Notes under the pieces: generated by a model
Seen by the model: the letters and a program-made list of their open reading frames with translations, nothing else
Databases searched by the model: none
What the model was told of the DNA's origin: nothing
Position numbers and translations under genes: made by a program
Origin: Candidatus Eiseniibacteriota bacterium
Lineage (GTDB): Bacteria > Eisenbacteria > RBG-16-71-46
Direction: 5' to 3'
NCBI GenBank assembly: GCA_035691845.1
Contig: DASSIN010000061.1
Coordinates: forward strand, 2,950-66,949
Length of the DNA: 64,000 bases
Shown: positions 1 to 64,000 of the stretch, piece after piece
How the letters are laid out: every line of letters starts with the position of its first letter
How positions within the stretch are numbered: position 1 is the stretch's first letter

Positions 1-406
1 GCGCCGCCGCGTCCTCGCCGCGGCGCGCCACCGTGAACCACGGCCCCGGCACGCCGACGGCCGCGAACCGCTCGCGCATCGCGATCTTGACGCGCGCCGC
101 GCGCACCGCGTCCGGCGGATGATGCGGCAGTTGGAGCCGCTGGCACGCGCGCGCCGCCAGCGCGACGCCGTCGTCGTCGGCCGCGATCACCGCGCCCAGC
201 GGATGCGCGGCCGCGAACCGCAGCACGGTGTCGAGCGCCGCCGGCGCCCCCGGGTCGAGCACCAGGTGCCCATCGGGCTGGAACGCGGCCAGCGCCTGCG
301 AGCGCTCCGAGGCCACGGTGAGCGGAACGCCGAGCGCGCGCGCCGCATCCACGAACGCACCCGCCCGGTAGCTGCGCGTGGTCACGATCAGCAGGACGCG
401 GGGCAT
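1..406 (-). CDS. N-terminal part of an ATP-grasp-like enzyme (partial, runs off window start)
   Basis: The minus-strand reading gives MPRVLLIVTTRSYRAGAFVDAARALGVPLTV...RVKIAMRERFAAVGVPGPWF, which resembles a pre-ATP-grasp domain followed by the K..R..F...G.P.P motif that opens ATP-grasp folds. The ATG is complementary to 404-406. It is not in the track, presumably because no stop lies within the window. Confidence 0.35.
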   Translation of the reverse strand, partial: MPRVLLIVTTRSYRAGAFVDAARALGVPLTVASERSQALAAFQPDGHLVLDPGAPAALDTVLRFAAAHPLGAVIAADDDGVALAARACQRLQLPHHPPDAVRAARVKIAMRERFAAVGVPGPWFTVARRGEDAAA

Positions 407-554
407 CCCGCCAGTCTACCGGAGCGGGCCCGAGGGCGGAGCAGCGAAGCGGGCGCCGATTTGACGCCGGTGCTAGCGTCAAGGCTGGCGTGAGGCAATC
501 GTGCCCACGCCTCAAACCCGCCGGGTGCGATCCGTCCCGGCGCGAGGAGGTTCC

Positions 555-1004
555 ATGCATCCGCGCATGTTCCATGCGCGCGCGTCCCGCTGCGGCTGCG
601 GCGGGCGCTGCGACGCCCCATCCCATCACCATCACTTCAACCCGGGCGAAGAGTCGGGCGCCGGCGGCTTCGGCGTGCGCCGGCCGCTGCGGTTCCTGGC
701 CTGGAAGCTGCGGCTCGACGAGCGGCAGGTGGCCGAACTGGCGCGCGTGCTGAACGAGCTGAAGACCGAGCGCGCGCAGGCGGCGGTGGACGACCGGCGC
801 GCGTTGTCGCTGTTCGCCGACGCGGCGGCGGGCGAAAGCTTCGATCAGGCCAAGGCGGCGGAGGCCGCGAAGCTGCGCGCCCAGAGCGCGGAGCGGCTGC
901 AGGGCAGCGTGGCGCGGTTTCTGGAACGCACCCACGCGACGCTCGATGCCGAGCAGCGCGAGCGGCTGGCGTACCTGATCCGCACCGGAACGCTGGTGCT
1001 GTAG
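555..1004 (+). CDS. Small His-rich protein with two L(D/T)xxQ motifs, possibly a Spy/CpxP/ZraP-like chaperone or metal-binding protein
   Basis: A GAGGAGG Shine-Dalgarno sits 5 nt before the ATG at 555. The protein has a CGCGGRC and HHHH N-terminus and two helices with LDERQ and LDAEQ (LTXXQ-like). No obvious signal peptide. Confidence 0.4.
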   Translation: MHPRMFHARASRCGCGGRCDAPSHHHHFNPGEESGAGGFGVRRPLRFLAWKLRLDERQVAELARVLNELKTERAQAAVDDRRALSLFADAAAGESFDQAKAAEAAKLRAQSAERLQGSVARFLERTHATLDAEQRERLAYLIRTGTLVL

Positions 1005-1103
1005 CGCGGGCGGGGCGGCGCGGTCGCCGCCGCCCCGTTTCTCGCGGCGCAGGATCAGGCGGGCGGGTGGCTTCGCGATGGCCGCCACGCGCCGTGAACG
1101 ACG

Positions 1104-2075
1104 CTATCCCGCGGTCGTTTCGCCGCCGAGCAGCGCCAGCACCTCGCCCGTGACGTAGCTGGAATCGGCCTCCGAGGCGAAGTAGACGTAGGCGGGCGCG
1201 ATCTCCTCGGGCTGGGCGGGGCGCTTCATCGGCACGTCCTGCCCGAATTGCTCGACCTGGTCCGCGTCGCGGTCGGACGGGTTCAGCGGCGTCCACACCG
1301 GGCCCGGCGCCACCGCGTTCACGCGGATGCCGCGCGACACCAGCATCTGCGCCAGCGACTTCGTGAACGCCAGGATCGCGCCCTTGGTGCTGGAGTAGTC
1401 GAGCAGGTGCGCGTCGCCCTCGAGCCCGGTGATCGAGGCGGTGTTGACGATCGCGGCGCCCGGCTCCAGGTGCTGCAGCGCGGCCTTCACCATGTAGAAA
1501 TAGCCGTGGACGTTGGTGCGGAACGTGCGATCCCACTGCGCGAGCGAGATGTCCTCCGGATCGTCGTGCGACTGCTGGAACGCGGCGTTGTTGACGAGCA
1601 CGTGCAGTGCGCCGAGCCGCTCGACGGTGCGCTCAACGGCCTGGCGGCAGAAGTCGGGATCGGAGACGTCGCCCGGCAGCAGCAGCACGTTGCGTCCCTC
1701 CGCCTCGATCGCCTCGCGCGTCTCCTCGGCGTCCTCGGCCTCGACCGGCAGGAACACGATCGCGACGTCGGCACCCTCGCGCGCGAACAGCGTCGCCACC
1801 GCGCGGCCGATGCCGGAATCGCCGCCCGTCACGAGCGCCACCTTGCCTTCGAGCTTGCCGGCGGCGCGGTACTCGGGCGCCTGGTAGCGCGGGCGCGGCC
1901 GCATGCGCGATTCGATCCCGGGCTTGGGCTGATGCTGGGCGGGAAATGGCGGCTCGGGCTCGCGGCGGCGGCGCGGCGCGCGCTCGTGCCGCGCCGGGGT
2001 GCGGCGTGCTCCGGCCGGCGCCGCGGCTGGCGCCGAGGCGGCCCGGGTGGTGCGCGAATGCGTGGTTCGGGGCAT
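1104..2075 (-). CDS. Short-chain dehydrogenase/reductase (YghA/YhxC-like SDR)
   Basis: KLEGKVALVTGGDSGIGRAVA is a Rossmann TGxxxGxG motif. The N-terminus (PQHQPKPGIE..M.P.P..Y) is typical of this SDR subfamily, and the catalytic YxxxK region is present. The start was chosen at the internal M; the track ORF extends to 2171. Confidence 0.75.
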   Translation of the reverse strand: MPRTTHSRTTRAASAPAAAPAGARRTPARHERAPRRRREPEPPFPAQHQPKPGIESRMRPRPRYQAPEYRAAGKLEGKVALVTGGDSGIGRAVATLFAREGADVAIVFLPVEAEDAEETREAIEAEGRNVLLLPGDVSDPDFCRQAVERTVERLGALHVLVNNAAFQQSHDDPEDISLAQWDRTFRTNVHGYFYMVKAALQHLEPGAAIVNTASITGLEGDAHLLDYSSTKGAILAFTKSLAQMLVSRGIRVNAVAPGPVWTPLNPSDRDADQVEQFGQDVPMKRPAQPEEIAPAYVYFASEADSSYVTGEVLALLGGETTAG

Positions 2076-2192
2076 CGGGTCCTCCGCTGTTTCGTGGGCT
2101 CCAGGCGAATGCGCGGGGGGCCGCGCGTGACGTTCTCGATGCCACGTCCGCGGCGGCGCACCCGCCCGCACGCGCCGACGCGCGCGGGCGCT

Positions 2193-3338
2193 TCAGCCCG
2201 CACGTCGGGATTCGGCCACCGCCTCCTCCGCATGGTCATTGCACGCGCGCCCGGCGAGCCAGTCCGACAGCTGCTCCAGACCCTGATCGAGCGACACCTC
2301 GGGCGCGTAGCCCAGCCGGTTCCGGATCGCGGTCAGGTCGGCGGTGCAGTGCCGGATGTCGCTGACGCGGTACCGGCCGGTGATCTCGGGCGTGAGGTCG
2401 GGTCGGCCGAGCGCGCGCGCGAACCGCGTCGCGATCTCGGACACCGTGGCCGCGCGTCCGCTGGCGACGTTGAATGCGCATCCGGGGGCGGCCGGACGCT
2501 CCAGCGCGAGCAGGCACGCGCGCGCCACGTCGCGCACGTGCACGAAGTCCCGCAGCTGGCGACCGTCCTCGTAGATCAGCGGCCGGCTGCCGTTCAGCAG
2601 CCGCGCCGCGAACGCCGCCAGCACGCCGGTGTACGGACTGAACAGCGCCTGGCGCGGGCCGTAGACGTTGAAGAGCCGCAGCACCACGGTCGGAATCCCG
2701 TTCGTGGCGCCCGCCAGCAGCGCGAGCCGCTCCTGGTCGTACTTGGACAGCGCGTACACCGACGACGGCGCCGGCGCCTTGCTCTCGGGGGTCGGCCGCG
2801 GCCGCAGCGGCTCGCCGTCCGGCTCGCGCACGTTCCACTCGCCACGCGCGAGCTGCTCGCGCGTGCGTTCGATCCGCTCCACCGGCCGCCCGGCGGTGTT
2901 CACGTACAGCCCCTCGCCGTAGATGCTCATGCTGGAGGCCACCACCAGCCGGCGGATCGGCCGTCCGGCGAGCGCCTCCAGCAGCACGGCCGTGCCATGG
3001 GTGTTGGCGGACACGTACTCGGCGATCTCGAACCGGCTCTGCCGCACGCCGACGCGCGCCGCCAGGTGCACCACCGCGGACACACCCTCGAGCGCGCTGC
3101 GCACCGCGACGGGGTCGCGCACGTCCCCCACCCGCAGCTCGGCCCTGGGGTGCAGGTGCTCGGGGCGCGTGGCGCGGTGGCCGTGCACCTGCGCCACCAG
3201 CGCGTCCAGCACGCGCACGCGCGCGCCGCGCGCGATCAGCGCGTCGGTCACGTGGGAGCCGATGAATCCGGCCCCTCCGGTGACGAGCACGAGTCTCGGA
3301 TCCGCATGTCGGTCGTTGGGGATGCTCGGCATCGCCAT
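2193..3338 (-). CDS. NAD-dependent epimerase/dehydratase (UDP-sugar 4-epimerase family)
   Basis: LVLVTGGAGFIGSH is an extended-SDR GxxGxxG motif; the catalytic S...YxxxK region is present. It is co-oriented directly downstream of the UXS-like gene. Confidence 0.75.
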   Translation of the reverse strand: MAMPSIPNDRHADPRLVLVTGGAGFIGSHVTDALIARGARVRVLDALVAQVHGHRATRPEHLHPRAELRVGDVRDPVAVRSALEGVSAVVHLAARVGVRQSRFEIAEYVSANTHGTAVLLEALAGRPIRRLVVASSMSIYGEGLYVNTAGRPVERIERTREQLARGEWNVREPDGEPLRPRPTPESKAPAPSSVYALSKYDQERLALLAGATNGIPTVVLRLFNVYGPRQALFSPYTGVLAAFAARLLNGSRPLIYEDGRQLRDFVHVRDVARACLLALERPAAPGCAFNVASGRAATVSEIATRFARALGRPDLTPEITGRYRVSDIRHCTADLTAIRNRLGYAPEVSLDQGLEQLSDWLAGRACNDHAEEAVAESRRAG

Positions 3339-3350
3339 CCTCCTTGCGGT

Positions 3351-4466
3351 TCAGGGCGCGGGCGAGCGCCACCCGTTGCGATGGGAACCGTCGCGGACGC
3401 CGGCGGGCGCGAGGCGCGCGACCTCGATCGGACCGTCGGCGTCCACGCCGTCGACGGCGGATGCGGCGCGCGGGTCGCCCCCGGCCGCCAGCACCTGGCG
3501 GAACCAGGCGATCGTCCGCCGCAGGCCCTCTTCGACCGGAACGCGTGGCGCCCATCCCAGCATGCGCGACGCCAGCGTGATGTCGGGACGGCGCAGGCGC
3601 GGGTCGTCGACGGGCAGCGGCCCATGCACGATCGGCACCTCCGCACCCGTCAGGCGGCGCACCATGCGCGCCAGCTCCAGCACGGAATGCTCGACCGGGT
3701 TGCCGAGGTTGACGGGACCGGTGCACGCGCCCTGCATCATTCGGCGCACGCCCTCCACCAGATCGTCGACGTACTGGAACGAGCGCGTCTGGCTGCCGTC
3801 GCCGTAGATGGTGAGCGGGCGCCCGGTGAGCGCCTGCAGGATGAAGTTGACGACCACGCGCCCGTCGTCCACGCGCATGCGCGGGCCGTAGGTGTTGAAG
3901 ATCCGGATCACGCGCACCGGCACCTCGTGGGCGCGGTGGTAGGCCAGCGCCATGGCCTCGGCGTAGCGCTTGCCCTCGTCGTACACGCTGCGCGGCCCCA
4001 CCGGGTTCACGTGGCCCCAGTAGCTCTCGCGCTGCGGATGCTCGTGCGAATCGCCGTACACCTCGCTGGTGCTGGCCAGCAGGAACGCGGCGCGCTTGCG
4101 GCGCGCGAGCTGCAGCAGCTGGAACGTGCCCTCGGCGTTGCTGCGCAGCGTGTGGACCGGATGCGCCAGGTACTTGGGCGGCGACGCCGGGCTCGCGAAG
4201 TGCAGCAGCCAGTCGAGCCGGCCGGGCTCCTCCAGCGGCTCGACCACGTCGTGCTCGTGGAAGGTGAAGCGCGGGTGGTCTGCGAATCGTTCGAGGTTCG
4301 AGCGGTCGCCGGTGAGGAAGTTGTCGACGCCGACCACGTCCCAGCCCTCGCCGAGCAGGCGCGCCACGAGGTGGCTGCCGATGAACCCCGCCGCGCCGGC
4401 CACCAGGGCGCGCCGGCGTCCGGGGTGCGATCCATTGGGGCTGGGAGCTGCCGGGCGCTCGCTCAT
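3351..4466 (-). CDS. UDP-glucuronate decarboxylase (UDP-xylose synthase, UXS/ArnA-decarboxylase-like)
   Basis: [38 protein letters not shown]...[11 protein letters not shown] closely follows the UXS family signature DNFFTG..N..H and IRHDV.EP. Confidence 0.75.
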
Positions 4467-5072
4467 CGGCTTCGACCCATCGGCCAGGGATCAACGCGCA
4501 TCGCCATTCCACCGATCCGTCGCAGCCGTCCCCTGCGGGGCGCGGACGGCACCGTCACGTGGGTCTGATGAATGGATCCCTCCCAACGGACCAAGCTATT
4601 TGGGCTCAATGGCTTGAACGATTCTCCCGTCCTTGGACAACAGTGGTGGAAACGCGCGTATTCTCATACGTGTCGCACGTGCTCCACCGGCGCCACGCCG
4701 GGGGCGTTCCCGGGCCATGCCACGCGCGGGAGCGGGCGACGCGCAACTCCAGAAACGAGTGCGACCGGACGATGACAGAGAGGGGAGGGTGCGAGGCGCA
4801 ACGGAGCGGTTGCTCCGCTGTCGGTGTAGTTCCATTCCGGCCGGCAGGCGCCGGATGGACGTTCGCAGGCGCCGCGCGCATTTCCAGAATCTGCAAGCCT
4901 GGAGGGGTGAGCTGTCATCAAATGAAGCACTCACCCGTAACCCGCGCGCGGACACACGGATGACCTCGCGGCACCCTCATTGCCAATGACCGAACCGACT
5001 CGCGGACGCGGCGACCTCGCCACGTTCCCTCCCATCGCTGCGCTGCGCACTGGCTTCGTGCGGCTCCAGCCC

Positions 5073-8000
5073 ATGATGGCCGGCACCCGCTTCCACATGA
5101 AGCAGGCGGTCGAGCTGTCGCGTCGCACGCCCACCTGGGCGTGGGCCGTGATCACGCTGCTGCTGCTGTGCGCCGAGGGATGGCACGAGTACGAGACCTC
5201 CGCGATCCAGTCGCGGCTGCTGTCGCAACTGGCGGCGCGCGTGTCGTACACGGTCGAGCCCGGCCCGAGCCCGACGATCGTGCTGCCGCAGCAGGGCCCG
5301 CTCGACGAGCGCCGCGGCTACGCGCGCATCGACGAGTTCGCCCGCCGGCTGGCGAAGCAGGGGTTCCGGCTCACCGAGCAGGCGCGGTTCTCCCCCATGC
5401 TGGCCCAGCTCGCGAAGTGGAAGGTGCCGCCTCCCTACCGCGAGAAGGCGGCGGCCGGGCTCGTCATTCGCGGGCGCGGCGGCGACACGTTGTTCGACGC
5501 CGTGCCGCACGACGGGCTCTACCAGCGCTACGACAACATTCCGCCGCTGGTGGTGAACACGCTGCTCTACATCGAGAACCGGAAGCTCGGCGGCGACGAC
5601 AGCCCGTCGGCCAACCCGGCCGTGGACTGGGGCCGGTCGGCGAAGGCGGGGCTGCTGTACGCCGGCAGCCGCATCGGGCTCCCGACGCGGATCGAGGGCG
5701 GCAGCACGCTCGCCGTGCAGCTCGAGAAGTACCGCCATTCCGGCGCGGGTCAGACGCACTCCGGCGTCGACAAGCTGCGGCAGATCTTCGCCGCCTCGCT
5801 GCGCGCCTATCGCGACGGCCCCGACACGCGCGTCGAGCGGCGCCGGATCGTGCTCGACTACCTGAACACCATGCCGCTCGCCGCCTCGGCCGGCCACGGC
5901 GAGGTCGAGGGCCTGCGCGACGGACTGCGCGTGTGGTTCGGTCTCGATCCCGACCAGGTGGGCCGCGACCTGCGACAGACCGACGACACGCCCGCCAAGG
6001 CGCGCGCCTACAAGCACACGCTGGCGCTGCTGTACGCGGTGCGCGCGCCCAGCGACCTGCTGGTGCACGATCGCGCGTCGCTCGAGGCGCGCATCGACAA
6101 CTACACGCGGCTGCTCGAGGCGGCGGGGCTCGTGAGCCACGACCTGGCGCAGGCCGTGCGCGAGACACCGCTCCGATTCGCGGACGCGGCGCAGGTGGCG
6201 AGCACCGATCCCGACAAGCCCACCTCGCGCGAGTACAAGGCCGAGAACGCGCTGCGCCGCGAGCTGGCGAACCTGCTCGACGTGCCCAGCTACTACGACC
6301 TGAACCGCCTCGATCTGCGCGCCGAGACCAGCATCGACGTGGCGCTGCAGGACTCGGTCGAGCAGACGTTCGCGCGGCTCGCCTCGCCCGAGTTCGTGGC
6401 CGCGCACGGCCTGATGGGCGAGCACCTGCTGCCGAGCGGCGATCCCTCCAAGGTGATCTACAGCATGCTGCTGTACGACGTCACGCCCGACGGCGACGTC
6501 GAGCGCGTGCACACCGACAACCTGCACGGCCCGTTCGACGTGAACGAGGACATGAAGATGGAGCTCGGCTCGACGGCCAAGCTCCGCACCCTCGCCCACT
6601 ACCTCGAGATCGTGAGCCAGCTCCACCAGGAGCTGTCGCCGCTCAAGCCCGACAGCCTGCGGGTGGTCGCGCGCGACGGCAGGGACGAGCTGACGCGCTG
6701 GGCGGCGGGCACGCTGCTCGATCGTCCGGGAGCGCCGCTCGATTCGCTGCTGGAGTGGTCGCTGGACCGCACCTATTCGGCCAGCCCCTACGAGCAGTTC
6801 TTCACCGGCGGCGGCGTGCACTCGTTCGAGAACTTCGATGCCGACGACAACCACCGCATCGTGACGGTGCGCGAGGCGGTGGCGCGCTCGGTCAATCTCG
6901 CGTTCATCCGGCTGATGCGCGACGTCGTGCGCTGGCACGAGGCGCGGCTCCCCTACGACGCCGACGCCGTGCTGGACAACCCCGACCATCCGCTGCGCCA
7001 CAAGATGCTGCTCGAGGCGGCCGACGAGGAATCGCGGCAGATCCTGGCCAAGTCGTGGAAGAGCTACCGCGGCCTCGCGCCCGCCCAGGTGGTGAACGCG
7101 CTGCTCGGCAGCCGCGCGACCGCGATCCGCTCGCGCGCGGTGCTGTACTTCGCATGGCACCCCGGCGCGAGCGCCGCGGACCTGCAGCGCGACCTGGGCC
7201 CCGGCTTCCACGGCGTGCCGCCCGACGTGTGGCCCAAGCTGGCGGCGAAATACGCCAGGCCCGAATTCACGCTGCTCGACTACGCCTACCTGCTCGGCCG
7301 CCATCCGCTCGACGTGTGGTGCGCGGGCGCCATGGCGCGCGACTCGAGCCTGAAGTGGAGCGCGCTCGTGCAGCAGAGCGCCCCGGCGCGCGCGCTGGCC
7401 TCGCAGTGGCTGCTCGAGCCCAAGCACGTCGGCGCCCAGAACCTGCGACTGCGGATCATGATCGAGCGCGACGCGTTCGAGGCGATGACGCCCGCGTGGC
7501 GTCGGCTCGGGTTCCCGTTCGCGCACCTGGTGCCCTCCTACGCCACCGCGATCGGCAGCTCGGGCGACCGCCCCGCGGCGCTGGCCGAGCTGATGGGCAT
7601 CATCGTGCACGGCGGCACGCGCCAGCAGGCGCCGCGCCTGCGCCAGGTGGCGTTCGCGCCCGGCACGCCGTACGAGACGGCGTTCGAGGCCAGTCCCGTG
7701 ACCGAGGAGCGGCTGATGTCGCCGCAGATCGCGGCCGCGATGCGCCGCGTGCTGCTGGGCCCCGTGGACCACGGCACCGCCGTGCGGCTGAAGGACGTGT
7801 TCCTGGCGCCCGATTCCACCGCGCTCGCCGTGGGCGGCAAGACCGGCTCGGGCGACAACCGCTTCGAAACGTTCGCCAAGGGCGGGCGGTTGATCTCGTC
7901 CAAGGCGGTGAGTCGCACGGCCGCGTTCGTGTTCTACCTGGGGCCCAAGCACTACGGCGTGATCACCGCCGGCGTGTTCGGGCCCGAGGCCGAGCACTAC

Positions 8001-8663
8001 GTGTTCACGAGCGCGCTGCCGCTGGCGGTGATGCGGATCATGGCGCCCGCGATCCAGCAGCGGCTGCTGGGCGAGCCGCGCCGCACGCCCGAGCTGCAGC
8101 CGAGCATGGCGGCGCTGACGCCGGCGGCCAAGGACAGCGCCGGCGCCCCCGTCACGCACACGGCGACGCCCGGCGACTCGCAGGCGCAGACCCGCGCCCG
8201 CACCGTGACCCCCGACAGCGTGCGTCCCGCGCGGCCCGCCGAGACGCCGGCGCCCGCGCGCGTGCACGTGGCCGCCGACACCGCCGCGCCCGCGCGCGAG
8301 CGCGCGCCGGAGATCACGCGCGAGCGCGTGGCGACGACCGAGGAGACGCGTGGGCGCACGCCCGAAGTGTCGCGCGCCCACGTGGCGAGCGAGACCACCG
8401 AAGCCTCGCGCACGCGCACCGGCGGCGAGCGCGAGCCGGCGCGCAGCGTGCAGGCCGCGCCGGAGAATCGCGGCCACGAAGCCTCCGTGCCGGCCGCGTC
8501 ACGTCCGCGGATGCGCGTGTGGACGAATCCCGAACCGACCCGGGTCGGGACGCATGCGGTGCCGAAGACGCACGTCACGCGCCCCGCACCCGCCGTCCGG
8601 GACTCCGCCCGCCGGCGCGTGCGCCCGCTGCATCACGCCCCGGAAGGGCCCGTCGAGGCCTGA
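5073..8663 (+). CDS. Class-A penicillin-binding-protein-like (divergent GT51 transglycosylase plus transpeptidase) with a ~250-aa low-complexity C-terminal tail
   Basis: N-terminal TM helix (WAWAVITLLLLCAEGW). GT51-like motifs: LLYIENRKLGG, RIEGGSTLAVQLEKY (compare GxSTITQQ) and RRRIVLDYLNTMPL. Transpeptidase motifs: STAK (SxxK) and VGGKTGSGDN (KTG). The C-terminus is T/R/A/E/P-rich. The start is ambiguous among 5073, 5076 and 5097. Confidence 0.6.
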   Translation: MMAGTRFHMKQAVELSRRTPTWAWAVITLLLLCAEGWHEYETSAIQSRLLSQLAARVSYTVEPGPSPTIVLPQQGPLDERRGYARIDEFARRLAKQGFRLTEQARFSPMLAQLAKWKVPPPYREKAAAGLVIRGRGGDTLFDAVPHDGLYQRYDNIPPLVVNTLLYIENRKLGGDDSPSANPAVDWGRSAKAGLLYAGSRIGLPTRIEGGSTLAVQLEKYRHSGAGQTHSGVDKLRQIFAASLRAYRDGPDTRVERRRIVLDYLNTMPLAASAGHGEVEGLRDGLRVWFGLDPDQVGRDLRQTDDTPAKARAYKHTLALLYAVRAPSDLLVHDRASLEARIDNYTRLLEAAGLVSHDLAQAVRETPLRFADAAQVASTDPDKPTSREYKAENALRRELANLLDVPSYYDLNRLDLRAETSIDVALQDSVEQTFARLASPEFVAAHGLMGEHLLPSGDPSKVIYSMLLYDVTPDGDVERVHTDNLHGPFDVNEDMKMELGSTAKLRTLAHYLEIVSQLHQELSPLKPDSLRVVARDGRDELTRWAAGTLLDRPGAPLDSLLEWSLDRTYSASPYEQFFTGGGVHSFENFDADDNHRIVTVREAVARSVNLAFIRLMRDVVRWHEARLPYDADAVLDNPDHPLRHKMLLEAADEESRQILAKSWKSYRGLAPAQVVNALLGSRATAIRSRAVLYFAWHPGASAADLQRDLGPGFHGVPPDVWPKLAAKYARPEFTLLDYAYLLGRHPLDVWCAGAMARDSSLKWSALVQQSAPARALASQWLLEPKHVGAQNLRLRIMIERDAFEAMTPAWRRLGFPFAHLVPSYATAIGSSGDRPAALAELMGIIVHGGTRQQAPRLRQVAFAPGTPYETAFEASPVTEERLMSPQIAAAMRRVLLGPVDHGTAVRLKDVFLAPDSTALAVGGKTGSGDNRFETFAKGGRLISSKAVSRTAAFVFYLGPKHYGVITAGVFGPEAEHYVFTSALPLAVMRIMAPAIQQRLLGEPRRTPELQPSMAALTPAAKDSAGAPVTHTATPGDSQAQTRARTVTPDSVRPARPAETPAPARVHVAADTAAPARERAPEITRERVATTEETRGRTPEVSRAHVASETTEASRTRTGGEREPARSVQAAPENRGHEASVPAASRPRMRVWTNPEPTRVGTHAVPKTHVTRPAPAVRDSARRRVRPLHHAPEGPVEA

Positions 8664-8782
8664 CCCGCCGCCCATCGCCGCCAACGTGCGCGTCCTCACG
8701 GGGTCGCGCGGCGTCCAACCCTTGTGGCCCCGAGCCGGCTGACGCCGGTTCCCGAAGTGAGCCCGCAGGCGGCGAGGTCGGC

Positions 8783-9028
8783 ATGGTGTTCGACAAGTGC
8801 GTTTCGTGTGGCGTGATCTCGCCCGAGAGCGAGTACTGCCCGGCGTGCGGCAAGGCGAAGAAGAAGTGGTGCCCGCGCTGCGGCCGCTGGCAGGCCGCGT
8901 GGTACTCGACGATGGAGATGGACGATCCCAGCGAGAGCCAGGAGACCATCTCGCAGTACCAGGCCGAGGCGCAGTTCTGCCCCGACTGCGGCTGGGAGCT
9001 GCAGGCCAAGTCGGCCCCGCACGAGTGA
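8783..9028 (+). CDS. Small zinc-ribbon protein with four CxxC pairs
   Basis: ATG at 8783 with a GAGG 6 nt upstream. The 81-aa protein has CVSC, CPAC, CPRC and CPDC spaced as two rubredoxin-like knuckles. In the track it is embedded in the artefactual long ORF 5141..9028. Confidence 0.5.
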   Translation: MVFDKCVSCGVISPESEYCPACGKAKKKWCPRCGRWQAAWYSTMEMDDPSESQETISQYQAEAQFCPDCGWELQAKSAPHE

Positions 9029-9053
9029 CGGCGAGGGGCGATCGCCCGCTCCG

Positions 9054-9467
9054 CTACGCCTCGGCGGTGTAATTGGCCTCGAGCCAGTACGCGCGCACGC
9101 GCTCGATCAGCTCGCGCAATTCGCGCTCGTTCCCGGGCCGCGGCACCACGCTGTTGACGCCGGCGTCGTACAGCTCGCCGACCCGGTCCTGATCGCGGTC
9201 GGTGGCGAGCGCGACCAGCGGCGTGCGCCGCAGGCGGTCGTCGGAGCGCAGCGCCGCCGCGATCTCCGCCGCGCCGGCATCCGTCGCGACGTCGAGGATC
9301 ACCACGGCCGGAACGACATCGAGCTGGTCCATGCAGCGCAGCAACCCCTCGACCGCACGCGCCGGCGGCGCGCCGCTGACGGACGGCAGCATCTCGCTCC
9401 CGAGCACGGTGCTGTCCAACCCGTCGCGGGAACTCGTAATCAGAAAAGGCCTGGCGCCGATCGACAT
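9054..9467 (-). CDS. Response-regulator receiver-like domain protein (atypical, N-terminally truncated)
   Basis: VVILDVATDAGAAEIAAALRSDD....PLVALATDRD....YDAGVNSVVPRP matches the central and C-terminal receiver pattern (D...T...K-like). The acidic DD pocket is not evident. The upstream part of the track ORF (9054..9866) is the translation of the tRNA-derived repeat. Confidence 0.45.
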   Translation of the reverse strand: MSIGARPFLITSSRDGLDSTVLGSEMLPSVSGAPPARAVEGLLRCMDQLDVVPAVVILDVATDAGAAEIAAALRSDDRLRRTPLVALATDRDQDRVGELYDAGVNSVVPRPGNERELRELIERVRAYWLEANYTAEA

Positions 9468-9655
9468 CGCATCCCCCGGGGACTTGGTAGATGCGACCGC
9501 ACACACCCCCGGTGCCGGCGTCATCGGCATCGAACCGACACCCCTGGGTGGATGCCCCCGATCGTCGCAGGCGACGTGACCGCGATCCGTCGAATCCGGA
9601 GCGCGCGACGGCGACGAGCCCGCTCGGCGCCATCCGCCCTCACGATCCCTCGCGC

Positions 9656-9715
9656 GACAACATGCCGGGAGCAGGAGTCGAACCTGCACGGGGTTTCCCC
9701 CGACGGATTTTAAGT
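9656..9715. repeat. 60-bp direct repeat (att-left), equal to the 3' part of tRNA-Leu from the anticodon loop to the 3' end
   Basis: The sequence GACAACATGCCGGGAGCAGGAGTCGAACCTGCACGGGGTTTCCCCCGACGGATTTTAAGT is identical to 17455-17514. Sequence 5' of it on the minus strand diverges, so this is a partial tRNA copy. Confidence 0.85.
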
Positions 9716-9886
9716 TCCAGTGACGCCAAAGAACCACCGGATACCACCGGGCACTAGTGGCCACAACCGCCCGAGACCGCAACGTCCAACACGCGCGCCG
9801 CGTGACGCTCGCGACTGGCGCTGTCCGATGCTCTCGCCACGCAGACCGCCACACAGACCGCCACACGGGCGCGCCAAGGCTCGCTA

Positions 9887-10444
9887 ATGATTTCGGATCG
9901 ATCTAACCGCCTGCAGAGCTTCTTCGGCGTGGACACGGTCGAGCCCACGGTCTCCATCCTGGGCGATCCGGACGGCGCGAACGCCGAGGCAAACGGGCAT
10001 CGCGTGACCTGGACCCGATGCAACTACGGCGGACGCCGCGCGTGGCTCGTGTGCCCTCACTGCGGCCGCAGGTGCGTGGATCTGTACGGTGACGTCTGTT
10101 GGTGCCGTCGCTGCCTGAGCATCGGCTACTGGTCGCAGCTGCGCGCGAACTGGATCGAGCGACGCCGGTGGAAAGCCGAAGGCATTCGCGTGCGGCTGGG
10201 TGGAGCGCCGGATCTGTCGCACGGGTTCCCGCTACGCCCACGAGGCATGCACCGAAGCGCCTATGCCGAACTTCGGAGACAGGGGTTGGCTCTTGAGAAG
10301 ATCGTGTCGGACGTGGAGTGGGTCCGCTTCGAGCTTGAATGCATCCGTGGCCTGCGTGGCATCTTCCCCGAGCGCCGAATGATCCGTGGCTGGCTCGGAC
10401 AGATACGCGCGACGGCCATGAGTGCTGCCCGGGGCGAGATTTGA
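9887..10444 (+). CDS. Hypothetical zinc-finger protein (island cargo)
   Basis: CPHCGRRC...CWCRRC forms a C4 zinc-ribbon-like cluster. No recognisable family. Confidence 0.35.
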   Translation: MISDRSNRLQSFFGVDTVEPTVSILGDPDGANAEANGHRVTWTRCNYGGRRAWLVCPHCGRRCVDLYGDVCWCRRCLSIGYWSQLRANWIERRRWKAEGIRVRLGGAPDLSHGFPLRPRGMHRSAYAELRRQGLALEKIVSDVEWVRFELECIRGLRGIFPERRMIRGWLGQIRATAMSAARGEI

Positions 10445-10718
10445 ATGCAATCCTCGCTCCCGCCCTTGCCCGCAACCACTCGCGCCAACCTCCCAATCCG
10501 CGCGGACATGAGTGTCTGTTTCGCCGTCGGTGCCTAGCGTCAAGATGATCCGGCTGGTTGGGTCGAATGGTTCCGGCACCACTTTGGCACCAAGCCCCCG
10601 CGAAACCGGGTGCTTCTGCATTTTCCAGTTCTCCGACCAGTCTTGCCGCCCAGCTGTGGGCCGGAAAGAGAAGGGGACGGCTCATGGAAGTGAGCCGCCC
10701 CTAGCTATTGCTGCGTGA

Positions 10719-10982
10719 TTACAGCAGCTTCTTGGCGCGAAGGATCTCAACGTACTGGTCGCGCCCAATGTGACAGGCAAGCAGCCCAGAGAGTTGATCC
10801 TCGGTCAGTTTGAGCTGCTGCCGGATGCTGTGCTGCATTGGCAGGTCGCCCTGCTGCTCGGAGCGCCGGGTTCTGGTGATCGTCTTGCCGTCGTGCTCGA
10901 ACCAAGCAAAGAGATGGGCACCCTGCCGAGTCTTGAGTTCGAGCTTTCTGACGATGAGGTCGAACTCGTGCCTCTTGATCAT
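10719..10982 (-). CDS. Possible HicA-like toxin (mRNA interferase fold) of a type II TA pair
   Basis: MIKRHEFDLIVRKLELKTRQGAHLF.WFEHDGKTITRTRRS....DLPMQHSIRQQLKL fits the HicA pattern (K..E...I.KLG....GSH.......G......P.H..DL..G....I.KQ.GL), with GAH in place of GSH. It is the last gene of a three-gene minus-strand operon with a 4-nt gap to the upstream gene. Confidence 0.35.
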   Translation of the reverse strand: MIKRHEFDLIVRKLELKTRQGAHLFAWFEHDGKTITRTRRSEQQGDLPMQHSIRQQLKLTEDQLSGLLACHIGRDQYVEILRAKKLL

Positions 10983-10986
10983 CTAC

Positions 10987-11397
10987 TCAGCGAGGACGCA
11001 CGTGCGCGAGCAAGGCCTGACGGACCACATCGAGGTCGGGCCCAAGCCGGTCCGGCTCTTTGGTCAAAGTGTGGAACAGTTGACCGATGGCGCGCTGCAG
11101 ATCACGAAGTGCAACGCTCCTATCCTCGCCGAAGCCGAACTCATTGAATGCCGGAGCTTCCGCAATGGCGTGCGAACCCTCCGAGGCGAATCGCACGAGG
11201 AAGGGCGTGTAAACGCGAAGCTCAGGATCGAGCAGATGGCCCACGGCGATTTCGTCCACCGTCTTCGGTGGCTTGAGCGCGATTTCGACCGTCTCGACGG
11301 AAGGCCGAAATTCCATCCATGCGCTACGGGTGCGCCCGGACTCTGGCTCTGCTGGCGGGGTCACAACAATGTCGGCTTGAATGGTCATGGCAGTCAT
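10987..11397 (-). CDS. Hypothetical protein (candidate antitoxin or partner of the HicA-like gene)
   Basis: 136 aa with no clear motif. The stop overlaps the upstream gene's start region (11394-11397 overlap), suggesting translational coupling. Confidence 0.35.
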   Translation of the reverse strand: MTAMTIQADIVVTPPAEPESGRTRSAWMEFRPSVETVEIALKPPKTVDEIAVGHLLDPELRVYTPFLVRFASEGSHAIAEAPAFNEFGFGEDRSVALRDLQRAIGQLFHTLTKEPDRLGPDLDVVRQALLAHVRPR

Positions 11398-11855
11398 TCC
11401 TGAGATGTCGAGTCCGGGACCAAGGTAGCGTCGATGAAGGCTTCTCCGATCACCGCGTCGTTCATGAGCACTTGGAACACGTAACGGCCCTCTTCGATCA
11501 ACGGCAGGGGCATCGGAAAAGGCACGAGGAAGTCCGTTGAGCTTAACCGATCCTGGACCATGATGGTGCCAGAGGCTTCGGCGAGCACATTGCCGGACTT
11601 GACCTGAACGAAACGGACAGCCACCCGGTAGTAGCCGACCGCGTCCGCGATCTTGCCGTAAACCGTAAGCTGACGGGCAGTTGGGAACTTATGAGCGATC
11701 ACCCGATCGAAAATGCCAATGAGCGACTTCTTGCCGCTGACCGGCTCGGTCGCGGCTACGTCGCAGACTAGGGCGGCCACCAAGAACGGAAGTACCTGGC
11801 TTTCCCGTCGGCGTTCGTCGCTCATGCGCCCCTTTCGTGGACCCTCAGTCTTCAA
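11394..11855 (-). CDS. Hypothetical protein (island cargo, first gene of the three-gene operon)
   Basis: 153-aa ORF with no recognisable domain. An alternative start is MSDERR, 10 codons in. Confidence 0.35.
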   Translation of the reverse strand: MKTEGPRKGRMSDERRRESQVLPFLVAALVCDVAATEPVSGKKSLIGIFDRVIAHKFPTARQLTVYGKIADAVGYYRVAVRFVQVKSGNVLAEASGTIMVQDRLSSTDFLVPFPMPLPLIEEGRYVFQVLMNDAVIGEAFIDATLVPDSTSQE

Positions 11856-12012
11856 GGCGTCTAAGCATAAGGTACGCCTACGCTACCCGCAACGGCGGAG
11901 TCCCCTGCACCTGCGGGCAGCCCATCGCAAGCTCAAGGCACATGCCCCGATGCCGGCACCGATGCCGGCACGCTCGACGCAAAGCCGCCGGCAGGCGGCT
12001 TTGGACGAGGCC

Positions 12013-12085
12013 CGGCGATCGAGTCGCGGTGCCAAAGCACAATTCCTGGTTGCGTTCGGAAGCGTGCTCAATCGCGGCGCCACAA
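12013..12085 (+). pseudogene. ~75-bp remnant of a DUF3987-like gene 5' region (frameshifted fragment)
   Basis: Near-identical to 14548-14616 inside the intact DUF3987-like gene (GATCGAGTCGCGGTGC..CACAATTCCTGGT.GCGTTCGGAAGCGTGCTCAATCGCGGC). It encodes ..AQFLVAFGSVLNRG.. but with a +2 indel relative to the intact copy. Confidence 0.6.
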
Positions 12086-12111
12086 GCGACCCACCCCTGT
12101 GGGTGACTCCC

Positions 12112-12504
12112 CTACTTCGCGGTCCCCGAGCTGTCCGGGACGAGGATCGCAATTCCACTAGCGCGGACCGCCGGGATGTTCGGGCGGCCGTTCAGGGATG
12201 CCGCGTGATAGCCCTCGAACGACACACTTACGATGCCGTTCCCGCCCAGCTTGCGGGCCTCTTCTTTCAGAAGAGGCAGTACGTCGTCCTCGTTCACGCT
12301 ACTGAAAGCGGTTGCGCCACGCTTCGACGCGCGCACGCGGCCCAGCTCCTTAGCGCCAGGCGGCTCAGTTGAATAGAGCGTCACCGGCGATCCGGCTGGT
12401 CGCGGGGCCAATTCAAGGCCGTTCATCCTGATCGAGTTGGTCGAAGTTGTGGCGCACCCGCAGCAGACCAAGAGCGTCAGGGCGATGGTGAGGGAACGAT
12501 TCAT
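12112..12504 (-). CDS. Lipoprotein (island cargo)
   Basis: MNRSLTIALTLLVCCGC with lipobox L-V-C-C-G-C. 130 aa. Confidence 0.45.
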   Translation of the reverse strand: MNRSLTIALTLLVCCGCATTSTNSIRMNGLELAPRPAGSPVTLYSTEPPGAKELGRVRASKRGATAFSSVNEDDVLPLLKEEARKLGGNGIVSVSFEGYHAASLNGRPNIPAVRASGIAILVPDSSGTAK

Positions 12505-12588
12505 GGCGGCCTCCTATCGAACTCGGGAACAACGGTCAACGGCGCTACTTCTCATTCCGCACGAAGAGACGAGGCGGGCAGGGTGAAG

Positions 12589-12849
12589 CTACTTTGACCC
12601 CTTGCTCCCGAAATCCACGGTCGGAAGCCCGGTCCACATGTTGCCGAGCAGCGTCGGCGAGGTCACTTGAAAGTCGCTGCGATAGTATATGTCGCCCGCT
12701 TCGGTCACGACATAGACTCGGTCGCCCTGAATCGCAACCCCAGCGATCGGGTGTCCGACCGAAGCCGAGGCCGAACGGGTGCCGAGGTGGTAAGCGGCGG
12801 CGATGGCCAAGATCGCGAGCGCGACGTTTCTCGCCGTGGACGAACGCAT
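12589..12849 (-). CDS. Small secreted protein (island cargo)
   Basis: N-terminal signal-peptide-like segment VALAILAIAAAYHLG. 86 aa. Confidence 0.35.
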   Translation of the reverse strand: MRSSTARNVALAILAIAAAYHLGTRSASASVGHPIAGVAIQGDRVYVVTEAGDIYYRSDFQVTSPTLLGNMWTGLPTVDFGSKGSK

Positions 12850-12903
12850 GCGGCCTCCGGGTATGGGTGAGGAGGATGGATCCGGACAACGGCAGCCATG
12901 ACC

Positions 12904-13839
12904 TTACTTCCGTTTGCCTCTCTTGCCGAGCACCCGAGCGCGCGTTGGCGAAGTTCGGAGCCTCCGTTGCCTTGCCCTGTAGTCCCGGGCCACCTGTGCG
13001 TCTCTTGCGCGACGACAGGCCTCTCTCTGGCACCACGTTCGCTGCCCTGGCGCGGGTTGCCGCGAAGGCTGAAACATGGTCCCGCATGATGCACAGATCG
13101 CTAGAGGCCCACCCAACGCGGACAGCAGCTGTGCGGCCAGGGCACTCCTCAGGCCGGAGTAGGCAAAGGCGATCCTCCTGCCGTCCTCAATCCATGAGAG
13201 AGCCAGCCTAACGCCACTTCCCACGACCCAGCCGTTCAGCTGCCACGCTAACAGCCGCCGTTTCTCTTGGAGTGGCACCTGGGCCGATGGGGCCACAAGG
13301 AACTCGCCAACCCTGCCAATGTGCTCGGCGTGGAACGGGGGAATCCTCTCCCCTGTTGTCAGACACTTCGCTGCCACAAAGAGGGAGCGGACCTGCCGGG
13401 CGAGGATTAGCCACTCTTCGACGGGCTCGAAGTAGACCCCTCCGGACTCCGCCGGGGATCCTTCCGGCCATCCCGGCCAGCATGGAGTGCATCCGGGACA
13501 CGCGGCCAGAGCTACCCCATGCTGACAGATCCCGAGAGGGCCAAGACTGGTTGCCAGCCGCTCAACGGCGCGGTGCTGAAACCTGGCCGAAGCTAGCCCC
13601 ATGAAGTCGGCTAGGAGAGTGCGCGGAGGCGAAACCTCCCTCACGGGCTCTCCTTCCTGATAGAGAACCCTCGATTCATCTACCCGAAGGCCCTGAGGAA
13701 TCATTAGGCGAACCGCCGCGTAGCTCGGGAGCACGTCGGCGAAAGGAACTCCGCTTCCGAAGTCGCTGATGCCGGATCTGAGGATCGTCATACCGGCATC
13801 ATATCGGAATCCTGTCCAGAACGGGGCTCCTTCTTCCAC
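12904..13839 (-). CDS. Hypothetical protein with a Cys-rich C-terminus (island cargo)
   Basis: 311 aa. The C-terminal CASCG...WCQREAC cluster is followed by an R/K-rich tail, suggesting a zinc-binding, nucleic-acid-binding end. No family assigned. Confidence 0.4.
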   Translation of the reverse strand: MEEGAPFWTGFRYDAGMTILRSGISDFGSGVPFADVLPSYAAVRLMIPQGLRVDESRVLYQEGEPVREVSPPRTLLADFMGLASARFQHRAVERLATSLGPLGICQHGVALAACPGCTPCWPGWPEGSPAESGGVYFEPVEEWLILARQVRSLFVAAKCLTTGERIPPFHAEHIGRVGEFLVAPSAQVPLQEKRRLLAWQLNGWVVGSGVRLALSWIEDGRRIAFAYSGLRSALAAQLLSALGGPLAICASCGTMFQPSRQPAPGQRTWCQREACRRARDAQVARDYRARQRRLRTSPTRARVLGKRGKRK

Positions 13840-13892
13840 TCTGCCCCCGTCGCGTCCGGAGATGTCCTTCGGCGCATTCGGGGGGTTCGAGC

Positions 13893-14111
13893 ATGGACAG
13901 GCTCCTGTTGAGGCCCGGAGAGGTGGCGGTCCTCCTGGGAATCGGAAGATCGACCGCCTACCAGCTGATTGCCCAGAGGGTCATCCCGTCGGTCAAGATC
14001 GGCAAGAGGATCAGGGTCTCCCCTGCGGCCCTAGATGACTGGATTGCCAAGAACGCACAACGGCCCCGCCAACCGGGAGCGGTACGGCAGTCCTCGCGGG
14101 GGCGGTCATGA
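13893..14111 (+). CDS. AlpA/Xis-family helix-turn-helix DNA-binding protein (excisionase-like)
   Basis: LLRPGEVAVLLGIGRSTAYQLIAQRVIPSVKIGKRIRVSPAALDDWI is the canonical phage AlpA/excisionase HTH pattern. Confidence 0.6.
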   Translation: MDRLLLRPGEVAVLLGIGRSTAYQLIAQRVIPSVKIGKRIRVSPAALDDWIAKNAQRPRQPGAVRQSSRGRS

Positions 14112-14350
14112 GCCCGCGACCCCTCGAAGACCTCGCCGGCCGTCCTGCCTATCCCGACGAGCGATACTTCCACACCGATCTGCCAGAACTTGAAGTGGAT
14201 GACATGCGCATTGAGCGGGAGTGCCGCCGACTCGCCGCTCTTCAAGCGGCGCTGCAAGGGCATCGGGTGCCACCATGGATCCTCGAACGCATCGAGTGCA
14301 TTGACGACGAACTCCGCCGCCGCGGCTGCGAGGTGAGTCGTGGACAGTGA
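14108..14350 (+). CDS. Hypothetical protein
   Basis: 80-aa ORF overlapping the upstream stop by 4 nt. No motif. Confidence 0.3.
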   Translation: MSPRPLEDLAGRPAYPDERYFHTDLPELEVDDMRIERECRRLAALQAALQGHRVPPWILERIECIDDELRRRGCEVSRGQ

Positions 14351-15818
14351 GAGCCGGCTCGCACGCTGCCTCTTGCCCGAAATTGGACCGGAAACCAAAC
14401 CCCGGAGCTTGGCCCACAAGCCACACGTTTCCGCTCCGGGCCACACGCCAGAAGGCGCGGAGTCGTGGCCTGAGCCTCCAAGTGCGGCAGCATTTCACGG
14501 GCTGGCGGGCGAGCTGGTGGCGATGCTCGATCCACACACGGAGGCCGATCGAGTCGCGGTGCTCGCACAATTCCTGGTCGCGTTCGGAAGCGTGCTCAAT
14601 CGCGGCCCGCATTGCGTCGTGGAGTCCGACGTTCACGCATGCAATCTGTTCCTGGCGCTGGTGGGCGAGTCGTCCAGGGCAAGGAAGGGCACGAGCTGGG
14701 GCCATATTCGAAGGCTCTTTCGTTTGGTCGATGACGCGTGGGAAGCGTCAAGAGTTGCGACCGGCTTGTCCTCGGGCGAGGGGCTGATTTGGGCCGTGCG
14801 CGACCCTATTGAGAAGCAGCAGCCGATCAAGCAGAGCGGGCGGGTCACAGGCTATGAGCCGCTGATCGTGGACGCGGGCGAAACCGACAAGCGTCTCCTC
14901 GTCATCGAGTCCGAGTTCAGCTCCGCGCTCAAGGTGATGGGCAGGGATGGCAACACCCTCTCACCCATCATCCGTGCCGCCTGGGACACGGACAACCTTC
15001 GCTCCCTCACCAAGAACAGCCCTGCTCACGCGGTGGGCGCGCACATCTCCCTCATCGGCCACATTACCCGCCAGGAGCTTCGGCGCGATCTGACCGCAAC
15101 CGACATGGCCAACGGCTTCGGCAACCGCTTCCTTTGGCTGGCTGTGCGGCGCTCGAAGGCGCTGCCAGAGGGCGGCCACCTGGACGAGTCGCAGTTCAAG
15201 GCCTTCGCCGGTCGCGTCGCCACCGTCGTGGCACGCGCACGGCAAGTCCGCGAGATGCTGCGTGATGAGCAAGCCAGAGAGCTTTGGGCGGACGCATACC
15301 TTCAACTCTCGGAAGGCCGCCCCGGGCTACTCGGCGCAGTCACGTCACGTGCCGAGGCCCAGGTTACCCGGCTCTCGCTCATCTACGCCTTGCTGGACCA
15401 GTCGCCGGCGATCGGGGTCCGTCACCTACGACCTGCGTTGGCCCTGTGGGACTACTGCGACCGTTCGGCGCGTCACATCTTTGGCGAAGCCGCCGAGGAG
15501 AGCCAGGAGGACAGCGATCGTCGGACACTGATCGAGGTCATTGAAGGCCGCGGGGGTTCAGTGACTGCGGCGGAACTGGCGAAGTCTGGCCCTCGCCGGC
15601 TCCGCGGCAACAGCGACGCTGCCGACCTCGCGCTTCAGGAGCTCGCGGGGTTGGGCCTCGGCACATGGCAGGACGTGCCCCCCGGGCCGGGAGGCGGACG
15701 GCCCACAAGACAGTTCTGCCTCACGCCGGATAGCGGAGCGGATTCGAAACGCGTGAGTTCGGCGGTCGATTCAGGGGTTAAGTTTCCGCTCCGTCAGATT
15801 GGGGGCGGCCGTGGCTAG
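14340..15818 (+). CDS. DUF3987-like protein (mobile-element replication/primase-associated family)
   Basis: 492 aa. The central region (LIVDAGETDKRLLVIESEFSSALKV...RLSLIYALLD) resembles DUF3987 proteins, which are encoded next to integrases and primases in islands and satellites. The family assignment is from memory and not searched. Confidence 0.45.
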   Translation: MDSESRLARCLLPEIGPETKPRSLAHKPHVSAPGHTPEGAESWPEPPSAAAFHGLAGELVAMLDPHTEADRVAVLAQFLVAFGSVLNRGPHCVVESDVHACNLFLALVGESSRARKGTSWGHIRRLFRLVDDAWEASRVATGLSSGEGLIWAVRDPIEKQQPIKQSGRVTGYEPLIVDAGETDKRLLVIESEFSSALKVMGRDGNTLSPIIRAAWDTDNLRSLTKNSPAHAVGAHISLIGHITRQELRRDLTATDMANGFGNRFLWLAVRRSKALPEGGHLDESQFKAFAGRVATVVARARQVREMLRDEQARELWADAYLQLSEGRPGLLGAVTSRAEAQVTRLSLIYALLDQSPAIGVRHLRPALALWDYCDRSARHIFGEAAEESQEDSDRRTLIEVIEGRGGSVTAAELAKSGPRRLRGNSDAADLALQELAGLGLGTWQDVPPGPGGGRPTRQFCLTPDSGADSKRVSSAVDSGVKFPLRQIGGGRG

Positions 15819-16143
15819 TCGCGGAAGCAACCTACAGGACCTGCTAGCCGCAGTGGACGATGTTCCGCGCCAAGCAGTCCCTGCGCTCCTCGTGCGGCTG
15901 GCAGCCCGCATGGCCGAACCGTCGGTCGAATCCGATTCTACGCCCCCACCGTCGGCAGACGGCGCCAATCAGGACGGGCAGCTCCTTTCGGTGGCCGAAG
16001 TGGCTGCAAGACTCGGCGTCACCAAACGATGGGTCTACCGTCACGCTGGAACGTGGGCGTTCACGCGCAGGCTCGGGCATCGCACCCTGCGGTTCGAGCG
16101 GCGCGGATTCGAGAAGCTCCTTCAGGCCCGCCCGAGGCTGTGA
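15799..16143 (+). CDS. HTH_17/excisionase-type DNA-binding protein
   Basis: LLSVAEVAARLGVTKRWVYRHAGTWAFTRRLGHRTLRFERRGFEKLL is a MerR-like excisionase HTH. The true start may be internal. Confidence 0.5.
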   Translation: MGAAVASRGSNLQDLLAAVDDVPRQAVPALLVRLAARMAEPSVESDSTPPPSADGANQDGQLLSVAEVAARLGVTKRWVYRHAGTWAFTRRLGHRTLRFERRGFEKLLQARPRL

Positions 16144-16156
16144 TATCATACATCCC

Positions 16157-16336
16157 ATGAAGCGGCCGGTGCGGGTCAGGGTCGAGTCACTGCGGGGCAC
16201 GGTTCCCCTCGTGGTGCGGCTCCCTTCGGCCCTGCATCGCGCGTTGCTTGCGGAGAAGAAGCGTACTGGACGTACCGTGAACCTGATTGTCCGAACGGCC
16301 CTGGAGGCGCGATTGGCGCGGAGGAAGCAGCAGTGA
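16157..16336 (+). CDS. Ribbon-helix-helix (Arc/CopG-like) small protein
   Basis: MKRPVRVRVESLRGTVPLVVRLPSALHRALLAEKKRTGRTVNLIVRTALEARL is an RHH pattern. The stop overlaps the integrase GTG start. Confidence 0.4.
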   Translation: MKRPVRVRVESLRGTVPLVVRLPSALHRALLAEKKRTGRTVNLIVRTALEARLARRKQQ

Positions 16337-17553
16337 GCGCAGAGCGTGGGGTTTACCCGCGACAGAAGAAGGACGGCTCGCTGGTGTGGTGGATCGTCTA
16401 TCACCACCGCGGCCAGCGGTTCCGTGAGAGTAGCCACAGCGCGAACCCGGAGGTTGCTCGGCGGCTGCGCCAGAAGCGTCTGACAGCGCTGGAGCGCGGC
16501 ATCAACGGGCGCGACGCGGACCGGATGCGGTTCGATGCCCTCTCGGCGCTGCTCATCGCGGATTACAAGGTCCGTCAGCGGAAGTCCCTCGATCGCGCCA
16601 AGCTATCCCTCTCCCACCTACGCCGGCACTTCGGCAACTGCCGCGTGAGCGCCATCACCCCGAGCGCCATCAAAGCCTACGTGTCCGAGCGGCTGGAGAC
16701 GGCGAAGCCCGCGAGCGTCCAGCTCGAATGCGCCGCCCTGAAGCGGGCCTTCAATCTCGCCGTGAAGGATGGGCTCCTCGCCACCCGCCCCGCATTCCCG
16801 ACGATCGCGGTTCACAACGTGCGAACCGGATTCCTGGAGCAGGCGCAGCTTCAGGCGGTGCTCGACAACCTCGGTCCCGAGGTTCAGCCGGTGGTGCGAT
16901 TCGCGTCGCTGACCGGCTGGCGCAAGAGTGAGGTGCTCGGTCTCCAGTGGCGGCAGGTCGATTTCGGCGCCGGTGTCGTCCGGCTGGATGTCGGAGCGAC
17001 CAAGAACGGCGAGGGCCGGGTTTTTCCGTTCGCTGCGCTGCCGGAGTTGGATGAGCTTCTGAATGCGCAGCGTGAGCGCACGTCAGCCGTTGAGCGCCAC
17101 CGTGGGCAGGTTATCCCCCACGTGTTCCACCGGCGGGATGGTGGCCCCATCCTGTCGCTCGATCACGCGTGGGCGAGCGCCTGCCGGCGCGCTGGCGTAC
17201 CCGGGCGGCTATTCCACGACCTGCGCCGCACGGCCGTGCGTTCGTTCGAGCGCGCCGGGGTGCCACGCGCCGTGGCTATGCGGCTCTCCGGGCACAAGAC
17301 CGAGGCCATCTACCGGCGCTATGCGATCGTGTCGGAGTCGGACTTGGCGGAAGGTGTCCAGCGGCTCGCCCAGGCGCGTACCGCCACGCAGACCGCCACA
17401 CGGACGGTTCGTGCCGCAGCGGGCGGTTTGGACGAATCCCACAACTCATTGCAGGACAACATGCCGGGAGCAGGAGTCGAACCTGCACGGGGTTTCCCCC
17501 GACGGATTTTAAGTCCGTCGCGTCTGCCATTCCGCCATCCCGGCATCGACTGA
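16333..17553 (+). CDS. Tyrosine site-specific integrase (phage integrase family)
   Basis: N-terminal SAM-like domain; catalytic region R...HDLRRT...HKTEAIYRRY (R, HxxR, Y). The 3' end overlaps the tRNA-Leu/att sequence. Confidence 0.85.
   Translation: MSAERGVYPRQKKDGSLVWWIVYHHRGQRFRESSHSANPEVARRLRQKRLTALERGINGRDADRMRFDALSALLIADYKVRQRKSLDRAKLSLSHLRRHFGNCRVSAITPSAIKAYVSERLETAKPASVQLECAALKRAFNLAVKDGLLATRPAFPTIAVHNVRTGFLEQAQLQAVLDNLGPEVQPVVRFASLTGWRKSEVLGLQWRQVDFGAGVVRLDVGATKNGEGRVFPFAALPELDELLNAQRERTSAVERHRGQVIPHVFHRRDGGPILSLDHAWASACRRAGVPGRLFHDLRRTAVRSFERAGVPRAVAMRLSGHKTEAIYRRYAIVSESDLAEGVQRLAQARTATQTATRTVRAAAGGLDESHNSLQDNMPGAGVEPARGFPRRILSPSRLPFRHPGID
17455..17514. repeat. 60-bp direct repeat (att-right) lying within the intact tRNA-Leu 3' half
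   Basis: Identical to 9656-9715. Confidence 0.85.
17462..17544 (-). tRNA. tRNA-Leu (anticodon UAA), type II with long variable arm
   Basis: The reverse complement reads GCCGGGATGGCGGAATGGCAGACGCGACGGACTTAAAATCCGTCGGGGGAAACCCCGTGCAGGTTCGACTCCTGCTCCCGGCA. There is a 7-bp acceptor stem, an anticodon loop CTTAAAA and a T-arm GGTTCGACTCC. CCA is not encoded. Confidence 0.85.
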
Positions 17554-17612
17554 AATACGAACGCCCGGGGGGTGCGCCCGGGCGTCGTCTCGCGTTGAGT
17601 CTGTCGCGGCGG

Positions 17613-18881
17613 CTAGTGCCCGTGCGCGCCCTCGCCGGCTAACACGTCGGTCACGCGCACGGCGGGCCAGCGCGCGAAGAAGCCGCTGACGGCGAACCCG
17701 AACATGCCGAGGAAGCCCAGCATCACGCCGATCTCGGGCAGACCGATCCACAGGTGGTTGGGGCTGAACGACGGCATCACCAGCAGGTGACGCTCGAGCC
17801 ACATGCCGGCCATGATCACCACCGCGAACGCGGTGAGCCACACCGGGCTCTTCTTCGTGTACATGTTCATCAGCCCGAGGAACGGCAGCGCGAACACCAT
17901 GATGAACACCGCGAACGCGATCGGGCGCCACGGCTGCTCGAACCGCAGGAACACCCACCAGCTCTCGTCGGGGATGTTGGCGTACCAGATCACCAGGTAC
18001 TGGGCCCAGAACTCGTACACCCAGAAGATGCTGAACCCGAAGATCAGCTTGCCGATGTCCCAGAAGTGGTTGGGCGTGATCCACGCCTCGAGGCCGCGGC
18101 GCGCGCGCAGCTGCACGGCGATGAACGCGGTCATGCAGATGCCGTTCAGGTACGCGCCCATGAACACCCACCAGCCGAACAGGCCGCTGGCCCAGCTCGG
18201 CGACAGCGCCATGATGAAGTCCCACGCGAACACGGTGAACACGAACGCGAACGCCACCACGATCTGCGGCGACAGCATGGCGAGCTGGTTGCGCTCGAGC
18301 GTGGCCTCGGCGTCGTCGCCGCGCCAGTTGGCGGCCAGCTTCTCGTAGTGCGGGCGCAGCTCGGGGGCGACGTGGTCGCGCAGCAGCCACGCGTCGCGGC
18401 GCAGCGACACGCGCACGAGCCTGGTGATCAGCCACCACAGCAGGCCGAACCCGGCCAGCGTGCGCACCCACAGGAACGGCACGTTCAGGTACGGGCGCTG
18501 GCGCTCGAGCACGTGGTGCGTCCACGGCAGGTAGGTCCAGATGCCGGCGATCAGCATCACCAGCAGCGCGCCGAGCCCGTACGGCAGGTAGCTCGACAGC
18601 CCCTCGGCGATGCGCGTCACCGGGCCCGCCCAGCGGCCGTTTCCGAGCCGGATCGAGCATGCCAGCACGGCGGCGCCGATCGACACGCCCTCGAAGAACA
18701 CCATGTTGGCGCCGAACGTGCCCCACGCGCGCACCGGCTCCTTCCACAGCAGGAACACGAACGACAGCACGCCCACCGCCATCAGCGCGAACCACAACAG
18801 GCGGCGCGTGGGATTCTGGCGGCCGGGAATGCGGCGCGCGATGTCGGCCAGCACGGCCGTGCGGGCGGCGTCGGCGGTCAT
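17613..18881 (-). CDS. actF: Alternative complex III subunit ActF (NrfD-like membrane subunit)
   Basis: Polytopic membrane protein homologous to ActC. The ATG at 18879-18881 overlaps the actE stop (ATGA). Confidence 0.75.
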   Translation of the reverse strand: MTADAARTAVLADIARRIPGRQNPTRRLLWFALMAVGVLSFVFLLWKEPVRAWGTFGANMVFFEGVSIGAAVLACSIRLGNGRWAGPVTRIAEGLSSYLPYGLGALLVMLIAGIWTYLPWTHHVLERQRPYLNVPFLWVRTLAGFGLLWWLITRLVRVSLRRDAWLLRDHVAPELRPHYEKLAANWRGDDAEATLERNQLAMLSPQIVVAFAFVFTVFAWDFIMALSPSWASGLFGWWVFMGAYLNGICMTAFIAVQLRARRGLEAWITPNHFWDIGKLIFGFSIFWVYEFWAQYLVIWYANIPDESWWVFLRFEQPWRPIAFAVFIMVFALPFLGLMNMYTKKSPVWLTAFAVVIMAGMWLERHLLVMPSFSPNHLWIGLPEIGVMLGFLGMFGFAVSGFFARWPAVRVTDVLAGEGAHGH

Positions 18882-19450
18882 CGGGGGTTCGCCTGCTGCT
18901 GCTGGCGCAGGAAATGGATCAGGTCCCACGCCTCGGCCGCGGTCACCTGCGCGCCGTAGGACGGCATGATCGCCCCGCCGTGCCGGATGTAGGAGTAGAT
19001 CCAGCCGTCCTTCAGCCCGCGCGTGTGGGCGCCCTGCAGGTCGGGCGGCGGAATGAAGAACTGCGCCACCGGGCCGTTGCCCGCCAGCGAGGCGCCGTGG
19101 CAGGGGACGCACGTCTTCGCGAACTTGATGCGCCCGCGCTCCACCGAGGCGGCGCGGTCGGCGGCGGCGGTGCGGTCCACCATCGAGTCGGACATCGCCG
19201 TGCGCTGCTCGGGCGTCAGGTCGGTGCCGGCCAGCGGGCGCTCGATGCCTTCGATCGGCACGCTGGTGGAATCGGGCGCGCGCTCGATCACCTTCTGCGG
19301 CATGATCGCCACGCTCGAGCGCATGTCGCGCTTGTCGAAGTAGGTCAGGTGCACCCACGACTGCGTCACGTCGCGGCAGCCCTGCCGTGCCGAGTACCCG
19401 GCGAAGATCGCGATCGTGCCGATGCCAACCCAGCCGAGCAGCTTAAGCAT
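18878..19450 (-). CDS. actE: Alternative complex III subunit ActE (monoheme cytochrome c)
   Basis: Single CVPCH heme-binding motif, N-terminal TM anchor, ~190 aa. Confidence 0.75.
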   Translation of the reverse strand: MLKLLGWVGIGTIAIFAGYSARQGCRDVTQSWVHLTYFDKRDMRSSVAIMPQKVIERAPDSTSVPIEGIERPLAGTDLTPEQRTAMSDSMVDRTAAADRAASVERGRIKFAKTCVPCHGASLAGNGPVAQFFIPPPDLQGAHTRGLKDGWIYSYIRHGGAIMPSYGAQVTAAEAWDLIHFLRQQQQANPR

Positions 19451-19991
19451 GGACCGCCACCTCTTCCGCGCCCGCGCCGCGCAACAGGCCCTCCGCGCGC
19501 GCGGCGGCGTCGCCGGTGGCCGGCACCCAGATGCCGATCCGGTCCTCGCTGAAGCGCGGATCGTACGGCGCCTTGCTGCGCACCTGCGGCAGCCGGCCCA
19601 ACGCCAGCATGCCGATCAGGTTGAACACGCCGCCGAGCAGGATCATCGACTCGTATGCGATGGTGACGAACGGCGGGATCGACACCAGCTCCTTGCCGGC
19701 CGTGATCAGCGGCCACGACAGCACCGAGTAGATGCACAGCGCGAATCCGCCGGTGAGCCCGCACGCGCCGCCGACGAAACACACCCAGCGCACCAGCGAC
19801 GGGCCCTGCTCCATCGCGCGCTCCAGGTCGTGGAACGGCACCGGCGAGAACACGCTGATGCCGCGCATCCCCGACTGGCGCAGCGCGTCGATCGCGTCCT
19901 TGGCGTCGTCCACGTACACGAAGATGCCCATCACGCCGCGGTACTCGGGCGCGGGCGGCAGGAACGGCCGAAGCAGCGCCGGGGCCTTCAT
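19443..19991 (-). CDS. actD: Alternative complex III subunit ActD (small membrane subunit)
   Basis: ~180 aa with two hydrophobic segments, sitting between actC and actE as in canonical ACIII operons. The start overlaps the actC stop. Confidence 0.65.
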   Translation of the reverse strand: MKAPALLRPFLPPAPEYRGVMGIFVYVDDAKDAIDALRQSGMRGISVFSPVPFHDLERAMEQGPSLVRWVCFVGGACGLTGGFALCIYSVLSWPLITAGKELVSIPPFVTIAYESMILLGGVFNLIGMLALGRLPQVRSKAPYDPRFSEDRIGIWVPATGDAAARAEGLLRGAGAEEVAVHA

Positions 19992-21403
19992 GCGCGCCTC
20001 CGGCGGCGGAACGGCGCCGGCAGCGTCTCCTTGATCTCCGCCACCGAGATCGCCGGCAGCGTGCGCACGAAGATCAGGAAGAACATGAAGAACCACGCGA
20101 ACGCGCCCATGGTGATGGCGAACTCGGTCCACGACATCTTGTAGTTGACCGCCCAGCTGTAGGGCTCGAACGGCCGCGCCAGCGACGTCACGATGATCAC
20201 GAACCGCTCGAACCACATGCCGACGTTCACGAACAGGCACAGCACGAACATCACGGCCATGTTGCGGCGCACCTGCTTGAACCACATCAGCAGCGGCAGG
20301 AACACGTTGCAGGTGATCATGATCCACGTGGCCCACCAGAAGTGGCCGAAGTAGCGGTAGAAGAACGTCTCGCGTTCGTAGCTGCTGGGGCCGTACCAGG
20401 CGATGAAGATCTCGCACAGGTACGAGTAGCCGACGATGGTGGAGGTGAGCAGCACCAGCTTGCCCAGCTTCTCCATGTGGTCGAGCGTGATGACGTGCTC
20501 GAGCCGGAACGCCTTGCGGATCACGACCAGCAGGTTGATGACGAGCGCGACGCCGGAGAAGATCGCGCCGGCCACGAAGTACGGCGCGAAGATGGTCGAG
20601 TGCCACCCCGGCACCTGCGCCATGGCGAAGTCCCACGACACCACCGAGTGCACCGACAGCACCAGCGGCGTGCACAGCGCGGCGAAGTACAGGTACGCGC
20701 CGTAGAAGTGCTTCCACTGCGTGTTGCCGCCGGTCCAGCCGAACGACAGCACGGTGTAGGTGGCCTTGAGGATCTTGTTCTTCACCTGATCGCGCGCCAC
20801 GGCGATGTCGGGGATCAGCCCCACTAGGAAGAAGATGCTGGACAGCGTCAGGTAGGTGGACACCGCGAACACGTCCCACTCCAGCGGCGAGCGGAAGTTG
20901 GGCCACAGCTGGCGCTGATTGGGGTACGGCACCAGCCAGTACGCGAACCACGGGCGCCCGGTGTGCAGGATCGGGAACAGTCCGGCGGTGAGCACGCCGA
21001 ACACCGTCATCGCCTCGGCCACGCGGTACACGGCGCGGCGGAAGTGCGAGCGGAACAGGAACAGGATCGCCGACACCAGCGTGCCGCAGTGCGCGATGCC
21101 GACCCAGAACACGAAGTTGGTGATGTACGCGGCCCACATCACCGGCCGTGTGTAACCGGCCACGCCCAGGCCCAGCACGATCTGGTTGCGCAGGCAGATG
21201 CCGCCCGTCAGCAGCACCGCCAGGTCGAAGATGAACGCCGCCCACCACACCGGCCCGGGCGTGCTGATCATCCGCATCATGTCGCGGTTGATGGACGCGA
21301 ACGTCACCGGCGGACGCGGCTCGGACGAGCGCTCGGCGTCGTGCGACTCGCGCTCCACCTCCATCGCCGGCGGGGTGGTGAAGTCGTCCGGGCGGTCGGT
21401 CAT
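19988..21403 (-). CDS. actC: Alternative complex III subunit ActC (NrfD/PsrC-like quinol-interacting membrane subunit)
   Basis: 471 aa and about 10 TM helices. The start ATG (21401-21403) overlaps the actB stop. Confidence 0.8.
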   Translation of the reverse strand: MTDRPDDFTTPPAMEVERESHDAERSSEPRPPVTFASINRDMMRMISTPGPVWWAAFIFDLAVLLTGGICLRNQIVLGLGVAGYTRPVMWAAYITNFVFWVGIAHCGTLVSAILFLFRSHFRRAVYRVAEAMTVFGVLTAGLFPILHTGRPWFAYWLVPYPNQRQLWPNFRSPLEWDVFAVSTYLTLSSIFFLVGLIPDIAVARDQVKNKILKATYTVLSFGWTGGNTQWKHFYGAYLYFAALCTPLVLSVHSVVSWDFAMAQVPGWHSTIFAPYFVAGAIFSGVALVINLLVVIRKAFRLEHVITLDHMEKLGKLVLLTSTIVGYSYLCEIFIAWYGPSSYERETFFYRYFGHFWWATWIMITCNVFLPLLMWFKQVRRNMAVMFVLCLFVNVGMWFERFVIIVTSLARPFEPYSWAVNYKMSWTEFAITMGAFAWFFMFFLIFVRTLPAISVAEIKETLPAPFRRRRRA

Positions 21404-24400
21404 GCGTTCTCCGGCGCGCGGTCGATCTTGCGCAGATAGGTGATGCCGGGCTTGGTGTTGAGATCGTTGAGCGCCCAGTAGCGCCGCGGGCCCGCGTTCG
21501 AGAGCTGCGCCACGCGCGAGTTCGGGTCCATCAGGTCGCCGAACACGATCGCCTGGCTCGGGCACGACTGCTGGCACGCCGTCAGGATGTCGCCGTCCTT
21601 CAAGCTGCGGTTCTCGTCGCGCGCCTTGCCCTTGCCCTCGAGGATGCGCTGCACGCAGAACGTGCACTTCTCCATCACGCCCTTCGAGCGCACGGTGACG
21701 TCGGGGTTCAGCTGCCAGTTCAGCGGCTCGGGGAACGCGAACGTCCCCTTTTCGGGCGCGGCGTAGTCGAACCAGTTGAACGCGCGCACCTTGTAGGGGC
21801 AGTTGTTGGAGCAGTAGCGCGTGCCGACGCAGCGGTTGTAGACCTGCGCGTTCAGGCCCTCGGGGTTGTGGTAGGTGGCGTACACGGGACACACCGGCTC
21901 GCACGGCGCGTCGGTGCACTGCTGGCACATCATCGGCAGGAACCGCACGTCGTTCTTCCCGCCCGTGATCTTTTCCTCGTAGCGCTCGATGCGGATCCAC
22001 GACATGTCGCGCCCGCGCATGATCATGTCGGGCCCGACCGCCGGGATGTTGTTCTCGGCATAGCACGCCACCACGCACGCGCCGCAGCCGTTGCAGGTGT
22101 TGACGTCGATCGCCATCGCCCAGCGGTGGCGCTGGTTGGGATTGGAGTAGCTGCCGGCGGCGACCGGGATCTGGCGCTCGCTGCGGAACGGCTCGTCGGG
22201 CTGGGACGCATGCACGGCCTGCGAGGGAATCGTCTCGCCCGGCTTCATGCGGTGCGGCTCGCTGGTCTCGCCCGGGCGCGTCATCGCCTTCTCCAGCTCG
22301 GGCGACAGCTCGTAGCGCTCGGGGTGCGGCGGCGACCACGACCCGGCGGCGCCGGCGGCCAGCAGCGCGGAGACCGGGATCACCTGCGCCACGGCGCGCG
22401 TGCCCTGGAACTTCTCCGGCTGGGCCAGCGCGATCCCCGGCGTGCCCGCGGCCTTCGCCACGCGCGCCCTGGTCGCCAGGTACGCGAGCGCGCCGCTCGC
22501 CTGGTCCACCGCCTGCGGCAGCAGCGCGAGCGCGCGCACGCCGCGGCCCTTGGCGTAGCGGCCGTAGGAGGTGTGGCCCTGACCCAGCGGAATCGCGATC
22601 GTGTCCTCGCGGATCGCGGGCGTCACGTAGGCGGGCGCGGTCAGCTTGCCGGCCGGCGTCGTCACCTGCACCAGCTCGCCGGTCTCGACGCCGAGCGATT
22701 TCGCCGTGGCGGGGTTCAGCTCGACCCACGAGCCCCACGTGGCGCTCGTCACCGGATCGGGCAGCTCCTGCAGCCACGCCTTGTTGGCCCCGCGGCCGTC
22801 GTGCAGCACGCTCGGGAACAACACCAGGAACTTGTCGCCATCGCCCGCGAACGTGGGCGCCGCGAACGTCGCGCTGCCGCCGCCCGCGCTCGCCGCGCCG
22901 CCGGCCGGAAGCTGCGCCGGGAACACGCCGCCCTGCTGCACCACGCGGTCCCACGCCGCCTGGCCGGCGCCGGTGCGGCCCTGCCAGTGCGCCTTGAGGT
23001 AGTCGAGCCACGTGGCCTGCGCGATCCCGCCGAACCCGGCGGACTTCGCCAGCGCGATCAGGATGTCGCCGGCCGGACGCGCATCCATCATCGGCAGCGG
23101 CTGCATCGTCGGCTGCGACAGCGTGGTGACGCCCGGGATCGGCGCCGCGTCGCCCCAGCTCTCGAGCCAGTGCTGGGTCGGCAGGATCACGTCGCAGCGC
23201 TCGGCGGTCTCGTCCATCACCCCGGTCAGCGCCACCTTGAAGGGCACCTTGTCCATCGCGGCGGCGAACCCCGCCCAGTCGGGCACGCCGTACGCGGGAT
23301 TGGCGCCCTCGACCACCAGCGCCTGCACCTGCCCCTGCGCCATGCCCTGAATCAGCTTCTGAAGGTCGGCGAAGCTCGCGACGCCGCCGAAGTCGAGCGC
23401 CAGATCGGGACGCACCGTCTGGCCGACGTTGCCGGCCACGCGGTTCAGCAGGTTGACGGCCGCCACCAGCGCCGTCGCCTGATCGCTCTGCGCGCTGACG
23501 CCGCCCGCCACCGCCAGCGAGGGCTTCGCCTTGGCGAACGCGCGCGCCAGACGCACGATCGTGTCCGCCGGCACGCCCGCCTGCGCCGAAGCCGCCTCGG
23601 GCGTCCACGCCGACAGATCCGCGCCGGCCGCGCCGCCGCCTTCCTTCGCGATCACGTTGGCCATCGCCAGCGCCACCGCGATCTCGCCGCCGGGCTTGAC
23701 CGGAACCCACTCGTCCGCGTTCGAGCCCGTGGCCGACATCCGCGGCTCGACCGCCACGAACGTGCCGGCCTCGGGACGCGCGCGCATGGCGGCGAAGTCG
23801 CGCGCCTGCGCCGTGGGCGCGCCGTAGCTGCCGAGGAAGTCGGCGCCGAACGACACCACCATGTTGGCCTTGGCGAAGTCGAGCCACGGCACGCCGTCGC
23901 GGCCGAAGCTCTGCTTCGCCGCGGCGCGCACCGGCTCGTAGGCGAACGGCTCGTACATCAGGTGCGTGCCGCCCGCGCCCGCCGCCCACTCGCCCGCCAG
24001 CGTGGCGAACGTGCCGGTATGGTGCCGGGTGACGAGCGCCACGTGGCCCTTGGCCGCGCCCAGCTTCTGCGCCACGAGGCTCATCGCCTCGTCCCACCTG
24101 GCCGGCCTCCACGCGCCACCCTGCCTGATCATCGGCGTGCGCACCCGGTCGGGGTCGTACAGGCCCTGCAGCGCCGCCTGGCCGCGCGCGCACAGCCCGC
24201 CGCGGTTCAGGGGATGCGCGGGGTTGCCCTCGATCTTGATGGTGCGCCCTTCGCGCGCCTTGACCAGGATGCCGCAGCCGGCGGAGCACTCCTGGCACGT
24301 GCTCGCGTACCAGTTGGCCACACCCGGCAGCACGTCCGCCGGCGGCACCAGGTAGGGGATCAGCTTGTCGGCCTTGCGCGGCGCGCAGCCGGCGGCGCCG

Positions 24401-24462
24401 GCGGTGCCGATGCCGACCAGCTTCAGGAACTCGCGGCGCGAGAACGGCGCGTTGGCGCTCAT
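21400..24462 (-). CDS. actB: Alternative complex III subunit ActB (molybdopterin-oxidoreductase-like domain fused to a 4Fe-4S ferredoxin domain; Tat signal)
   Basis: Twin-arginine signal SRREFLKLVGIGTAGAAG. The N-terminal Cys cluster CQEC..C resembles the MopB family. Multiple CxxCxxCxxxCP ferredoxin motifs in the C-terminal third. 1020 aa. Confidence 0.85.
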   Translation of the reverse strand: MSANAPFSRREFLKLVGIGTAGAAGCAPRKADKLIPYLVPPADVLPGVANWYASTCQECSAGCGILVKAREGRTIKIEGNPAHPLNRGGLCARGQAALQGLYDPDRVRTPMIRQGGAWRPARWDEAMSLVAQKLGAAKGHVALVTRHHTGTFATLAGEWAAGAGGTHLMYEPFAYEPVRAAAKQSFGRDGVPWLDFAKANMVVSFGADFLGSYGAPTAQARDFAAMRARPEAGTFVAVEPRMSATGSNADEWVPVKPGGEIAVALAMANVIAKEGGGAAGADLSAWTPEAASAQAGVPADTIVRLARAFAKAKPSLAVAGGVSAQSDQATALVAAVNLLNRVAGNVGQTVRPDLALDFGGVASFADLQKLIQGMAQGQVQALVVEGANPAYGVPDWAGFAAAMDKVPFKVALTGVMDETAERCDVILPTQHWLESWGDAAPIPGVTTLSQPTMQPLPMMDARPAGDILIALAKSAGFGGIAQATWLDYLKAHWQGRTGAGQAAWDRVVQQGGVFPAQLPAGGAASAGGGSATFAAPTFAGDGDKFLVLFPSVLHDGRGANKAWLQELPDPVTSATWGSWVELNPATAKSLGVETGELVQVTTPAGKLTAPAYVTPAIREDTIAIPLGQGHTSYGRYAKGRGVRALALLPQAVDQASGALAYLATRARVAKAAGTPGIALAQPEKFQGTRAVAQVIPVSALLAAGAAGSWSPPHPERYELSPELEKAMTRPGETSEPHRMKPGETIPSQAVHASQPDEPFRSERQIPVAAGSYSNPNQRHRWAMAIDVNTCNGCGACVVACYAENNIPAVGPDMIMRGRDMSWIRIERYEEKITGGKNDVRFLPMMCQQCTDAPCEPVCPVYATYHNPEGLNAQVYNRCVGTRYCSNNCPYKVRAFNWFDYAAPEKGTFAFPEPLNWQLNPDVTVRSKGVMEKCTFCVQRILEGKGKARDENRSLKDGDILTACQQSCPSQAIVFGDLMDPNSRVAQLSNAGPRRYWALNDLNTKPGITYLRKIDRAPENA

Positions 24463-24484
24463 CGGGCGACCCTCGGGCGCGGGC

Positions 24485-25012
24485 TCAATGGTGACACGTC
24501 AGGCAGTCCATGCTGGCGGGGCGCGCCGGGTTGTTGAGGTTGTCGCGGTGGCACGACACGCACCAGCCCATCTTGAGCGACGGATACTGGTACACCACCT
24601 TCATCGTCTGCACCGGCCCGTGGCACTGCTGGCACGCGAACCCGGCGCGCACGTGGCGCTCGTGGTTGAACTTCACGTGATCGGGCAGCCGGTAGACCTC
24701 GACCCACGGCACCTGCTCGTGGCGGTTCCAGTAGCCCGTCAACTTCTGGATCTCGGGCCGGTCGGTGACCGCGATCTTGTGGCACCCCATGCACGTGCCG
24801 AGCGAGGGGATGTCGGCGATCGGGGACTTCTCGGCGCTGTAGTGGCAGTAGGTGCAGTCCATCCCGAGCTTCCCGGCGTGGATGTCGTGCGGGAACTTGA
24901 TCGGCTGCTCGGGTCCGCGCCGGGCGGGAAGCTCGGTCGTGAACGACTGCGTGAACGCCACCGTGCCGGCGGCGAAGGCAACTATCGCGATGGCGGGGAT
25001 GAGGAGCTTCAT
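24485..25012 (-). CDS. actA: Alternative complex III subunit ActA (pentaheme cytochrome c)
   Basis: Five CxxCH motifs (CTYCH, CMGCH, CQQCH, CVSCH, CLTCH) and an N-terminal TM/signal segment. 175 aa. Confidence 0.85.
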   Translation of the reverse strand: MKLLIPAIAIVAFAAGTVAFTQSFTTELPARRGPEQPIKFPHDIHAGKLGMDCTYCHYSAEKSPIADIPSLGTCMGCHKIAVTDRPEIQKLTGYWNRHEQVPWVEVYRLPDHVKFNHERHVRAGFACQQCHGPVQTMKVVYQYPSLKMGWCVSCHRDNLNNPARPASMDCLTCHH

Positions 25013-25185
25013 CGGACCGGCGCGCACCCTAACCGCCGGTCCGGGGGATGTCAACGGGCTTGTGAAAATGGGCACAAGGTCCGGGGAAGCTCTGGCAATC
25101 GGCGGGACTGGACCGCTGACCCTGGTGAGCGACCGTCTGCCACCGAGCGGCCCCGCAGCGCTCCGCCCGGGCGGCCGCCGGCGGT

Positions 25186-26640
25186 TCACCGCCCGCGGAT
25201 GATGACCTTGAGCAGCGTGCCCGCGGCCACGCGATCGCCGGGCTGCACGTCGTTCAGGATGGCGTCGTCGTCGACGTCCGCCGCGCGCGAGCCCATCCGC
25301 TGCACCACGCTGGCGAAGCTGCCGGCGACCGGCGCCTCCTGCACGCGCACGCGGTCGGGGCGCACGTCGAGCAGCGCGGGATCGCTCACGTTGCGGAACG
25401 AGCGCATGGTGTCGAACTCGCGCTGATCGTCGTCGCCGCCATTCGATGCGCCCAGGATCTGGAACATGCGGTCGTCCTTGCGGATGAACGCTGCGGCCAG
25501 CGTGGCCTGCACCGGCTGGCCCTGCGCGTTCTGGCCGGCCACCTCGACGTGGCCGACCCACGCCGGCAGCCCGCCCACCGACTCGAGCTGGCCGCGGCGC
25601 GCCGTGATCTTGCCGGCCGCCTGGAGCTGATCCACGTACGCGCCCGGGGACGCGCCCTTCGCGTCCACGATCGACACCTGCATCGCGGCGCTCTGGTCGG
25701 ACTTGGCCGCCGTCACCGCCTGCTGGGTGTCCTGGTGCTGCCAGCCGGACGGGAACGTGACCTCGAACGCGAGCGAGGGGTTCACGTAGCGGTCGCCGGT
25801 GAAGTAGCCGTGGCGCGGATCGGACCCGAACACGATGTTGTTCATGCGCCGGACGTATGGCTCGCGCACCACCAGCAGCCCGCTCTTCCCCGCCGTCGCC
25901 TGCTGCGACAGCTGGGTGGTGCGCTGCTCGCGGTCGCCGGGGTCGGGATGGGTGGACAGGAACCCGGGCAGGCGCTGCCCGGCCTTGTCGCCGACGCGCT
26001 TCAGCATCGCGTAGGTGAGCGGCATCTGGCGCGAGTCGTAGCCGGCCTGGGTCGCGTACTGGACGCCCAGCTCGTCGGCCTCGGTCTCGTCCTGCCGGCT
26101 GTAGCGCAGGAACAGCAGCCCCAGCGCCTGCTGCGCCACCCCGCCGAACTGCCGGAACGTGGACGAGGTCGCCGATGCGATCCCGAGCCCGAGCCCGTAG
26201 AGCTGCTGCTGGGTCATCTGCTCGGCCGTGTGGCGGTGGGTGACGTGCCCGCACTCGTGCCCGAGCACGCCCGCGAGCTGCGCCTCGCTGTCCAGATACG
26301 GCAGGATCCCGCGCGTGACGAAGATGTAGCCGCCCGGCATCGCGAACGCGTTCACCGACGGATCGTCGATCAGCGTGAACGTCCAGCCGAGATCGGGCTG
26401 GTGCGACGCGTGCGCCACCTTCTGCCCCACCTGGTTCACGTACGCCTGCAGATCGGCGTCGTCGTACTTGCCGTACTGCTGGATGGTCTCGTTGTAGCCC
26501 TGCAGCCCGAGCGTCTTCTCCTGCCCCGGGCTCACGAGCGACAGCTCTCGGCGGCCGGTGACGGGATTGGTGGCGCACGCCGCCACGAACGCCAGCGCCG
26601 CCGCGATGGCGAGCGCCGCCCACCCTCTGGTCCCGAGCAT
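25186..26640 (-). CDS. M48-family zinc metallopeptidase lipoprotein (BepA/YfgC-like) with C-terminal extension
   Basis: Lipobox LAFVAAC. HExxH as HECGH plus a downstream ETEADE region. A strong GGGAGGA Shine-Dalgarno lies 5 nt before the ATG at 26638-26640. Confidence 0.7.
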   Translation of the reverse strand: MLGTRGWAALAIAAALAFVAACATNPVTGRRELSLVSPGQEKTLGLQGYNETIQQYGKYDDADLQAYVNQVGQKVAHASHQPDLGWTFTLIDDPSVNAFAMPGGYIFVTRGILPYLDSEAQLAGVLGHECGHVTHRHTAEQMTQQQLYGLGLGIASATSSTFRQFGGVAQQALGLLFLRYSRQDETEADELGVQYATQAGYDSRQMPLTYAMLKRVGDKAGQRLPGFLSTHPDPGDREQRTTQLSQQATAGKSGLLVVREPYVRRMNNIVFGSDPRHGYFTGDRYVNPSLAFEVTFPSGWQHQDTQQAVTAAKSDQSAAMQVSIVDAKGASPGAYVDQLQAAGKITARRGQLESVGGLPAWVGHVEVAGQNAQGQPVQATLAAAFIRKDDRMFQILGASNGGDDDQREFDTMRSFRNVSDPALLDVRPDRVRVQEAPVAGSFASVVQRMGSRAADVDDDAILNDVQPGDRVAAGTLLKVIIRGR

Positions 26641-27126
26641 CGATCCTCCCTGCGGCGTTGGCCGCGGTCTGGCGCGCCCTGGCCGGGACGGCTCGGCCTC
26701 GGTCGCGCGCGGGAATCCGGCCGCCACGAGCTCGGCGCGCACGCGTGCCTCGAGCCCGTAGGCCGGCAGCTCGCGGCGGTGGCGGCGGTAGCCGCGCCAC
26801 GCCAGCTCGAGCAGGTAGCTCCACGCCGTCATCCCGCTCCGGTACTGGCCGACGTGCACCAGCTCGTGCGCGAGCAGCGCGAGCCCGTCGGCCGTGCGCG
26901 TGTCGCACGCCCCGCGGCGGAAGTGGATGGTGCGCCCGCGCGTGAGCCCGATCACCTGGGAGAGCGGGGCCATGTACCACGGCAGCCCGTGCTCGCGGAT
27001 GCGCGCGGCCTCCAGGTCCGCGGCCGGGAGGTGCCGGGCGAGCGCCGCCTTCTCGGCCGCGGCGAGCGGCCGGCCGGCGCGGGAGCGCCGTGCCCGGGAT
27101 CGCGGAACTGCGTTAGGGTATGGCAT
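26641..27126 (-). CDS. DUF4157-like (HExxH, eCIS-core-type) domain ORF, in frame with the downstream M48 peptidase and lacking its own stop
   Basis: GLTRGRTIHFRRGACDTRTADGLALLAHELVHVGQY matches the DUF4157 core (grtI.f.....d...........LLaHELtHVvQ). There is no stop codon between it and the M48 ORF. The start was chosen at MPYPN (27124-27126). Confidence 0.35.
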
Positions 27127-27144
27127 GAGGGCGGAATCTAATCT

Positions 27145-27570
27145 ATGGTCTGCCGGATGTTCGAGCGCACCTTTCCCCGGGCCCTGGGCAGCCTGGAGCC
27201 GATGTTCGCGTTCGTCACCGAATTCGCGTCCGCGCAACGCCTTTCGCCCGCGGCCACCGGCGATCTGACGCTGATTGCCGAGGAGTTGTTCACGAACTGC
27301 GTCAAGTATGGCGGGGGCCCGGAGGGGGTCGCGATCGGCCTCGATCGCCAGGGGGCCGAGGTGACGCTCCGGCTCGTGGATCCCGGTGCCAGGCCGTTCG
27401 ACCCCACCGCCGCGCCGGCGGCCGACGTGGCGGCGCCGATCGAGGCCCGGCGGGCGGGCGGCCTGGGGATTCATCTGGTGCGCAGCATCGCCCGCGAGCT
27501 GCGCTATGCGCGCGAAGGCGGCGCCAACGTGGTGACCGCGGTGATTGGGACGGAGGGGGCGGAGGGCTGA
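27145..27570 (+). CDS. Anti-sigma regulatory factor (RsbW/SpoIIAB-like Ser/Thr kinase, HATPase_c)
   Basis: Bergerat-fold motifs: E..TNCVKYG (N-box) and GGLGIHLVRSIA (G-box). 141 aa. Confidence 0.6.
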   Translation: MVCRMFERTFPRALGSLEPMFAFVTEFASAQRLSPAATGDLTLIAEELFTNCVKYGGGPEGVAIGLDRQGAEVTLRLVDPGARPFDPTAAPAADVAAPIEARRAGGLGIHLVRSIARELRYAREGGANVVTAVIGTEGAEG

Positions 27571-27854
27571 TGTTCGAGCTGCGGGTGGAGGACGGGGGCC
27601 GGGTGGCCCTGCAGGGCCGGCTGGACGCCTCCCAGGCGGACGAGGCCGGCGAGCGGCTGGCGGCGCTGTCGGGCGCGGTCGTCCTCGACTGCGCCGCCCT
27701 CGATTACATTTCCAGCGCGGGCATCGGCGTGGTGGTGGAAACCTTCAAGCGCCTGCGGAATACGGGCGGCAGCCTCAAGATGGTCAACGTTCCCCCGCGC
27801 ATCCGCACGGTGTTCACCTATGCCGGGCTCGATCGCGTGCTTCCGATGGAGTGA
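27570..27854 (+). CDS. STAS-domain anti-sigma-factor antagonist (RsbV/SpoIIAA-like)
   Basis: LDCAALDYISSAGIGVVV contains the conserved phosphorylatable Ser in DxISSAG. 94 aa. Start adjoins the upstream stop. Confidence 0.65.
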   Translation: MFELRVEDGGRVALQGRLDASQADEAGERLAALSGAVVLDCAALDYISSAGIGVVVETFKRLRNTGGSLKMVNVPPRIRTVFTYAGLDRVLPME

Positions 27855-27909
27855 CGCCGCCCCCCGCGGCGGATTTTTTCATCAACCTTTTCCCCCCGGG
27901 CCGGTCCTT

Positions 27910-28455
27910 ATGGAAGCAGCCGAGGACGCCGAGCTGGTCCGACGCACGAGACATGGCGACGTTCGGGCGTTCGAGGCGCTGGTCGCGCGGTACGAGCGGC
28001 CGGTGTTCCACCTGGCGATTCGAATGCTGGGCAACCGGGAGGACGCGCGGGACGTGACGCAGGTGGCCTTCGTCAAGGCCTATCAGCGCCTCGATCAGTT
28101 CGACGGTCGCAGCCGGTTCTTCAGTTGGCTGTACCGGATCGCGATCAACGAGTCGCTGAACGCGCGGGCCCGGCGGCAGCCGGCGGAATCCTTGGACGAA
28201 TCGCTTGAGTGGACGGGCCGCTCCCCCGACGAAGAGGCGGGCCGGAGCGAGCTGGAGGAGCTGGTGCAGGAGCTGATGGCGCGGCTCGAACCGGCGCAGC
28301 GGGCGCTGCTCGTGATGCGGCACCAGCTGCAACTGTCGTACGCGGAGATCGGGGAGACGCTGGGCGTCCCCGAGAAGACGGTGAAGTCCCGATTGTTCAC
28401 GGCGCGGCGCGCGCTGGAAGTGCTGCTGCGCCGGCGCGGAGTGACGCAGGCATGA
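27910..28455 (+). CDS. ECF (group 4) RNA polymerase sigma-70 factor
   Basis: Region 2 (FEALVARYERPVFHLAIRMLGNREDARDVTQVAFVKAY) and region 4 HTH (LSYAEIGETLGVPEKTVKSRLFTARRAL) are both present. Confidence 0.8.
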   Translation: MEAAEDAELVRRTRHGDVRAFEALVARYERPVFHLAIRMLGNREDARDVTQVAFVKAYQRLDQFDGRSRFFSWLYRIAINESLNARARRQPAESLDESLEWTGRSPDEEAGRSELEELVQELMARLEPAQRALLVMRHQLQLSYAEIGETLGVPEKTVKSRLFTARRALEVLLRRRGVTQA

Positions 28456-29228
28456 GCGACGACAGGCTCGAACGTGTGATGGACCAGGTGCTGGACGGCA
28501 CGGCGACGCCGGCGGACGCGGCGAAGCTGGACGCGGCACTGGCGGGCGACCCTCGGGCCCGCGCCCGGTACGACGAGATGCGCAGCATGTTCCGGGCGTT
28601 GACGGCCGCTGCCGAGGTGCCGCCCGCCGATCTGCACGAGGGCATCATGGAAGGCGTGAGGGAAAGCGTGGGCCGCGCGCGCGCGACGGTGAGGCCGCAT
28701 CCGTCCGCTGCGCGCGCGGTCCCGCATCCTGCGCTGCTCAAGTTCGCGTTCGCGTTCGCGTGCGGAAGCCTGGCGAGCGCGGTGCTGGTGCTGTCGCTCG
28801 TCGCGGGTGGGCCGCGCGCGAAGGGCGACCGGCTGCAGGCCGAAGGCACGATGGCGCCGCCCTCGCCGGCGTGGAGCGCACCGATCGCGCTCGAGGCCCC
28901 GGGCGCGAGCGCGGAGGCGCGCGTGGCCGCCGACGCGCGCGGCGTGCGCGTGGACCTCGACTGCCGCGGCGGCGCCAGGATGGTGAGGCTCGAGGCGGCG
29001 GGCGGAGCGCTCGCGCCGGCGGGCGTCACGTGGAAAGCCGGCCCGGCAGGGCGCATCACCCCGGCGCCTGACGGGGTCGAGATCGAGCTGGCCGGGCCGG
29101 CGCACTATCAGGTGATTTTCGACCGGATCGGTGCCACGCCGGCCGATCTGACGCTGCAGCTCCAATCCAGTGACGGCATGCGTTCGGTATCTCTGCTCAC
29201 GAGGGACCGCTCTGGCGAGCACCGCTAG
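28452..29228 (+). CDS. Membrane anti-sigma factor (N-terminal anti-sigma domain, single TM, periplasmic C-terminal domain)
   Basis: ATGA overlap with the sigma-factor stop. N-terminal helical ASD-like region; TM segment LLKFAFAFACGSLASAVLVLSLVAGG. Confidence 0.55.
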   Translation: MSDDRLERVMDQVLDGTATPADAAKLDAALAGDPRARARYDEMRSMFRALTAAAEVPPADLHEGIMEGVRESVGRARATVRPHPSAARAVPHPALLKFAFAFACGSLASAVLVLSLVAGGPRAKGDRLQAEGTMAPPSPAWSAPIALEAPGASAEARVAADARGVRVDLDCRGGARMVRLEAAGGALAPAGVTWKAGPAGRITPAPDGVEIELAGPAHYQVIFDRIGATPADLTLQLQSSDGMRSVSLLTRDRSGEHR

Positions 29229-29285
29229 AGCCACAGGCGGCCCGGCGGTCTGACCCCGGTGCACGCAATACGGAGGGGAACGGAC

Positions 29286-30485
29286 ATGACTCGCAGGCAG
29301 CTGACGATCGTGGCAGGGATCCTGGTGCTCGCCACCGGGATCGGGTTCGTGGCCATGCGCGCGAACGGCCCGGTGCGTGACACGAGCGGCGCGATCGGCG
29401 CCGCCCAGCGCTACCACTCGGACCAGATCGCCGAGGGCGACGTGCAGCTCTCCGACGCCCAGGTGCAGGCGTTCCTGCAGAGCGACACGTTCCACAAGAT
29501 CGCGACCAATCCGGAATTCCGGAAGGCCGTGACGAGCGGCGAGTTCGCCAAGGCCGTGCAGGTGAACGGCACCGGGCTGATCTTCCAGGACACGCGCCTG
29601 ATCGCGCTGCTCAAGAGCGACACGTTCCAGAAGTTCGAGTCCGACGCCGGCCTGAGCCAGCTCGCCGCCAGCGACGCGTTCGCCCAGTTCGCGGCCGATG
29701 CCCAGCGCGATCCCTCGCTCGTGGACGCGATGAAGACGATCGTGGCCGACGACCACGCCCGGGCGATCGTGACCGAGACCGGGCTCGTGACGTTGCTGAA
29801 GAGCGACGTGGCGCGCCAGACGCTGCAGAGCGACAACTTCGCCAGGGTGATCGACTCGGGCGCGCTGCAGCGGCTGTCGCACGGCGACGTGTTCGAGAAG
29901 TTCATGGCCGACGTGGCCAGGCTCGGCACCACCGATACCGGGCTCCAGAACCTGATCGAGGCCAACCACCAGTACACCGAGCTGTCCAAGTCGACCGACT
30001 ACGCGGTGCTGGTGAAGGACGGACTCAACAAGCTGATCGACGGCGGGTTCGCCAAGCTCTACACGGCGGGCGACGTGGGCAGCCGCATCACCGACTACCA
30101 GGCGATCTGCAAGGACGCCCCGGCGCTGGCGGCGATCGCCAGCGACGCGTTCAGCCACTACCTGGCCGACGTGGCCAAGACGACCACCGACGCCTCGATG
30201 CAGATCGACGCGGCGAAGCAGCTCGTGGCCAACGACGCGTTCGAGAAGTTCGTGACCGACGCGGGCTTGAAGACGCTCGTCACCGACGCCGGCTTCGTCA
30301 CCGCGCTCCAGAACGACGCCGTGCAGCACGCGCTGACCGACGCCAACGTGCGCACCGTGATCACGGGCGACGACTTCCAGAAGCTCGTCACCAACCCCGA
30401 CTTCCTGAACCTGGCCTCCAAGCCCGAGTTCCTGGCCTCGGTGCGCGACGGCTCGCTGCAGAAGGCGGTGGAGTCGGCCGAGTAG
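29286..30485 (+). CDS. Membrane-anchored tandem-repeat protein (about 16 degenerate ~10-20-aa repeats of pattern L..SD.F.KF..DAGL)
   Basis: GGAGGGG Shine-Dalgarno 7 nt before the ATG. N-terminal TM LTIVAGILVLATGIGFVAM. Repeats such as SDTFHKIATNPEFRKAV, SDTFQKFESDAGL, SDAFAQFAADAQR, NDAFEKFVTDAGLKTLVTDAGFVTALQ. Confidence 0.5.
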   Translation: MTRRQLTIVAGILVLATGIGFVAMRANGPVRDTSGAIGAAQRYHSDQIAEGDVQLSDAQVQAFLQSDTFHKIATNPEFRKAVTSGEFAKAVQVNGTGLIFQDTRLIALLKSDTFQKFESDAGLSQLAASDAFAQFAADAQRDPSLVDAMKTIVADDHARAIVTETGLVTLLKSDVARQTLQSDNFARVIDSGALQRLSHGDVFEKFMADVARLGTTDTGLQNLIEANHQYTELSKSTDYAVLVKDGLNKLIDGGFAKLYTAGDVGSRITDYQAICKDAPALAAIASDAFSHYLADVAKTTTDASMQIDAAKQLVANDAFEKFVTDAGLKTLVTDAGFVTALQNDAVQHALTDANVRTVITGDDFQKLVTNPDFLNLASKPEFLASVRDGSLQKAVESAE

Positions 30486-30593
30486 CTTCGGTTATCGTCA
30501 CGGCACGCACGGGGATCCCGCGCCGGCGGGATCCCCGAAGCGTTTGTGCCGGAACCGCGTTCACGCCCACTCCCACTCCCGACGAGCCTCCCG

Positions 30594-33563
30594 ATGCGCA
30601 GCGCGATCCATGTCGTGTTGCTGGCGTGCGGCGCGCTGCTGCCCGCGGCCGCCCTGGCGGCCGGCGGCTTCCAGGAGATCGACGCCCCGGGTGTCAGGCT
30701 CATCTACCCCGCGCCGCTGCTCTCCTACCTCGCCCCCTACACCGCGCGCTGCTTCGAGAACGCCTACCGGTTCCACACGCGCTACTGGGGCTACGCGCCG
30801 TGGGACCGCGTCAACCTGATCCTGGACGACGCCGGCGACTACGGGAACGCCGGCGTCACGGCGAGCCCGCGCAACACCATGGTGGTGCACATCGCGCCGT
30901 CCAACTTCGTGTACGAGACGGGCCCCAGCAACGAGCGCATCAACTTCACCATGAACCACGAGATGACGCACGTGGTGGCGCTCGATCAGGCGAGCGGCTC
31001 CGACCGGCTGTTCCGGCGGCTGTTCCTGGGCAAGGTGCGCGAGACCGACGAGCACCCGGAGTCGATCCTGTACGGCTACCTGACCGTGCCGCGCCGCGCC
31101 GCGCCGCGCTGGTACCACGAGGGGATCGCGGTGTTCTGCGAGACGTGGATGGCGGGCGGCATCGGCCGCGCGCAGGGGCCGTACGACGAGATGGTGTTCC
31201 GCGCGATGGTGCGCGACTCGGCGCAGTTCTGGGATCCGCTCGGGCTCGAGTCCGAGGGCACGCGCGTGGACTTCCAGGTGGGCGTCAACTCCTACCTGTA
31301 CGGCACGCGCTTCATGGACTACCTGGCGTACCGCTACGGCCCCGACACGCTGCGCGCGTGGATCTCGCGCCAGCCCGGGAGCCGCAAGTACTTCTCGGCC
31401 CAGTTCCGCCACGTGTTCGGACGCTCGCTCGAGGACGTGTGGCACGACTGGGCCGCGTTCGAGCGCGACTTCCAGCATGCGAACCTCGATTCCATTCGCC
31501 GCTACCCGGTGACGCCGGCGCGCGACCTGTCGCGCGAGGCGCTGGGCTCGGTGTCGCGGGCGTACGTGGACTCCGCGCGGCGCGTGGTGTACGTGGCCGT
31601 GCAGGGACGCGGCTCGCTCGCGCACGTGGCGGCGATTCCATTGGACGGCGGGCCCTCCCGCACGCTGGCCGAGGTGAAGGGGCCGGCGCTCTACTTCGTG
31701 TGCGCGCTGGCGTGGGATCCCGATCGGCGCATGCTCTACTACACCGCCGACAACAACGACTGGCGCGACCTGATGAGCCTCGATCCCGCCACCGGCCGCA
31801 CGCGCCGGCTGATCCGGCAGGCGCGGATCGGCGACCTCGCGTTCGATCGCGCGGACAGGAGCCTGTGGGGCGTGCGCCACTTCAACGGTTACTCGACCGT
31901 GGTGCGGCTCGCGCCGCCCTACCGCGACTGGCACCAGGTGTGGACGCTCCCCTACGGGCGCGACCTGTACGACCTCGACATCTCGCCCGACGGGCGCTGG
32001 CTGTCGGCCTCGATGGCGGAGATCAGCGGGCGGCAGAGCCTGCGGCTCTACGATCTGGCGCGGCTCGCGGCCGGCGACACCAGCGCGCGCGAGCTGCACG
32101 ACTTCGGCGCCTCGATCCCGACCGGGTTCGTGTTCACGCCCGACGGCCGCGCGCTGTACGGCACCTCCTACTACACCGGCGTTTCCAACGTGTGGCGCTA
32201 CGACCTGGCGTCGGACTCGCTCGACATCGTGAGCAACGCCGAGACCGGGCTGTTCCGCCCGGTGCCGCTGGGCGGCGATTCCCTGCTGGCGTTCCGCTAC
32301 ACCGGCCAGGGGTTCGTGCCGGCGACGATCGCGGCGCGCCCGCTGCAGGACGTGAGCGCGGTCAGCTTCCTCGGCGCCGAGCTGGTGGAGCGCAGGCCCG
32401 AGCTCAAGAGCTGGAAGGTGCCATCGCCCGCGCACGTCGCGCTCGACTCCACCGCCACGCCGCACCCCTATCGCCCGCTCGCCAGCGTGCGGCCGGTCAA
32501 CGTGTATCCGGTGTTCGAGCGCTACAAGGCCTCGGACGGCGGCGGGCTGCGCGCCAGCTTCGCCGATCCGCTCGGGTTCCATCAGCTGGACGTGAGCGCC
32601 ACGTGGACGGGCGCCCAGGAGCTGCCGTCGGACCAGCGCTGGCACCTGGCGGCCGAGTACCGCCACGCCGGCTGGACCGCGAAGCTGCGCCGCGATCCGG
32701 CCTCGTTCTACGACCTGTTCGGGCCCGTGAAGACCAGCCGGCGCGGCAACAACGCCAGCCTGGCGTGGACCCGCACGCTGATCCGCGACACGCCGCGCAC
32801 GCTGGAGCTGGCCGCGTCCGCCAGCGGCTGGACCGGGCTCGAGCGGCTGCCCGACGCACAGAACGTGGCCACGCTGGCGGGGTTCGACAAGCTGGTGGCG
32901 AGCGAGGCCAGCCTGACGTGGAAGAACCTGCGCTCCTCGATCGGCGCCGCCGACTACGAGAAGGGCCAGATCGCGCGCGTCACGCTGTCGGCCAACACCG
33001 TGCGCCGCGTGCCCACGATCGGCGATGCGCGCTGGCGCACGTTCCCGATCGCCGAGGCGGCGCTCGACCTGGGCCAGCCGCTGCCCGTGCGCAACAGCTC
33101 GCTGTGGCTGCGCACCGCCATCGGCGGCGGCAACGGCGATCCGGCCGAGCCGTTCGCCACCACGTTCTTCGGCGGGTTCGGCAACAACGTGGTGGACCAC
33201 GCCGAGCCCAAACGCTTCCGCGACGTCACGAGCCTGCCCGGGTTCGAGATCGACCAGGTGGCGGGCCGCACCTACGGCCGCGCGCAGCTCGAGCTGAACC
33301 TGCCGCCGCTGCGCTTCGAGCGCGCCGGCGTGGTGCCGTTCTACGCCACCTGGGCGCGGCTGGCGCTGTTCACGACCGCGCTCGCCACCGATCCCGACCG
33401 CCCGGCCGAGCGCGCCCGCTACGGCGACGTGGGCGCGCAGGTGGACGTGCGCTTCCAGCTCCTGACCCAGCAGCCGCTGACGCTGTCGTTCGGGTTCGCG
33501 CGCGCCACGCAGCGCCACGGCCCGGGGCGCGACCAGGGCATGATCTCGCTCAAGATCCTGTGA
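30594..33563 (+). CDS. Secreted ~990-aa protein with a gluzincin-like HExxH...E motif and TolB-like beta-propeller repeats
   Basis: Signal peptide MRSAIHVVLLACGALLPAAALAAG. NHEMTHVV followed about 50 aa later by HEGIAVFCE. Repeats DISPDGRWLS and FTPDGRALYGTSY indicate propeller blades. The C-terminus is rich in beta-strand-like alternating residues. Confidence 0.5.
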   Translation: MRSAIHVVLLACGALLPAAALAAGGFQEIDAPGVRLIYPAPLLSYLAPYTARCFENAYRFHTRYWGYAPWDRVNLILDDAGDYGNAGVTASPRNTMVVHIAPSNFVYETGPSNERINFTMNHEMTHVVALDQASGSDRLFRRLFLGKVRETDEHPESILYGYLTVPRRAAPRWYHEGIAVFCETWMAGGIGRAQGPYDEMVFRAMVRDSAQFWDPLGLESEGTRVDFQVGVNSYLYGTRFMDYLAYRYGPDTLRAWISRQPGSRKYFSAQFRHVFGRSLEDVWHDWAAFERDFQHANLDSIRRYPVTPARDLSREALGSVSRAYVDSARRVVYVAVQGRGSLAHVAAIPLDGGPSRTLAEVKGPALYFVCALAWDPDRRMLYYTADNNDWRDLMSLDPATGRTRRLIRQARIGDLAFDRADRSLWGVRHFNGYSTVVRLAPPYRDWHQVWTLPYGRDLYDLDISPDGRWLSASMAEISGRQSLRLYDLARLAAGDTSARELHDFGASIPTGFVFTPDGRALYGTSYYTGVSNVWRYDLASDSLDIVSNAETGLFRPVPLGGDSLLAFRYTGQGFVPATIAARPLQDVSAVSFLGAELVERRPELKSWKVPSPAHVALDSTATPHPYRPLASVRPVNVYPVFERYKASDGGGLRASFADPLGFHQLDVSATWTGAQELPSDQRWHLAAEYRHAGWTAKLRRDPASFYDLFGPVKTSRRGNNASLAWTRTLIRDTPRTLELAASASGWTGLERLPDAQNVATLAGFDKLVASEASLTWKNLRSSIGAADYEKGQIARVTLSANTVRRVPTIGDARWRTFPIAEAALDLGQPLPVRNSSLWLRTAIGGGNGDPAEPFATTFFGGFGNNVVDHAEPKRFRDVTSLPGFEIDQVAGRTYGRAQLELNLPPLRFERAGVVPFYATWARLALFTTALATDPDRPAERARYGDVGAQVDVRFQLLTQQPLTLSFGFARATQRHGPGRDQGMISLKIL

Positions 33564-34612
33564 CCGCGCTCGTCCCGATCGTCGTCGGCCTGGGGCCGGT
33601 GATCGTGTTCCTCGCCGCGCTGGTGGCGATGGACAGCTATCGCCTGGTGCGGCGCCGCGACGTGGCCATGAGCCTGGCGTGGGGCGCGCTCGCCGCGCTG
33701 CTGGCGTGGTTCGCCAACGGCGCGCTGCTCGCGCGCGGGATGCCGCGGGCGGAGGTGACCGGCACGTTCGCGCCGCTGTTCGAGGAGGCGCTCAAGGCCG
33801 CGTGGGTGGTGGTGCTGCTCGCCACCGACCGCGTCGGGTTCCTGGTGGACGCCGGCATCCACGGATTCGCGATCGGCACCGGGTTCGCACTGGTCGAGAA
33901 CGCGAGCTACGCGCACGCGATCGGCTCGGGCCCGGTGCTGCTGTGGGTGGCGCGCGGGCTCGGCACCGCGGTGATGCACGGCGCCACCACCGCCGTGGTG
34001 GCGATCGCCGCCAAGGCGCTGGCCGAGCGCCACCACCGCCCCGCGTGGCTCGCGACGCTGGCCGGCTGGGCGCCGGCCGTGGTGGTGCACGCGCTGTTCA
34101 ACCGCTACACCGGCTCGCCGCTGGTCTCGACCACGGTGCTGCTCGTCACCATGCCGCTGCTGCTGCTGGGCGTGTTCGAGTGGAGCGAGCGCGCCACGCG
34201 CCGCTGGGTGGGCGCCGGGCTCGATCAGGACGCCGACGCGCTGGAGCAGATGCTGGGCGACACCGCCCACGACACGCCCGCCGGCCGCTACCTGGCCGAG
34301 ATCTCGCACCGGTTCCCGCCCGCCGCGGTGGCGGACATGTTCTGCCTGCTGCGCATCCACCTCGAGCTGTCGGTGCGCGCCAAGGCGCTGCTGATGGCGC
34401 GCGCCGCCGGCGTCGAGATCCCGCTCGACGACGACGAGCTGCGCGCCCAGTTCACCGAGCTCAAGTTCCTCGAACGCTCGATCGGCCGCGCCGGCCTGCT
34501 GGCCCTGGCCCCCCTGCGTCGCAAGAGCAGCCGCGACCTGTGGCAGCTATTGGTCCTGCAACGCGGCTCGCTGTCCGCCAGCTTGCCGCCCGCGCTGCGG
34601 CGGGATCAATAG
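33560..34612 (+). CDS. PrsW/CPBP-family intramembrane metalloprotease
   Basis: Polytopic. Motifs: FEEALKA (EExxK/R), GTGFALVENASYA (FxxxE), HGATTA and HALFNR (HxxxN). A GTG start overlaps the upstream stop. Confidence 0.55.
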   Translation: MTALVPIVVGLGPVIVFLAALVAMDSYRLVRRRDVAMSLAWGALAALLAWFANGALLARGMPRAEVTGTFAPLFEEALKAAWVVVLLATDRVGFLVDAGIHGFAIGTGFALVENASYAHAIGSGPVLLWVARGLGTAVMHGATTAVVAIAAKALAERHHRPAWLATLAGWAPAVVVHALFNRYTGSPLVSTTVLLVTMPLLLLGVFEWSERATRRWVGAGLDQDADALEQMLGDTAHDTPAGRYLAEISHRFPPAAVADMFCLLRIHLELSVRAKALLMARAAGVEIPLDDDELRAQFTELKFLERSIGRAGLLALAPLRRKSSRDLWQLLVLQRGSLSASLPPALRRDQ

Positions 34613-34657
34613 CACAGCGCGTAGGGAAGCCCCGGGGGATTCACGTCCCGGGCTCCC

Positions 34658-35344
34658 TCACCGCCGATAGAGCGCCTTGATCTGGCCCCAAGACTTCGGC
34701 AGTGAGGGAACGGTGTTCGTCTGCCAAGTCACGACATTCTGCCTGTTCGAGAACCTGATCGTCGTGACGCTGCCATCCGACAAGAGGAACACCATCTGTC
34801 GAAGCGTGATCGTCGCGTAATCACTGCATCCCCCGCATGCTCCAATCCCAAATGCGTTCGTATTCATGATCCGGAGCCGCGCACCAAGATATTCGACTCC
34901 GGAAGTCGGCTGAAGACCCCCGGAGAAATATCCCACGACACTGAGCTCCGCCTGATTGGGGAATCCAAGGGTCGAGTGGAAGAACTGCTGCGTGCTATCA
35001 GGTGTGACGCCCAAGTTCGCACATCCAGGTCCATCCGAGGGCAGGTATCCAGGGGCAACCGCTCCCGCCCTGCACAGGCCGCTGCCGACCATCCACCAGT
35101 CGGGCAGCAGGGAGTCGTTCGGAGTTTGAATGATAAGGTCGACGTTGTAGGCCACGATCGGTGCTTGAAAGGAGAACCCGGCGAAAGACGCCACAAGGTC
35201 TTCGCTCCCGACGTTCGTCGAACAGGCGAACGTCTTGCTCGTGACTCCGCCAACTCCGCAATCGTCCCACGCCAGATCGATGGCCTGCGCGCAGGCGGGC
35301 CCCGCCAGTAGCATGGTGACTGCAACTAGAAACCATCGGCCCAT
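34658..35344 (-). CDS. Secreted Cys-containing hypothetical protein
   Basis: Signal peptide MGRWFLVAVTMLLAGPACAQA. 228 aa with several Cys pairs. Lower local GC. Confidence 0.4.
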   Translation of the reverse strand: MGRWFLVAVTMLLAGPACAQAIDLAWDDCGVGGVTSKTFACSTNVGSEDLVASFAGFSFQAPIVAYNVDLIIQTPNDSLLPDWWMVGSGLCRAGAVAPGYLPSDGPGCANLGVTPDSTQQFFHSTLGFPNQAELSVVGYFSGGLQPTSGVEYLGARLRIMNTNAFGIGACGGCSDYATITLRQMVFLLSDGSVTTIRFSNRQNVVTWQTNTVPSLPKSWGQIKALYRR

Positions 35345-35358
35345 CCCGCTCCTCCTGC

Positions 35359-37106
35359 TCACCACAGGCTCTGCCACGCGGAGCCATCGTAGATCTGCGC
35401 CTTGCCCGTGGACGTATTGAAGATCGTGTCCCCCGCTGCCCAATTGGAGAACGCCGAGACGTCGGAAGCTGAAAGCCTCGGAAGCCTGATTCGCCACATG
35501 CTGCCGAGGAGAACGCTCTTACTCGACTGATCGCCCACGTCCAGCTCTTGCGAGGCGCCAAGTCCACCCACGACTCCCCCGCCCGACACGGTCGCTTCGC
35601 ACGAGCTTCCGATAACCACGTGGTGCCCGGAACTTGGCTTGGCGCTCTCGAAGATGGTGAGGTTCGCCACCTCAATGCTCTTCCCAGTCCCGGCGAACTC
35701 GACGTAGGTCGTCTGGCTTGAGCCCGCGCTCGAAAACAGGCATGACCTGACCGCAATCCCGATGTAGTTGCCCGAGTTCGACGTCGCCTTGATCACGGTT
35801 CCGGGTATGTCCTCGAACCAGCACCCTACGATCACGACTTGGTTCGTTTCGGTCAGGTGGATGGCTCCGCCATTGCCGGGGGTTCCCGCAAGCCCGGCTT
35901 GAAAGACACACCGCTCGAAGGCGAGGCCGTTGGCGGTTGTCGCGAGGACAGCGGAGTCGTTGAATCCCTGGAAGAAGCAGTCCTTGAAGTACTGGGTCGT
36001 TGAAGCCTCGGTCTTCGTGGCTGGTGACGGCGAGTCGATGGCCACGCAGCCCTTGCCAGGACTGTCGACATCGACTCTTTCGTAAACGCCCCATACCGAG
36101 AAATTGTTCTCGGGATTCGAGCTGTTGTTCCGCGTTCCATCAACGTGGACGCCATATCCCGCGCAGAAGGAGATCTTCACGTCCCTGACGTGAACGCCGA
36201 ATATGTCCGTGTCCACGCCCGATCCGACCTTGTCGCTCTTGATGCGTATTCCGGCGCCTTCGCCGCTGAGTTTGTTGAATTCGACCGGGCCAACAATGGA
36301 GAGGCGTTCGATCGTCTGGTTGATGCCCTGGATGACGATCAGGTCTGTGTCGACATCCATGTTGTTGGCGTAGTCAAGTATCGTTTGATCAACGCCATCG
36401 CCAAGAATAGTCACTGGCCTGTCGTCGGGCAGCAGCAACGGGGGCGTAAACGAGGGAGCAGTGGTGAGCCCGTAAACGCCGGCCGGTATATAGACTACCC
36501 CCCCCCGGTGGGAAGGGCGTCTATCGTGGCCTGAATGGTGGGGTAGTCGCGGGCGTTGACCCAGGCCACGCCGCCGCGCATCCAGCCGCCCTCGACATCC
36601 TCGTACAGGAGGTACGAGATGTAATCCGCGCCGAAGATGGTGACGATGATGTCGTAGCGCGTCTCGGCAACGTAGAATCCGATGTATCCCTCGCCATCGG
36701 CGATCGGCGCCGACGTCGCGGCCCACGTGCCGGTGGCCTCGTTGTACACAGTCGGGAACGAATCGGTCCGGACAAGACGTGAGCCACGCTCCAGCGGGAT
36801 GGCGTCCGTCCCCGTGTTGTGGATCGTGACCGTGGGTCCGGAGGCCAGGTTCATCGCCGTGATCGTCATCGTGTTGGTGGAGCTATCCGTGCCGTTCTGC
36901 ACGGTACTTCCGACCGCGAGTCGCCCGGTGTCGTAGACGTCCACGGCGACCGCTGCCCCGCCGGAGATCGTGACTGCCGTGCGAACGGTCGCGCCGAGAT
37001 AGTGAGGAACCACTGGCGCGCCCCCGACCGGGACGAGGGTCGAGTCTGAGGTGGATGCCTCGGCGAGGACCCTGGTTTCGTAGTGTCGCAATGTCAGCTT
37101 CGGCAT
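35359..37106 (-). pseudogene. Pectate-lyase-fold (Pectate_lyase_3 / tailspike-like right-handed beta-helix) gene interrupted by a -1 frameshift at a G9 homopolymer
   Basis: The upstream ORF (36495..37106) ends ...YPTIQATIDALPTGGG then stop. The downstream ORF (to 35359) continues VVYIPAGVYGLTT...TILGDG with beta-helix repeats. Ten G instead of nine would fuse them into IDALPTGGGVVYIPAGVY, the canonical N-terminus of this fold. Confidence 0.6.
36497..36505. repeat. Homopolymeric C9 (G9 on the coding strand) tract at the frameshift site
   Basis: Nine consecutive C read directly from the sequence, flanked by TA and GG. Confidence 0.9.
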
Positions 37107-37276
37107 GACAGCCCTTTGGCCGGCGCCGCGCCGGGGTCGGGCGCGGTGGTCATTCGGTCAAGAGCATACCGCTTCACGGGCCCCGGGCTTCAGTCGTTTC
37201 TTCCGTCTGGACCCGAGACTCGCCGGAAGCTGCAGCTACGCGGTTGCCAAGGCGTTATGGCGAGCCCGAGGCCCGA

Positions 37277-38728
37277 TCAATAGCGCGGGACGGCGGGGTC
37301 GATTTCGCGGGACCAGGCGTCGATGCCGCCTTGCAGGTTCTTGAGCTTGCGGAAGCCGGATTGCTTCAGGAACTCCAGCGCGCGCTGGCTCCTCTGGCCG
37401 TGGTGGCAGTAGAGCACGATCTCGCGGCTGGAATCGAGCTCGGAGACGCGCTCGGGCAGGGAGTTGAGCGGCATCAGCGTGGCGCCCTCGATGCGCGCGA
37501 TCTGCCACTCGTGCGGCTCCCGCACGTCCACCAGCATCGGCGGGTCGCCCGCGCGCTGCTGGTCGGCCAGCCCGCGCACGGAGATGTCGTCGGCGCCGGC
37601 GTGCGCATCGGCGGGCACGATGCCGCAGAACTGCTGGTAGTCGATCAGCGCCGTCACGCTCGGATGCTCGCCGCACACCGGGCACTCGGGGTCCTTGCGC
37701 AGCTTGAGCTCGCGGAACCGCATCGCCAGCGCGTCGAACAGCAGCAGCCGGCCGATCAGGGGCTCGCCCGCGCCGAGCAGCAGCTTCAGCGTCTCGATCG
37801 CCTGCACCACGCCGATCACGCCCGGCAGCACGCCGAGCACGCCGCCCTCGGCGCAGGACGGCACGAGCCCGGGCGGCGGCGGATCGGGGTACAGGCAGCG
37901 GTAGCAGGGCCCGCGCTTGGCGTCGAACACGCTGGCCTGGCCCTCGAACCGGAAGATGCTGCCGTACACGTTGGGTTTGCCGAGCAGCACGCACGCGTCG
38001 TTCACGAGGTAGCGCGTCGGGAAGTTGTCGGTGCCATCCACGATCACGTCGTAGCGCGCGAGGATGTCGAGCGCGTTCTCGCTCGAAAGCCGCACGGCGT
38101 GGCGCTCGACCTGCACATTGGGATTGATGTCGCGGATGCGGTCGGCGGCGGAATCGAGCTTGGGACGGCCGACGTCCGCGGTGCCGTGCAGGATCTGGCG
38201 CTGCAGGTTGCTCTCGTCCACCACGTCGAAGTCCACGATGCCCATGCGGCCGACGCCGGCGGCGGCGAGGTACAGCGCGAGCGGCGAGCCGAGCCCGCCG
38301 GCGCCCACGCACAGCACGCTCGAGGCCTTGAGCTTCCGCTGCCCGGCGAGCCCGACCTCGGGCAGGATCAGGTGCCGGCCGTAACGCAGCAGCTCCTCCT
38401 GCGACATCGGCGGCAGGCCGTCCTCGCCCGTCGCCCACGCCGGCGCGCGGCGGCCGCCGGCGATGCTGGGCACGATCGCGACGTGGTCTTCGGCCGAGAC
38501 CGGCGTCGCCTCGCGCGCGAGGTGGCGGATGTCCTCGTCGTTCACGTACACGTTGACGAACCGCCGCAGCCTGCCGTCGGCGTCGTACAGGTGCGCTCGC
38601 AGCGCCGGGTGCGCGGCCACCAGCTTCGCCAGCGCCTCGCCCGCCGTCGCCGCCTCGACCTCGATCGTGGCGAGCCCGCCGGCATAGGCGCGCAGCGGCG
38701 TCGGAATGTGAATGCGGATCGTGCTCAC
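37277..38728 (-). CDS. Fusion protein: ThiS/MoaD/CysO-like sulfur carrier (ending Gly-Gly), then MoeB/ThiF-type E1 adenylyltransferase, then C-terminal rhodanese (MoeZ-like)
   Basis: GTG start with GAGGAG 8 nt upstream. A beta-grasp domain ends ...IVPSIAGG, a 16-aa linker follows, then MSQEELLRYGRHLILPEVGLAGQRKL...VGAGGLGSP (E1 Rossmann), CxxC pairs (CYRC, CPVC) and the rhodanese active site LYCHHGQRS. Confidence 0.75.
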   Translation of the reverse strand: MSTIRIHIPTPLRAYAGGLATIEVEAATAGEALAKLVAAHPALRAHLYDADGRLRRFVNVYVNDEDIRHLAREATPVSAEDHVAIVPSIAGGRRAPAWATGEDGLPPMSQEELLRYGRHLILPEVGLAGQRKLKASSVLCVGAGGLGSPLALYLAAAGVGRMGIVDFDVVDESNLQRQILHGTADVGRPKLDSAADRIRDINPNVQVERHAVRLSSENALDILARYDVIVDGTDNFPTRYLVNDACVLLGKPNVYGSIFRFEGQASVFDAKRGPCYRCLYPDPPPPGLVPSCAEGGVLGVLPGVIGVVQAIETLKLLLGAGEPLIGRLLLFDALAMRFRELKLRKDPECPVCGEHPSVTALIDYQQFCGIVPADAHAGADDISVRGLADQQRAGDPPMLVDVREPHEWQIARIEGATLMPLNSLPERVSELDSSREIVLYCHHGQRSQRALEFLKQSGFRKLKNLQGGIDAWSREIDPAVPRY

Positions 38729-38733
38729 GAACG

Positions 38734-39198
38734 CTACTCCTCTGCGGCGGGATCGGCGGCGGCGCGCGCCGCGTGCGGCGCCACGATCGCCACCTCGACC
38801 TCGTCGAACGCGGCGCGGTCGTCGCGCAGCCGCCAGGCGGTGGTGGCCTCCGCACGCCCGCGCACGACGCCCACGATCACGTAGTCATACCACGGCCAGG
38901 CGTGCTCGAGATCGAACGCCGAGGGGCGCGCCGGGTGGTCGGGGTGCGAGTGGAAGAACGCCACCACGTCCAGCGCTTGCGCGCGCGCGCGGCGTTCGGC
39001 TTCCAGCACCTGCCCGGGCGCGATCAGGTAGCGGTTCGCGCGCGAATCCTCACGCGTGTTCTCGAACGCCATCACCTCGGCCACCTGGCGCGCGCCGTCG
39101 CCGCGTCCCAGCAGCACGCCGCAGCCCTCATCGGGATACGCGCGCTCGAGCGCGGCGTGGATCTGCGCGAGCTGATCGCGCGACAGCTCGAGCCTCAT
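38734..39198 (-). CDS. mec: JAMM/MPN+ metalloprotease (Mec+-like CysO-cysteine peptidase)
   Basis: JAMM motif E...HSHPDHPARPSAFD (HxHx7Sx2D). 154 aa. ATGA overlap with the cysM stop. Confidence 0.7.
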   Translation of the reverse strand: MRLELSRDQLAQIHAALERAYPDEGCGVLLGRGDGARQVAEVMAFENTREDSRANRYLIAPGQVLEAERRARAQALDVVAFFHSHPDHPARPSAFDLEHAWPWYDYVIVGVVRGRAEATTAWRLRDDRAAFDEVEVAIVAPHAARAAADPAAEE

Positions 39199-40136
39199 GC
39201 CGCGCCCTCGGCGTCCCACAGCGGATCGCTCAGGTAGCGCTCGGCGCCGTCCGGCAGCACGCACACCACCACGCCCGACTCGAGTCCGCGCGCCACGCGC
39301 GCGGCGGCCGCCACCGCCGCGCCGGCCGACCAGCCGAGCAGCAGCCCCGCGCGCGCCTGCGCCTTCACCGTGGCGATCGCCTCCTCGCTCGCGATCGCGA
39401 GCGTGCGGCGATGGACGGAAGGATCGTAGATCGGCGGCACGAGCGCGCTCGGCAGATGCTTCAAGCCTTCGAGCGCGTGCAGCGGGCCGTCCGGCTGCAC
39501 GGCGATCACCTCGATCGCGGGATCGAATTCGCGCAGCCGCCGCGCGCATCCCACCAGCGTGCCCGAGGTGCCGATGCCGGCGACCAGGTGCGTGATGCGG
39601 CCCTCGGTCTGCTCCCAGATCTCGACCGCGGTGCCGTGATAGTGCGCGAGCCAGTTGGCGGGGTTGGCGTACTGGTCGGCGTGGAAGTAGCGCTGCGGGT
39701 GGCGGCGCGCCAGCCCGCGCGCCGCGCGGATCGCGCCGTCGGTGCCCTCCATCGGGTCGGTCGGCACGATCTCGGCGCCCAACGCCGCGATCAACCGGCG
39801 GCGCTCGACGTTGGCGTTCCCCGGCAGGCACAGCGTGACCCCGATGCCGCGCCGGGCGCCGATCCAGGCGTAGGCGATCCCGGTGTTGCCGGAGGTGGCA
39901 TCCAGCAGTCGCCGGCCGCCGGCGAGCGAGCCGTCGCGCTCGGCTGCCTGGATGATGGCCCACGCCGCGCGGTCCTTGACCGAGCCACCCGGGTTCGCGC
40001 TCTCCAGCTTCCCGAGCACGGCCACCCCGTCGGGCAGATCGAGGCCCGCGATCGGCACGAGCGGCGTGTGCCCGATGCGGGCGGTCAGGTCGGGAATGGC
40101 CAGATCCGTGGCCTCGGGGGCGTGGTGCCGGTGCAT
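39195..40136 (-). CDS. cysM: Cysteine synthase CysM-like (PLP-dependent, thiocarboxylate-utilising type)
   Basis: PLP-binding region SVKDRAAWAII, glycine-rich loop DATSGNTGIAYAWIGA. 313 aa. Confidence 0.8.
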   Translation of the reverse strand: MHRHHAPEATDLAIPDLTARIGHTPLVPIAGLDLPDGVAVLGKLESANPGGSVKDRAAWAIIQAAERDGSLAGGRRLLDATSGNTGIAYAWIGARRGIGVTLCLPGNANVERRRLIAALGAEIVPTDPMEGTDGAIRAARGLARRHPQRYFHADQYANPANWLAHYHGTAVEIWEQTEGRITHLVAGIGTSGTLVGCARRLREFDPAIEVIAVQPDGPLHALEGLKHLPSALVPPIYDPSVHRRTLAIASEEAIATVKAQARAGLLLGWSAGAAVAAAARVARGLESGVVVCVLPDGAERYLSDPLWDAEGAA

Positions 40137-40275
40137 GAGAACGCGTTTCGATGCGGCAGGCCAACGAACGTTCGAGAATCGTTCCGTGCGCGCGGGATGC
40201 CCCGATCGGCGCCCGATGGGCGCCGCGCGCCCGGCTCACGCGCGCCGCTGGCCTGCCCTCCGGTCCGCGGCTACG

Positions 40276-41307
40276 ATGCGGCGCATGATCCTGGCCGGCG
40301 ACGTCGGGGGCACCAAGACTCATCTGGCGCTGTTCGACCCCAACGGCTCGGCGCGCGAGCCGGTGGCCGATCGCAAGGTGTCGAGCGCCGGGTTCGACTC
40401 GCTGGAAGCGATCGTGCGCGAGTTCCTGGCCGGCGTCGGGGCCGGCGTCGGCGGCCGCGACGCGCGCCCCGCGCGCGCCGTGTTCGGCATCGCCGGGCCG
40501 GTCGTTGACAACACCGTCGACACCACGAACCTGCCGTGGCACATCGACGCCGCGGCGATGAGCGACGTGCTGGGCGGCGCGCGCGTCGATCTCATGAACG
40601 ACCTCGAATCCACGGCGTGGGGGCTGCCGCTGCTGGGCGATCGCGACCTCGAGACGCTGCAGTCGGGCACCCCGGCGCGCGGCAACCGCGTGCTGATCGC
40701 GGCCGGCACCGGGCTCGGCGAGGCGCTGCTGGTGTGGGACGGAGGCACGTGGCGGCCATCGGCATCGGAGGGCGGCCACACCGACTTCGGCCCGCGCGAT
40801 GCGACCGAGGACGAGCTGCTGCGCTGGCTGCGCGCGAAGTACGGCCGCGCGAGCTACGAGCGCATCCTGTCGGGCAAGGGGCTCGCCGACCTCCACCGCT
40901 TCCACGCCGAAACCGGACGCGGCGCCGAGCCCGCCGAGGTGGCGCGCGCGTTCGCGGCGGCGCCGGACCCGGCGGCGGTCGTCACCGCGGCCGCGCTCGA
41001 CGGCGCGAGCGAGCGCGCGCGCCTCACGGTCGAACGCTTCATCTCGATCTATGGAGCCGAGGCCGGCAATCTCGCGCTCAAGGGACTGGCGGTGGCGGGC
41101 GTCTACGTGGGCGGCGGCATCGCGCCGCGCCTGCTGCCACTGCTGCGCCAGGGCGGATTCGTGCGCGCGTTCGGCGACAAGGGCCGGCTGTCGCCGGTGC
41201 TGGCGCGCATGCCCGTCGCGCTGATCCTGGACGACCGCACCGCGCTGTGGGGCGCGGCCGCGGTGGCGATGAACGCCGGCCGCACAACCCACGGAGGAAG
41301 CTCATGA
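40276..41307 (+). CDS. glk: Glucokinase
   Basis: N-terminal ATP-binding motif ILAGDVGGTKTHLALF (compare LVGDIGGTNARFAL). ~340 aa. The start could be 40285. Confidence 0.7.
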   Translation: MRRMILAGDVGGTKTHLALFDPNGSAREPVADRKVSSAGFDSLEAIVREFLAGVGAGVGGRDARPARAVFGIAGPVVDNTVDTTNLPWHIDAAAMSDVLGGARVDLMNDLESTAWGLPLLGDRDLETLQSGTPARGNRVLIAAGTGLGEALLVWDGGTWRPSASEGGHTDFGPRDATEDELLRWLRAKYGRASYERILSGKGLADLHRFHAETGRGAEPAEVARAFAAAPDPAAVVTAAALDGASERARLTVERFISIYGAEAGNLALKGLAVAGVYVGGGIAPRLLPLLRQGGFVRAFGDKGRLSPVLARMPVALILDDRTALWGAAAVAMNAGRTTHGGSS

Positions 41308-43313
41308 CCACGCCCGTCGCGACGGCGCGCGATCTCGATCAGCTCGCGGTCAACACCATCCGGTTCCTGGCCGTGGACGCGGTCGAGAAGGCGAACAGCG
41401 GGCATCCCGGCATGCCGATGGGCATGGCCGACGTCGCGTTCGTGCTGTGGACGCGGTTCATGCGCTACCAGCCGCACGATCCGGCATGGCCCGACCGCGA
41501 CCGGTTCGTGCTGTCGGCGGGCCACGGCTCGATGCTGCTGTACGCGATGCTGCACCTGACCGGCTACGACCTGCCGATGGAGGAGCTGCAGCGCTTCCGC
41601 CAGCTCGGCAGCAGGACGCCCGGGCATCCCGAGTACGGCCACACCGTCGGCGTCGAGACCACCACCGGCCCGCTGGGGCAGGGGTTCGGCAACGGCGTGG
41701 GGCTGGCGCTGGCCGCGAGGATGCTGCGCGCGCGCTTCGATGCCACCGACTTCTCGCCCGTGTCGTGGCGCGTGTTCGGGATCGTGAGCGACGGCGATCT
41801 GATGGAGGGCGTGTCGTCCGAGGCCGCCTCGCTCGCCGGCCACTGGGGGCTCGGCAACCTGATCTACGTCTACGACCGCAACAGCATCACCATCGAGGGC
41901 AGCACCGAGCTGGCGTTCACCGAGAACGTGGGCGCGCGGTTCGAGGCATACGACTGGCACGTGCAGCACATCGACGCGCACGACCGCGGCGAGGTGACGC
42001 ACGCGCTCGAGGCGGCCGTGGCCGAGACCCAGCGTCCGAGCCTGATCGTGGCCACGAGCCACATCGGCTACGGCGCGCCCCACAAGCAGGACACGCGCGA
42101 GGCGCACGGCGAGGCGCTCGGCGCCGACGAGGTGAAGGCCACCAAGCGCGCGCTCGGCTGGCCCGAAAGCCCGACGTTCCTGGTGCCGGACGAGGTGCGC
42201 GGGCTGTTCCGCGCGCGCGCCGAGGCGGTGCGGCCCGCGTACGAGGCGTGGCAGCGCGAGTTCCGCGCGTGGCGGCAGCGTTACCCGGCGCAGGCACAAC
42301 TGTGGGACGCGCACGTCGAGCGGCGCGTGCCGGACGACATCCTGGCGCAGCTCGTGGCCGCCGCGCCGCGCGGCCCGGGCGCCACGCGCGCGCACGGACA
42401 CGCCGTGCTGCAGCGCGCCGCGCACGCGGTGCCGGCGCTGGTGGGCGGCGCCGGCGATCTCGAGCCATCGACCAAGACCGCGATCGACGACTCGGATTCG
42501 ATCGCGCGCGACACGTTCCTGGGCCGCAACCTGCACTTCGGCATCCGCGAGCACGCCATGGTCGCGATCTGCAACGGGCTCGCGCTGTCGGGGGGGTTCA
42601 TCCCCTACGGCAGCTCGTTCCTCGTGTTCACGGACTATTGCCGGCCCTCGCTCCGGCTGTCGGCGCTGATGGGGGTCCAGGCGATCTGGGTGCTGACGCA
42701 CGACAGCGTGTTCCTGGGCGAGGACGGACCCACGCACCAGCCGATCGAGCAGCTCACCTCGCTGCGCGCGATGCCCAACATGCTGGTGATCCGCCCCGCC
42801 GACGGCGTCGAGACCGCGGGCGCGTGGGGCGTGGCGCTGGCGCGGCGCGACGGCCCCACCCTGCTCGCCCTCACGCGCCAGAACCTGCCCGCGCTCGAGC
42901 GCGGCCCGGAGTTCGATCCGGCGTGGCTCGCGCGCGGCGGCTACGTGCTGCGCGACGTCGGGAACCCCACGGCCGTGCTGATCGCCACCGGCTCCGAGGT
43001 ATCGCTTGCGATACAGGCCGCGGACCTGCTCGCGCAGCGGGGCGTCGCGCTGCGCGTCGTCAGCATGCCCGCCCCCCGACGCTTCCTGGAACAGGAGCGT
43101 TCGTGGCGGGACCTGGTGCTCCCGGCCGGAATCCGGCGCATCTCAGTGGAAGCCGCGGCAACCTGGGGCTGGCGCGAGATCGTGGGCGATGACGGGCTCG
43201 CGATCGGCATCGACCGCTATGGCGTGTCGGCGCCGCTGGCGCAGGTGCAGCAGGCATTCGGATTCACGCCCGAGGCCTTGGCCGGGCGCATCCGGGACTG
43301 GCTGGCAGGCTGA
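41304..43313 (+). CDS. tkt: Transketolase
   Basis: GGAGGAA Shine-Dalgarno. TPP-binding motifs SGHPGMPMGMAD and GDGDLMEG. 669 aa. ATGA overlap with the glk stop. Confidence 0.9.
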   Translation: MTTPVATARDLDQLAVNTIRFLAVDAVEKANSGHPGMPMGMADVAFVLWTRFMRYQPHDPAWPDRDRFVLSAGHGSMLLYAMLHLTGYDLPMEELQRFRQLGSRTPGHPEYGHTVGVETTTGPLGQGFGNGVGLALAARMLRARFDATDFSPVSWRVFGIVSDGDLMEGVSSEAASLAGHWGLGNLIYVYDRNSITIEGSTELAFTENVGARFEAYDWHVQHIDAHDRGEVTHALEAAVAETQRPSLIVATSHIGYGAPHKQDTREAHGEALGADEVKATKRALGWPESPTFLVPDEVRGLFRARAEAVRPAYEAWQREFRAWRQRYPAQAQLWDAHVERRVPDDILAQLVAAAPRGPGATRAHGHAVLQRAAHAVPALVGGAGDLEPSTKTAIDDSDSIARDTFLGRNLHFGIREHAMVAICNGLALSGGFIPYGSSFLVFTDYCRPSLRLSALMGVQAIWVLTHDSVFLGEDGPTHQPIEQLTSLRAMPNMLVIRPADGVETAGAWGVALARRDGPTLLALTRQNLPALERGPEFDPAWLARGGYVLRDVGNPTAVLIATGSEVSLAIQAADLLAQRGVALRVVSMPAPRRFLEQERSWRDLVLPAGIRRISVEAAATWGWREIVGDDGLAIGIDRYGVSAPLAQVQQAFGFTPEALAGRIRDWLAG

Positions 43314-43342
43314 AGCTCCGCTCCCCCGGAAAGGGACCACCC

Positions 43343-43807
43343 ATGAAATGGATCACACGCGCGAACGCCAAGGTGGACCGGGTGGCATGCCCATGGTTGA
43401 TCCGGCGGTTCATCGACCCCGATGCCGAATTCCTGTTCGTGCCCGCCGAGCAGGTGCTGGCCACGGCGGAAGCGGAGCAGGCGCTGTCGTACGACGCGCC
43501 CGGCGCGCGCTACACGCACCGTGACGGCAAGTGCACGTTCGAAGTGCTGATGGACGAGTACGAGCTGACCGATCCCGCGCTCAAGCGGCTCGCGCGCATC
43601 GTGCACGGCGCGGACGTCACCAACGACCTGTGGGACGCGGCCGAGGCGCCGGGCCTGAAGGCGCTGGCGCACGGGTTCGCGATGACCACCGCCGACGATC
43701 ACGTGAAGATCGCGCAGGAGTCGGCGATGTACGACGCGCTCTACGCCTGGTGCCAGGCCAAGGCGTCGCACGCGGCGGCGGCGGCGGCGGCCACGCCGAA
43801 CTGGTAG
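43343..43807 (+). CDS. ChrB C-terminal-domain-like protein (chromate-resistance-associated domain)
   Basis: MKWITRANAKVDRVACPWLIRRFIDPDAEFLFVPAEQV matches the W.TR..P..DR.A..WLI.RFIDP.A.F.FV pattern of ChrB_C (family recalled from memory). Confidence 0.45.
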   Translation: MKWITRANAKVDRVACPWLIRRFIDPDAEFLFVPAEQVLATAEAEQALSYDAPGARYTHRDGKCTFEVLMDEYELTDPALKRLARIVHGADVTNDLWDAAEAPGLKALAHGFAMTTADDHVKIAQESAMYDALYAWCQAKASHAAAAAAATPNW

Positions 43808-43879
43808 CGGCGCACTTCACCCCTTGGCTCCATAATCGAGCGCGAGCCATGGCCGGCCGGATGGCGATGGGCGCTGCGA

Positions 43880-44827
43880 TCACCGATACAGAGTCTTCAC
43901 GGCGCCCCAGGTGGAGTGGCGTGCCCCGGTGACGAGCGCGCAGTCCTTGCCGGGCGTGCCGTAGAGCATGCACAGGCAGGTCAGCTCCTTGGGGCCGATC
44001 TGGTAGCGCTGCCCCTTCGGGATCGTGGACTGCATCACGTTCTTTCCGCTGCCATCGTCGTTCTGGTGCGCGAGCCCGAGCAGGTGCCCGATCTCGTGCA
44101 GCATCACCGAGTAGAAGTCGAACCGCGACATCGCCGGCGCGCCCGCCAGCCGGTAGTCCCAGCGGATGCGCGCGCATCCCCCGCCGCCGGCCACCGCCGC
44201 GTGCGTGAACCAGGTGATGTCGGCCTCGCGCAGGCAGTCGGGATACAGCCCCTGTGTGTCGGCCTGCAGGATCGCGAGCACGCCGTCGGCCGGCACCACC
44301 TGCATGCTCGTGTCCGAAACGCCCGGCCCGGCCACGGCGACCAGCCAGCCGGGGCCGAGCACGTTGACGCCACCCGCGTCCAGCTTGCCGTTGCTGTTGT
44401 GCCCCGTCGACGCCGTCTGCCTGCCGTCGGTGCGATGGCCGTCCAGGTCGGCGTTGGAGTACACGCCCTGCAGCGGCGGCCCGATGTCCGGGTCGGCGCA
44501 CACGACGCCGTTCTGATCGGCCGCCCACAGGTTGCCGGCGGCGTACACCAGCCGCAGCCTCGCGCCCACCGTGACCAGCGCCGCGTTCCAGTCGTTCACC
44601 GCCTTCTGGAAGCACTGTCCGCGGCTCACCGCGTCGCCGTAGCCCGCGTTCTCGAGCATCGGATCGAGCGATGGATTGAAGTTGAGCGTCACCGCCGTGT
44701 CGGGCGGACACCACTTGATGGTGCCGGGATTGTCGCAGTCGGTGGTGGTCTGCGCGCGCACGGCGTCGGCGGCGAGCGTGAGCGCGATCGTCAGCGCGGC
44801 GGAGCGGAGCAATCGCACGGCGGTCAT
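43880..44827 (-). CDS. Secreted zinc metalloprotease (metzincin, matrixin/M10-like)
   Basis: Signal peptide LLRSAALTIALTLAADAVRAQ. Zinc site HEIGHLLGLAH (HExxHxxGxxH). GGAGGA Shine-Dalgarno. Confidence 0.6.
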   Translation of the reverse strand: MTAVRLLRSAALTIALTLAADAVRAQTTTDCDNPGTIKWCPPDTAVTLNFNPSLDPMLENAGYGDAVSRGQCFQKAVNDWNAALVTVGARLRLVYAAGNLWAADQNGVVCADPDIGPPLQGVYSNADLDGHRTDGRQTASTGHNSNGKLDAGGVNVLGPGWLVAVAGPGVSDTSMQVVPADGVLAILQADTQGLYPDCLREADITWFTHAAVAGGGGCARIRWDYRLAGAPAMSRFDFYSVMLHEIGHLLGLAHQNDDGSGKNVMQSTIPKGQRYQIGPKELTCLCMLYGTPGKDCALVTGARHSTWGAVKTLYR

Positions 44828-44949
44828 GGCGTCCTCCGGGGGCGTGGGCGGCCTCGCGCGCAGCGCTCGCGAGTGGGAAGTCGGAATGCTGCGAGGCGGT
44901 GAACGCACGGTCAAGGCGAAACGGCGGGCGACCTGCGAGTTCACTGGCG

Positions 44950-44988
44950 GCAAACGAACCGCCCCCGGCGCCGGAGCCCCGGGGGCGG
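44950..44988 (-). terminator. Probable rho-independent terminator downstream of pckG
   Basis: 10-bp GC stem CCGCCCCCGG / CCGGGGGCGG (44959-44988) with a 10-nt loop, followed on the minus strand by TTCGTTTG. Confidence 0.4.
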
Positions 44989-45006
44989 ACGATGATGGCG
45001 GCGCGG

Positions 45007-46824
45007 CTACCGGCCGGGTGTGGCCGCCGTCGCGGTGCTCTTCGCCTGCAGCCGCTGCTCGAGGCCCTTGAGCTCGTCGCGGATGCCCTGCGGCAGCCGG
45101 TCGCCGAAGCGGTCGAGATGCTGCCGGATCTGCGGCATCTCGGCGAGCCAGCCCTCGACGTCCACGCGCGTCAGCTCCTCGAGCACGCCGGGCGCCATGT
45201 TCAGGCCCGAGGTGTCGAGCGCGCCGGGCGCCGGCAGGTGGCCGATCGGCGTCTCCGTGGCTTTGGCGGCGCCGTTCACGCGCTCGAAGATCCACTTGAG
45301 CACGCGGCTGTTCTCGCCGTAGCCGGGCCACAGGAACCGGCCGTCCGCGCCCTTGCGGAACCAGTTCACGTGGTAGATGCGCGGCAGCTTCGCCGCCTCC
45401 CCGCGCGCGCCGATCGCCAGCCAGTGGCCGAAGTAGTCGCCCATGTGGTAGCCGCAGAACGGCAGCATCGCGAACGGATCGAAGCGCAGCTGCCCCACCG
45501 CGCCGGCCGCCGCGGCCGTGGTCTCGCTGCTCATGATCGCGCCCAGGAACGTGCCGTGCTGCCACGAGCGCGCCTCGTTGACGAGCGGCACCGTGCTCGC
45601 GCGCCGTCCGCCGAACAGGATCGCCGAGATCGGCACGCCGCGCGGATTCTCCCACTCCGGCGAGATCGCCGGGCACTGATTGGCGGGCGTGGTGAAGCGC
45701 GCGTTCGGATGCGCGGCCTTGCGCCCCGCCTTCGGATTCCACGGGCGCCGCAGCCAGTCCACCGCCTGCGGTGGCGCCGCGTCGGTCATTCCCTCCCACC
45801 ACACGTCGCCTTCCGGGGTGATCGCGCAGTTGGTGAAGATCGAATTCTTCGCCACCGTGCGCATCGCATTCGGATTGCTGGCCATGCCGGTGCCGGGCGC
45901 GACACCGAAGAATCCGGCCTCGGGATTGATCGCCCACAGCCGGCCGTCCTCGCCGTACTTCATCCACGCGATGTCGTCGCCGACCGTCTCCACCTTCCAG
46001 CCCGGCAGCGTGGGCGTGAGCATGGCGAGGTTGGTCTTGCCGCACGCCGACGGGAACGCGCCCGCCACGTAGATGGTGCGGCCCTCGGGGTTGGTGATGC
46101 CGAGGATCAGCATGTGCTCGGCCATCCAGCCCTCGTCGCGCGCCTGCACCGAGGCGATGCGCAGCGCGTGGCACTTCTTGCCGAGCAGCGCGTTGCCGCC
46201 GTAGCCGGAGCCGAACGACATGATCTCGCGCGTGGCCGGGAAGTGGGAGATGTACCTGTGCTGCGGATTGCACGGCCACGGGCTGTCGGGCTGGTTCTCG
46301 GCCAGCGGGGCGCCCACCGAGTGCAGGCCGCGCACGAACTCGCCGTCGCCGAGCGACTCCAGCACCTTCGTTCCCACCCGCGCCATCAGGTGCATGTTGG
46401 CGACCACGTATGGCGAGTCGGTGATCTCGACGCCGATCTTGGCGATCGGCGAGCCGATCGGGCCCATGCTGTAGGGGATCACGTACATGGTGCGCCCCTG
46501 CATGCAGCGGTAGAACAGCTCGTCCAGCGTGGTCTTCATCTCGGCCGGGTCGCGCCAGTGATTGCTGGGGCCGGCGTCCTCGCGCTCGGGCGAGCAGATG
46601 AACGTGAACTCCTCGACGCGCGCCACGTCGGCGGGGTCGGAGCGCACGGCGATCGAGTTCGGCCGCCTGGCCGGATCGAGCATCATGCCGGTGCCGGTCT
46701 GGACCATCAGGCGCAGCATGGCCTGATACTCCGCCGGCGAGCCGTCGCACCACACCACGGCGTCCGGCTGGCACAGATCGGCCGTGTCACGCACCCAGGC
46801 TTCGAGCTTCGCGTTGCGGGTCAT
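45007..46824 (-). CDS. pckG: Phosphoenolpyruvate carboxykinase (GTP)
   Basis: Kinase-1a P-loop [11 protein letters not shown]. The GTP-PEPCK signature [11 protein letters not shown]. Nucleotide-binding FGGRRA. 605 aa. Confidence 0.9.
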
Positions 46825-47126
46825 GGCGTCGTCCTGGGATCACCCGACAGCGGATCACCCGGTTGGGGTAGGCCCGCCCACCGCACGGGCAGGATTCGAG
46901 GTTTGCGCGCATGGTAGCGCGGCCCCGTGCGGTGGGGCAAAGACGGTTGCGGGCGCGCGCCGTCGACCGGCCTGACATCGTGTCACGACGCCCGCTTGCG
47001 CGCGGGGGCCGTGCGCGCGAAGGTGGCATCGGAACCCATGCACGCGGGGTGGCGGCGGGTTGCGCGGGCCGGATCGCCCGCGGCGCCGCCGGCACCGCGG
47101 CCCGCGCCTTGTCTGGAGGAACCGTC

Positions 47127-48266
47127 ATGCCCAGCCGCGCCCATCAACTGCTCGAGCTCGGACAGAGCGTGTGGCTCGACTACATCCACCGCGCGCAGCT
47201 CGCCTCGGGCGAGTTCACGAGCCTGGTGCGCGATTCCGGCGTGGTGGGCGTCACGTCGAACCCCACCATCTTCCAGCAGGCGATCGCCGAGGGAAAGGTG
47301 TACCAGGGCGCGATCGACGCCGGCGTGGCGCGCCATCTCGAGGGCGAGGCGCTGTTCGAGAGCCTGGCGCTCGACGACATCCGCACCGCGTGCGATCTGC
47401 TGGCGCCGGTGTTCGCGCGCACCGGCGGCCGCGACGGACGCGTGAGCCTGGAGGTGGCGCCGCGCGCGGCGTTCGACACCCACACCACGATCGCCGACGG
47501 GCGCCGGCTGCACCGCGAGGCCGGCCGACCCAACGTGATGATCAAGGTGCCGGCCACCGAGGCCGGGCTGCCGGCGATCGCCGAGCTGACCGCCGAGGGC
47601 GTGTGCGTCAACATCACGCTGATCTTCTCGCTCGACCGCTACGCGCAGGTGATCGACGCCTGGCTCGCCGGACTCGAGCGGCGCGTGGCCTCGCGGCTCG
47701 ACATCTCCGAGATCTTCTCGGTGGCGTCGTTCTTCGTGTCGCGCGTGGACACCAAGGTGGACGGCGCGATCGAGCAGCGGCTGAAGGCGCTGCCCGACGG
47801 CCCCGAGCGCCGCGAGCTCGAGGGCCTGCGCGGCCAGGCGGCGGTGGCGAACGCCCGGCTCGCGTATCAGAAGTTCCGCGACGCGTTCGGGAGCGCGCGG
47901 TTCGCCGCGCTGCGCGAGCGCGGCGCGCACGTGCAGCGCCCGCTGTGGGCCTCGACCAGCACCAAGAACCCCGCCTACCCGGACACGCTGTACGTGGACG
48001 AGCTGATCGGTTCCGACACGGTGAACACGATGCCACCGAAGACGCTGCAGGCGTTCAACGACCACGGCACGCTGGCCGTGACGATCGATCGCGACCTGGA
48101 CCAGGCGCGGCGGCTGTTCCAGCGGCTGCCCGAGCTCGGCATCCCGGTGAACGAGCTGATCGCGCAGCTCGAGGGCGAGGGCGTGAAGACGTTCGCGAAG
48201 TCGTTCGACTCCCTGCTCGAGACGCTGGAGCAGTCGCGCCAGGCGGCGGCCGGACGCATGCGATGA
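47127..48266 (+). CDS. tal: Transaldolase
   Basis: GGAGGAA Shine-Dalgarno. GVTSNPTIF and NVMIKVPAT (active-site Lys) motifs. 379 aa. Confidence 0.85.
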   Translation: MPSRAHQLLELGQSVWLDYIHRAQLASGEFTSLVRDSGVVGVTSNPTIFQQAIAEGKVYQGAIDAGVARHLEGEALFESLALDDIRTACDLLAPVFARTGGRDGRVSLEVAPRAAFDTHTTIADGRRLHREAGRPNVMIKVPATEAGLPAIAELTAEGVCVNITLIFSLDRYAQVIDAWLAGLERRVASRLDISEIFSVASFFVSRVDTKVDGAIEQRLKALPDGPERRELEGLRGQAAVANARLAYQKFRDAFGSARFAALRERGAHVQRPLWASTSTKNPAYPDTLYVDELIGSDTVNTMPPKTLQAFNDHGTLAVTIDRDLDQARRLFQRLPELGIPVNELIAQLEGEGVKTFAKSFDSLLETLEQSRQAAAGRMR

Positions 48267-49936
48267 GCGGCTGGACGCCCGAGCGCGTGCGCGACGTCTC
48301 GGCGCGGCTGTGGCGTCGCGACGTGACGTTGTGGGGCGACGCGCCCGGGCGCCGGCGCGTGGCCGCCGACCGCCTGGGCTGGCTCGAGCTGCCGTGGAAG
48401 ATGGAGGCCGAGGTCCCGGGGATCGAGCGGTTCGCGCGCGAGGTGGCGGCCGACGGCTTCACCCACGCCGTGCTGCTCGGCATGGGCGGCTCGAGCCTCG
48501 CGCCCGAGGTGATGCGGCTCACGTTCGGCGTGCGTCCCGGATTCCTCGACCTGGCCGTGCTCGACAACACCTCCCCCGCCGCGGTGCGCGCCGTGATGGG
48601 CTCCCACGACCCCGCGCGCACGCTGGTGGTGGTGTCGTCCAAGTCCGGCGCCACGATCGAGGTGGACTGCTTCGAGCGCACGCTGTTCCCGTGGGTGGCG
48701 GCGGCGCGCGGCGGCGAGGCCGGCGCGGCGTTCGTGGCCATCACCGACCCGGGCACGCCGCTCGCGACGCGCGCGCGCGAGCGCGGCTACCGGCGCACGT
48801 TCGTGAATCCGCCCGACATCGGCGGGCGCTACTCGGCGCTGTCGCTGTTCGGGCTCGTGCCCGCCGCGCTGTGCGGCGTGGACGTCGGCGCGCTGCTGGC
48901 GCATGCGCGCGCGTTCGGCGAGCGCGCGCGCGCGGGCGACGACCTCACCGCGGCGCAGCTCGGCGCCACGCTCGGCGCGCTGGCGCGCGCAGGGCGCGAC
49001 AAGCTCACGTTCGTCGCCGGGCGGGGCGCCGAGTCGCTGGGCGCGTGGCTCGAGCAGCTGATCGCCGAGAGCACCGGCAAGGAGGGCCGCGGCATCGTGC
49101 CCGTTGACCACGAGCCGCTGGCGCCGCCCGCGGCCTACGGCGACGACCGCGTGTTCGTCGCGCTCGCGACCGACCGCTCGCCCGTCGAGCCCGATCCCGC
49201 GCTGCAGTCGCTGGCCGCACACGCGCATCCGGTGCTGCGCGAGCCGCTGAACGCGCTCGACGAGCTGGGTGCCGCGTTCCTGCGCTGGGAGATCGCCACC
49301 GCCGTGGCGGGCGCGGCGCTCGACCTCGATCCGTTCGACGAGCCCAACGTGGCCGAGGCCAAGCACGCGACGCGCGAGGTGCTGGAACGCGCGATCGCGC
49401 GCGGCGGGTTCCAGGATCCCGCGCCGCGCTTCGCCGGGCGCAGCGTGCGCGTGTTCGCGCCCGATTCCGTTGCCGAGCGCGTGCGCGAGGGCGCCGAGCG
49501 GCGCGGGCATCCGGCGTCGTGGATCGCCGCGCTGCTCGCGCTCGCGCGCCCCGGCGACTACGTGGCGCTGCTGGCCTATCTGCACCGCACGCCCGAGATC
49601 CACGAGCGGCTCACGCGCCTGCGGGTCGCGGCGCGCGCCGCCACGCGCTGCGCCACCACGCTCGGCTACGGCCCGCGCTACCTGCACTCGACCGGACAGC
49701 TCCACAAGGGCGGTCCCAACACCGGAATGTTCCTGCAGATCACGGGCGACGAGGGCGGCGACGTACCGATCCCCGACCAGTCGTTCGGCTTCGCCTGGCT
49801 GCGCCGCGCCCAGGCCGATGGCGACTACGACGTGCTGGCCCGCCACGACCGCCGCGTGATGCGCGTCGACCTCGGCCCCGATCTGGAATCCGCGCTGGAC
49901 GAGATCGTCGACACCCTGACCGCCGCGCGGGTGTAG
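48263..49936 (+). CDS. pgi: Glucose-6-phosphate isomerase
   Basis: ATGA overlap with the tal stop. SIS-domain motifs LLGMGGSSL and VVSSKSGATIE. 557 aa. Confidence 0.8.
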   Translation: MSGWTPERVRDVSARLWRRDVTLWGDAPGRRRVAADRLGWLELPWKMEAEVPGIERFAREVAADGFTHAVLLGMGGSSLAPEVMRLTFGVRPGFLDLAVLDNTSPAAVRAVMGSHDPARTLVVVSSKSGATIEVDCFERTLFPWVAAARGGEAGAAFVAITDPGTPLATRARERGYRRTFVNPPDIGGRYSALSLFGLVPAALCGVDVGALLAHARAFGERARAGDDLTAAQLGATLGALARAGRDKLTFVAGRGAESLGAWLEQLIAESTGKEGRGIVPVDHEPLAPPAAYGDDRVFVALATDRSPVEPDPALQSLAAHAHPVLREPLNALDELGAAFLRWEIATAVAGAALDLDPFDEPNVAEAKHATREVLERAIARGGFQDPAPRFAGRSVRVFAPDSVAERVREGAERRGHPASWIAALLALARPGDYVALLAYLHRTPEIHERLTRLRVAARAATRCATTLGYGPRYLHSTGQLHKGGPNTGMFLQITGDEGGDVPIPDQSFGFAWLRRAQADGDYDVLARHDRRVMRVDLGPDLESALDEIVDTLTAARV

Positions 49937-50042
49937 CCGTTTCGAGCGGGCGGTGGCGCGCCGTGCGTGCAGGTCGCCGCGTGAACGGGTAAGCTCCCGC
50001 GACATCTGCTCCAGCCCGCTCCCCTCATCCGGAAGGAATCCC

Positions 50043-51254
50043 ATGCCCCGCGTCCGCCTCGCCGCCGTGCTCCCGACCGCCTGCCTCGGGCCGGCGATTG
50101 CCCTGCTCGCCTGGGCCGCGGCGCCTGCTCCGCCGGACGGGAAGAGCCTGGTGGACGACGTGTCGCGCACCTATCGCGGGCTCGATCACTACGACTTCGC
50201 CGGCAGCGTGACGCTGCGCGTGAACGCCAACGGCACGCAGCAGTCGTTCGAGATCCCGATGCGCGTCGCGCACGAGAAGCCGGGGCGCGATCACGTCGAG
50301 ATGCGGCATCCGATGATGGGCTTGATGGTGGTCTCGGACGGCGCGCACACCACGACCTGGCTGGCGCAGACCAACCGCTACGTCACGCGCGACGCCACGC
50401 CGCCGGCCGACAGCCTGGGCAACGCCGCGCCCGCCGGCTCGCCGATCGCGCGCTACTTCAACCTGGCCGCGAACATGAAGTCCGCGCGCGTGCTGGGCGA
50501 GCAGAGGATCCCGGTGGGCGGCGCCACGGCCGACACCTGGGTGCTCGAGCTGGTGCCCGATGCCGCGACCGCGATGGGCGGCGATTCCACCGCCAGCGCG
50601 GTGAGCACGCTGTGGATCGACAAGGCGCGGCACGTGGTGCTGCGCGACAGCACGCACATCCACTCGTCGCACTCGCCGATGGGCGGCGGCGTGCTCGACA
50701 TGACGCAGACGATCGCGATCAGCCAGGCGCGCGTGAACGAGCCGGTGCCCGACACGCTGTTCGCGTTCCACGCCCCCGCTGGCGCGCAGCAGGCGGCCGA
50801 CCCGTCGCAGCTCGCGGGCGGCGCGCCCACCACCAACCTCACCGGCCAGCAGGCGACCGACTTCACGCTCAAGGACGTGCTCGGGCGGCCGCACAAGCTG
50901 TCGGCCTATCGCGGCAAGGTGGTGATGCTTGACTTCTGGGCCACGTGGTGCGGCCCGTGCCGGATCGAGATGCCGACGGTGCAGAAGCTGTCGCGCGAGT
51001 ACCGGGTGAAGGGGCTGGTGACGTTCGCCGTGAACGTGGGCGAGACGGTGGCCAAGGTGAAGCCGTTCCTGGCCAAGAACGGCTACACGATGTCGGTGCT
51101 GCTCGACCCCGATCAGGCCGTCGCCGCCAACTATCAGGCGAGCGCGATTCCGACGCTCGTGATCATCGGTCGCAAGGGCGACATCGTCGCCTATTTCACC
51201 GGCGTGCACGACGAGGACACGCTGCGCGCCGCGCTCAAGAAAGCCGGACTGTAG
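50043..51254 (+). CDS. Secreted two-domain protein: N-terminal LolA-like/unknown domain plus C-terminal TlpA/ResA-like thiol-disulfide oxidoreductase
   Basis: Signal peptide. C-terminal thioredoxin fold with WATWCGPC, and the cis-Pro loop AIPTLVII. Confidence 0.6.
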   Translation: MPRVRLAAVLPTACLGPAIALLAWAAAPAPPDGKSLVDDVSRTYRGLDHYDFAGSVTLRVNANGTQQSFEIPMRVAHEKPGRDHVEMRHPMMGLMVVSDGAHTTTWLAQTNRYVTRDATPPADSLGNAAPAGSPIARYFNLAANMKSARVLGEQRIPVGGATADTWVLELVPDAATAMGGDSTASAVSTLWIDKARHVVLRDSTHIHSSHSPMGGGVLDMTQTIAISQARVNEPVPDTLFAFHAPAGAQQAADPSQLAGGAPTTNLTGQQATDFTLKDVLGRPHKLSAYRGKVVMLDFWATWCGPCRIEMPTVQKLSREYRVKGLVTFAVNVGETVAKVKPFLAKNGYTMSVLLDPDQAVAANYQASAIPTLVIIGRKGDIVAYFTGVHDEDTLRAALKKAGL

Positions 51255-51282
51255 CCGCGCGCTGGGGCGCGCTCGGCCGCGC

Positions 51283-52344
51283 TCAGCGCCGCGCGGAATC
51301 CGGGGATTCCCGGCGACCGAACCACACCCGCGCCTGCGCCGGATCCACGTTGCCTCCCGACAGGATCACGCCGATGCGCGCGCCCGGCGCGGCGAGCGCG
51401 CCCGAGCGCAGCGCGGCGAGCCCGAGCACGCCGGTCGGCTCGACCACGAGCTTGATGCGCTCCCACACGAACCGCATCGCCTCGATCAGCGCGGCGTCGG
51501 ACACGCACGTCATCGCGTGCACGTGACGGCGCATGATCGCGAACGGCAGCTCGCCCACGCTGGTGGTGCGCGCGCCGTCGGCGATGGTGTCGGGCGGCGC
51601 GGCCAGCGTCACGCGCTGCCCGGCGCGGAACGACTGCCCGCCGTCGTCGCCGGCCGCGGGCTCGACGCCGGTCACGCGGCAGCCGGGCGAGGCGTGGAAC
51701 GCGGCCACGGCGCAGCCCGACAACAGCCCGCCGCCGCCGACCGGCACCAGCAGGTGATCGAGGCCGCCCACGTCCTCGATCAGCTCGAGCGCGGCGGTGC
51801 CCTGGCCGGCCACGATGTCGGGATGGTCGAACGGCGGCACCAGCGTGAGCCCGCGCTCGCGCGCGAGCCGCGCGGCCAGCCCCTCGCGCGTTTCGCCCAG
51901 CCGGTCGTGGAACTGGACCTCGGCGCCGTAGCCGCGCGTGGCCGCCAGCTTGGGCGCGGGCGCGGTGCTCGGCATCACGATCACGGCCGGGACGCCGTGC
52001 AGCTTCGCCGCCAGCGCCACCGCCTGCGCGTGGTTGCCGGACGAGAACGTGACCACGCCGCGCGCGCGCACCGCCGGCGGCAGCGAGCGAACGGCGTTCC
52101 ACGCGCCGCGGAACTTGAACGCACCCATGCGCTGAAGGCACTCGGCCTTGAGGAACACGCGCGCCCCCACCTCGCGGTCGAGCGTGCGCGAGGTGACGAC
52201 CGGCGTCCTGTGCGCAACACCCGCGATGCGCGCGCGCGCCGCGAGCAGGTTCGCGACCAGCGTGGCGTCGTCGGGCGCCACGGGCGCGGGCGCGGGGCCC
52301 GCGTCACGCGCGTTCGCGGGCCCGGGCGATTCCGGCGCGGTCAC
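51283..52344 (-). CDS. Threonine/serine dehydratase (PLP-dependent ammonia-lyase)
   Basis: PLP Lys motif in GAFKFRGAWN; glycine loop SSGNHAQAVA; C-terminal GGGGLLSG. The start is tentatively the GTG overlapping the fumC stop (GTGA). Confidence 0.65.
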   Translation of the reverse strand: MTAPESPGPANARDAGPAPAPVAPDDATLVANLLAARARIAGVAHRTPVVTSRTLDREVGARVFLKAECLQRMGAFKFRGAWNAVRSLPPAVRARGVVTFSSGNHAQAVALAAKLHGVPAVIVMPSTAPAPKLAATRGYGAEVQFHDRLGETREGLAARLARERGLTLVPPFDHPDIVAGQGTAALELIEDVGGLDHLLVPVGGGGLLSGCAVAAFHASPGCRVTGVEPAAGDDGGQSFRAGQRVTLAAPPDTIADGARTTSVGELPFAIMRRHVHAMTCVSDAALIEAMRFVWERIKLVVEPTGVLGLAALRSGALAAPGARIGVILSGGNVDPAQARVWFGRRESPDSARR

Positions 52345-53750
52345 CCTCCGGCGCCGCCGCCGGCGTCGAGCCCGGGCTCCGTCTGCCGGCGCGGATCGAG
52401 CGCGTGGTCGATGTCGGCCGGCGACAGCTTCGTCATCTCGCGCGCCAGCTCGCGCACCGGACGGCGCTCGGCGAACGAGCGCTTGGCGATCTTCGCGGCC
52501 GCGTCGTAGCCGATCAGCGGATTGAGCGCGGTCGCCATGCTGGGCGAGATCTCGACGTAGCCGCGGCACGTCTCGACGTTGGCCGTCGTCCCGGCCAGCG
52601 CCTTGTCGGCGAACACGCGGCTGGCGGCCGCCAGCAGCCGGATGCTGTCGAGCAGGTTCTTCGCCATCATCGGCAACATGGTGTTGAGATCGAGCTGCCC
52701 CCACTGCGCGCCCATCGCCACCGCCTGGTGGTTGCCCGACACCTGCGCGCCCACCATGATCACCGCCTCGCAGATCACCGGATTCACCTTGCCCGGCATG
52801 ATGCTCGAGCCGGGCTGGATCGCGGGCAGCGTGACCTCGCTCAATCCGCAGCGCGGGCCCGAGTTCATCAGCCGCACGTCGTTGGCGATCTTGATCAGCG
52901 ACGCCGCCAGCGAGTGCAGCGCGGCGCTGGCCCACAGCGCGCCGTCCTGCGCGCCCTGGGCCTCGAAGTGGTTCGGCGCCTCGACGAACGGGAGCCCGGT
53001 CGCGTCCGCCAGCGCGGCCGCCACGCGCCGCCCGAACTCGGGGTGCGCGTTGATGCCGGTGCCGACCGCGGTGCCGCCGATCGCGAGCTCGCACAGGTCC
53101 GGCAGCGTGGCCGCGATGCGCGCCTTGCCGTGCGCGATCTGCGAGGCGTAGCCCGAGAACTCCTGCCCCAGCCGGATCGGGGTCGCGTCCATCAGGTGCG
53201 TGCGCCCGGTCTTGATCACGTCGTCCCACTCGCGCGCCTTGCGCTGCAACACCGCCTGCAACGTATCGAGCGCCGGCAGCAGGTCGCGCTGGAGCTCGCG
53301 CGCGGCCGACACGTGCAGCACGGTCGGGATCACGTCGTTGCTGCTCTGGCACAGGTTGACGTGGTCGTTGGGATGCACCTTCGTGCCGTCCCCGAGCAGC
53401 GCCGCGGCGCGGTGCGCGATCACCTCGTTGGCGTTCATGTTGGTGCTGGTGCCGCTGCCGGTCTGGAACACGTCGATCGGGAACTCCGCGTCCCACCGGC
53501 CGTCGGCCACCTCGCCCGCCGCGCGCGCGATCGCGGTGGCGAGCGGCGCGTGCAGCAGTCCCAGCGCCAGATTGGTCTCGGCCGCCATGCGCTTCACCAG
53601 CCCGAGCGCGTGCACGAACGCGGGCGGCAGCGGCTGGCCCGAGATCGGGAAGTTCTCGACCGCGCGCTGCGTCTGCGGGCCGTACAGGGCTTTGGCCGGC
53701 ACCTGCATCTCGCCCAGACTGTCCTTCTCGGTTCGAAATTCGACGGTCAT
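52341..53750 (-). CDS. fumC: Class II fumarate hydratase (fumarase C / aspartase family)
   Basis: Fumarate-lyase signature GSSIMPGKVNP. N-terminus MTVEFRTEKDSLGEMQVPAKALYGPQTQRAVENF. 469 aa. The printed numbering places the start codon 1 nt lower than the track frame. Confidence 0.75.
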   Translation of the reverse strand: MTVEFRTEKDSLGEMQVPAKALYGPQTQRAVENFPISGQPLPPAFVHALGLVKRMAAETNLALGLLHAPLATAIARAAGEVADGRWDAEFPIDVFQTGSGTSTNMNANEVIAHRAAALLGDGTKVHPNDHVNLCQSSNDVIPTVLHVSAARELQRDLLPALDTLQAVLQRKAREWDDVIKTGRTHLMDATPIRLGQEFSGYASQIAHGKARIAATLPDLCELAIGGTAVGTGINAHPEFGRRVAAALADATGLPFVEAPNHFEAQGAQDGALWASAALHSLAASLIKIANDVRLMNSGPRCGLSEVTLPAIQPGSSIMPGKVNPVICEAVIMVGAQVSGNHQAVAMGAQWGQLDLNTMLPMMAKNLLDSIRLLAAASRVFADKALAGTTANVETCRGYVEISPSMATALNPLIGYDAAAKIAKRSFAERRPVRELAREMTKLSPADIDHALDPRRQTEPGLDAGGGAGG

Positions 53751-54199
53751 GTCGCTGCTCCCGGGTTCAGGTGCTCGAATCCGCACAGCTCGACCCGGTT
53801 CTGGTCCGGGTCGCTGAAGTAGATGGAATCCGCATGCCACGCGCGAAACGTGATCGGGCCCTCGACCGCGATCCCGAGCGCCTCGAGGCGCGCCTGTTCG
53901 GCCGGGATCGCGGCGCGCGCGATCGCGATCGCGAAATGCGCCGGGCCGCCGGTGTGCGCGGCGCCGAACGACAGCGGCCGGCTGGTGAGCCCGATGCGCG
54001 GCAGCGCGCCCGCCGCACCGCTCCACAGCCACGCCCACGTCTCGCTGTCCTGGCGCTCGAGCGCCAACCCGACCACGTCGCGGTAGAACGCCACCGCGCG
54101 CGGCACGTCGGCCACGCGCAGCACCAGCTCCGACAGCCCGTGCCGGGCCGCGATCCCGGCCGGCGCCGCCGCGCCGCGCGCCGCCTGGCCGCCCGTCAT
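53747..54199 (-). CDS. VOC-family (glyoxalase/bleomycin-resistance/dioxygenase fold) protein
   Basis: Paired beta-alpha-beta-beta-beta modules: LVLRVADVPRAVAFYRDVVGL and HFAIAIARAAIPAEQARLEALGI. 150 aa. Confidence 0.5.
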   Translation of the reverse strand: MTGGQAARGAAAPAGIAARHGLSELVLRVADVPRAVAFYRDVVGLALERQDSETWAWLWSGAAGALPRIGLTSRPLSFGAAHTGGPAHFAIAIARAAIPAEQARLEALGIAVEGPITFRAWHADSIYFSDPDQNRVELCGFEHLNPGAAT

Positions 54200-54612
54200 G
54201 CCGGCAGGATCTCGAACCGGCTCGTGATCTCGACCGCCGGGCGCAGCATGGCGTGCACGCTGCAGTACTTCGTGTCCGACAGCCGGATCGCGTCCGCCAC
54301 CGCCGCCTCGCTGACGTCGTGGCCGGTGACGCGGTGCAGCACGTCGATGCGCGTGTAGGCGCGCGGGTGCTCCTCGCGCCGCTCACCGCTCACCACCACC
54401 TCGTAGTCGGTGATCTGCTGGCGCTTCTTGCGCAGGATGCTGATCACGTCCATGCCGGTGCAGCCGCCGAGCGCGGCCAGCACCGCCTGGATCGGCGAGG
54501 CCGCCATCGCGTCGGCGCCGGAGTCGAGCGTCATCATGAACCGCCCGACGTGCACCGAGAACCGCAGGCCCTGCTCGACGGTGGTGAGTCGCAGATGGGC
54601 GCGATCCGTCAT
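54196..54612 (-). CDS. osmC: OsmC/Ohr-family peroxiredoxin-like protein
   Basis: Two conserved Cys (GGCTGMD and KYCSVH), typical of OsmC. 138 aa. Confidence 0.65.
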   Translation of the reverse strand: MTDRAHLRLTTVEQGLRFSVHVGRFMMTLDSGADAMAASPIQAVLAALGGCTGMDVISILRKKRQQITDYEVVVSGERREEHPRAYTRIDVLHRVTGHDVSEAAVADAIRLSDTKYCSVHAMLRPAVEITSRFEILPA

Positions 54613-54625
54613 CCATGCCTCCCGC

Positions 54626-56071
54626 TCATGCCGCGTCCGGCGCCACCACCGTGGCGGCCGGCAGCGGGTTCTCGGGCACCGCGCCCAGCCCGCGCAGCTT
54701 GTTGTAGCCGTCGAGCGCCGCCACCTTGTAGCACTCGGCCAGCGTCGGATAGTTGAACACGTTGGCGACGAAGTAATCGAGCGTGCCGTTCAGGCTCATC
54801 ACCGCCTGCCCGATGTGCACCAGTTCCGTGGCCTGAGTGCCGAGGCACCACACGCCGAGGATGCTGCGATTCTCGATGTGGAACAGCAGCTTCAGCATCC
54901 CGTCCGGGTCGCCCAGGATCTGCCCGCGCGCGATCTCGCGGTAGCGCGCGATCCCGGTCTCGAACGGAACCCCCCTGGAGGTCAGCTCGGCCTCGGTCTT
55001 CCCCACCCACGCCACCTCGGGGATCGCGTAGATCCCGAACGGGAACAGCTCCGGCACCGCCTCGGCCGGAACGCCGAACGCGTGGCACACGGCCAGCCGA
55101 CCCTGCTCCATGCTGGTCGCCGCCAGCGCCGGGAAGCCGATCACGTCGCCCACCGCGTACACGTGCGGCACGCTCGTCTGATAGAAGCGGTTGACGGCGA
55201 TGCGCCCGCGCGCGTCGGCGGCGAGGCCGGCGCGGTCGAGTGCGAGCTCCGCCGTCGCGCCCACCCGGCCCGCCGACACCAGCACCAGGTCGGTGACGAA
55301 GCGCTTGCCGCTGTTCGTCACCACCACCGGACGGCCGTCGCCGTGGCGCTCGAGGCGCGCCACCTCCTCGCCCAGCCGGAACGTGACGCCGAGATTGCGC
55401 GCCTGGTACACGAGCGCGTCCGCGATCTCGCGGTCCATCATCTCCAGCAGCTCGGTGCGCCGATCGAGCAGCGTCACCTCGATGCCGAGCGCCGCGAAGA
55501 TGGTGGCGTACTCGGTGCCGATGATGCCGGCGCCCACCACGGTGAGCGCGCGCGGCAGCCGCTCGAGCTTCAGAATGTCGTCGCTCGTCAGCACGGTGGT
55601 GTGGTCCACCGTGAGCCCGGGCGGCATGCCGGGCGTGGTGCCGACCGCGATCACGACGCACTTCGCGCGGTAGCGCTCGGTGCCGGCGCCGTCGTCCACC
55701 ACCAGCGTGTCCGGACTCTCGAACGACGCGGTGCCGCCGATCAGCGTGACCCCGTTGCGGCCGAGCTGCGAGCGCACCACGTCCTGCTCCACCTGCATCA
55801 CGTGGTGCGCGCGCACCAGCAGATCCTGGATGGTGATGTCGGTGTCGCACCGGAACGACTGTCCGTACACGGAGCGCTGGCGCAGGCCCGACAGATCGAT
55901 CACCGCCTCGCGCAGCGTCTTGCTCGGAATCGTGCCGGTGTTGATCTGCACGCCGCCCACGTCGCGGCGTTTCTCGATCACCGCCACCGTGCGCCCCAGC
56001 TTGGCCGCCTGGATGGCCGCCTTCTGGCCGCCCGGACCGCTGCCGATCACGATCACGTCGAACTCGTGCAT
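54626..56071 (-). CDS. sthA: Soluble pyridine nucleotide transhydrogenase (Si-specific, SthA/UdhA)
   Basis: FAD motif VIVIGSGPGG. The redox-region analogue GGVQINTGTIPSK. NAD motif VVGAGIIG. C-terminus LAECYKVAAL. 481 aa. Confidence 0.75.
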   Translation of the reverse strand: MHEFDVIVIGSGPGGQKAAIQAAKLGRTVAVIEKRRDVGGVQINTGTIPSKTLREAVIDLSGLRQRSVYGQSFRCDTDITIQDLLVRAHHVMQVEQDVVRSQLGRNGVTLIGGTASFESPDTLVVDDGAGTERYRAKCVVIAVGTTPGMPPGLTVDHTTVLTSDDILKLERLPRALTVVGAGIIGTEYATIFAALGIEVTLLDRRTELLEMMDREIADALVYQARNLGVTFRLGEEVARLERHGDGRPVVVTNSGKRFVTDLVLVSAGRVGATAELALDRAGLAADARGRIAVNRFYQTSVPHVYAVGDVIGFPALAATSMEQGRLAVCHAFGVPAEAVPELFPFGIYAIPEVAWVGKTEAELTSRGVPFETGIARYREIARGQILGDPDGMLKLLFHIENRSILGVWCLGTQATELVHIGQAVMSLNGTLDYFVANVFNYPTLAECYKVAALDGYNKLRGLGAVPENPLPAATVVAPDAA

Positions 56072-56147
56072 GCCCCCTCGCGCGCGTGGCCCGAGTCCCG
56101 CAGCATAGGCCCCGCGTGGAAGCCCCACAACCCCGCCCCGCCGGGGC

Positions 56148-57152
56148 TCACACCCGGAACAACGTTTCCGCGAACGGCCACCGGGCATCGCGCCACTGCG
56201 CCACGTGCGCGAACCCCGCGCGCGCGCCGAGCGCGATCGCCTCGTGCGCCTCGTACTTGTGCGAGCCCTCGGTCCACAGCGTCTCGCCGGCCGCGAACCG
56301 CACCTCGAGCGACAGCGCGCCGATGCGCGCGCGCTGCGCCGTGCGCGCGCGCAGGTGCATCTCGATCCGCCGCTCGGCGGCGTTCCAGCGCGCCTCGTGC
56401 GCGAATGCGGCGACGTCGAAATCCCCCGCCAGCTCGCGATTGATGCGCGCGAGCGCGTTGCGGTCGAACGCCGCCGTGACGCCGGCGGCGTCGTCGTAGG
56501 CGGGGATCAGCCGCTCCGGCCGGTGCTCGAGGTCGGTGCCGAGCAGCAGCGCGTCGCCCGGGTCCAGCTTCAGCCGCACCGCGGCCAGGAACCGCTCGCC
56601 CTCCTCGCGCGTGAAGTTGCCGATCGAGCTGCCGAGGAACAGCACCAGCAGCCGCTCGCCCGGCCGGCGCCGCGCGCACACCTGCTCGAGCCCGGCCAGG
56701 TAGTCGGCCTCGACCGGCAGCACGCGCACGCGCTCGGCCGCCAGGTCGCGCGCGCAGCGCGCGAGCGAGGCCGCGGCCAGGTCGATCGGGTGGTAGGCGA
56801 GCGTGGCGCGCGCCGCGAACGGCTCCAGCACGAACGGCGTCTTGCGCCCGCTGCCGCTGCCCAGCTCGGCCACCCGCACGCGCCCCGGCACGCGCCGCGC
56901 GAGCTCGCCGGCGCACGCCGCCAGCACGCGCTCGTCGGCGGCGGTGAGCCCGTACTCGGGCAGCCAGGTGATGGCGTCGAACAGCGCGGCGCCGACGGCG
57001 TCGTACAGCCAGCGCGCGGACAGGCGTCTGGGGCGCGCCGCCAGTCCGGCCGCCACGTCGGCGGCGAATGCCGGATCGAAGGCCGCCGGCACGCCCGCGG
57101 CCACGCCGTTCGCGAGCGTCGCGCGCGCGCTCGCGTTGCGCTCGAACGTCAC
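56148..57152 (-). CDS. egtD: L-histidine N-alpha-methyltransferase EgtD (hercynine-forming)
   Basis: YDAVGAALFDAITWLPEYGLTAAD and SAM motif VAELGSGSGRKT. A GTG start overlaps the egtB stop (GTGA). 334 aa. Confidence 0.8.
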   Translation of the reverse strand: MTFERNASARATLANGVAAGVPAAFDPAFAADVAAGLAARPRRLSARWLYDAVGAALFDAITWLPEYGLTAADERVLAACAGELARRVPGRVRVAELGSGSGRKTPFVLEPFAARATLAYHPIDLAAASLARCARDLAAERVRVLPVEADYLAGLEQVCARRRPGERLLVLFLGSSIGNFTREEGERFLAAVRLKLDPGDALLLGTDLEHRPERLIPAYDDAAGVTAAFDRNALARINRELAGDFDVAAFAHEARWNAAERRIEMHLRARTAQRARIGALSLEVRFAAGETLWTEGSHKYEAHEAIALGARAGFAHVAQWRDARWPFAETLFRV

Positions 57153-58456
57153 GGCCGCACCAGCCGGAACGCGGCGTACACGTAGCCGTAGTGCGGCTGG
57201 AACCAGTTGCGGAACGAGCGGCGCAGCATGCACGCGGCGGTGCGCATCGAGCCGCCCTTCATCGCGAAGTGCTTCCCGTCGAAGAAGTCCGCCGAGTATC
57301 CGGGATAGAACGGGAATCGCTCGAACCCCGCGAACGGCGCCCACACGCTCGCGGTCCATTCCCAGCCGTTGCCGAGCGTGTCGTCCAGCCCGAACGCGCT
57401 CCGGCCCGCCGGGAACGCGCCCACCGGCGTCGGATCCCAGCGCGCGAAATCGAAGTTGCCGCGCTCGGGCGAGGGCGGCGCATCGCCCCACGGGTAGGCG
57501 CGCTCGCCGCCGTCCGGCGCGCCGTAGGCGTAGCGGTGGAACTCGGCCTCGGTGGGCAGCCGGCCTCCGCTCCAGCGCGCGTACGCGCTGGCCTCGGCAT
57601 GGCTCACGAACACCGGCCGATCGAGCTGCAGCGGCGCGTCCGCGAACATGCCGTGCGAGGTCCACGCGCCGGCGCGCCCGCCCCAGAACGCCGGGTGCTC
57701 GAGCGCGACCGATTCGCGCCAGGTCCAGTCGGCATCCGACCACAGCCGGCGCTCGCGGTAGCCGCCCGCGTTCACGAACCCGAGCCACTCGCCGTTCGTG
57801 ACCTTGTGCGCGTCCACGCGGAACGCGGGCACGTCCACCGCGTGCGCGTCGAATTCGTTGTCCCAGCCGAACCCGGCGCCGCGCGCGAGCCCGAGCGTGG
57901 CGCGGCCGGCGGGGATGTCGATCGCCGCGCGCGCGGGCGGGGCGCCGGCGGCGGGCGGATCCGCCGCGGGCGCGCGCTTCAGCGCGTGCGGGAGCTGGTG
58001 GAACAGATAGGCCAGCGTCTCGGCGTGCATCAGCCGGTGCTCGATCGCCACTTCGCACACCGTCGCCAACTCGGGGGGCGCGTCCCCGCCCGCCAGCAGC
58101 GCGTCCACCTCGTCGCGCGAACGGCGGTCGTAGTCGCGCACATCCTGATCCGACGGCCACTCCGATTTCGGCTCGTTCGGCAGCCCGCCGTCCACGGGAT
58201 CGATCCCGAACGCGAACAGCCTGTCGAACCGTTCGTGGAACGCCGCCCGTTGGAACGTGCGGCGCGCGATCAGGTTCGTGTCGAACGCCTCGACGTGGCC
58301 GAGATAGAAGATCAGCCGATGGCGCTCGGGGATCGGCCGCTCGTACAGCGCGTCGGGCTGCAGCACATCGAACATCGCGTCGGTGCGGCGGCGCGCGTCG
58401 GCCAGGCGGCGAACGAGCGTGGCGCGGTCATCGACGTCGAGGCGGGTGACGGTCAT
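57149..58456 (-). CDS. egtB: Hercynine sulfoxide synthase EgtB (DinB_2 domain plus FGE-sulfatase domain)
   Basis: N-terminal DinB-like region with HRLIFYLGHVEAF. C-terminal FGE-like region GNGWEWTASVW. 435 aa. Confidence 0.8.
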   Translation of the reverse strand: MTVTRLDVDDRATLVRRLADARRRTDAMFDVLQPDALYERPIPERHRLIFYLGHVEAFDTNLIARRTFQRAAFHERFDRLFAFGIDPVDGGLPNEPKSEWPSDQDVRDYDRRSRDEVDALLAGGDAPPELATVCEVAIEHRLMHAETLAYLFHQLPHALKRAPAADPPAAGAPPARAAIDIPAGRATLGLARGAGFGWDNEFDAHAVDVPAFRVDAHKVTNGEWLGFVNAGGYRERRLWSDADWTWRESVALEHPAFWGGRAGAWTSHGMFADAPLQLDRPVFVSHAEASAYARWSGGRLPTEAEFHRYAYGAPDGGERAYPWGDAPPSPERGNFDFARWDPTPVGAFPAGRSAFGLDDTLGNGWEWTASVWAPFAGFERFPFYPGYSADFFDGKHFAMKGGSMRTAACMLRRSFRNWFQPHYGYVYAAFRLVRP

Positions 58457-58521
58457 GGGTTCCCCCTGCACGCGGCGGCCACGGGCCGCCCCGGATCGGT
58501 TGTCGAACGTCTGGCGCGCAT

Positions 58522-60057
58522 CTATGAGCCCTCCGCGCGCAGCCGGAGCCCCTTCGGCACCACCACGCGATCGAGCGCGTCGAACAGCGCCTGCACCAGC
58601 AGCGCGAGCGCCGCGGCGGGGATCGCGCCCTGCAGGATCAGCGCGTGGCGCCGCAGCTGGATGCCGGTGAGAATCGGATCGCCGAGCCCGCCCGCGCCCA
58701 CCAGCGCGGCCAGCGTGGCGGTGCCGACGTTGATGACGGCGCTGGTTTTGATGCCCGCCATCACCGCCGGCATCGCCATCGGCAGCCGCACGCGCAGCAG
58801 CTGCGCCCGGGGGGAGAGCCCGAGCGCGGCCGCGGCCTCGTCCAGCGCGGGCGGGATCGTGGTGAGCCCGACGTAGGTGTTGCGCACGATCGGCAGCAGG
58901 CTGTAGAGGAACAGCGCCACCAGCGCCGGCGCCGCCCCGATGCCGAGCAGCGGGATCAGGAACGCGAGCAGCGCCAGCGACGGCACGGTCTGCAGCAGGC
59001 CGGCGATCGACAGGGTGAGCTGCGCCAGGGCGCGCGAACGCGTGGCCAGCACCCCGAACGGAACGCCGAGCACGATCGCGAGCCCGAGCGAGATGCCGAC
59101 CAGCTTCAGGTGCTGGAGCGTGTTGCGCGCGATGGACGCCGCCACGCCCGGCTCCCCGCCGGCGGAGGCGCCGGCGCCGAGCGTCTCCATCAGCAGCGAG
59201 TCGGCGGCCGCGTTCTCGTCCGCCTTGCGCAGCACCACGCGCGCGTTGGCGTGGATCATCTCCCGCTCGCCGATCCGTCCGGTCAGCGCGCGGATCGCGG
59301 CCAGCGCGCGCGGCGCGCGCCGCGCGAGATCGAGCCGGTAGAGCCACACGGCGTCGTAGCGCGGGAAGAAGCCGCGATCGTCGACCAGCGTCACCAGGTG
59401 CAGATCCGCGATCTCGGCGTCGGTGGTGTAGATGTCGGTGCCGTCCAGCCGGCCGGCGGCGAGCGCCGCGTACGCCAGCTCGTGCTGGATGCCGGTCGGA
59501 TCCAGCCGCTCGAGCCCGTAGCGTTTCGCGAGCCCGGGCCAGCCGTCGGCGCGGCCCAGGAACTCGTGCGACAGCCCGAGCCGGAGGTCGGGGTGCGCGG
59601 CGAGATCGGACAGCCGGGTGAGCCCGTCGCGGCGCGCGGCGTCCGCGGTGACGGCGATCGCGTAGCCGTCGTTGAAGCCGATCGGGGCGCTGATGCCGAC
59701 GCCCTGCGCCGCCAGCGCCGCGCGCATCGCGTCGGGATCGGTGCGGCCGGGCGTCTTCAGGATCACCTCGGCGATCGTGCCGGTGTACTCCGGGTACACG
59801 TCCACGCCGCCCGACGTCAACGCCTGCCACACGATGTCGGTTCCGCCCAGGTTGCGGCGATGCGTGGCCGGCACGCCGTCGCGCTCGAGCTGGCGCGTGA
59901 GCGCGGCCCCCAGGATCCACGATTCCGGGAACGCCTTCGACCCCACCACCACCGGCGTCGCGGCCGCGGCCGGGGCCGCGACGCCGGCGAATGCCGCCAT
60001 CGCGGCCAGCATCTGCAGCATGCCCCGCCACATGGTGTGGGTGCGCCCGGGGATCAT
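58522..60057 (-). CDS. ABC transporter fused substrate-binding domain (OpuAC/ProX-type, N-terminal) plus permease (C-terminal), OpuB/EgtU family
   Basis: Signal peptide. SBP region VVVGSKAFPESWILGAALTRQL...YPEYTGT. Permease region with the EAA-like loop LDEAAAALGLSPRAQLLRVRLP. 511 aa. The start could instead be MWRGML (60033). Confidence 0.7.
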   Translation of the reverse strand: MIPGRTHTMWRGMLQMLAAMAAFAGVAAPAAAATPVVVGSKAFPESWILGAALTRQLERDGVPATHRRNLGGTDIVWQALTSGGVDVYPEYTGTIAEVILKTPGRTDPDAMRAALAAQGVGISAPIGFNDGYAIAVTADAARRDGLTRLSDLAAHPDLRLGLSHEFLGRADGWPGLAKRYGLERLDPTGIQHELAYAALAAGRLDGTDIYTTDAEIADLHLVTLVDDRGFFPRYDAVWLYRLDLARRAPRALAAIRALTGRIGEREMIHANARVVLRKADENAAADSLLMETLGAGASAGGEPGVAASIARNTLQHLKLVGISLGLAIVLGVPFGVLATRSRALAQLTLSIAGLLQTVPSLALLAFLIPLLGIGAAPALVALFLYSLLPIVRNTYVGLTTIPPALDEAAAALGLSPRAQLLRVRLPMAMPAVMAGIKTSAVINVGTATLAALVGAGGLGDPILTGIQLRRHALILQGAIPAAALALLVQALFDALDRVVVPKGLRLRAEGS

Positions 60058-60824
60058 CGCGCGGCCTCGAGCGCGACCGGCGGTCGCTGGGCGCGCACGA
60101 ACTCGCGCACGAATGGCTCCGCCGGGCGCTCCAGCAGATCCGCCGCCGTGCCGCGCTGGACGATGCGGCCGTCGCGCATCAACGCGATCTCGTCGCCGAG
60201 CCAGGCCGCCTCGGCCATGTCGTGGGTCACGAACACCACGGTCTTGCGCAGCTCGCCGAACAGCCGCTTGAGCTCCTGCTGCAGCCGCGCGCGCACCATC
60301 GGGTCGAGCGCGCCGAGCGGCTCGTCCATCAGCAGCACGCCGGGATCGAGCAGCAGCGCCCGCATCAGCCCCACGCGCTGGCGCTGCCCGCCCGAGAGCT
60401 GCGCCGGATAGCGCGCGAGCAGCTCCTCCGGCAGATGCGCGAGCGCGGCCAGCACGCGCACGCGCGCGGCGATGCGCGCGTCGTTCCAGCCGAGATCGCG
60501 CGCCACCAGCGCCACGTTCTCGAACGCCGTCAGGTGCGGGAACAGTCCGCCCTCCTGGATGACGTAGCCGAGCTCGAGCCGGAGCGCGCGGCGGTTGGCG
60601 GGCGTGAGCGCCACGTCGCCGAACCGGATCGTGCCCTGGTCGGGCGTCACCAGTCCGACCAGCATCCGCAGCAGCGTGGACTTCCCGCACCCGCTCGGAC
60701 CCACCAGCGCGAGGCACGTGCGCGGCGGCACCACGAGCGAGGCCACGTCCACCACCGCGCGGCCGTCGTAACGCTTGATGACGCGGTCGAGCGCGATCGC
60801 GCCCGCCGGGGATTCCGGGGTCAT
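60054..60824 (-). CDS. ABC transporter ATP-binding protein (OpuBA/EgtV-like)
   Basis: Walker A GPSGCGKST, ABC signature LSGGQRQR, Walker B LLMDEPLGALD. The start was chosen at MTPESP; the track ORF extends to 60908. Confidence 0.7.
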   Translation of the reverse strand: MTPESPAGAIALDRVIKRYDGRAVVDVASLVVPPRTCLALVGPSGCGKSTLLRMLVGLVTPDQGTIRFGDVALTPANRRALRLELGYVIQEGGLFPHLTAFENVALVARDLGWNDARIAARVRVLAALAHLPEELLARYPAQLSGGQRQRVGLMRALLLDPGVLLMDEPLGALDPMVRARLQQELKRLFGELRKTVVFVTHDMAEAAWLGDEIALMRDGRIVQRGTAADLLERPAEPFVREFVRAQRPPVALEAAR

Positions 60825-60961
60825 CACCCACTCCTCGAATGGAGCGTGAGCGCCCGGTGCGGGGAAGGATCCGGGGTCGAACGACGGTAGTCTCCCGTCC
60901 CGGGTCATGCAACCCGGCCGGCGTGGCGGCGGGCGGGCCCGCGGTGCGCTAGTCTGCCCGG

Positions 60962-62326
60962 ATGGATCGCTACGACGTGATCGTGATCGGCGCGGGGCAG
61001 GCGGCCACGCCGCTGGCCCACGCGCTCGCGGCGCGCGGCCGGCGCGTGGCGGTGGCCGAGCGCGCGCGGGTCGGCGGCTCGTGCGTCAATTTCGGCTGCA
61101 CCCCCACCAAGGCGGCGCTGGCCTCGGCGCGCGCCGCGCGCCAGGCGCGCACCGCCGGCCGGTTCGGGGTGCGGGTGGGCGCGGTGCGCGTGGATTTCGG
61201 CGCGGTGCTGGCGCGCGCGCGCGCGATCGCGGCCGAATCGCGCGCCGGGATCGAGCGCGGCCTGGCCGGCGACAATCCCCGCTGGCTGCACGGCGCCGCG
61301 CGGCTGGCCGGGCGTGACGGCGGCGGCTTCCGCGTGCGCGTCGGCGAACACGAATTCGCGGCGCGCGACGTGGTGCTCGACACGGGCACCCGCACCGCGA
61401 TGCCGTCGATCCCGGGGCTGCTCGAATCGGGCGTGCTGCACGCCGGCAACTGGCTCGATCGCGAGGACCGCCCCGACCACGTGGTGATGCTGGGCGGCGG
61501 CGTGGTCGCGCTCGAGATGAGCCAGTTCTACGTGCGCATGGGATGCAGCGTCACGCTGCTCGAGCGCTCGGCCCGCATCGCCGGCCGCGAGGACGAGGAC
61601 GTGGCCGCGGCGCTGCAGCGCGTGATCGCGCACGAAGGCGTGCAGGTGTTCACCGGCAGCAGCATCGAGCGCGTGGAGGGCGCCTCCGGCGCGCTGCGCG
61701 TGCGCGCCACGCACGACGGCGCGGCGCGCTGGATCGAGGCCACACACGTGTTCGCGGCCACCGGGCGCAAGCCCAACACCGACGACCTGGGCCTCGACAC
61801 CATCGGCGTCGAACCGGACGCGCGCGGCATCATCGCGGTGGACGAGCGGCTGCGCACGAGCGTGCCGGGCGTGTGGGCGGCGGGCGACATCCGCGGCGGT
61901 CCGCAGTTCACGCACACGTCGTGGGACGACCACCGCATCCTGCTCGACCAGATGACGGGCGAGGGCCGCCGCACCACGCGTCGCATCGTGCCGTACGCGA
62001 TCTTCATCGACCCCGAGCTCGGCCGCGTGGGCCCGACCGAAGCCGAGGCGCGCGCGCACGGGCTGGACGTGCGCGTGCACCGCTACGACCTCGCGCGCAG
62101 CGGCCGCGCGCGCGAGATGGACGCCACCGAGGGGTTCATCAAGGTGCTGGTGAACCTGGACGGCACGATCGCGGGCGCGGCGGTGCTGGCCGAGAGCGGC
62201 GCCGAGCTGGTGCACATGTACGTGGACCTGATGAACGCCGGCGCGAAGGCGGCGGTGCTGCGCGACGCCGTGCACATCCACCCCACGCTGGCCGAGGCGG
62301 TGCAGGGCGCGGTGTCGGACGTGTGA
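60962..62326 (+). CDS. FAD-dependent pyridine nucleotide-disulfide oxidoreductase (class I, mercuric-reductase/dihydrolipoamide-dehydrogenase family)
   Basis: FAD motif VIVIGAGQAA. Redox-active CVNFGCTPTK. Dimerisation-domain His-Pro in HIHPTLAE. 454 aa. Confidence 0.75.
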   Translation: MDRYDVIVIGAGQAATPLAHALAARGRRVAVAERARVGGSCVNFGCTPTKAALASARAARQARTAGRFGVRVGAVRVDFGAVLARARAIAAESRAGIERGLAGDNPRWLHGAARLAGRDGGGFRVRVGEHEFAARDVVLDTGTRTAMPSIPGLLESGVLHAGNWLDREDRPDHVVMLGGGVVALEMSQFYVRMGCSVTLLERSARIAGREDEDVAAALQRVIAHEGVQVFTGSSIERVEGASGALRVRATHDGAARWIEATHVFAATGRKPNTDDLGLDTIGVEPDARGIIAVDERLRTSVPGVWAAGDIRGGPQFTHTSWDDHRILLDQMTGEGRRTTRRIVPYAIFIDPELGRVGPTEAEARAHGLDVRVHRYDLARSGRAREMDATEGFIKVLVNLDGTIAGAAVLAESGAELVHMYVDLMNAGAKAAVLRDAVHIHPTLAEAVQGAVSDV

Positions 62327-62395
62327 TCGTCGGGCCCGCATGCTGCGGGCGACGTGATGTTCGCGGCGGAACGGCGCTCGTAATAGACTGCGCGC

Positions 62396-64000
62396 GTGAC
62401 GATCGAAGCCCCGTTCCGACACAGCCGCGAGCGTCCCGACGAGGTCCCCGAGGCGCTGCAGCACTCGCTGTTCCTCGCGCGGCTCGACGACCTGGTGAAC
62501 TGGGGTCGCGCCAATTCCCTGTGGCCGATGTTCTTCGGCCTGTCGTGCTGCTTCGTCGAGATGGCCACGTCCATCACCTCGCGCCACGACATCTCGCGCT
62601 TCGGCGCCGAGGTGATGCGCGGCTCGCCGCGCCAGTCCGACGTGATGGTCGTGGCCGGCACGGTGTTCAAGAAGATGGCGGCGCCGATCCTGCGGCTGTA
62701 CGAGCAGATGCTCGACCCGCGCTGGGTCATCTCGATGGGCTCGTGCTCGAACTCGGGCGGCATGTACGACGTGTATTCGGTGGTGCAGGGCGTGGACACG
62801 CTGCTGCCGGTGGACGTCTACATCCAGGGTTGCCCGCCGCGGCCCGAGTCGGTGATGGAGGCGCTGATCCTGCTGCAGCAGAAGATCAGGCGCAGCGAGC
62901 ACCCGGCGCTCGAGGCGATCAAGCGGCGCCGCGACGTCACCGGCAGCACGCGCCCGCCGCGCGTCGAGGGCGTCACCGTGAGCCTCGATCCGCGCGGGCC
63001 CGGGCTCGAGGGCACGCGGCCGCGCGGCACGATCCTGCGCCCCGGCTCGCCGTTCTCGGCCGCCTACTTCGAGCCGTGGACGCCGCCCACGCCGATCGCG
63101 GTGAACGCCGCCGGCCTGGACGGCGTGGAGGACGGCCTGCGCGCCGCGGTGGGCGAGGTCACGCGCGACGGGACGGCGAGCGACACGCTCACGCTGATCG
63201 TCGCGCCGGAGCAGCTCGAGCCCGCGCTCCGGCACCTGCAGCCGCGGTTCCGGCGGCTCGAGTTCGCGTGCGGCGTCGACAACCGGCCGCGCGGCGGCGG
63301 CTTCCGCGCGCTGCACCACCTGGCCGCGCTCGAGCCCGGGCGGCCGTCGCTGCGGCTGGCGGTGGACATGCCGGCCGAGGATCCGCATCTGCCGACCGCG
63401 ACCCGCGTGTATCCGGTCGCCGACTGGTACGAGCGCGAGATGATGGACATGTTCGGGATCCAGGTGGACGGGCACCCCGATCCGCGCCGGCTGTACATGC
63501 CGTCGTGCTGGAACGGCCATCCGCTGCGCAAGGACCACCCGTATCGCGCCACCGAGATGCCGCCGTTCACCGCCGCCGACGCGCTGGAATGGGAGCGCGC
63601 CAGCGAGGACTACTCGCGCATCCGCCCGGGACCGGGGCGCATGGTGCTCAACATGGGCCCGCACCATCCCGCCACGCACGGCGTGATCCGCTTCGTCCTC
63701 GAGCTGGACGGCGAGAACATCGTGGACCTGGACACCGAGGTCGGTTACCACCACCGCGGGCCGGAGAAGATCGCGGAGCGGCAGACGTGGCACAAGTTCC
63801 TGCCCTACACCGACCGCGTGGACTACCTGGCCGGCGTCTACAACAACCTGCCCTATTGCCTCGCGGTCGAGCGGCTGCTCGGCATTCGCGTGCCGGAGCG
63901 GGCGCAGGTGATCCGCGTGATGATGTCCGAGCTGTTCCGGATCTCGTCCCACCTGGTGTGGGTCGGCACCTACGCGCAGGACGCGGGCGCGCTGACGCCC
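62396..64000 (+). CDS. nuoB: NADH-quinone oxidoreductase subunits B, C and D encoded as one continuous ORF (NuoB-C-D fusion), partial at window end
   Basis: GTG start after TAATAG stops. NuoB region: [16 protein letters not shown]...[10 protein letters not shown]...GCPPRPE. About 80-aa linker. NuoC region: [11 protein letters not shown]...[24 protein letters not shown]. NuoD region: [25 protein letters not shown]...[10 protein letters not shown]. The B-C junction was verified codon by codon; the C-D junction and the rest to the window end were translated by eye. No stop within the window. The ORF is not in the track because it is open-ended. Confidence 0.7.

Follow-up and report, generated by a model that had tools for sequence, protein, structure and literature searches.

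How can a sulfur carrier protein be charged on its terminal glycine if it is translated as the N-terminal domain of its own activating enzyme? This question is raised by three contiguous minus-strand genes in the window (the whole 64-kb stretch of DNA that was analyzed): a cysM-like gene for a PLP-dependent cysteine synthase (39195..40136, 313 aa), a gene for a JAMM/MPN+ metalloprotease of the Mec+/desampylase type (38734..39198, 154 aa), and a single open reading frame (ORF) encoding, in order, CysO, a linker, an E1 domain, and a rhodanese domain (37277..38728; GTG start, 483 aa, no internal stop). The gene order given in a first-pass annotation of this DNA, in which cysM is followed by a Mec+-type JAMM gene and one fused ORF, was matched by both the ORF list and the Pfam assignments. 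In the primary translation product, Gly92 at the end of the carrier is peptide-bonded to Arg93 and so has no free C-terminal carboxylate. Judging from the sequence, we consider it likely that cysM, the JAMM gene, and the cysO::moeZ fusion make up a compact operon that synthesizes cysteine via a protein thiocarboxylate and in which the carrier is freed by proteolysis.

Domain architecture of the fusion ORF

Pfam recovered the three domains that had been named for this ORF, a ThiS-type domain ending in GG followed by an E1 and a rhodanese domain, with no stop codon after VPSIAGG (aa 86 to 92). ThiS matched aa 6 to 92 over the full model (1 to 76 of 76; E = 7.7e-12), ThiF matched aa 116 to 351 (E = 8e-84), and Rhodanese matched aa 392 to 474 (E = 5e-19). 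The ORF product, in which 391 residues are encoded after the GG, is 100% identical to an NCBI protein (P0001) from a Candidatus Eisenbacteria MAG.

The CysO-like ThiS/MoaD beta-grasp carrier domain (aa 1 to 92; 38453..38728, minus strand), delimited by the ThiS match and by structural-database alignment, ends in IAGG. It aligned end to end, up to the terminal GG, with residues 3 to 93 of Mycobacterium tuberculosis CysO (3DWG_C; E = 6e-14), which was also its best solved match. The AF2 model has a confident beta-grasp fold at aa 1 to 87, and the tail at aa 88 to 93 (pLDDT < 50) is predicted to be flexible.

The MoeB/ThiF/MoeZ-type E1 adenylation domain (aa 106 to 370; 37619..38413, minus strand; Pfam ThiF) carries the motifs R115-Y-G-R-H, G142-A-G-G-L-G, and D231-G-T-D-N-F, with a nucleotide-binding Gly-rich loop (G142 to G147), an Arg finger (R115/R118), and Mg-binding Asp residues (D231/D234). 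All of these are invariant in alignment A1, as are the zinc cysteines C275/C278/C349/C352, the loop cysteine C292, and C441, G444, R446, and S447 of the rhodanese domain (aa 386 to 483; 37280..37573, minus strand), whose active-site loop reads C441-H-H-G-Q-R-S. The ORF product scored 493.9 against NCBIfam PRK08762 MoeB (NF006444), above the cut-off of 449, and 513.7 against the MoeZ equivalog (NF005902), below the cut-off of 647; these scores appear to settle the E1-rhodanese family and leave the subfamily name, MoeB or MoeZ, unfixed.

Gene organization and the co-encoded protease

The JAMM gene and cysM lie upstream of the fusion and are tightly packed. The cysM stop and JAMM start codons overlap in an ATGA (39195..39198, minus strand), suggesting translational coupling, and a 5-nt gap separates the JAMM gene from the fusion ORF. 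The good Shine-Dalgarno sequence claimed for the fusion is indeed present as a GAGGAG (38737..38742, minus strand) located 8 nt 5' of the GTG, within the final JAMM codons. Around the operon, Rfam identified no riboswitch or other RNA element, its sole match being a distant tRNA, and no sigma-70 promoter or intrinsic terminator was found, a null result that is uninformative for this phylum. No second ThiS, E1, or JAMM copy was found within the 64-kb window.

The JAMM gene product matched Pfam Prok-JAB (E = 7.9e-24) and contains the motif residues E24, H83-S-H85, S93, and D96, which are at least 95% conserved in 149 neighboring JAMMs. It matched the NCBIfam desampylase model at E = 1e-21, below its cut-off, and among PDB structures it matched 2KCQ best (E = 1e-29). 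A JAMM is co-encoded at 76 of 78 informative genome loci, and the order cysM-JAMM-fusion was observed at about 75 of 80. One locus (L076) considered as a fusion without a JAMM was rejected as such, its JAMM gene being located two genes downstream. Another (L054) is fused, with neither JAMM nor CysM encoded within 6 kb, which shows that a neighboring JAMM is not strictly obligatory.

Distribution of fused and split forms

Among the 120 closest database matches of the fusion protein (65 to 100% identity), which made up the homologue set, the IAGG junction was found in all 120, and 119 scored for ThiS, ThiF, and Rhodanese together. A comparison of fused and split architectures, suggested in the first-pass annotation, showed that orthologues are not uniformly split: the in-frame fusion occurs at 59 of the best 80 species-genome loci, from at least 10 phyla (Eisenbacteria, Acidobacteriota, Gemmatimonadota, Ignavibacteria, Chloroflexia, Armatimonadota, Omnitrophica, and others), and at 38 of 53 evaluable loci sampled through JAMM alone, an approach unbiased with respect to fusion. 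This gene layout is genuine and widespread among soil bacteria, and the fused form is the majority in several phyla, which makes it more ordinary than the first-pass annotation implied.

As the source is a metagenome-assembled genome and frameshifts seem to be present at a few related loci (L107, L110), the fusion might be an assembly or sequencing artifact caused by a missed stop codon or an indel. However, the hidden stop that had been named as a possible refutation is absent between IAGG and the E1 domain, and the junction is open in 120/120 homologues. The same uninterrupted architecture was found at 65 to 81% identity in independent NCBI, ENA, JGI, and Logan assemblies, as well as on long-read complete chromosomes (e.g., L001, 4.16 Mb, and L080). 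With an open junction common to independent assemblies, sequencing or assembly error was ruled out, and we put its probability at next to nil.

At split loci, the gene at the same operon position encodes a stand-alone CysO with 44 to 65% identity to the fused carrier domain; on sequence and position, the N-terminal domain and that protein are positional orthologues. In all 21 split genome loci among the best 80, CysO has at least one residue after the GG. An ending in GG-stop was found in only 8 of 129 representative relatives with the motif, which came from a 50%-identity representative library with many contig-truncated members; this library is only partly informative for fused/free counts, because the conserved E1 collapses fusions into few clusters. 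The relatives have tails of 1 to 30 aa after the GG or other cargo, including TusA, DUF4395, and a second ThiS domain. Cys-rich tails are also among the C-terminal cargo of carriers near JAMMs.

A neighbor-joining tree of 116 E1 domains contains at least 11 changes between the fused and split states. The fusion probably persists because JAMM makes the post-GG sequence harmless: since JAMM must cut after the GG anyway, a stop codon separating cysO from the following gene could be lost or gained without harm, and such changes have taken place repeatedly. Two loci, L064 (GGNGDR-stop-MAL) and L014 (GGMY-stop-MANVEL), are split by an in-frame stop directly followed by Met. The idea that all split loci are in the E1 frame, as a sign of read-through or recent nonsense mutations, was rejected, since the JAMM-anchored split loci fell into frames 0, 1, and 2 in 7, 2, and 6 cases; the same-frame pattern seen earlier thus reflects selection bias of the full-length tblastn ranking.

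The Gly-Gly junction and the linker

The GG (G91, G92) is kept in 120/120 homologues, and the preceding IA is kept in 118 to 119 of them. On the basis of this invariance, the predicted scissile bond lies between Gly92 and Arg93, directly after the Gly91-Gly92 codons (38453..38458, minus strand). The linker that follows (RRAPAWATGEDGL, aa 93 to 105; 38414..38452, minus strand) is hypervariable between lineages. In the 120 homologues, it is Pro/Ala/Gly-rich, nonconserved, and 6 to 57 aa long (median, 25); the overall range is from 4 aa (L076) to about 60 aa, and a clade-specific PAWATGxDGLPP motif is present. The 16-aa linker of the first-pass annotation exists but is shorter than was stated, since LPPMSQEELLRY is already part of the conserved E1 N terminus, leaving about 12 aa (aa 93 to 104; range, 12 to 15 aa). 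The combination of an invariant GG, a hypervariable linker, and a low-pLDDT tail is probably the signature of the predicted cleavage site.

One alternative is that two products are made, with the E1-rhodanese arising also or mainly from an internal start near Met108 and the fusion, a by-product of minor importance, resulting from stop codon loss. L064 and L014, in which the fused and split states are one mutation apart, are compatible with such a history. However, in the 120 fused homologues the Met108 column contains L in 90, M in 22, I in 7, and V in 1, so that a conserved internal start was ruled out by the 98 sequences with L, I, or V. The nearest GAGGA is 13 nt upstream of Met108, in agreement with the poor Shine-Dalgarno sequence described for this internal Met. 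Moreover, the only CysO copy would still be trapped in the fusion, and its release would still be needed. We therefore regard an internal start as extremely improbable.

Proposed release of the carrier and sulfur transfer

From the domain order, intact catalytic motifs, conservation, synteny, and variety of post-GG cargo observed here, and from homologues and precedents for every biochemical step, cleavage included, we infer that the polyprotein is probably cleaved by the co-encoded JAMM after Gly92 and then enters the known CysO/MoeZ/CysM/Mec+ cycle. Release of the carrier by this protease was the reading favored in the first-pass annotation, and the fusion, the GG, the JAMM linkage, and the CysO orthology all fit it. 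The 483-aa chain would be translated from the GTG at 38728, and JAMM would cut the Gly92-Arg93 bond to yield CysO as a 92-aa protein with a Gly-Gly-COOH terminus, together with an E1-rhodanese of 391 aa. Gly92 would then be adenylated by the E1, and the Cys441 persulfide of the rhodanese domain would convert the adenylate to CysO-COSH. CysM would join this thiocarboxylate to the PLP-aminoacrylate formed from O-phosphoserine or O-acetylserine, with an S-to-N shift giving CysO-Cys, and the same JAMM would hydrolyze the Gly-Cys amide, thereby releasing cysteine and regenerating CysO.

Instead of being released, the beta-grasp domain might act in cis or serve as a docking or regulatory ubiquitin-like (Ubl) domain, with sulfur carried by a separate, free CysO; a role of this sort was suggested by Iyer et al. 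for Campylobacter Ubl-ThiF fusions. A different role is probable for Ubl-ThiF fusions, since they are found alongside solo ThiS genes (Iyer 2006, PMC1779556), a free second CysO could be located in the source genome beyond the 64-kb window searched, and L054 is fused without a nearby JAMM. However, a carrier can be adenylated and thiocarboxylated only on a free C-terminal carboxylate (PMC3227635), and hence an internal Gly-Gly could not be activated; the attached cis-acting carrier, which the first-pass annotation offered as its alternative, is chemically implausible and gained no support. A noncarrier domain has no reason to keep an invariant IAGG ahead of a hypervariable linker, and in split operons the same position is occupied by solo CysO, the orthologue of this domain. 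Neither the fused loci nor the window yielded a second ThiS-like gene. Further, the Ubl domains of Campylobacter have been called "distinct from ThiS," whereas the domain here matches M. tuberculosis CysO best. Taken together, retention of the carrier seems very unlikely.

If the carrier is released, the cut after the GG might still be made by a housekeeping protease or by autoproteolysis, with JAMM only releasing cysteine from CysO-Cys. MoaX is cut at its GG in Mycobacterium smegmatis by a protease not yet identified (PMC4326299), JAMM may therefore not be the general maturase, and L054 has no JAMM neighbor. Nevertheless, the JAMM is co-encoded at nearly all informative loci (76/78), and a GG-X peptide bond is of the type cut by Mec+ in CysO-Cys and by HvJAMM1 in SAMP1-MoaE. 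The varied post-GG cargo also fits a protease that reads the Ubl and GG and ignores the leaving group, and we judge cleavage by another agent decidedly unlikely.

An extension of the JAMM cleavage model, conceivable though on balance unlikely, is a pro-enzyme switch in which both the carrier and the E1 are inactive while CysO is tethered and the JAMM cut licenses the whole pathway. CysO would be tethered to the E1 N-terminal helix bearing the conserved RYxRH arginine finger, and the PAWATGxDGLPP motif of the linker might be a recognition or latch element. As JAMM would also serve the last step, ATP use and sulfur loading would never start in a cell unable to release cysteine.

Relation to known systems

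Neither the pathway nor the operon type is new, cutting after GG is likewise an established principle, and the fused locus is a variant of a known pathway. It has four functional modules in common with the CysO/CysM/Mec+/MoeZR system of M. tuberculosis (Burns 2005; O'Leary 2008; Voss 2011, PMC3227635), namely, a GG-ending beta-grasp carrier, a PLP cysteine synthase, a JAMM protease, and an E1 carrying a rhodanese domain at its C terminus; there, Mec+ hydrolyzes CysO-Cys (PMC3227635). In M. tuberculosis, however, CysO is free and ends at the GG and moeZ lies outside the operon, whereas the carrier here is joined to the E1 in one chain and three contiguous genes encode all modules. The same gene set defines operon type 4c of Iyer, Burroughs and Aravind 2006 (ThiS/MoaD, E1-rhodanese, JAB, and cysteine synthase), reported from Solibacter, Rubrobacter, Salinibacter, and Chloroflexus (PMC1779556), lineages that overlap those found here; the Salinibacter-type structure 2KCQ is the best match of our JAMM. 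A carrier-E1 fusion within the operon, present here, is not described in the text and table on type 4c, and the only Ubl-E1 fusions described were of the Campylobacter-type ThiF, to which a noncarrier role was given (PMC1779556). The general prediction that JAB could free ThiS/MoaD joined to other proteins has nonetheless been in print since that study (PMC1779556), ahead of its proposal for this locus. Our literature search found no described fusion of CysO to MoeZ or another E1; a mention in Burroughs et al. 2009 (E1 superfamily) is possible.

The fusion also resembles MoaX (MoaD-MoaE), which is functional only after cleavage at the GG (PMC4326299), and the SAMP1-MoaE linear fusion, which HvJAMM1 cuts exactly after the GG in vitro and in vivo (PMC4443979). 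In both, as here, a sulfur-carrier Ubl is joined via GG to a partner enzyme, and both are inactive until cut after the GG. Their partner is the downstream sulfur acceptor MoaE, whereas here it is the upstream activating E1, and the SAMP1-MoaE fusion in Haloferax is engineered.

In two other systems, QbsE/QbsD of quinolobactin synthesis (attributed to Godert 2007) and HcyS/HcyD of Wolinella methionine synthesis (attributed to Krishnamoorthy and Begley 2011), a co-encoded JAMM reportedly removes the post-GG residues before the carrier is charged by an E1 or E1-rhodanese. The extension of QbsE and HcyS is only 1 to 2 residues long, compared with a 391-aa enzyme here. In eukaryotes, polyubiquitin and the ubiquitin-ribosomal protein precursors have a GG-ending Ubl fused to a functional protein and freed by a deubiquitinase, and JAMM is a deubiquitinase family. 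These precursors serve protein tagging rather than sulfur transfer, and to our knowledge their fusion partner is never an E1.

If the predicted cleavage takes place, bacteria with this locus would naturally make a ubiquitin-like carrier and its own E1 as one polyprotein, from which a JAMM releases the carrier; this would closely parallel, in prokaryotes, the ubiquitin-fusion precursors that deubiquitinases process in eukaryotes. The Mec+-type JAMM would gain precursor maturation as a second role beside cysteine release, and the varied C-terminal cargo of JAMM-adjacent carriers (E1, TusA, DUF4395, and Cys-rich tails) would be explained. Further, hundreds of database entries named only "MoeB" conceal the sulfur carrier of the pathway, and the CysO pathway may therefore be wrongly scored as incomplete in metabolic reconstructions of Acidobacteriota, Gemmatimonadota, Eisenbacteria, and others.

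The cysteine synthase

The cysM-like product matched Pfam PALP (E = 4.6e-64) and shares 35% identity with CysM of M. tuberculosis (3DWG_A). Given this identity and a TIGR01138 cysM score of 306.5 bits, below the cut-off of 394.2, its acceptor substrate is uncertain. Arg220 of the M. tuberculosis enzyme is said to underlie its preference for O-phosphoserine (attributed to Agren 2008); at this overall identity, R220 aligns with K226 here, a Lys that replaces the Arg and is still basic. The PLP Schiff-base lysine, K54, lies in an SVKDR motif that aligns with SIKDR of M. tuberculosis CysM.

Operon organization and the fused gene

Three closely packed genes were read as ORFs on the minus strand of the window at 37277-40136: a cysM-like gene (39195-40136, 313 aa; Pfam PALP, E value 4.6e-64), a gene for a Mec+-type JAMM protease (38734-39198, 154 aa; Prok-JAB, E value 7.9e-24), and an ORF of 483 aa (37277-38728) containing ThiS (aa 6-92, the whole Pfam model), ThiF (aa 116-351), and Rhodanese (aa 392-474) domains. 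The TGA stop of the cysM-like gene overlaps the ATG of the JAMM gene (ATGA, 39198-39195), the TAG stop of the latter is separated by 5 nt from the GTG start of the fusion ORF at 38728, and a GAGGAG lies 8 nt 5' of this GTG. An NCBI protein (P0001, 480 aa instead of 483) starts three codons 3' of the GTG (window 38717-38728); of the two starts, the GTG is better placed with respect to a Shine-Dalgarno sequence. The JAMM metalloprotease motif is entire (E24, H83-S-H85, S93, and D96).

The Pfam domains and the absence of a stop codon between ...VPSIAGG92 and the E1 domain bear out the operon layout and single fused ORF of the first-pass annotation, which had considered a hidden stop after IAGG; this stretch is open. 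That annotation also gave a linker of 16 aa. A linker is present, but LPPMSQEELLRY already belongs to the conserved N terminus of MoeZ-type E1s, which leaves a linker proper of about 12 residues (93-104).

Distribution of the fusion and its linkage to JAMM

An NCBI protein from a Candidatus Eisenbacteria MAG matches the fusion at 100% identity. Among the best 120 matches (65 to 81% identical; from NCBI, ENA, JGI, and Logan) of a search against 5.8 billion proteins, the IAGG junction was found in 120 of 120, and the precomputed ThiS-ThiF-Rhodanese architecture in 119, the exception being an N-terminally truncated sequence. A genome scan with one genome per species yielded 80 best loci, 59 of which encode carrier and E1 in one frame without a stop. 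These fused loci span Eisenbacteria, Acidobacteriota (five classes), Gemmatimonadota, Ignavibacteria, Chloroflexia, Armatimonadota, Omnitrophica, and others, and include complete long-read chromosomes; OY970342.1, OZ255823.1, and OY762429.1 are examples of complete genomes with the fusion. As this sample was ranked by full-length match, which favors fusions, a second sample was anchored on the JAMM gene alone; there, 38 loci were fused and 15 split (n = 53 with sufficient downstream sequence). Within the clade to which the window belongs, taken as a JAMM identity of 55% or more, every evaluable locus was fused apart from two that look frameshifted. Uniformly split orthologues, which the first-pass annotation had named as evidence against the fusion, are thus not what is seen, and the reading of the fusion as an artefact is, for practical purposes, excluded.

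Three MAGs labelled Methanobacteriota, Thermoplasmata, and Methanomassiliicoccales (L010, L045, and L074) carry the same cysM-JAMM-fusion operon, with fusion proteins that share 60 to 62% identity with the window's bacterial protein; these operons represent either mis-binning or horizontal transfer.

Of the 80 genome loci, about 75 show the order cysM-JAMM-fusion and two are truncated by contig ends; in one locus (L076), JAMM lies two genes downstream of the fusion. Conservation of the E...HSHP...S..D motif reaches 95% or more across 149 neighbouring JAMMs. Only one fused locus (L054) and one split locus (L035) have no JAMM or CysM within 6 kb. The fused gene of L054 (region 4580-5887, minus strand, and 5992-7452, plus strand), the sole fused gene of this kind, pairs divergently with a class-V aminotransferase gene, cysteine desulfurase-like, and may reflect a different use of the fusion.

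Identity of the carrier and conservation at the junction

The closest solved relative of the N-terminal domain is CysO of Mycobacterium tuberculosis (3DWG chain C, E value 6e-14), and the alignment reaches the terminal GG of CysO. In split loci, a stand-alone gene 44 to 65% identical to this domain is placed between the JAMM and E1 genes; neither the fused loci nor the 64-kb window showed a second ThiS-like gene. The Campylobacter Ubl-ThiF fusions differ in this respect, as Iyer et al. (PMC1779556) set their Ubl domains apart from ThiS and noted a solo ThiS alongside them.

Across the homologue set (n = 120), both glycines, G91 and G92, are invariant, with A90 kept in 119 and I89 in 118 sequences, and conservation breaks down directly behind GG. 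The linker is 6 to 57 aa long (median, 25), rich in Pro, Ala, and Gly, and variable from its first residue; the shortest in the genome set has 4 aa (L076). An invariant GG followed by a freely drifting spacer is the pattern that would be expected of a processing site. The internal Met noted in the first-pass annotation (Met108) is replaced in 98 of 120 homologues (Leu in 90, Ile in 7, and Val in 1), which excludes a conserved internal start and contradicts the view that E1 is made mainly by internal initiation, which we consider very improbable.

In an AlphaFold2 monomer model of the fusion (alignment of 31 sequences; mean pLDDT, 83.8), the beta-grasp, E1, and rhodanese domains are all confident, pLDDT falls below 50 at residues 88-93, and the linker is intermediate, with a short helix predicted at aa 97-100. 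The homologue alignment also revealed a motif, PAWATG(A/E)DGLPP (aa 95-105; window 38414-38446, minus strand), just before the E1 N-terminal helix, which is kept by the Eisenbacteria-like clade in a linker that is otherwise hypervariable; it might be a docking site for JAMM or a latch.

Proposed maturation of the polyprotein

From the combined analyses, we consider it likely that the fusion is a polyprotein cut by JAMM after Gly92, whose products then cycle with CysM and JAMM. The polyprotein would be translated and then cleaved by JAMM between Gly92 and Arg93; the freed E1 would adenylate CysO, and the Cys441 persulfide of the rhodanese domain would turn the adenylate into a thiocarboxylate; CysM would join CysO-COSH to its aminoacrylate, with an S-to-N shift yielding CysO-Cys, from which JAMM would release cysteine. 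The steps from adenylation onward are those of the published M. tuberculosis pathway (PMC3227635), and all catalytic residues that the proposed mechanism requires are present and invariant.

The JAMM cut itself is proposed on three precedents: MoaX is active only after cleavage behind Gly82 (PMC4326299), HvJAMM1 cuts a linear SAMP1-MoaE fusion precisely after GG in vitro and in vivo (PMC4443979), and JAB was predicted to free fused ThiS/MoaD domains (Iyer et al. 2006, PMC1779556). Cleavage of the fusion by some other protease, to which the L054 locus and the fact that no protease was named for MoaX would lend themselves, appears unlikely. Somewhat less likely still is a carrier that stays permanently tethered or serves as a decoy domain, a reading in conflict with the adenylation chemistry, with the invariance of GG, and with the domain's orthology to solo CysO.

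Sequence behind Gly-Gly in related loci

CysO runs past GG by 1 to about 27 residues in every one of the 21 split genome loci. The sample anchored on JAMM contains three split loci in which CysO stops at GG and others in which it continues into short tails, a TusA domain (L108 and L116), or an in-frame DUF4395 membrane protein (L109 and L114). When the 92-aa domain was searched against 1.84 billion representative proteins, 129 close relatives had the motif: 8 stop at GG, 58 have tails of 1 to 30 aa, many of them Cys rich, 21 run on into E1, and one continues into a second ThiS domain, counts that are rough since contig-truncated sequences are among the 129. A neighbor-joining tree of 116 E1 domains implies at least 11 changes between the fused and split states, and some split loci are one in-frame stop plus an immediate Met away from the fusion (e.g., "GGNGDR*MAL" in L064). 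The simplest reading is that JAMM cuts after GG regardless, leaving the sequence behind GG nearly free of selection, so that loss or gain of a stop codon is tolerated and functional partners build up there.

The CysO-TusA fusions, joined after GG (L108, 2134-2664; L116, 1054 to ~1600; plus strand; Pfam TusA E value 1.4e-20, CPxP motif), are a further carrier-partner polyprotein of the same operon family. Split loci also carry, between cysO and the E1 gene, a DUF4395 membrane protein and a membrane-anchored thioredoxin-like protein with CxxC (L133, 2458-3449; L136, 1076-2169; L153, 4180-5204; DUF4395 E value 8e-28, conserved CxGC). These proteins, whose genes are absent from the window's operon, may supply sulfur or reductant.

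Cys-rich short tails directly after GG occur in many stand-alone CysO relatives (P0122, P0137, P0141, P0211, P0144, and P0163) and at the L056 junction, examples being CCCCCCL, ACACYCPCRMNA, CCPPAACCCR, and CCPCGCCCCPR. We speculate that Cys as the first residue after GG would mimic the CysO-Cys adduct normally cut by JAMM, or that a run of Cys codons ending a cysteine synthesis gene could sense the Cys-tRNA supply. One protein of 190 aa (P0121) is a tandem pair of CysO-like ThiS domains joined after GG, a di-Ubl precursor that recalls polyubiquitin.

Relation to known systems

The M. tuberculosis CysO/CysM/Mec+/MoeZ pathway is already known, as is the general concept of carrier precursors that are matured by JAMM or cleaved at GG, and the operon type was listed previously (Iyer et al. 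2006, Table 1, row 4c; PMC1779556). In the literature searched, Burroughs et al. 2009 lying outside that search, no account was found of this operon with its carrier joined to its own E1-rhodanese. The architecture is not hidden, since many of these proteins already have all three domains named in JGI's automated annotation. Specialists in Ubl sulfur carriers would not find the fusion surprising; it is a tidy, widespread, and testable finding that parallels ubiquitin-fusion genes. The CysM-like protein is only 35% identical to M. tuberculosis CysM and has Lys at the position of Arg220; its substrate may be either O-phosphoserine or O-acetylserine.

Genomic surroundings

The operon flanks look like housekeeping-type genes, with divergently transcribed glucokinase and transketolase genes upstream. 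Searches at the operon for Rfam elements, sigma-70 promoters, and intrinsic terminators were negative; the only Rfam match in the window is a tRNA gene (17462-17544, minus strand; 60.7 bits). Directly downstream of the operon, GC content is about 0.65 at 34000-38000 versus 0.72 in the flanks. This block, which may be a foreign insert, contains on the minus strand a right-handed beta-helix protein of 455 aa (35359-36726) and two ORFs without a Pfam match (36495-37106 and 34658-35497).
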